Source: Leucoraja erinacea
Taxonomy: Eukaryota
Reading direction: 5' to 3'
Assembly: GCF_028641065.1 (NCBI RefSeq)
Contig: NC_073387.1
Location: 39,556,001 to 39,620,000, forward strand
Length of the DNA: 64,000 bases
The notes under the pieces were generated by a model, which was not told the DNA's origin, made no database searches, and was given only the letters and a program-made list of their open reading frames with translations. The number at the start of each line of letters is the position of its first letter. The first letter of the stretch is position 1. The position numbers and the translations under genes were made by a program. Positions 1-64,000 of this stretch are shown one piece after another.

Positions 1-261
1 ACTATCAGCCGGTTGTGGTACTGTTGCAATTGTATGCCTCACTACTTTTCACCATTTATTTATCTGCTCTTTCCAATTAGTGCTGCATTATAAAGTTGAG
101 TACAGGCTCGGATTGTCAGGTAGGCAAAGTCGAAAATGTTAAAATATAAATCACTGGACTTCAAAACAAGGAAGATTTTCCAACGATGTTTAGGATACTG
201 ATGACAATTCTCTTGGGAATTTATTTTCCCAAAAAGACCATGGAAAAATTGCATTTTTTGA

Positions 262-542
262 GGAATAAAACCAAGATGAGAAGAACTTTTTTCACACAGA
301 GAGTGGTGAATCTCTGGAACTCTCTGCCACAGAGGGTAGTTGGGCCAGTTCATTGGCTATATTTAAGAGGGAGTTAGATGTGGCCCTTGTGGCTAAGGGG
401 ATCAGGGGGTATGGAGAGAAGGCAGGTACGGGATACTGAGTTGGATGATCAGCCATGATCATATTGAATGGCGGTGCAGGCTCGAAGGGCCCGAATGGCT
501 TACTCCTCCTGCACCTAATTTCTATGTTTCTATGTTTTCTAT
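262..542 (+). mobile_element. CR1 (HER1-like) LINE 3' end
   Basis: Encodes MRRTFFTQRVVNLWNSLPQ and ends in a (TATGTTTC)n tail; near-identical to the copies at 31835-32109 and 44559-44812. Confidence 0.9.
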
Positions 543-559
543 TTAGATGTTAACATATT

Positions 560-1660
560 TCCGGCTACACTCCATTGGTACTCTGAAACAATATCATGTT
601 TAAATTTAGAAAAAATTAGGAGTGACATTGTTGAATCCTTGGTTAAATTTGATAGGACTTGGGGAAGATTTATTCAACATTTTCATATGTTATAAATTGT
701 CCCCTCTCCAACTGTTATAATATATTTTTTTACCGTTATACAGTGGAACGGACATGACGACAAACAGGGACTTATATTGTTGAAACTCTTTGCAGCCCAG
801 ATTCTGTTTTGCTTTTTTTTTTTTTTTCTTTAGTTTAGGGGGTTTTGTTTTTTTGTTTTTTCTCTTTTTTCTCTTTTTTTTCTTTTTATCTTTTTGTTTT
901 TCTATACATATAAGCTCTTTTAAACACTTAACTATATTTACATAGAGACCCAGAGGTCTATATTCAACGTGTATTTTGACACTGGACATATTTAGGTTAT
1001 ACCTGCCATTAATGTAACGCTGATCCCTATGTATCAATATCACTGTTATGTTTATCATTACTTCTTTGTTGTTTTGTTTTTGATTTTCTTGGTATCTTGG
1101 TTTCTTGGTCCTCCAAAATATTCCAAATGGAATTTAAACTGGAGGTGGTGAAGGGAGGGCTTAAGCCAGAAAGGTTTATTGGGAAGAAAGAGCTACTTTA
1201 AATTTAGTTGCATCTGGTTGGGTAATTATAGTTGGGTGGAGATTATTCCATGCTTTCATTGTGCGGGGGAAGAACAAATTGCTGTATACATCTGTCTTTG
1301 TAGCTGGGATCAAAAATTGGATTGAATGCCCTCGTCTGCTCCTAATTGGTTTGGGTTTGTTGTAGGTCTTGTAGTCTATGTCGAGCTGACCATTTAACAT
1401 TTTGTAAAAACAGGTCAAACGGTGAGCTTCACATCTGTCTTGGAGAGGGTTCCACCCCAGAGAATTCAGAAGTTTGGTGACACTCGCTTCTCTCTCATAG
1501 GTGTTAGTAACAAATCGAGCTGCCTGTCTTTGGACACGTTCGATGGAAGACATTTTTTTATTTGTGTATGGGTCCCATGCTGCAACGGTGTAGTCCAAAT
1601 GAGATCTAACGAGGGTTTTTGTTTTGAAAAAAAAAATAAAAAGATTTTAAAAGAAAGATG
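560..1660 (+). mobile_element. L1-clade LINE 3' end (ORF2 C-terminus plus T-rich 3'UTR), interrupted by another LINE
   Basis: 576-695 reads WYSETISCLNLEKIRSDIVESLVKFDRTWGRFIQHFHML*, like fish L1 ORF2 ends; T-rich UTR follows; A-rich end with AATAAA resumes at ~1627-1660. Confidence 0.6.
1087..1614 (-). mobile_element. CR1/L2-group LINE 3' fragment, distinct from HER1
   Basis: Stop-free ORF 1176-1598 (DYTVAAWDPY..IERVQRQAARFV..LGWNPLQDR..FFPRTMKAWNNL); (ACCAAGAA)-like tail at ~1087-1110. Confidence 0.8.
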
Positions 1661-1989
1661 TTAACATCTTGGAAATAGGTCTGAGTGGTCTCTTAATGAA
1701 TTATTTCAGAAACCATTTACATCAATCTGAAAACGACAATAATTTTTTTGTTCCTTTTAGTAAATGTTAATTACCCATCATTAAATGCTAAATCCATTTT
1801 CCAACTGAATGAAGGTTACTACTCTAGGAATTTAATCCAGTTGTCTGATCTGATCAATCTGATTAGAAGTACATTATAAAAATCTGTTCATCTTCATCCA
1901 GCAATCAATCTCAGTATCAATTAATTTAGATCTTAGTTATTTCTTCACTGTCCAAGGCTATTTACAATGAATATGACTAAATATTATCG

Positions 1990-2125
1990 AGTCTGAAGAA
2001 TGGTCTCAACTGGAGACGTCACCTATTCCTTTTCTCCAGAGATGCTGTCTGACCTACTGAGTTATTCCAGCTTTTTATGTCTATCTTCAGTATAAAACCA
2101 GCATCTGCAGTTCCTTCCTATACAT
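1990..2125 (+). mobile_element. Penelope-like terminal repeat fragment with degenerate hammerhead motif
   Basis: CTGAAGAA..ACGTCACCTATTCC..CAGAGATGCTG..CCAGCATCTGCAGTTCCTTCC; same module follows the GIY-YIG end at 15080-15212. Confidence 0.7.
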
Positions 2126-2235
2126 CACTGAATATAACTCGGTCTGCCCACTGGAAAAACAGGAACCTAACCTGACTATTTCATTGCTATCAACTGTACA
2201 AACACATTGTGGCCAACATCAAACTATCTTTAGCT

Positions 2236-2335
2236 CAGGCTGAAGAAGGGTGTCAACCCAAATAATCACCTATTCCGTTTCTCCGGAAAAGCTGTCTGAC
2301 TCGCTGAGTTACTCCAGCTTTTTGTGTCTATCTTC
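2236..2335 (+). mobile_element. Penelope-like terminal repeat fragment (degenerate hammerhead motif)
   Basis: CTGAAGAAGGGTGTCAACCC...GAGTTACTCCAGC, same module. Confidence 0.65.
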
Positions 2336-2775
2336 CATCTTTTGCAATCTATTTGCGGTCACATAGCTCAAAATTGAACTTGATCATTTAGTTGCATTTG
2401 ATATAAATAGATTGAGAAAATATCTATAAAAATGCAATAGACAGGAAATGATGAATCTGTATACTGAATAGATTTATCTACCAAGAACATTGTTAAAAAA
2501 AAGAAAATAATGAATATATTCATTATCTGAGGCAGGGAAGAGAAAACATATTTTGAAGCTCCAGTAGAATTAGTATTGTCATAATAAAATGTTTGAATGG
2601 GATTCTTTTATCAAGGAAAATGATTTGAAGAACTACCGGGGTATTTCAAATTGGTGTCAAAGAGATGTTAATCCATTTATACATCACAAAGATGTCATGT
2701 ATTTTTGATACAGTGTGCATTGTATTAGAGTGAAAACAAATTGGTACATTTTCTTTCAGACATTTTATTGACATT

Positions 2776-3065
2776 ATCATCATCATCATCGTCATCGTTA
2801 AAAACATCAATGGGCACGGTGGCATTCAATGTTATGTACGACAGTAATTGCAACTTCTAATGAAGTGTGGATGGCTGTTGGCTTGCTAAGAGTTCATCCG
2901 CCCTTTGACAGGTCTTGTTATTGGTCCTGCTGGGGGTCCACAGCCCCCTCCTCACCTGGCAAACCAGGTAGGGGAGACAGTTTAGTCGCCGACTATCCGA
3001 CCATGGAGCAGGTAGCATGGGATTACATGGTACCCGTGGCAGTGGGTACTCCCCCCGACCTGACG
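2776..3065 (-). mobile_element. Short retroposon with (GAT)n tail, probably RTE-associated
   Basis: (ATC)n at the left edge and a GC-rich structured body; single copy in window, so classification is inference. Confidence 0.45.
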
Positions 3066-3244
3066 ACATAAACAGTCTATCGTTTTCAATAAGTGAAAAA
3101 TTATATATGGGTCTATTACTGTTATTTGGCCGAAGTTTGAACAGATCAGAAATGTTCCTTAAATGTTCAATTTTTTGTCTAATTTGAGATTAGTGTTTCT
3201 CACCTATAGTTAGAAATGTTATTATTGTTGGACATTTTAAGCAT

Positions 3245-3520
3245 AAGAAGGTCACGGGAAGAATGTACAAACTCCGTACAGGCAGCACCCGTTTTTTAAA
3301 GTTTTTTTGGCCTTCCATCACAGCGATGTGATAGATGTTTATGTAAATTATGTTGTGTTTTGTTTGTAATGTATGGCTGCAGAAACGGCATTTCGTTTGG
3401 ACCTCAAGGGGTCCAAATGACAATTAAATTGTATCTTGTATCTTGTATCTTTTGGGGATCAAACCCGGGTGTCTGACACTGTCAGGCAGCAACTCTACCT
3501 CTGCATCACCGTGCCAACCT
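3245..3520 (-). mobile_element. tRNA-type SINE interrupted by a + strand short retroposon (~3292-3450, (TGTATCT)n tail)
   Basis: SINE motif AGAATGTACAAACTCCGTACAG..GATCAAACCCGGG is split; the insert resembles 41247-41433. Confidence 0.7.
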
Positions 3521-4104
3521 AGTGTAATGGCATAGGAAACAATTGTAATTGTGTTGAGGATTTTGCGTTGTGTTTTTTGTTCAGCATAAAATAACTTAAT
3601 ATAACTAGACCCCAGGAAGATATATCTACCCCCTGGGAAACTTATTGAGGTGACTAATTTCATATCAGTGCTGACAGAAGCTGAAGTATTTGTAGATGGA
3701 AAATGAATATTACTTCCCTTGAAGAGTGTAAATTAAAATTTTCCTGCTGTTGAAGATGATTTTGAAGTAATTCTACCAACATGGATCACCTCCAGAATCT
3801 GATTTAATGTGCTATAGAGATCAATATGAATACTCTTTTAATTTTGTTTGGTAGTACTTTTACATATTCTAGTACCCTGTTTTGTGAGCTGAAATGCCCG
3901 CTACACTACGTCTTTATTCCTACTACCAAAGTGCATGGCAACATACTTTGTTACACTGTATTTCATCTGCCACTTCTTTGGCCATTCTCCCAAGTTTTCA
4001 AAGTTCTTCTGCAGACTCCCTGCTTCCTTTACACGACTTTCCCTCCCACCTATCTTGGTGTCATCTGCAAACCTGGCCACACAGCCATCAATATCATCTT
4101 CCGG

Positions 4105-4600
4105 ATGTTAGGAGTGAAATGAGAGCTTGGCTTATGTGGGTCTTTATTGATGTTGGCTGCCTGTTTGAGGCAGCACCTACTATAGACCCCCTTTGTGGTG
4201 GGGAGGTCAGTCCTAACATAACCAAATGTATGATGGACCAGAGGCAGTATGCTCTCTACCTTAGAACTTCAATAGAGTATTCATCAACATTACAAACCTC
4301 CTCAGTTTTCTCAGGAAGAAACCTTGATACATTTTCTTTGTAATTTCATTGATTTGTTGGGACCAGCACAGATCTTCAATGTTATGTATGCCTTGGAATG
4401 TAAAGCTGTTAGTTTTCTCCACCGCCATCCAATTGATGAAGACAGATTCATGGTCTCCAGCTTTCCCCTCCTGAAGTCAACAATCAGCCCCTTGATCTTG
4501 ATAACATTGAGAGCAAGATTGTTGTTCAACCACCATTCAGTCAGATTTTCAATCTCCTTCCTGTACTCTGACTCATCATTATAGATTGAACAAATTAGCA
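4105..4600 (-). mobile_element. Degenerate Rex1/Babar LINE RT fragment
   Basis: NDESEYRKEIENLTEWWLNNNLALNVIKIKGLIVDFRRGK is homologous to the 45180-45962 ORF. Confidence 0.75.
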
Positions 4601-5029
4601 ATTAACAAAAGCAACTTGGAAGAAAAGTTAAGGAGGAGATTTTTCACAGTTCACTTTGATGAGGAAATATGCTAACATAACCAAATGAAAAATCCTTGGC
4701 GCCTGTAATATATTCAATCTAATAATGTTAAAGATAATGTTAATTAATGATTTTGTGATAAAGGATCTTCAGAATTATAATGGACTGGTGTTTCATATAG
4801 TGTTTGAGACTAATGTTGTCTCTCAGACTTTTTGATCATTAACAAATCTAATTAAGGAACTAATGGGGATACATTGGCTACAGTCTTTTGGAATGATAGA
4901 CAGTGGTAAGTTTAACAAAAAAAATCATAGTTCTCAACAAATATACATTCTTAAAGAATTAAAACAGCAAGGTTAACTGAACATGATTAACTGAACATTA
5001 ACTATTTAAATTATTGCACAATGAGTAAT

Positions 5030-6380
5030 AAACCTGGGGAATGGGGGACTTGTAAAATCTGTAAATTTAGTTTCTAAGACATTGACATATGAAAATGAAT
5101 GAAAATAAACGTGGCTCCTTTTAAAGAGAGGTAGAGGAAATTATAATGCCAAACTAGGAAATACGTGATATTTATCTGCGTGATAGAAAACATAAAAAAA
5201 TTATAGACTCCGAGCGGTGGGGAGCTGGCAATTTTATGTAAGTTAGGAATTTAAAGTAATTAATATTAGTAAATGTAAAGCACTTCAAAAATTAATGGGA
5301 CTAAAAAGTAACAAATCCCCTGGAACTAATGTCCTACTTCTTCAGACTTTTATAGAGGTTGCTCCAAATTTAATGGATGTAATGTTTTCAACATTACAAA
5401 TCCCTTAGATTTTAGAAAGGTCACTCTGGGAGAAAACAATGAAGCTCTTCGAGACAAGAGATGTGGATAATGCAGGAGATTGTAGCTCATTTAGCCTGTC
5501 ATCGGTAGTAGGACAAGTGTTACAAACTACTTTTGGGGATACAAGGCACTTAATATCATAACATATTTGGACTGAATCAACACACTTTTATGGAAGGGAG
5601 AAGGTATTTGACAAACATTAGTGATAATTAGATCTGTAACCAACATGGTGAACAACTGGATATAATGCTTTTTAGTTTAGTTTAGTTTAGCGACAGCGTG
5701 GAAAGAGGCCCTTCGGCCCACCAAGTCAATACCAACCAATAATCACCCATACACTTATTCCATCTTATACACAAAGGCAATTTACAGAAACCAATTAATC
5801 TCCAAACCTGCACGTCTTTGGAATGTGGGAGGAAACCCACATAATCACAGGGAGAATGTATAAACTCCATGCAGACGACATCCGTAGTCAGGATCGAACC
5901 CAGGTCCATGGCACTGTAAGGCAGCAACTCTACCACTATGCTACTGTGCTGCCCCACAGATGCTTATGGATGTTTGGAACATCTTTAACAATGGCCCACA
6001 CAAGGGGTTCTTCAAAATTTGAGGTTGCATATTGAGGCTAATATAGTAACAGGAACAGGAATGATTAATTATTTCATATGGAAGTAACAAATTAGAATAC
6101 ATAGATCACTTTTGCTTGCCATATAAAATTATTGAGTGGCCTAGGGATCTTTTTACAGAACAGGCCCTTCGCCAACATTTTGGGCTAAATGGCCCTTTTC
6201 TGTGATGTGCTGTTCTATGTTCTCTGTTCTAAAGTATCTATCAATATCCTAGATACTGGGACTGAGTATAATGCTTCCAAATTTGCTGATCCAAAACTTG
6301 GTGGGAAAGTGAGCTGAGAGGAGAATGTAAAGAGATTTCCAAGAGATATAGAAAGTAACTAGAATATCTTCTGGAGATGG
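5030..6380 (+). mobile_element. Old degenerate CR1 ORF2 fragments interrupted by a SINE
   Basis: Remnants such as AAATCCCCTGGA (KSPG) and TCCAAATTTGCTGAT (SKFAD); heavily decayed. Confidence 0.5.
5673..5956 (-). mobile_element. HE1-like tRNA-derived SINE
   Basis: (TTTAG)n tail, CR1-shared 3' segment GGCCCTTCGGCCCA, B-box-like GGATCGAACCC near the 5' end. Confidence 0.85.
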
Positions 6381-6406
6381 GAGAGCAATAAATACTGACA
6401 CTCATA

Positions 6407-6717
6407 GTTTAGTTTAGTTTAGTTTAGTGAAACAGTTCGGCCCACTGAGTCCACACCGACCAACGATCCCCGCGCATTAACACTATTCTACCCGCGCTAG
6501 GGACAATTTACACTTACACCAAGCCAATTTTACCTACATACCTGGATTTCTTTTGAGTGTGGGAGGAAAACAAAGTTCTCAGAGAAAACCCACACGGTAA
6601 TGGGGAGAACGTACAAACTCCGTACAGACAGCACCCGTAGTCGGGATCGAACCCAGGTCTCTTGATCTGCAAGCGCTGTAAGGCAGCAACTCTAGTGCTG
6701 CTCCACTGTGCTACCCA
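6407..6717 (-). mobile_element. HE1-like SINE
   Basis: Same consensus and (TTTAG)n tail. Confidence 0.85.
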
Positions 6718-8366
6718 TAGGGGTTGGGATTTTTCTGTACACGATGTTAACTGGCAGGTACATTCAAGAATTAAGAGATTATGCAACAGGTTGTGGCATT
6801 CAATCCTCAGACAACACTGCCAACAATAGATGAGACATCAGTGATACAACTATAACCATAAATACAACAGATAACCAACCCACCATTTGGCAGCTGGAAG
6901 AAACCCTCAAAAGCTATATTTAATGAAATCATCAATTATTTGTGGCATTCATAAAGTTTTTCTAAAAATCTTTTTTTATTGTGAAATACTGTTTTACAGT
7001 CGCAGGTTCTATCAAGTCTTTAATCAAAGTAAAACAGTTTTTCTCAATAAAAAATATATATTTTAAATGTTATAAAAGCTATAAATAATAGGCAGGTGTG
7101 ACAGAGGCAAGACATTTGCACTGACTTCGTCTTTCAACAAAATCTATGCTACCTCGGTATTCAGCAAAACAGTAGTAAAGATGGTTATTTTGTTTTTGAT
7201 ATCTTATTTAGTTATTTTATTATGCCATGGTACATGTCCTCTTGTCCCATGGTAGAATCACAGCAGTGTCCCAGTAGGATCTGGACAGCCCTAAAATTAG
7301 CCTTAGGATATTAGTGTAAGGGTTGCACCATAGCTTGTACAAATACCCAACAGGTGAGGTTGGTAAATGTATCTTCAAGCCTTAGGGCTATGCTGGAGCA
7401 GAGTGAGAGCAAAAGAGCTAGGGACCAATTTACCTCAGCATTGTACCTACTTCTCTGCTATTATTTAGTGGAGCAGAGGAAAGGAAAGTTGCTTCTGTGA
7501 TCTAAATGAAATGATTAAGAGTTCAGAGCATTGTGTTCTCAATTTTTTTTCTTGGCAGTTCATTGAATTAGTCAGTTCCTGGGGAGAGTCATGAAGATAA
7601 GATCAATCCTTGAGATTTTGTTAATTCAGATAATTCAGTGAGGCATGCTTTGAGATGACAATATTAACAGGATCATATTCCGGAGGATTGCTTCAATAAT
7701 TACAAAATGACTGGTAAACTTAGGTCATTGAGATTCCACTCACCTATAGTCCCAAGGTCAAAGACTATTTTCTTAAATAATGAATGGTAGCATTTATGAC
7801 ATGATTCCCAGAATAATTAATGGTGGCATTTATGACGTGATTCGTAGGGCTGCGTAAATATGAAAGTTAAATCACTGTGAAGGTGACGGGAGGGTCCACA
7901 GCGAGAAATAAATGGAAGTAAGGGATGTGAGGATGGAGAAATATAGGCGTTTTGTCAGTAGCTAGCAAAGATTAAATATAGGCTTAGATGGAACTGAAGT
8001 GTCAGATGACAGTGCCACTTTGTGACCCCTGGGAGTTCACGAAGAAGGAAAACTGTTGATTAGAGCAAGGAAGTGACAGTTTAAGTTCACCACAATTTGT
8101 GCAACTAAAGGACTGAAGGTCTGATCTCCCAGGGCACATTCATACCGATTATAAACAATTGCATAGAGCTTGCAAATATAAACTAATTTAAAGTTCAAGT
8201 TTGATTTTTACAGGAATTGTTTGACTTGGAAATTAAATGTGTCAAATTGAGGTGACAAAATGAACACTGAAAGCTTAAAGAGCATGCAAGTCACAATTAT
8301 AAATGTAAAAAAAAATCCCTATTTTAAGTACAGTATATACATCATTGAGGAGTATTGCTAAATTAT

Positions 8367-8865
8367 GTTTAGTTTAGTTTAGGGGTGCAGCATGATAATA
8401 GGCCCTTCGGCCCACCTAGTCCGTGCCAACTAGCGATCCCTGCACATTAACACTACTCGACACACACTAGGGTCAAATAATAGTTAAACCAAGCCAATTA
8501 ACCTACAAATCTGCACGTCTTTTGAGTGTGGGAGGAAACCGAAGATGTCAGAGAAAACTCTCTCAGGTCATGGGGAGAATGTACAAACTCTGTACAGACA
8601 AGCACCTGCAGTCAGGGTCGAATCCGGCGCAGTTAGGCAGTAGCTCTACCTCTGTGCCACTGTGCTGCCCTGTATGATTGATATTAAAGTTTAGGTTTGT
8701 TTAGTTTAGAGATACAGCGTGGAAACAAACCCATCGGTCCGCCGGGTCCGCTCACCTATACAATAGTTCTATCCTACACACCAGGGTCAATTTACAGAAG
8801 CCAATTAACCTACAGACCTGCATGTCTTTGGAATGTGGGAGGAAACCGGAGCACCTGGAGAAAAC
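8367..8865 (-). mobile_element. Two adjacent HE1-like SINEs (8367-8672 full length; 8688-8865 partial)
   Basis: Repeated SINE consensus TGTGGGAGGAAACCG and tails. Confidence 0.8.
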
Positions 8866-11135
8866 AGAGTAGGCCTGATGGGCTGAATGGCCTAATTCTG
8901 CTGTTATGTCTTGTGGTCTATTATGGGATAGTAGCCCAGTCACAACACAAAAACGTGTTACAATGAATAAATATGGCTTATCCCACTGTTAGTGTGTGAA
9001 CATATCCAGCAGAGAACTTTGGAATGATAATTGAATGGCAGAGCAGACTCAATGGGCAGAATGCATTATTCTGCTCCAATGACTTATGGTCTTTAGATAT
9101 GAAGATAATGTATGCTATGCCTCAGGTGAGAATGCTTGGCTTGGACACATATATAAGGGGAATAGTCACCGCACTCCCAATAAACTAAGGAAAGGAATAT
9201 ACTCAAGTAAATTGCAGAATGAAACAGAAATGTACATATACAATTAAGGAATTGTACAGGTACACAGAGTTTCTACTAATTTTAGTTTGGAGGAAAAAAG
9301 CATTTTGGCCCATTGAGTTTATATTGAACAATGATCAGCTGTTCACACTAGTTCTATGTTATCACACTTTCTCATCCACTCAAGACACTAGGGACAATTA
9401 AGCTATAAACCCAAACATCTTTGGAATGTGGTAGAAAACCAGTGCATTTGGAGAAAACCAATGCGGTCATAGGCATCTGGAGTAAGGATCACAATATAAC
9501 AATGCTTGTGGATAATGAAAATGTATCTTCACTAACAATTGACAATAGGTGTAGGAGTAAGCCATTCGGCCCTTTGTGCCAACACCACCATTCAATGTGA
9601 TCATGACTGATCATCCCCAATCAGTACCCCGTTCCTGCCTTCTCCCCATATCCCTTGACGCTGCTATCTTTAAGAGACCTATCTAGCTCTCCTTTGAAAG
9701 TATCCAGCGAACCGGCCTCCACTGCCCTGTGAGGCAGAGAATTCCACAGACTCACAACTCTCTGTGTGAAAAAGTGTTTCCTCATCTCCGTTCTTAATGG
9801 CTTGCCCCTTATTCTTAAACTGTGGCCCCTTGTTCGGGACTCCCCCAACATTGGGAACATGATTCCTGCCTCTAGCATGTCTAAACCCTTAATAATCTTA
9901 CATGTTTCAATAAGATCCACTCTCATCCTTCTAAACTCCAGAGTATGCATGCCCCACTGCTCCATTCTCTCAGCATATGACAGTCCCGCATTTCCGGGAT
10001 TTAACCTTGTAAACCTCTGCTGCACTCTCTCAATAGCAAGAATGTCCTGCCTCAAATTAGGGGACCAAAACTGCACACAATACTGCAGGTGTGGTCTCAC
10101 TAGGGCCCTGTACAACTGCAGAAGGACCTCTTTGCTCCTATACTCAACTCCTCCTGTTATGAAGGCCATCATGTCATTCACTTTCTTCACTGCCTGCTGT
10201 ACCTGCATTCTTACTTTCATTGACTGATGAACAAGGATCCCCAGATCCCATTGCACTTCCCCTTTTCGCAACTTGATAACATTTAGATAATAATCTGCCT
10301 TCCTGTTTTTGCTACCAAAGTGGATAACCTCACATTTATTCACATTAAACTGCATCTGCGATGCATCAGCCCACTCACCCAACCTGTCCAAGTCACCCTG
10401 TATTCTCATAGCATCTTACACACAGTTTACACTGCCACCCACTTTTGTGTCATCTGCAAATTTGCTAATGTTACTTTGAATCCCTTCATCTAACTCATTG
10501 ATGAATATTGTAAATAGTTGTAGTCACAGCACCGAGCCTCATGGTACCCCATTAGTCACTGCCTGCCATTCTGAAAGGGGCTCGTTAATACCTACTCTTT
10601 GTCTCCTGTCTGCCAACCAATGTTCTATCCATGTCAGCACTCTACCCCCATACCATGTGCCCTACATTTGCCCACTAATCTCCTATGTTCGACCTTATCA
10701 AATGCTTTTTGAAAATCTAAGTACACTACATCCACTGGCTCTTGCTTGTCCATTTTCCTAGTTACATCCTCAAAAAACTCCAGGAGATTAGTTAAGCATG
10801 ATTTCCCCTTCATAAATCCATGCTGACTCAGACCGATCCTGTTACTGCTATCCAAATGTGCCACTATTTCATCTTTTATGATTGACTCCAGCATCTTCCT
10901 CACCATCGATGTCAGGCTAACTGGTCTATAATTCCCTGTTTTCTCTCTCCCATCTTTCTTAAAAAGTGGGATAACATTAGCTACCCTCCAATCCTGAATC
11001 TATAGAACATTAGAAAATGATCACCAATGCATCCACGATTTCTAGAGCCACTTCCTTAAGTATGCAGACCATCAGGACCTGGGGTTTTATCAGCCTTCAG
11101 TCTCATCAGTCTACCCAACACCATTTCCTGCCTAA

Positions 11136-12521
11136 TAGCTGAGTCTCACGTTGTGAGTTGACACAAGAGGTACCCCGAGTTAAAACTCATGATAATAACG
11201 TACGATTAACGTACGGAACACGTGGACGCAACTTAGAGACTCATGGCGCTAACGGCAGGTACCCGTGAAACTTGTCAACTCTTGACAAAAATCAAACATG
11301 TTTAAAGTTCTCCACGAGTCAAATTTCCTCTTGTGGTTAAGAATTGAAACATTTTAACTGGGAGTCAGCGGGCACGCCGGCTCTTGACTATTTTCTGCAT
11401 TTCATTGTAAAATGTTCCTGTTATTAAAAAATAGTAATGTCTATCCTGTCATGAGAATGTGTGAGCCTGCAGTCCTTCACCTCCACCCCCCTCCCCTCAG
11501 TCCAACACCGAGATCCTGCTTAAGATGGGCAGCTGCCGACTGGATGAAGTGGCAGCGGGTACCGTAGGGGCAGAAGCTGATGGTGTGCAAGGTACGTCTT
11601 GTTCTTGGGGTGGCGGATGAGGGGGCACAGCTCGGGCTGTGGGCAAACTGCCACTTGTCGCCGTAGCGGCCCATCGGGGAGCGGGTTCCTCTGTAGTTGG
11701 AGCGGGGCTGGGCTGGAGTTGCTGTTGTCTGTGGGTCACTGGGTTCTCCGTGCTTGCAGTGGGCCTGGTGGGCCTGGGGGTCGGTGTCCAGTTGGTACTG
11801 ATGTCGCCGTGCTGTTTGATCGTCCCCTGCTATCCCAGGGACAGGGAGACACAGCGGCTTTTGAGACTGGTGGGTAATCACTTTCAAAGTGTTTGCCCAC
11901 ACAGTCAGTACACCTCTCCTATACTTGTCTCCCGCACTAAGATCATCCCGCAGAGAATGATCCAAGCCTCTCTCGACCTCAACTCACGCCTGGACACCCA
12001 AGCAGCTCAGGAGGCGAACCCTGAGCTCTGTCTCACAACAATCTGATGTGCACATCCGTCCACATTCAAAGATTTAATCTCCCGTCTCCCCGCAATGTGT
12101 TGACATGGCAGTAAATTCAATTAAAACATATCAAACCTGTGTGTTTCAAACAAATCATAAGTATAACTGCTCTGGCACTGGATGGTGCACATTTTCCCTT
12201 TGTAGGTCACATCAATAGATGCGGCCGCGCTGAATTCTATCTTTAAAACAAAGCCACAGGATGGAGAGGTCTTCTTTAACACTGTTGCTTATTAAAACAT
12301 AACACTGTTGCTTATTAAAACAAACCTTCAATGAGGATTGGCTCAAGAATAACTCGGGAGACGAACTTGGAACATCGCAGAAATGACAAGTAAACGGCAA
12401 ACTTGTCATACCCGTGGGAACTCGGTTAAACTCTTGATCATACACTTGTAATCTCGTACACTGCCACAAGTCTTTCACTCGGGGTACCTCTTGTGTCAAC
12501 TCGCAACGTGAGACTCAGCTT
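11136..12521. mobile_element. Non-autonomous PIF/Harbinger-type DNA element with captured gene fragment (Pack-TIR)
   Basis: 44-bp TIRs at 11137-11180 and 12477-12520 (1 mismatch); TAA TSD at 11133-35 and 12522-24. Confidence 0.88.
11540..11668 (-). pseudogene. ZFP36: Degenerate ZFP36/TIS11-family tandem CCCH zinc-finger fragment inside the transposon (family-level call)
   Basis: RYGDKWQFAH / ELCPLIRHPKNKT / RTLHTISFCPYGTRCHFIQ across frameshifts, versus the family motif [46 protein letters not shown]. Confidence 0.85.
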
Positions 12522-14679
12522 TAATGTGGATTTCCTTCAGATCCTCTAGCCACTAGTACATCAGGAAGATTGTTTGTGCCCTCCTTAGTGAAGTCGGATC
12601 CAAAGTACCTGTTCAATTCCTCTGCCATTTCATTGTTCCCAATAATAAATTCATCTTTTTCAGTCTTCAAGGTTCCAACTTTGGTCTTAACTATTTTTTT
12701 CCTCCTCACATACCTAAAGAAGCTTTTACTATCCTCCTTTATATTCTTGGCTAGCTTACCTTTGTACCTCATCTTTTACCCCCCTATTGCATTTTTAGTT
12801 ATCTTCTGTTGCTCTTTAAACATTACCCAATCCTCTTGCTACCCGCTCATCTTTGCTAAGTTGTCCTTCTCTTTTATTTTTATACTGTCCCTGACTTCCC
12901 TTGTCAGCCACGGTCGCCCCTTACTCCCCTTGAAATCTTTCCTCCTCTTCGGAATGAAGAGTAACATACACAAATCAACTGTAAATTATTGCAATTACAT
13001 TATAATCGTGAGGCAAAAGTTTAGAAATATCTAGTGCCTTCAGCAAGTAAATATCAGGAAACATCAGAGAACAAACTAAAAAAGAAATCTAACTTGTTAT
13101 TATGTGTGCACATTTACAGAATCCTATCAAAGAACAGAGGAACATACAACATACAATGATGATACAAATTATTGATAATTTCACATTCCTCAGGGCATAA
13201 TAACTGCTGAAAGTCATAGATTGGGGAGGAAGGGAAAAAGAAAGAGTCATTTCAATTTGTGCAAGATTGTAAAACCAAACATTATTAGATTTAATGGAAA
13301 AGATCTGTCTCAAGAATAATGCAATAGGTGTGCTATTTACCGTCCAGTTCAGACCAAATCCATCTGAAATAATGTAATAATTTGAACAATAAGTATCAGG
13401 AGATTCTAATTTTTTTTAAATCAGCTTTTATTTATCCAGACATATTTTCAGTGAAATATTATTATGGGAGCTTTTAAAAGCAGTCAGTGCATTTAAGAAT
13501 AGTAAATAGATTTGTGGTATAATCAACAGTAAGATGGAGGAGAAAGAACAAATCCAAATGTATGCTGTAATATTGGAGAGCAGATTTGTTTTGCAAATTG
13601 AATTACAGAGTCAATATTCTGTTCCCACAGCTGCAGTGGAAGATATTATGACAAAATAAGGGATAACAGTCTTTTATAACAGTATACTTAATAGGATTTT
13701 GATACTGCTTAAGGTAAATAAAATGATTTAAAGAATATTAGCAAATATCTCCAATATAGGAAAATGTTCAAATGTGCTTTCCTAAAACAGAAATCTGATT
13801 TTTTGAACATTAAAAAGCATCTTACTTCTTGGTTCCATATTGATTCAAAGCTATGGATTGGCATTTCAAATTATGTAAGAAAGTATAGCTAAAGCAGTAT
13901 CTTTCTTTTCTTCAAAGAATAGCTGGGTTCCAGCCTTGTTTTACACAAAGAAATAGTATGAGGTAGCTCTAATCCTTCTCTACTTTGGAATATTATGGCT
14001 CATCTATCCCAATGCCGTATTCCACGATTTCTTTAGCATTCAATAATATATTGCTCAAATCTTTACAGGCTTCAAAGACGTATCTCCCAATTTTATTCTT
14101 AAAAAATAAAACACTTAATATAAAGCCATAATGTCTAATATAATGGGACCATTTATGGGAAAAAGTTTCTCAATACCTTTCTTATCACTTCCATAAGGGA
14201 TGTATCTATGTCAGTGAGATTATAACTCATTCTTCTAAAATCTATTGATAAGAAAAACACACAGTATCTCCCCATAAAACAGCCTTCTCATCAGTTATGT
14301 AAGCCTCTCTGGCACCTTCTCCAAAGCAAAACTCTTGAGTTAAGAAGACCCACACTACATACATGTCAATTCCTTTTGGAACTTCTCGTCTCATGAAGCA
14401 GTACTTGAAAGACCTGAATAATGTTACAGCATGGCCAGGTGAATGATATTTAAGCAGCACAATGGAAAATCTTCAATAAGTGAGCCCAAGCATCTCCTCT
14501 TGGGACATGTTGTTGCATGTGCTACTTGAAACTGTTTCTTCATTTGCCTGTGGTTGAAATAAATAATGGGTACCAATTTAAAATTCATGTTATAATAGTC
14601 AACCAAAATGTATCAGTAAGAACCCCAAACTCACAGCCTACACCATCCAGAAGAACAAGAACAAAAGCTTTAACAAATA

Positions 14680-15212
14680 TTTTAACTCCCCTTCCCATTC
14701 CCATACCGACCTTTCTGTTCTGGGCCTCCTCTACTGTCAGAGTGAGGCCAAATGCAAATTGGAGGAACAGCACCTGATATTTCACTTGGGCAGCTTACAA
14801 TCCAGTGGTATGAATATCGATTTCTCTAATTTCAAATAACCCTTGCATTCCCTCTCTCTCCGTCCGTCCCCCACCCTCGTCGGCCTACTAGTTTCACTGT
14901 TGTCCTGCTTAGTTCATTGTTTTTTCATTATAATTCATTATCACATTCTTCACAGCCAACAATGGACCGTGAGCTCTTCCTTTCTTTGATCATCTGGCTG
15001 TCTTTGATTTGTTCTTTACATACCTTTCATTTATTAGTTCTTTGTAATCTTTCATATTTCTAGTCTCCCTCTCCCCTGACTCACTCTGAAGAAGGGTCTC
15101 AACCTGAAACGTCACATTTATTTTCGCCAGAGAGGCTGCCTGACCCGTTGAGTTACTTCAGCTTTTTGTTTTGATCTTCAGTGTAAACCAGCATCTGCAT
15201 TTCCTTCCTATG
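14680..15212 (+). mobile_element. Penelope-like element 3' end (GIY-YIG C-terminus plus terminal repeat)
   Basis: FNSPSHSHTDLSVLGLLYCQSEAKCKLEEQHLIFHLGSLQSSGMNIDFSNFK*; same peptide at 35825-36010. Confidence 0.8.
15083..15116 (+). ncRNA. Minimal hammerhead ribozyme-like motif (PLE type)
   Basis: CTGAAGA-A-GGGT ctca ACCT-GAAACGTC; stem III reduced to the palindrome ACGT; stem I weakened. Confidence 0.6.
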
Positions 15213-16519
15213 CAAGAGCAAAGCTTCATGGAAATCCTGCCAACTTTGAAAACTGCCTGTATTGGATGCATAGTAAATATTTACTAGATCAGATTTCAAA
15301 AGTTCCTTCCCTTAAAACAACCACAGGGGTTCAAGAATATGACTCTTCACCTGCTTCTCAAGGCTTTTAGGAATAAAGAACATTCTGACAATAGAAATAC
15401 ACAAATTTCATAACTAAAAAATACATAGAAGAATGCCAAGTGTGATCTCAACAAGGCTCGATATATTCACATCAAAAATTGTTGGGACTGTTGGAAAACA
15501 AGTATTTGGAGTGTGATGTTTGTGATGTTTCACCCTTTGTGTGAAAAAGTTACCCTTCAGACGTTATATCATCCTCAGAGGATAATTGTGCTTCAAATCT
15601 AGTGTACTCCATTCAATGCCTACAATGTAATCTTCTCAACATGGGAGAAACCAAATGCAGGTTGGATTGTACACTGCCTCTGTAATTTAGTTGTGCTCTG
15701 CTGCTGTAACTTATCCCATTGATGTTCATCCTAATGTGACACTATAGTCCATTTAGCACTGCCAACTGGGAATGTACTTCTGGGCTCTTGTATCTAATTA
15801 TTTGCCGTGTATGCCTAATTATAATCACCCTGTTTCAAGGAATTAGTTTTATATTAAATATTTTAAGATGTATGTGAGAGATCTGTCCTCCATAATTTGG
15901 TGTATCGCCTTGCCCTTTCATTTTGCTATTAGTGCAAACTAACACACTCCATGGGGGGAAGACGGTGGATTCATTTAATAAGGTGCATGAAAGAGCATTT
16001 GGTGAGGATACATAAAAAGAGGTATTTACTGCTGGGTAGATGAAAAAAATCAGTTGCATGTCCAAACTGTCACCTTTTGTCTTTCTTCAGAGATATGAGT
16101 CTCATAGGATTACCTACAATTAAACATTAGCTTATTGTCATTAGTACATGCAATCAAATAATTGATGCTCAGCTGCATGAACAGCTTGAGACTGTCTACA
16201 AAGCAGACCAATCCCTATATCTCCTCTATATTTATATGAGTGCATGTAAAGGATAATGGAAGGATCTGATAAAGATAGACATTTCTCCCATGATAATACC
16301 ACATTTAAAGTATCTAGGCCCAAACAACTGCAGATTCACCAGAATGTATAATATCAACCACTGCAATCAATCTCTCTTCTGGTCCTATTTACTGACTGAG
16401 TGGTAGGAAATTAATGATTTCCATCCCAAAAGACAAACATGCAGCCAACAATTAGACTTTGCAGAGGCTGGTTTACACAAACGTACAAAAACCCATATTC
16501 AGTCTGCTGTGTTTATATT

Positions 16520-19500
16520 GGATTTGTTGTGGCTATCTCTTGAGGTCGAGGATGATGGTCTACGTTCCATTGTTTTTCTGGACACTCAGGTGGCTTATGA
16601 GTCCCATCCTGGCTTTGAAAGTTCTTCGGCATACAGGACAGGTAATTCCAGATGGCAGAACAGGCTTTCGTTGTTGCTGCCTCTCTTTCTGTTTTCTTCT
16701 CTTTTCTTCTAATTTTGTGCATCTGTTGGCTTCGAAGGTCGCTGTTCCTTCTTGCATGATTGTTCACCAGAGTTTCCTGTCCTTGGCATTGGTTTCCCAA
16801 TTGTTGATGTCAATGGCATATTTCTTCATGCTGGTTTTTAAGGGGTCCATGAATCTCCTTTTTGGTCCATCTCCTTTCCCTTTGCCTTCTATAAGCTGGG
16901 AGTAGAAAGTTTGCTCTGGTAGATGCTCGTCTTCCATCCGAACAACATGGCCGACCCATCTTGGTTTGTTCTTGATGATGAAGGCTTCGACGCTAAATGT
17001 TTTTACTTCATTCAGCACACTTCTGTTCTTCTGTCTTCCCAACTGATATTTAAGCTGCTTCGAAGACTTAGTTGATGGGACTTTTCAAGTGTTTTCAGAT
17101 GGCGTCAATATGCTGTCAGGTTTCTGATGCATACAGGAGCGTTGGAATCACCACTGCTTTGTACATTAACATTTTGCTGTCTGTTCGGATGTCGCGGATG
17201 TCGCGATTTTGAAAGACTCTCTATTGAAGACGTCCAAAAGCTGTTCCAGCACACTTAAGACGATGTTGGATCTCGTCATCAAGGTCGACATTGGAGGAGA
17301 GGTGACTTCCAACGTACGGAAAATGATCCACATTTTCCAGGGTTATTTTACCAAGTTGAATTGATGGTTCTTTCCGATTTATCTAAGTTTGTGACGATTG
17401 GTAGATAACCTGAGTCTTCTTGGAGTTGATGGTAAGTCCAAGTTTCATGTATGCACTGTTGAAGGCAGTCAGGATCTGTTGCAGATGATTTTCTGAGAGA
17501 GCTGCAACACAGTTGCCATCGGCGTTTTGGAACTCGATAAGGGATCTCATAGATGTCATAGTTTTGGACTTGAGACGGGCAAGATTGAAAAGTCTGCCAT
17601 CTGTTCTGTAGATTAATTTGATTCCTGGGGGTAGGTCGTCCTTGATGATGTGAATGGTTGGCACAATGAGGATGGTGAACAGTGTTGGGACAATCTCGCT
17701 TCCCTGTTTCATTCCTGATCTGACTTTAAATGGCTCACAGTTGCTGTTGCTGTTGCTGTTGCTGGCCATGACTGTGGCAAGCATGTCATCGTGGAGGAGT
17801 CTCAGGATTTGAATTTACTTTTCTGGACAACCATAGGTGGATAAGACGTCCCATAAGTGTTCCCTTAATACCGATGTTGAAGGCTTTAGTGAGGTCGATG
17901 AATGCCATGTACTAAGGTTGAAGTTGTTCATGGCATTTTTCTTGTAGTTGACACATTGTGAATATCCTGTCGGCTGTTCCACGTGATGGTCTAAAGCCGG
18001 CTTGTGTCTCTGGAAGGATCCTCTTAGAATAAAGGGGAGGTCATTTAAGACTGAGGTGAGAGAAAACTTTTTCACGAGAGAGCTGTGAATTTATGGAATT
18101 CCATGCCACAGAGGGCAGTGGAGGCCAAGTCACTGGATGGATTTAAGAGAGAGCTAGATAGAGTTCTTATGGCTAGTGGAGTCAAGGGATATGGGGAGAT
18201 TGCAGGCACAGGTTATTGATAGGGAACGATCAGCCATGATCGTAATGAATGGCGGTGCTGGCTCGAAGGGCTGAATGGCCTCCTCCTGCACCTATTTTCT
18301 ATGTTTCTATGTTTCTCGGCTAAAGGCTTGAGTCGGCTGTTCATGATGCAGGCGAGGACTTTGCCTGCTGTTGCTAACAGATAAATTCCCCAATAGTTTC
18401 CGCAGTCAGATCGATTGCCTTTCCTTTTGTAGATGGTCACGATTGCATAGTTTCTAAAGTCTCCTGGTACGTCTTCATTTATCCAGATCTTGATGGGAAG
18501 TTGATGCAGTTGGTAATGGAGCAGGTTACCTCCAATTGTGTCGACCTCGGCTGGTATTCCATCGAGTGCAGCTGCCTTGCTTTTTTTCTAAGTTTTGATG
18601 GCTTTCTTGACTTCTTCAAGTGATGGTATTCTGTTTAGGGAGTCGTCAAGGGGTTGCTTTGGAATGTTGTTGATCACATTTCCTGTCAAATGAGGTGATT
18701 TGATTTAGAAGATCTTCAAAATCCTCCCTCCGTCTAGAATTGATGTCAGCATTGCTCTTTAGTATGGTTGACCTATCTTTGCTTATGAGAGGGGTTTGAA
18801 CATGAGTGGATGGACCAAAAATGGCTTTGGTTGCATTGAAAAAGCCTTGAGTGTCATTAGTGTCTGCTAGTTGTTGGATTTCTTGAGCTTTCTCCCTCCA
18901 CAATTGTTTTTTCCGGTTTCGGGTGCTCTTCTGGACTGCACCCTTGCATTTTGTAAGGTGATGAAAGCTTTACTCTTTTCATCGATGAATTGTTGGAGTT
19001 GTTTGCCATTATCGTCGAACCAATCCTGATGTTGTTTTGACTTGAACCCAATTGTTTCCTTGCAGGATGCAATATCGTTGATATCGTTCTTCAGTAGATT
19101 CCAGTGTTCTTCGACAGATGTTGGGATTTGTTGAGGCAGTTGTTCTTGAAGTTTTTGTTGAAACCTCTGTTCATGGTTGATGTCTTGAAGGACGTCAACA
19201 TTGAATTTCTTGATGAAGTTCTGGTTTTGATGTTTCCTTTTGTGCCGAATCTTCATTCTCATGGTGTACGAGATGACACAATGGTCTGTCCAGCACTTGT
19301 CGGCACCAGTAACGGCTCTTGCTTTCAGTACATCTTGTAGGTCACAGGATCGTACGATGATGTAGTCGATGAGGTGCCAGTGTTTGTAACGTGGATGCTG
19401 CCAGAAGTCTTTGTGCCTGTTTTTCTGGTGAAATAAGTTGTTTGTAATCACTAGGTTGTGTTCAGCACATTTGGTGAGGAGGAATGTTCCATTGGCGTTG

Positions 19501-20375
19501 ACCTTGCCAACTCCTTCCTTGCCGATGATTCTGGTCCAGAACCCATGATCTTTCCCGACACTGGCATTAAAGTCTCCTAAGAGAATGATCTTGTCGTTGT
19601 TGGGAACAGAGGAAAGGACATCGTCAAGTTCGGCATAGAAGTTCTCTACTTCATCCTCAGTGTCCAGAGTTGAAACACAGGTGCTGATGATGGTGAGGTA
19701 TTGGTTCTTGATGAGCTGGATTTGTTAAGATGTTCATTAATTCCCAGTGGTTGCACTGTCAGCTTCTGAAGTACTGTCAGCTTCTGAAGTAGGCTGTTTC
19801 AGATGGCAAAACCCACTCCATGGATCCTCGGTTGTTCAGGATCAAGACCTTTCCGGAAAAAAGATGTATTGACCTTGTTCGTACTTTAGTTGCCCTTCTC
19901 CAGCTCTGAGGGTCTCACTCAGAGCAACAATGTACAAACTGAATTTTTGGAGTTTCCGAGCAACAAAGGCGGTTCTTCTCTCTGATCGGTCTGTGTTTGG
20001 GTTGTCCATCAGCGTTAGTATATTCCAAGTTCAAAGTTTCATAGTTTTGCTTCTCGACCGCATGATGGTAATCCCTCTGGACGCGGCTTTCCAGACAGGA
20101 TGAGGCGAAGCTGACTATTTTTAGGGCACCTTTTCTAGCCCCACCCCAGTTGAGTGAATCCTAAATAGGGCTGCCCAGACATGAATACTGCTACCGAACA
20201 ACTTTTCTGCTTCTGTCCAAAGTTGAGCGATTGAATCAAGTATTCACCACTTCCGTGCTGGTTCTTGACTAGGAGCTTCCAGCCATCATGTGGCCTGCTC
20301 CCGTCGCCCTTCCTCAATCGTCGAAAGTTGTGAGGAGTTTGGTGCTGCTGATAGAAGAAGACGCGTGTGCGTGTG
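16520..20375 (-). mobile_element. Near full-length degenerate RTE-clade LINE
   Basis: APE start (WNILTLMDNPNTDRSERRTA) near 20030; WQHPRYKHWHLIDYIIVR; CGNYWGIYLLATAGKVL; GMKQG..PTLF; C-terminal CPVCRRTFKARMGLISHL; many frameshifts. Confidence 0.9.
18022..18315 (+). mobile_element. CR1 3' end inserted in the RTE
   Basis: Splits RTE KPLAEK|ILPETQAGFRP; (TATGTTTC)n tail. Confidence 0.85.
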
Positions 20376-20830
20376 TTTGTTTAACATATATTTAACATAT
20401 ATACATAACAGAATGGAAGAATTAATTTTGGAATTGTTTTGAAGTGTTAGCTCTGTTTTCATGTTTTCCTCAGTAGTTGTGAAATTATTGCTGAGAATTT
20501 CCATCATATTCTGCATTCACTTCAGATCACTAACAACACTGTTTTTGGATTTTAGTTTGTTACTGATATTGTAAGGATAGTTTTCTCCAGGTTATCTTGA
20601 CTCAATAAAATTTACATTGCAAGATAGCATCCGACTGAGATCCTAGCTGTGTTCAAGTTGCTTGCCTTCTCTGAGCCTCCACCTGACTTCAGGTCAATGA
20701 CTACTCATCATGAAATATTAACTGTTGTTTTCTCCGTGGATGCTCCATTGTCCTGCGGAATAGTTTTAATTAGTATTGCTATCCAAGGCCTTATATACTC
20801 AGGGCTAGATATGCAGATTCAAAGCAGAAC

Positions 20831-21008
20831 TGTATAGGAAGGAACTGCAGATGCTGGTTTACACCAAAGATAGGCACAAAATGTTGGAGTAACTCAGTGG
20901 GTCAGGCAGCTTCAATCTGAAGAAGGGTCTCAACCTGAAACGTTACCTATTCCTTTTCTCCAGAGATGCTGCCTGACCCGCTGAGTTACATTTTGATTCA
21001 ATCTTCAA
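20831..21008. mobile_element. Inverted pair of Penelope terminal fragments, with hammerhead motif at 20917-20944
   Basis: Minus module 20831-20910 abuts a plus module starting CTGAAGAAGGGTCTCAACCTGAAACGTT. Confidence 0.7.
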
Positions 21009-21889
21009 AGAAAAACCCTCTGTCTTTAGGCAGTTGCACAGTGTAAGTAAATTTGGAATTTGTTAGCTATTAACTCCAATAGCAGGTTAACGAGTGATGT
21101 CATCTGCACCATCATACAACCTTAATCAGAGAGATAGGGTTAAAATCGCACCAGTCCCCCATCTGTTTTCTGAACTATAGTCCTACCATTAGACTGTTCT
21201 TAAATCACTGAAAAGATTCCATGATTCTGAGCCATATGTTAGTCAGGATGAGAATTAAGAGACATGTTGTATTGATCCTGTTGCCATCAGGCGTTATGAG
21301 TTACCAGTCTTGGGTGGCAGTGAAAAGAAACACAGTTGCTGTTTAAAATGGCAGAATCAGTGGAAGTTTTATGGCAGTAATATTGTAGGGTGATTTTCAA
21401 GACAGATGGGGAAAATTACAGCCTACAATCTGTGAAGTTCCATTATCAGATCAACACTTCTCATAATGTTGGGAGAGACAAAAAAGGTGTAACTCAATGA
21501 TGAATGCAGTGGTGTGCTGATAAAAGTAGTTATATCAAGCTAACTTCAATGTCAGTCTGAACTACTTGCACGTAGTGTTGCATTTATTGCCTTGATCTTT
21601 AAAAAATTAGAGCTGCCACTTGTGTGTTCATCTGTGCAATATTTCTTTAAACCATCAATACTATATTAATAGGCATTATAATCGCCTAGATAAATTATAA
21701 ATAGTCACATTTAAATGGTGCTCATCCACAATTCACTAACTTAGAATATCGTTATCAAATACTAAGTAATGTCCTGATCTTGTTAATAAATTAGCAACTA
21801 AACTATCATTTTATATCTCATCAAAACTGTTGATAACATTCTGGGAGTACTGAGTGACCTAATGAATGCTTTCTTGTCAACACACTCAT

Positions 21890-23397
21890 GCTAATTACCC
21901 CCCTTGATCCTTGATATTATATGAATATTATTAATTTGCTCCTTTTACCCCATAACCACCCTATCCACTGATATAGCCCCCAACTTGCAGTTACATCTAG
22001 AGGGGAGGGGGCTGGGTGGGCGGGGCGTTTTAGAGAGTGAGGGCAAGAGAGAGAAGGGGCAGAGACAGAGAGGAGAGAGAGAGACACACACAGAGAGAGG
22101 AGCAAGAGGGATAGGGGGGTGGAGAGGCGGATAAGAGGGAGGGTGGGTGGAGGGGAAAGGTGGGGGAGGAGGGGAGGAGAGAGAGGTGAGAGTGAGGGGG
22201 GAGAGGAGGGGTGCTGCTGAGAGGGGGTGAGGGGAGAGTGGGGAGCAGGGAGGGGGAGGGAGGGGGAGGGTGGAGGGAAGAGGGTGGGGGTGTGTGGAGG
22301 TGAGAGGGTTTAGGGGAGGAAGGGAGTGTGGGGGGGGGTGGAGGGGAGTAGTGGAGAGAGAGGAGAGGGAGGGGAGAAGGGGGAGGGGGGAGGAGAGAGG
22401 GGAGGGGGAGGAGAGGAAGGGGGGAGGGGAGGAGAGAGGGGGAGGTGAGAGGAGAGGGGGTGGTGCTGAGAGGGGGGGTGTGAGATGACGGGATGACGGG
22501 GGGCGAGGTGGGGAGCAGGGAGGGGAGGGTGGAGGGAAGGGGCGGTCGAGGGGTATGTGGGGTGGAGGAGGGACGGTGGGGGGGGATTGTAATTGGGAGG
22601 GACCGGACATGGGGTAGGGGGATGGAGGGCAGGAAAAAGCAGGGGAGAGAGAAGAGAGGGGTGGAGGGGGGAGGAGGAGGAGGAGAGGGGGAGGAGAGGA
22701 GAGGGGAGGGGGAGGAGAGGGAGGAGAGGAGAGGGGGGGAGGGGAGAGGGGGGAGAGGAGAAGGGGGTAGAGAGGACGAGAGGGGAGAGGAGGAGAGAGG
22801 GAGAGAGGGGAGAGGAGAGAGGGGGGAGACGAGAGAGGAGAGGTGGTGAGAGGAGAGAGGGGGAGGAGGAGAGAGGAGGAAAGGGGAGAGAGGGGGGGAG
22901 GATGAGAGAGGGGGGAGGAGAGGGGGAGAGGAGAGGGGGCAGTGAGAGGAGGGGGAGAGGGGAGAGGAGGGAGAGAGGAGAGGGGGAGAGATGGAGAGGG
23001 GGGGAGAGAGGGGGGGGGGACAGAGAGGGGGGGAGACGAGAGAGGGGGAGAGAGATAGAGAAAGAGAGAGGGAAAGAGGGGAGAGAGGAGGGGAGAGAGA
23101 GGTGGGGAGCAGGAGAGGGAGAGGTGGGGGAGAGAGAGGAGAGGAGGGGGGGAGAGAGAGAGAGAGTGCCTTTTTATAACCAACCCTAAAACAACACATT
23201 GCTGACAATGGGGAATTTTGTAAAAAAACCATTAATATCTCTGTCATTTTTCATCAGGAAAATCCTCGGCACATATATGGCGGAGGGGGGTACTGAGCAA
23301 GATGGCCAAAATTTACGGCCGTAGTGGTGGAGTTCTCTCGGAAATCGCAGAACAGATGGCCAAAAATGGGTCAAGAAACAGACATTAGTAATATAGA
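21890..23397 (-). mobile_element. Non-autonomous Helitron-like element with GA-rich interior
   Basis: Minus strand starts A|TCTATATTACTAA at 23397; 5' module shared with the copies at 37856, 48639, 51580 and 54903; left boundary approximate. Confidence 0.6.
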
Positions 23398-24225
23398 TAT
23401 ATATATAATAATATGAGCTGCGGCAGGCAAACTCACACTAAACTAATCCATCCAAACACACAGGTGGGGGGAGGGGAGCGGGAGGAGAGAGTGAGGAGAG
23501 GGTAGACGGGGTGGGCAGAGGGGAGGGAGGGTAGAGGGGAGGAGGGGAAACGGGGAGCAGAGAGGATTTGGGAGGGAGAGGAGAGCCGGTGTAGGGGAGG
23601 GAAGGGGGGTGGGGGGAGGGGGGTGGGGGAGAGAGAGGTAAAAAAAATAAGGGGGTGGGGGGAGAGAGGGAGGGGGGGGGAGGAGGAGGGGAGGAGAGGG
23701 AGAGGGGTGAGGGAGATGGGGAGAGAGGTGTGGTGCTGAGAGGGGGAGGGAGGCAAGAGGAGGGAGATGGGGTAGGGGTTAGAGAGGAAGAGTGGGGATG
23801 GAGGGGGAAAGAGTGGGGAGGGGGGAAGGGGGTGGGGGACAGAGAGAAAGAAGCGGGTGGGGGATGGAGGAATCGTGAGGGAAGCGTGGGAAGGGGAAGG
23901 GGGTGGTGGAGAGAGGGAAAGGAGTGGGGGAGGGAAATGGGGGGTGGGGGAGAGAGAGGAAAGGGTTGGGGGAGGGAAGGGGTAGGTGGGGGGAGAAAAG
24001 GGTGTGGGGGGAGAGGAGGAGGAGGAGGGAGGGGAGGAGAGGGAGAGGGTGAGGAGAGGGAGATGGAGAAGGGGAGGTGAGAGGGATGGGGGGAGGGGAG
24101 AGAGGTGTGGGGGAGGGGGGGAGGAGGGGAAATGGGGTAGGTGAGGGAGGGGAGAGGCGTGGGGGAGAGAGGGAAATAGTGGGGAGGTGAGAGTTGAAGG
24201 GGGGAGGGGTAGGGGACAGTCATCT
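22030..24225. repeat. Two polypurine (G/A-rich) low-complexity tracts (~22030-23165, ~23465-24220)
   Basis: Nearly pure G/A on the + strand; source of spurious Pro/Ser and Gly/Glu/Arg ORFs. Confidence 0.95.
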
Positions 24226-25974
24226 GTTAACCATGGTGACTATCACCGCCAATCCTCTTCCCCTAGTCCCCACCACATGTGATGACGCGCTTTGACACAG
24301 GCTGCGTGGGTGGGGAGAGGGGCTGGGGCTGGGGTTGCTGCAAAGGCATAAGTAAATGGATCCATTCCGTTTGGACATCTGTGAGCATTGGGCATTGTGA
24401 CATCACACGATGGAACGTTCACCAACATGTTATGGGTGAGAACTGTTTTTTTTTTTAATTTTGGGTGGGGGGGGGGAGATTATTTTTTAATTAAAAATGT
24501 GTTCGTAAACACGACAAAATTTAATCAGGAAGTTTGGAATTCATTCCTAAAATGGAACAAAATTTGGGCTGCGTTCTTTAAGACACGTACTTTTTTCATT
24601 TCCCGGCCTTTGACACACAGTTTTTAATTGTGAAAATACATGTTCCCACATGCATTTATGTTACACACAAGCATTTCAGCAGGATACTGGAGAGAAGGAT
24701 ATGGGTTTTTGTGTCGAGACCCTTAAAGATTGATATCTGTGTTTCGAGTATATATGTCTGGTTCTGGAGACTCTGTAAATCATAAATATGATATAAGGAA
24801 TCATGTTTAGGAAGAAAGATTGGGATACCTGACATAAAGTACCAGGGAGTTGCTCTTTTGGAGACTTATAAGGTATTAATGGAATATGACAAATAATCTC
24901 AATGGACTACTAATAATTAATTTATATGGGTTGAACACATGGTTACAGAAATGGTTGATATAATTCAGGGATTTATAAGACTGAAATCTTCACACAATGT
25001 ATGAATTATATCTGGTTGGCCATAGAATCATAGAATCATAGAGCATGGAAATCGATCCCAAAACCATGTAGAGTCTCAGTATGAATGGATGCTACACAAG
25101 GATAATTAGAGAATGGTGAATTAGGATAATATGAACGTATATTCCAATTATTACATTTTCAATCATGAAGAGTTAAATAGACCATTTTCACAATTGTTAG
25201 CGGCATTTATTTGTTAACATATATATGGCACAATTGACTTCTCAAATCAAAGATGTTACTAAGCATGAATAATAAGACATGAAACTCTTTTTTCTCTTCT
25301 CTCAGATCCTACCTGACCAGATTAGTTTTCAGAATTTGCAGATATTATTTCAGATTTCCAGCATCTGCATTTTTACTTTATATTTTCATGTTGCTTTTTC
25401 CCTTGTTAAAAGCCTTTCTTTGTAGACATCTTTGCTTCTTATCAACTTTAAGATAACAAAATAATTATAGGGTTGGATTTGGATCCAATTCATTTTTTTT
25501 TTAGAATATAGGGTAAATATAATAACTCAGTTGGTGAGGTATCATCTATGAAGCGAAGAAAATTCCTTTGCTCCATAGATGCTGCATCACCCGCTGAGTT
25601 TCTAAATCATTTGTGCCCTAATTTAATTTGATCAAATTTTCATTGATATTTGTGATATGTAGTCCACAAAACCATAATGGATTTTTTATTCTTTCAAAGT
25701 ATGCTATTTCAGCTTTTTTTCATTGTGCTTTCATTCCCTCTCATTTGAATTATTGTTCTTTGTTCTTCTGAGGTTCCTAATTGTTTTCCTCTGACCGATT
25801 TGAAGATCCTTATTGTTCAATGTTATTGTTAAGTTTCTGTGGCATTTATTGTATTATAGCTTCAGTTTGCTTGTCAACCTGTGACATTTTCTTTAAGCTT
25901 CATTTGTAGCATCCTCATGCATGCCTTATAGGATAAATTTCAATTAAGCCTGAGAATAATTGGCTTTAGTTACT

Positions 25975-26255
25975 AGGGTGGCATAGCGGTGCAGCGGTCG
26001 AGTTGCTGCGTTACCGCACTTACAAACCTACAGGTTTGATCTTGATCCTGTATGGAGTTTATATTTTCTCCCCGTGACCATGTGGGTTTACTCCAAGATC
26101 ATCGGTTTCCTCCCACACTCCAAAGACGTACAGTTTTATAGGCTAATTAGCTTGGTATAAATGTAAATTGTCTCTAGTATGTGCATAGTGCTAATGTGCG
26201 GGAATTGTTGGTCGGTTGGCAGAAGGGATTGTTTCTGTGCTATATCTCTAAAAAA
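25975..26255 (+). mobile_element. HE1-like SINE
   Basis: GGGTGGCATAGCGGTGCAGCGG..CTCCCACACTCCAAAGACGTAC consensus. Confidence 0.8.
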
Positions 26256-26335
26256 CAGCAAAAAATGAATGGTATTGATGCACTTGATAGTTGACTCCCT
26301 TTTTAAAAAAACAGTTCCATTGAAGCCACTGTGAA

Positions 26336-51580: not shown

Positions 51581-52716
51581 AGTGTGTGTGTATATATAGG
51601 CATATATACATATATATCTGTATGTATATGTATGTATGTGTATATATATATGTATGTGTGTAATTTGATATTGATATTAGTAATTTACTAATTTGTAATT
51701 AGTAATTTGCGTTACATATGGTTTGAGGCAATATAAAGCATTGTTTTGTAAAAAGTACACTGATATATGTCAGGCATTTTAACTTAGCAGTAGTTACCAT
51801 CTTCAATGGTGACATTTCAAATCTCTTAGCCATGATGTAGATCATGTTACCTTGACTTCCCAGATCTTGTGTGAATTTTATATCATTGAAATAAATTGGT
51901 TATATTCAGGCAACAGGAAAGCGATCTATTTTATCAAGCTACAGCCAGAGGGAGGGTTTGAGAATTACACTTAATCTGCTTGAACAACTGATTAATATTC
52001 CAATAAGAATTGTAAGTGCTTCCAAATTAAAAATACATTCAAAATGTCAAATTAACCCACTGAAGTTGACAATAATTCCATTAATTTGTGTGATTAATAT
52101 TTTAATAACTTCAATTGCATTCAAATGAAAAATACAATTAAATTGTCACATTAGTAATGTTATATGGAAAGTAAAAATCTGTTAAATTCTGCTTAGCAGG
52201 TGTGGTGTGAAAATAATTGAATAAATAAAAAAAGATCATAATCCATTAATAGAATACTGTAAGAATACTGGAACAGGGGGTGATTAATTTTGATAGCAAT
52301 AAACATAGTTAAATAACCCAAGCTGATTTTTGTTTGTCAGCAAAATGAAAGATTATGGATCCTGTCAATCTTAGAACAATTCTTCCAATACGATGAGACA
52401 ACACTTCTCATAATTCAATGTAATTGCTACACTAATCATTTGACATTCATGCCATTTGACACCTGCTGTTTTGCAGAAAGAAAAGAGCTTTGATGTGGTA
52501 TTTAAATTAGTGTATTTGTTTCTTGTATTTTTACAACACAATAATGAGTCTGTTTTACATTTTCTTTTATTCTGCATTTTCAGATTTATTTGAAGTTTCT
52601 TTACTTAATTCTTTCTTTCTATGGGAGTTTGCATGTAATATTTTAACTGCATTCATCATAAATCAGAAATATCTATTGGTGGTAAAAGAAGGTGTGTACC
52701 ATCTTGAAATGCAGTG

Positions 52717-52858
52717 GTCCTCTTCTTCTTGCGTATGGTGTGCACAAACTAAAGTTGTAGGACAACTTGTTCTATTTGATCTTATTTGATTGTGCACGCC
52801 AGGTTGATTGCATTTGTCGAAACAGAGTGACCACGTGAAGGTTGCAATCTCCCACCCC
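52717..52858 (-). mobile_element. Short ribozyme-headed retroposon, copy 1
   Basis: AAATGCAGTG TSD at 52707-16 and 52859-68; (GAA)n tail; second copy at 63704-63834. Confidence 0.85.
52806..52858 (-). ncRNA. Minimal HDV/CPEB3-like ribozyme fold
   Basis: GGGGTGG-GA-GATTGCA-ACC-TTCACGT-GGT-CACTCT-GT-TTCG-ACAAA-TGCAATC reads as P1,P2,P3,L3,P3',P1',short P4,J4/2 with C,P2'. Confidence 0.75.
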
Positions 52859-53009
52859 AAATGCAGTGTTGAGTCATGAGGAGTATAATTTGAATCTTGG
52901 TAATTGAGGAGTATAGTGTGCAGACAGTGCCTTTCACAATTGGGTTAGAATCCAGCCAAGAAAAATGGAATGAAAGGTTCTTTTGTTTTGCTAAATAGAT
53001 TAGTAAATG

Positions 53010-53137
53010 GAGACACAAGAGACTACAGTTGCTGGAGTTTTGAGCGAAACCCAGTGCTGAATGAACTCAAAGGGTCAAACAGCATCTGTGGAGGGAATGG
53101 ACCGGTAACATTTCAGGTCAGGACCCTTCATCAGATG
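53010..53137 (-). mobile_element. Penelope terminal fragment with hammerhead motif CTGATGA..GAAATGTT (53104-53136)
   Basis: Minus strand CTGATGAAGGGTCCTGACCTGAAATGTTACC. Confidence 0.6.
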
Positions 53138-53486
53138 AGTAAATGGATTTGAATAGTGTAACCTGGATGTTGCATTGTAATAATTCACAAAAAAATTAAC
53201 ATATTTTTGTGCATCATTGGAGATATACACCAGCCTGTTAAAGAAACTGACATTGAAGGTGAAACTGTTAGAAATCTTGGCACCAATTTCATGCCACTTG
53301 AGAAAAGTTATTGTCTCAAACATTCCTCATCAAAAGAGAACAGAGAGTATTAAATTAATTGAATTCTGGGGTGAGTTACTGCTGTGGATTTATTTTTCAG
53401 AAATATTATTGGATCCTTCTTTTTGGGATCACCCTCACATTTTAAGAGTTTTTTTTAAATTGGCAACTCCATCTGCTTATTACTTA

Positions 53487-53805
53487 AAACCCTGTCCCAC
53501 TGTACGAGTTCATTCAAGAGTTCTCCCGAGTTTTGCCCTGATTCGAACTCGGAGATTTACGGTAATGGCTGCACGTAGGTACTCGGGGCTCTCGTGGACA
53601 TTTTTCAACATGTTGAAAAATTCTCACGAGTCTTCCCGGGCTTACTGCGTTTCTCGAGTACCTGCCGTTAGCGTTACGAGCCGCTAAGAGACATCCCCAA
53701 GCTCTGACGTACCCGCTATGTTCATTCTTCGTGCTTACCACGAGTTTAATTTGTTTTTAAACTTGGGAGAGCATTTGAATGAACTCGTACAGCGGGACAG
53801 GGCTA
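53487..53805. mobile_element. PIF/Harbinger-type MITE
   Basis: TIR CCCTGTCCCACTGTACGAGTTCATTCAA; TTA TSD at 53484-86 and 53806-08. Confidence 0.88.
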
Positions 53806-54342
53806 TTAGAACGCTGTCAGATATTTCGTCATTATGTTGCAGATCTTAAGCAACTAAGGCTTAAACAAAAGTGGGCCTTGTGAGCAGGTTTTTGAAGCTC
53901 CTTTTTCAAGTGGGAATAGGCTGGTGAATAATGACACAACTTTCCCAGCTCTGCAATTCTCTAAATGGCAGGCACTTATAGAAATCTTCAAAACAACCTT
54001 AGTGAGTGTTCCTCCATTAGTTATAGCATGGGATCTCAATATTAGCAGTAGAAGGATTTCAAAACAGCAGAACAATTTGTCTTGCAAGTGACAGGAAAAT
54101 ACACAAAGTGCACTCCCATTATTGAGGTTCAACAGCCACATTAAATAGAACTTCACAAGACCTATCAACTGCAATGCAGAAGAAAATATACATCACCTTG
54201 CTATGAGCGTTAACACTATCAGAAGATACATTGTATTGAACAGCTCTCTTGAATTTTAGAGTAGGGTAGAGTTGAGTCAAAGATGAATTTAAATCTGATC
54301 CTTTATTGTGATTTTACACGAGTAAACCGGAAATATATATAT

Positions 54343-54903
54343 AGGCATTTCAATTCAAGCACAGGGCAGGCCAAACAGCTCATTGCATTTTCATTTCATT
54401 TCCATTTCCATTGCAGTTTCAAGCACAGTGCATTTTCATTTCATTTCCATTTCCATTGCAGTTTCAAGCACAGGGCAGGCCAAAAATATCATTGCATTTT
54501 CATTAAGGCCAACAAGTCATTTATATTGCAGGCTCACATATCAGTTGATTCACAGCTTAGAATCACAGCTGTGGACTCTCGCTCGCTTCTTCCAGAGTGA
54601 CTGACTCGCGTCCAGGCATCTGGGGTCTGATAGTCCTACCCCCCCCCCCCCGCGGAAGGGGCATTACCTTCATCGTGGTAATTGACAGGCGGGAGGATCA
54701 ATCAGCTGATCTCAAGATTTTTTGAACACTCATAACTCTTTTATTTTTAATTGATCGGAAAAATCCTTGGGGCTACCTCAGCGGAGGAGGACTGTGAGTA
54801 AGGTGGACCAAAAAAATCATAGCGATATAGGGTAGCTTTTTTTCTAAAATCAATATGTAGCGCAGACAGGAAGTGGTCAAGATGAGGCTTTTAGTTATAT
54901 GGA
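54343..54903 (-). mobile_element. 3'-truncated Helitron, same family as 37856
   Basis: A|TCCATATAACTAAAAG start; colinear with 37856-38410. Confidence 0.8.
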
Positions 54904-56289
54904 TATGGAGAAAGAGAGAGGGAGAGAGATATGAATCTGATATCATTGAGCTGAATGTATCCTTGGATGTGGTCATTTTAAAGGCAATACATTATTTTAA
55001 TCAAAAGGAGGAGGTAGAATGTATTTATTAATTTGCTACTCCAGGTTCTCTGATATGAACTGCACTGTCACCACTGATTCAGCTCAAAACAGATGCTGAG
55101 ACATTAGACTTTTGGTACCATAACAAATAAAGTGTAGATTTGGGTTGTTTCTCACTGCAGCATTATATACCAACTGATCATTCATTGCTGGAAAGACCAA
55201 GATAGATTTAAACTGACCATTTCCAACCACATTATCACCACATTATCAATCACATTGTCTAAAAGTGATATCTGGTGAGAGAGTTGTAGCCGGCCCCCCC
55301 CAAATAACACTAAGAATAAACTCGTTCAGAAACACCAATTTGTGGCATCCTGTCATAACAGTTTCTGTTCTCACCATACACAAAAAAACAGTTGTTAAGA
55401 TTCTCTGGCACCAAGTTCCCCTTGTCAACGTAACTGATAGTCAGGTATTGTTACTGTAAATAATTCTTACATCCCTTCAAGACTTATTCTTGTAAACAAC
55501 GCAAAAGTGAAGCGGGTGTAGACTGAAGATTCCCGAGATTGATTTCTATTAGACAGATTGTCACTGACAGTTGGAGAAGGATTCTCGGCAGGCATGTGTG
55601 TGGAGTGACAATGTGTAGATTGTTTTGTCGCACCTCCAACATAAATCTGCAAAAGTAAATATAGGATTAGGAATTGAAACAAGTCCAATAAAACAAGACG
55701 CGATGTTGTAAACAAGATGCATTTTGAGTACATTTCTGGGTGCCCCATGACCTGTCTGTGAATCTGCATCCCTATTTATCAGTGGCGGTCTTCACAATCC
55801 TCTGTGTCCTTCTTTGTAAACCAGCACCTGCAGATCCTTGTTTCCACTCTAAGTTTTACTACCCCTGTTTTACCCTGAAACCATGCTAATTATACATCAA
55901 CTTCAAATGTACTCAGCATGCTTACCAAGACCCCTGACCTACTATAACCACAAATGTAAACTCACTAGACAGGCTTTCCAATGGATTTCTGATTCAATGT
56001 CAGCTTTCAATCCTCATGATTATTCCTGGATGCTGTTGTTAATCTCTACCATATTATTCACAACTTCTCACTCACTGCTACATTAAGGGGATTACCCCCA
56101 AATTTATAGCCAAAGAGGGAGGATTTCATCTATTTTTCCCTTGCCTCACAAGAGTAAAGAGACTGGGCTTATCATTTACCTGTTGAGCAGCCTTCTCCAT
56201 ACCACAGCCATTCAGCGAGTCCAGAGACCTCTATGGTCATAGACCTGATGTACCTCCAATGATTCTAGCTGTAAATACTGTCCAGTAAT

Positions 56290-56510
56290 CCCAGTACACT
56301 AGTTCTATCCTACAGACTACGGACAAGTTACAGAAGCCTATTAACATACAAACATGCATATCTTTGAGCATGGGAGGAAACCAGAGCACCTTGAGAAAAC
56401 ACACATGGTCACAGGAAGAATGTACAAACTCTATACAGACAGCACCTGTGGTCATGATCAAACCCGGGTCTCTGGCACTGTAAGGCAGCAACTGTGCCAA
56501 TGTGCCACCT
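56290..56510 (-). mobile_element. HE1-like SINE
   Basis: SINE consensus. Confidence 0.8.
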
Positions 56511-59497
56511 TAATTTTGGTGAGCAAGTGTATACTTCTATTTGAATGGTGCATTAGTATAAGGCTAAAATCAATGAATAGTTTCATTCTTCACCAGAAAG
56601 TTAAATGAAGCCAAACACTACCAAATATCACTAAATTAAGGGGTTAGACCAAGCTGGTCATAAGCCTCAGGTCTCTTGGAAATGTACAAATCTCATAATT
56701 AACTTGACAATTGGAATTCTGCCATCTTTATGACAATTCCTTTGTGAAAATAGACTTGTCTTTGACCAGGTATTAGGAATGGTTCCATAATGCCATTCCA
56801 CAGTCAAGAATATTCACTGTAATAATTGTCTTTCCACTCTGAGATCCCTTTGACTTCATTTGTTTAACACTATTCATGCCTTCTCTAACAAGTACAAACA
56901 TAACATCCTCCCATCTAACCATTCAACTCAATTTTTTCCCTCAATTTGTCCTTTCCTAATTGATGCTGGCTATGACTATTTTTTGTTCAGATGCATTTTT
57001 AGAAAACATAGAAAATTGAAAATAGGTGCAGGTGGAGGCAATTCGGCCCTTCGAGACAGATATATGAATATGTCAGTGGCAAAATAACCATTTAATCCAT
57101 TAAGCTTATCTGCTGCAAATGGTGGCTGGAGTATTATTATTACACACTTTATCTGCAAAGATCTGTGATGTTCCCTCCACAGCTTGTTGAGATTTTGTTA
57201 TCTCCATTGTGAACTCCCTGCCAATTGACCCCATCACTATTAATTTCATTTTACATTTCATTTGCCTTTTCAGCTGTTGGTTTCATCCTAAGAATCACCT
57301 GAGTTTGCTTCAGTTGTGACCCCCCCAACTTGCTTAGATCAGAGAACTGAGTGCTTTCTGTATTTAAGATTCATACAGGTGATTCTACTGAAAGAGAAAA
57401 CATTAGATCCATTGGATTTAACTACTGAAGCATTATTTGAGTTACTGATACTAATGATTTAACTACTGATATTATTTGACTTTGATTCAATGAGCACCAA
57501 CAAAGTGGGATTCTTAATTAATAATAGTAAATGGCTTAATGTATGTAATAAAAAAAATTATATCTTGTCCACGTTTTTTTTATCGTTGCATTTAAAACAT
57601 CACATCCACAAAAGGTGACCTGGATAATATCTAATGTACAGATATTTTGAAAAACTCACAAAAAACAAACAAAAGCCATTCATATAGCTTTTTAAGGCAA
57701 TGCTTTATTCTTTGATGTTTATACATTACTTTCAGATTATTTTGATCAGTCTTCTCTTTTTAATCAGCCAACCTTTGCAGTAATCATATTATTAATAGCA
57801 AATTGTTCCCAAACTCTGTGCCAAATTCCATTTCAATTGGCACATGTTAAATACTGATCAAACTTTTTAACGGTTTTAAAATAGCGAGAGTATTTCTCTT
57901 CAGAATTTATAATAGATATTTAAAGTACCAAATAGATGGCATGATAGATAAACAGCAAAAAATTTGTCTGATATAAAATGTAATTGACAAAGAATAGCTG
58001 TGTTCATTGTTTTGTTTTGATAGAATTATGTGTCTGCATTCTACGGGAATTATTCATCAAAACCATGTAATGCCATTACCTTTCCAATAGTACTTAAGTG
58101 TAAAGCAAAGTGATTTTCATGTTGTCACCATAGGAACATTTATTTTATCTTCATAGATTTAGTCATTATACTAGTTATTAAATAAACAAGTTTTAATAAG
58201 GTTCAGAGTAGGATATCAGACAGCCGTCCTATATATGGGGAAGTAAGTATATGATTAAGCAGAAAATGTACAGTAGGTTGGGCATCATCTGAGGGAAGAG
58301 AAATAATATTACCATTTCCTACATATCCTGCTTCTATTTCAGTTTTCCAACACCTGTATTTTTGAATTACTATAATTAAGCTATTGACAAAATAAAATCG
58401 AGTTAAAGGGATATATGATGCAATTACACTTTTTTTGCAGCATCCCTCATGTGGTAAATACAATGAAAGAGGAAACCTCTGGTGTCAAGATTACAATTAT
58501 TTTTTACTTTCTACACTCCAAGTCTTTTTGTAGTGACTACTCAAAATTCAACTTTTCAGACTATTGTGATTTTGCAGACACAGGGAAAATGAATGCACTT
58601 GTGGTTGACCTTGGAATGCCTCTGTTATGGAGCATCTCTGGTGTCCTCACTTCACCCATTATGGGTTATTTCACCCATTCAGCTAAATAGCCAAATACAC
58701 TGAAGAACTTTTGTGGGCAGCAAATCAGGAAGTAAATGGCATATTGTTTAATTAAAATGTAGCACAAAATAAAGATTGGATGATCCAAGCTAAATGAAAG
58801 CAGAAGCTAAAATACTAAGAACTAATAAAAAAATTCAAACACATTATATTTTAAAATATTTATTTGTTGGAATTAGATTTTAAGTCAAGAGATACTTAAA
58901 ACAAATTGTAGCTCAGAACAACAGTAAAACACCTACATCTCTGAGATGAGGTGCCAATGGAAACAGAATTTGACTTAGAATATATGAATAATCTGCTACT
59001 AATTATCACTAAGGATGGGTGATTAAAAAGAGAAGAATCTATAAGTAAAGTTTTCTTTAAAGGAGGAATAGGTAACTAACCAGAAATACATTTCCAGAGT
59101 ATTTTACAACAAGATAATAGATATTTTATTTGGTGACCATCGGACTATCCTTGATCAGACTTTGCTGGCTTTACCTTCCATTAAACATTATTCCTTTATC
59201 ATGTATCCTTACACTGTAAATTGATCGATTGTAATCATGTATTGTCTTTCTGCTGACTGGTTAGCAGGCAACAGAAGTGTTTCACTGTACCTCAGTACAC
59301 GTGGCAATAAACTAAACTGAACTGAAAGTCGTGCTTGGAGAAATCAATTGAAGTCTGGAGAAATATCAGAGACAGAGCCTTATCTGACTTGAAGGAAATC
59401 ACAAACACGAACATCAGGATTTTTGCATTTAACTGTAAGTGAGAATAATCCAGGGATTCATGACCACATTACCAAGTATTAACATTGAACATGGTTA

Positions 59498-59594
59498 TAC
59501 ACAAAATGCTGGAGTAACTCAGCGGGACAGGCAGCATCTCTGGAGAGAAGGAATGAGTAACGTTTTGGGTCGAGACCCTTCATCAGACTCATGG
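59498..59594 (-). mobile_element. Solo Penelope terminal fragment with hammerhead motif (59555-59590) and TSD
   Basis: TGAACATGGTTA repeated at 59486-97 and 59595-606; GAGT-CTGATGA-A-GGGTC tc GACCC-AAAACGTT-ACTC. Confidence 0.75.
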
Positions 59595-59642
59595 TGAACA
59601 TGGTTAGTTCTCCAACTAGAGAGAGTTGGATGTGGCTCTTAA

Positions 59643-60220
59643 AGGGCCTGTCCCACTTGGAGGAACTAATCCACGAGTTTAGAAGAACCTAGACGAGTTG
59701 AAAAAAATGTCAAGGTTGTGTTGACTCGCCAAAGTAAAATACCTCCTACGACCTCCTACGACTATGTCTACGACCTCCTACGACTATGTCTACGACCTCC
59801 TATGACTATGTCTACCCTCCTGTGACCCCCTCGACCTCAGTCTTCCACACTAAGACCAACTACGACTAGCTACGAGTGGAAAATGATCACATGATAAAAT
59901 GATGTCATGTTTGCATTTTTTTTCTCGGGCCAGTTACAGACCTACGACTACCTATGACTACCATCACGACCAACTACGACCTACCTACGACCTAAAAGTA
60001 TAAATTTTTTCCATGCCAATCTGTTTATTTACTCGTGGACATTTTTTATCAGGCTGGGAAAAACGCTGCGATCTACTTGAGGCCACGAGTTCGCGGAGAC
60101 CACTCACGAGCAAGAATTATGAAGACCTCCTTCGACCTCGTGGCAACCATACTGCGAGTATGAGTCAAGGGCAAACTTGGCAGAGGTCGCCAATTAGGTC
60201 GTGAAAGTGGGACAGGGGAT
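59643..60220. mobile_element. PIF/Harbinger-type MITE inserted in a CR1 3' end (~59612-60365), with internal CTACGAC repeats
   Basis: CCTGTCCCACT core at both ends; TAA TSD at 59640-42 and 60221-23. Confidence 0.85.
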
Positions 60221-60896
60221 TAAGGCTGACAAAATCATGGGATATGGGGTGAAAGCAGGAACGGCGTACTGATTCTGGATGATCAGCCATGATCATGTTG
60301 AATGGTGCTGCTGGCTCGAAGGGGTGAATGGCCTACTCCTGCACCTATTTTCTATGTTTCTATTGTATTGCAGAAATTCAGGTTCAGATTACTGCTATGA
60401 GTCATAGTTTCTTGGGACATTTTGACTAACAGGAATGCGAAGCATGATTATCTGCATGAGTGGAAGAAATTCAGATGGAAAATATATTTTTTTGTTTCTG
60501 TGGTAGCTATATCCTCCCTTAATTAAAAAATTATGATGTCATGTCTCAGAGGATACCAAGGCCAAAAATAATTTACATTTGGTAATTCCATATACCTGTA
60601 TGATGTTTTACAACAATTTTAGTTGCTCATTGAACTAAATGCCTGCAGAATACTTTAAAGATGTAGCATAACCGATAGAAACATTGAGTAAATTATAAAT
60701 ACTGCATGAGGTCTGCCTGTACTTAAATGCAATTATATTGTAAGGTAAACTGGAGGTTTGTAGTAATGGTCCACAGGAATCATCCTGGACATGGGTGAGT
60801 ATTCAGGTGCTGTTTAAATTTTAATTTGACTGTGGATTTGAAGGTCCTTTCTGCATCTCCCTGTTAACAATAAAAAAAAACTTCACCTTTATATTA

Positions 60897-61620
60897 AACA
60901 TAGACACATAGCAATATGGAAATTAGGTGCAGGAGTAGGCCATTCGGCCCTTCGAGCCTGCACCACCATTCAATATGATCATGGCTGATCAACCAACTCA
61001 GTATCCTGTACCTGCCTTCTCTCCATACCCCCTGATCCCTTTAGCCACAAGGGCCACATCTAACTTCCTCTTAAATATAGCCAATGAACTGGCCTCAATT
61101 ACCTTCTGTGGCAGAGGATTCCAGAGATTCACCACTCTCTGGGTTTCCTGGGTTTCAGCAACTAAGTTACAGAGAAAGGTTGAACAAGTTAGGGCTTTAT
61201 TCTTTGGAGTGCAGAAGGTTAAGGGCGGGACTTGATAGAGGTTTTTAAAATGATGAGAGGGATAGACAGAGTTGACGTGGAAAAGCTTTTCCCACTGAGA
61301 GTAGGGAACATTCAAACAAGGGGACATGACATGAGAATTAAGGGACTGAAGTTTAGGGGTAACATGAGGGGGAACTTCTTTACTCAGAGAGTGGTAGCTG
61401 TGTGGAATGATCTTCCAGTAAAGGTGGTGGAGGCAGGTTCGTTTTTATCATTTAAAAATAAATTGGATAGTTATATGGATGGGAAGGGAATGGAGGGTTA
61501 CGGTCTGAGCGCAGGTATATGGGACTAGGGGAGATTATGTGTTCGGCACGGACTAGAAGGGTCGAGAGGGCCTGTTTCCGTGCTGTAATTGTTATATGGT
61601 TATATGGTCTCTGTGTGAAA
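60897..61620. mobile_element. Minus CR1 3' end interrupted by a plus CR1 of another subfamily (61142-61607)
   Basis: TCTCTG TSD at 61136-41 and 61608-13; ORF 61232-61528; (TATATGGT)n tail. Confidence 0.85.
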
Positions 61621-61841
61621 CTCTTTAATATAACCCTTGTTTTTTAATACTTTCAGGTTACAAAGCTCTTTACAACCAATAAGGTACAGCGACTCACAAA
61701 TTGTAAATGATTGTGATGAGAACATCTGTATTTTAATATAAATGTTGTTTGTGAGATAAAGATTGGCCAGGATAGCAGGAAAAACCGCTGCTGCTCGTCT
61801 TTCAAAATACCATGTTTTGAAATAAAAATATTTTGACTTCT

Positions 61842-62110
61842 GTTTTAGATTTTAGTTTTGAGATACAGTGTGGAAACAGGCCCCTCGACCCAGCGAGCCA
61901 GCAATCCCTGCACACATTAACACTATCCTACACACATTAGGGACAATTTACATTTACACCAAGCCAATTAACCTACAAACCTATATGTCGTTGTAGTGCT
62001 GGAGGAAGCTGAAGATCTCGGACAAACTTCGTACAGACTGCACCCGTGGTTGGGATCGAACCCGGGTCTCTGGTGCTGTAAGGCCACAACTGTACCGCTG
62101 CGCCACCCTA
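61842..62110 (-). mobile_element. HE1-like SINE
   Basis: SINE consensus. Confidence 0.8.
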
Positions 62111-63321
62111 TGAACTTTTTTTTTCCAGAATATATCCACAAACACACTTGTATGTCATTGAAGACAAAATATGACATGAAACCGTTCAATGTTACTGTTC
62201 CAAAAAGTATCTTTCTTTGCTTTGAAAAGCATTCTTTAATCTGTGAGTGGGAACTAGATACTATTTGAACAAGGCAGAGGAAAATGGGTTCATCATTAAA
62301 ATGAGAATTTTAATCAGTTAAACCATCACATGGTTTTAAATTACCTGAGAGTAACTTTATATAAAAAACGTGCAGATTAATGGGTAGTTGTACTGGGATA
62401 TTATAATCATATTCTTCAAAATGTAAAAACAAACAATTCAAAGTGGTAAAATATTCCCAGTGGTCCCCTTGCATTCAAACACATAATTTTACTTATGGAG
62501 TGACCTTAAAGGCCTTGAAAATAACACAATTGGAAGGAAATTCCAAAAGTGATAAATTATTCTGAAGCAATCGCTACATCGAGAGACTGAGCTCATTACA
62601 TTCGATAATACACGTCAAGCCTGTAAGAGATGTTTTAGAACATATAACAATACAGCACAGGACCAGGCCGTTTGGCCCACAATGTCTGTGCCAAACATGA
62701 TGACAAGATTAACCAACATCATCTGTCTACACATGCTCCATATCTCTCCATTCTCTGCATATCAATGTGCCTATCCAAAAACCTCTCAAACACAATTGTA
62801 TCTGCTCCCACCACCATCCCTGCCAACAGGTTCCTGGCACGCATTACACTATGTATACAAAACTAGCTCCACACTCTGCTAAACTTTGTCCATCTCACCA
62901 TAAACAGATGCATTCTAGCCTTTTACATTTCTATTCTGGAAAAAAAAGTTCTAACTGGCTATACTATCTATATTTCTTATTATTTATATACTTTCTGCAG
63001 CCCCAATGATTTCTTTGCTGCAGTTCTAAAGGCCACCAGTGGGCTGCCAGCCCTGTTTCCATGTTGAATCTCTCTACTTATATAAAATGCAGGCCTTCTC
63101 CTGTACTTTCACGACCATCCTTCCTGTACATCTCCCTTAAGCTGAATGATAACTGATATCAAGTTCAGTGGTCACCTCTCTTTAAGAAATATTGACATGA
63201 TGCAAATTAGCATAGATTACGTTTGGCTGATAAAACTATGAACTTTTAATCAGTGATAATAGAGAGAAAAATAACAATGTGAATGGTCCTCTTGCTTCGA
63301 GGCCTAGCATTCATGAGTAAA

Positions 63322-63632
63322 AGGGCAGCACGGTGGCACAGGGGTAGAGTTGCTGTCTTACAGCGCAAGTGTGCTTGGTCAGATCCTGACCACAGGTACT
63401 GTCTGTACGGAATTTGTACCTTCTCCCCGTGACCGTGTAGGTTTTCTCCAGAATCTCCAGTTTCCTCCCACACTTCAATGACGTAGAGGTTTGTAGGTTA
63501 ATTGGCTTGGTATAATTGTAAATTGTCATGTGTGTAGGATAGTGTTAGTGTGCTGGAATCGCTGGTCAGACCGTACCCGGTGGGCCGAAGGGCCTTTCTG
63601 TGCTATATCTCTAAACTAAACTAAACTAAACT
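63322..63632 (+). mobile_element. HE1-like SINE
   Basis: GGGCAGCACGGTGGCACAG head; (CTAAA)n tail. Confidence 0.85.
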
Positions 63633-63703
63633 ATAAAGATAGCAGTGTCAACATAAATGTACAGATCCCCAGGAGAGCACCATTTTTAACACATGCTTTT
63701 GTT

Positions 63704-63834
63704 CTTCTTCTGCTTACGTATGGCATGCACAACATAAAGTTGTGGGACAACTTGATCTTATTTTATTGTGCATGGCAGGTCGATTGCATTTGTTGAAACA
63801 GGGCGGACTACGTGAAGGTTGCAATCTCCCACCA
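63704..63834 (-). mobile_element. Short ribozyme-headed retroposon, copy 2
   Basis: TSD ATGCTTTTGTT/ATACTTTTGTT at 63693-703 and 63835-845; head GGTGG-GA-GATTGCA-ACC-TTCACGT-AGT-CCGCCCT-GT-TTCA-ACAAA-TGCAATC. Confidence 0.82.
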
Positions 63835-64000
63835 ATACTTTTGTTGAAGACTGAGTTTCTAACCTAGAGGTTCCCTCCACCATTAAGGCAATTTCAGAGA
63901 TATTAACCTCTGTGTGGCATTTGTTCAGAGAAGTTACTGGGGAAATGTAATATAAAAATATTTTATGAAGTAATAATATTGGAGTATCAATATAGAATTC

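Follow-up and report, generated by a model that had tools for sequence, protein, structure and literature searches.

A 64-kb window of the Leucoraja erinacea genome, by which we mean the whole 64,000-nt stretch analyzed here, contains a 1386-bp non-autonomous element with terminal inverted repeats (TIRs; 11136-12521, no strand assigned) that is inserted in a CR1 copy and carries a piece of ZFP36, a gene of mRNA decay. Our favored reading, to which we assign a probability of about 0.7, is that this is a cut-and-paste element, likely of the PIF/Harbinger superfamily, whose cargo is a dead fragment of a tristetraprolin-type ZFP36 gene, and that it likely belongs to a multicopy family mobilized in trans by a related transposase. 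Matching pieces recur in related genomes, likely those of skates. The element is a genuine representative of a known kind, the Pack-type TIR element (Pack-TIR), in which transposon ends enclose sequence of a host gene whose parent copy is not itself associated with a transposon. Here, the intact donor gene (P0261) resides on a 12.4-Mb L. erinacea contig, separate from the element. It is the scale and the cargo that are unusual.

The TIR arms of 48 nt at 11137-11184 (plus strand) and 12473-12520 (minus strand) are complementary at 46/48 positions (blastn against the 64-kb window, E 1.6e-16), and the first 44 pairs counted from 11137 agree at 43, exactly as the first-pass annotation had described for a 1386-bp element. 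Both arms begin with AG and are separated from the target site duplication (TSD) by a single unpaired base (11136 T and 12521 T), which is T at the left end and A when read from the right end. The TSD is TAA on both sides (11133-11135 and 12522-12524, plus strand), again as originally proposed. A 4-bp TSD of TAAT would yield an identical empty site, but three related elements in the window favor 3 bp plus an unpaired base, and the longer version was rejected. The host CR1 is oriented on the minus strand, with its downstream ORF2 part and 3' end at 9538-11132 (left limit approximate; RVT_1 at 10637-10999, Pfam E 1.1e-13) and its upstream ORF2 part at 12525-12950 (right limit approximate). When the element and one TAA are deleted in silico, a continuous CR1 ORF2 frame results, LKEIHIRQEMVLGRL, and the corresponding empty-site joint (11132 to 12522, 1389 positions skipped) was present in 4/4 sequencing runs compared, namely in 3, 3, and 4 contigs and in 32 RNA reads from 22 starts. 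These joints derive from other CR1 copies rather than from this locus, and together with the restored frame they bear out the clean split of a CR1. The observed/expected CpG ratio is 1.0-1.2 at the element ends versus 0.25-0.28 in the surrounding CR1, which is in line with an insertion later than that of the CR1. Within the element, the inner right segment (11951-12335, no strand assigned) has a lower depth in other copies and matched no Pfam family in 12 frames, and a perfect 23-bp tandem duplication is found at 12277-12322. Rfam returned 0 matches. Elsewhere in the window, a ~1.13-kb fold-back composed of two CR1 3' ends with arms 89% identical occupies 30979-32107, while 26400-26540 holds a telomere-like run of AACCCT and, after it, a 22-bp unit that is based on this run.

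Harbinger membership is likely, judging from the sequence of the TSD and termini; Pfam detected neither a transposase nor a Myb remnant in 12 frames of the element, and a Myb/MADF remnant seen by eye at 11905-12073 had no Pfam match and was rejected as unsupported. According to excerpts of the relevant papers, PIF/Harbinger is defined by its 3-bp TWA TSD (PMC4482050), given as TAA/TTA in PMC2836001 and as 3 bp for canonical Harbingers in PMC12730594, and the first-pass use of the TWA signature as a mark of this superfamily was well founded. The same sources describe PIF/Harbinger TIRs as mostly <60 bp with a first base that is usually A or G (PMC4482050), and fish Harbingers as having 25-50-bp TIRs and 3-bp TSDs (PMC9179366). 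The window also contains three TIR elements without cargo (33128-33943, 34347-34572, and 53487-53805), whose duplications are TTA and whose termini are related; all three have the same layout of TWA, unpaired base, and similar 13-mer. The left terminal and subterminal region of the element (11136-11319, plus strand) is homologous over ~190 bp to the last of these, a cargo-free MITE, with a local score of 85 compared to 22 +/- 2.9 (maximum 31) in 200 shuffles. Repbase classification tolerates no more than 1 mismatch between the first 11 bases of an element and those of a classified one (PMC4455052, in the portion available), and 4/11 terminal bases differ here from those of the MITE, which is itself unclassified. 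A TWA TSD followed by a variable first base was found in 4/4 related window elements. This recurrence argues against a Pack-type element of some other group with 3-bp TSDs (Academ, Chapaev3, or the Pangu/Nuwa branches of PHIS), an assignment for which the missing transposase leaves room but which we regard as improbable. Academ termini read TAG..CTA, and the element likewise begins with TAG. Its arms also begin with AG as in Pangu, and Chapaev3 similarly creates TWA TSDs; however, the CAC that starts Chapaev3 TIRs (PMC3014272, excerpt) is not present in the element, and a TAA duplication at a C-TAA-T site fits neither the ANT of Pangu nor the C-TNA-G target of NuwaII (PMC4482050, excerpt).

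The cargo itself consists of two separate modules of a ZFP36 protein, both on the minus strand. A tandem CCCH remnant at 11540-11668 comprises the second half of finger 1, the linker, and finger 2 (32/41 residues identical), and it reads in order as RYGDKWQFAH (11668-11639), a 4-nt deletion, ELCPLIRHPKNK (11633-11598), an 11-nt deletion, and RTLHTISFCPYGTRCHFIQ (11596-11540), with these three peptides distributed over two frames. It is directly followed by RQLPILSRISVLD-stop (11538-11497), a remnant of the CNOT1-binding C-terminal motif that is 10/13 identical to the skate paralogue (z 14, 25 shuffles) and that the first-pass annotation had missed. This motif corresponds to the NOT1-binding peptide of mouse TTP, RLPIFNRISVSE (PMC8180021, excerpt), and against back-translated profiles it scored 37.7 bits with the skate paralogue, 35.6 with sawfish, and 21.2 with L1, compared to a null of about 15 +/- 2 from 25 shuffles. 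Relative to the intact skate protein P0261, the cargo equals residues 121-168 plus 287-299 (42/54 identical), with ~118 codons deleted between the finger part and the C-terminal motif. Among solved structures, the best match was 1rgo, the tandem finger of ZFP36L2 (E 2.6e-8), the ESM Atlas returned CCCH clusters only, and Pfam zf-CCCH gave E 0.002, which falls below the family cut-off. The proposed match to the tandem CCCH domain of the ZFP36 family is therefore confirmed by significant hits. As for its extent, the three frame-shifted finger peptides that had been reported are indeed present, but the ZFP36-derived part covers 11497-11668 rather than ~11476-11870, with perhaps ~20 nt of 3' UTR beyond it. 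When residues 100-155 were compared with longer proteins (7 candidates), no match emerged.

Both conserved modules of the tristetraprolin/ZFP36 family, the TZF and the NOT1-binding domain at the C-terminus (PMC8180021, excerpt; PDB 1rgo), are thus recognizable in the cargo, but its fingers are damaged and its sequence is dispersed over three frames. Finger 1 is truncated and its last Cys has become Trp, finger 2 is missing its first Cys, and Cys ligands are consequently lost. In a functional ZFP36, a single frame encodes both C-x8-C-x5-C-x3-H fingers intact, which is not so in the cargo. It is a pseudogene fragment that cannot encode a working finger, and this copy is dead DNA. The finger remnant is fused to a segment at 11669-11950 (minus strand) that is partly shared with a second L. 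erinacea locus, P0107, and has a high depth in related genomes. This segment is GC-rich, and 11670-11950 is not assignable to ZFP36. When 11690-11950 was compared with the inverted donor gene, one donor protein gave z 4.2 and another 1.4, in a low-complexity sequence with BLAST E values of at least 0.17.

Several lines of sequence evidence support a tristetraprolin-type ZFP36 paralogue, the third paralogue of skates, as the probable donor rather than L1 or L2. Of 8 sites at which this paralogue and chondrichthyan ZFP36L1 differ, the cargo agrees with the paralogue at 6, with L1 at 1, and with neither at 1. Among 258 proteins, identity was highest with skate proteins (42/55), while the BLOSUM sum placed seahorse ZFP36L1b on top (228 versus 225). 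In a tree of 33 chosen proteins, seven donor-type proteins of sharks, rays, and skates form one clade with P0107 (92/100), apart from L1 and L2; a second damaged model, P0023, falls outside this clade on a long branch. The donor clade is weakly joined (67/98) to sturgeon, lungfish, and newt proteins presumed to be TTP in this tree, which was built without mammalian TTP. The donor also shares an RISV ending with mouse TTP (PMC8180021, excerpt) and is likely the tristetraprolin orthologue. This single chondrichthyan paralogue (P0099, P0100, P0101, P0103, P0104, P0118, P0260, and P0261) is currently found under four RefSeq names: L1-like, L2-like, L2-A-like, and ZFP36-like.

Two further L. erinacea loci carry what are likely copies of the same cargo. 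These are damaged RefSeq models, P0107 (XP_055505784.1, on a 139.7-Mb contig) and P0023 (XP_055493223.1, on an 88.0-Mb contig), named 'ZFP36L3-like' and 'ZFP36-like', respectively. Both are without the first half of finger 1, as in the cargo, and both have the derived 5' junction of the cargo, in that P0023 starts at the MG-RY junction and P0107 runs through it. They also have in common KYKSE in place of KYKTE (T>S). P0107 shares the non-ZFP36 upstream sequence with 11669-11950, scoring 94 against 41.6 +/- 6.5 with 0/300 shuffles as high, compared to four intact paralogues for which 10 to 286 of 300 shuffles were as high. Decay is milder than in the cargo (88% and 91% over the finger), with P0023 identical to the skate protein at 49/56 positions of the finger. 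By eye, P0023 also appears to retain some out-of-frame sequence from the gene's middle, and the captured piece would accordingly have been longer than the remnant seen here. From these sequences, XP_055505784.1 and XP_055493223.1 are likely transposon-borne cargo copies. P0107 has an internal repeat, and in each of the two models an open frame still encodes a single intact CCCH finger. The unnamed Logan proteins P0263 and P0239, of which one has the cargo junction at its start and then reads as the intact gene and the other is a 92-aa mini protein with an in-frame jump from finger 2 to the C-terminus, look like assembly chimeras of cargo and parent and were left out of the main argument.

These shared features bear on the age of the capture. 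Among the 7 named donor-type proteins, only those of skates contain the tripeptide YGT, and the cargo copies keep the ancestral GLAELR, whereas the Leucoraja and Amblyraja donor has GLSELR; these two markers, one site each, would probably bracket the capture in the skate stem. A competing reading is a private event, in which this copy alone received a retrocopy or gap-fill once it had inserted. Gap-fills present in a single copy make up the majority of animal Pack-TIRs (PMC8277862, in the portion available), and no second cargo copy exists within the 64-kb window; however, the junction and lesions are common to P0107, P0023, and other contigs, and cargo depth is high in three organisms. The first-pass annotation had named an own poly(A) or TSD of the cargo as the signature of a later retrocopy, and neither was found: the longest T run around the cargo is 4, and its two sides share no direct repeat of at least 8 nt and no 8-mer. 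The junction shared with P0107, P0023, and other contigs effectively refutes a private event, and we consider it exceedingly unlikely.

To examine the abundance of the element, we compared it with sequencing runs, of which 20/24 listed (9 studies) contain 0.19-0.43 of its words and represent four organism codes plus one without a code. Four of the 24 runs were compared at 80% likeness, including three contig runs guessed to be DNA and one polyA RNA run of which about 6% was read. In the contig runs, all 30 bins of the element had depth in three organisms, and mean summed depth relative to the CR1 flank, which is not equivalent to copy number, was 0.04-0.06 for the ends, 0.14-0.59 for the cargo core, 0.08-0.24 for the upstream segment, 0.012-0.015 for the inner right part, and <0.001 for the linker at 11401-11455. 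The cargo is therefore 2-11 times as deep as the ends, while the left linker has only 1-2% of end depth, with figures of 234-885 at 11401-11455 against 11-75 for most long pieces. As an indication of orders of magnitude, this suggests that the exact left linker exists in some tens of copies at most and that the ends and cargo exist in many more. Among the 24 listed of 32,816 pieces, divergence from this copy was 12% at the left, 14% in the cargo, and 10% at the right, and the pieces tile 11967-12514 but leave gaps at 11360-11468 and 11769-11966. One piece (11469-11602, 2 gap letters) spans the deletion between finger and C-terminus and continues through the stop, and in two pieces the sole length difference from this copy is 4 nt, so that they have the 11-nt deletion in common with it but lack the 4-nt deletion. 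None of these listed pieces joined a TIR to cargo at another locus; both cargo and ends are multicopy, with a second complete copy and its TSD not among the pieces read. Exact DNA scans of metagenome contigs for the cargo junction and the TIR, and of viral contigs for the TIR, gave 0 matches.

Since the 11-nt and the large deletions are shared by pieces of other copies, these lesions preceded part of the amplification. The idea that near-perfect TIRs around a decayed cargo indicate early capture holds in its conclusion, but the shared lesions are better evidence for it than the TIR contrast, which is weak alone: the copies differ by ~10-14% throughout, and at this divergence 2 mismatches in 48 have a probability of 0.06-0.13. 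The accompanying proposal of a multicopy family spreading ZFP36-like sequence likewise stands in that cargo and ends are multicopy with shared lesions, but the cargo exceeds the ends in contig depth, so an intact family may not explain all of it. An unlikely though more serious competitor is a ZFP36-derived repeat that amplified on its own, in tandem or inverted arrays or within another transposon, and only secondarily came to sit in a small Harbinger subfamily. Such a repeat would suit the depth of the cargo core (3.7-10.9x that of the ends) and upstream segment (2.1-4.4x), the sharp depth steps near 11565 and 11950, the rarity of the left linker, the internal repeat of P0107, and the rearranged joints in other copies. 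These joints include a back-jump from 11789 to 11617, skips, and an inversion joint between 11563 and 11685 that is present in 3/3 contig runs (X1/X3/X8) and fuses the finger segment in opposite orientation to the upstream segment. Nevertheless, many short overlapping contigs can inflate summed depth, the cargo has no inner TSD or poly(A), and the listed pieces extend from the finger through the stop to 11469 and tile the right part of the element. In addition, the polyA RNA covers cargo and ends about equally (1.05 and 0.64 of the ends), with about 14-23 cargo reads that run in both directions. This fits dispersed one-to-one copies that are passively read through, and the cargo excess in the contig runs may reflect untranscribed arrays or an artefact from summing short contigs. 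There was no sign of dedicated transcription of the cargo in this run, as its ratio to CR1 was 0.05-0.085 in RNA versus 0.08-0.155 in the DNA-type runs. An abundant loose-end mRNA in run X22 was rejected as a cargo transcript, as it reads like ZFP36L2 and not the donor.

The most likely origin would thus be a single DNA-level capture, followed by trans-mobilization and internal rearrangement. An ancestral element would have acquired the gene's 3' portion, beginning in the middle of finger 1 and ending shortly beyond the stop, with template switching while DNA was repaired or replicated as the probable route; this portion would also have been fused to the unrelated GC-rich segment. In mammals, ZFP36 has a single intron near its 5' end, in the part that is absent from the cargo. 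As the captured part is expected to be without an intron, RNA-templated capture may also serve. The DNA-level route would resemble FoSTeST, the template-switching mechanism proposed for multicopy Pack-TIRs (PMC8277862, in the portion available). After this one capture, probably in the skate stem lineage, the loaded element would have multiplied, with inner parts lost, inverted, or tandemly repeated in subfamilies, and a late, heavily deleted copy would have entered the CR1 here.

Comparison with known systems places the element among the animal Pack-TIRs of Tan 2021, which are likewise non-autonomous, with host sequence inside TIRs and a GC-rich cargo. In the portion available (PMC8277862), these number 370, with 21 rows assigned to PIF-Harbinger (frogs, alligator), none of which is multicopy. 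Multicopy status is limited there to four families (ids 25, 341/344/354, 358, 359), two of which are illustrated with three and five transposition events; a five-copy frog Pack-TIR shows secondary deletions and duplications as in the skate element. The elephant shark has 0 Pack-TIRs in that work, and 'skate' and 'ZFP36' are absent from the 12 supplements searched. Hence, the view that Pack-type capture is little described in vertebrates must be narrowed to high-copy cases, as Pack-Harbingers themselves are known. The skate cargo differs from this set in being coding sequence of a regulator and in appearing far more abundant. Plant Pack-PIF elements (Gisby and Catoni 2022, PMC8903248, excerpt) similarly combine PIF/Harbinger ends with captured gene pieces and Pack with non-Pack members side by side, and maize clusters exceed 100 copies. 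The host here is a vertebrate, however, and the cargo seems to outnumber the element ends. Helitrons are rolling-circle elements without TIRs or TSDs. Among them, the Helibat elements of vespertilionid bats are also vertebrate DNA transposons that amplify host gene fragments, 12,382 copies in all (PMC4224331, excerpt), but by this different, rolling-circle mechanism. A hAT element of Pseudocercospora that captured histone H3 (PMC6710886, excerpt) parallels the skate case in its single capture, hundreds of dead copies, related host species, and TIR structure, but it is fungal, RIP-inactivated, and a complete transposon. Within the literature searched, which did not extend to subscription papers or Repbase, neither this element nor a ZFP36 capture turned up, and Repbase or Dfam may hold the family unrecognized.

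What is new is the scale, as Pack-TIRs in vertebrates are already known. Animal Pack-TIRs have been thought to be almost all single-copy, with multicopy ones reaching a handful (as represented in the literature available), and a TIR family with hundreds or thousands of copies of a conserved regulatory gene fragment across a vertebrate lineage would, if true, extend to vertebrates what is known from plants. The cargo itself would merely ride along; as zinc ligands and frame are lost in this copy, any influence would have to come from homology to the donor gene at the level of RNA or chromatin. In its boldest form, which we offer only tentatively, a tristetraprolin piece would have been captured once by a Harbinger in the skate ancestor and would now be a common skate repeat with thousands of copies, which transposition dispersed at first and tandem and inverted amplification multiplied later, and which is present in RNA from both strands, such that the donor, an immune gene of mRNA decay, would be exposed to transposon-silencing small RNAs directed against its own coding sequence. 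Transposon-borne cargo would explain the spurious 'ZFP36-like' and 'ZFP36L3-like' gene models of skates, and the cargo family would serve as a lineage marker. If the family is as abundant as it appears, skates versus rays and sharks would offer a clean test, through donor small RNAs and methylation, of the capture-silencing conflict that has been proposed for maize (10.1101/777037, excerpt).
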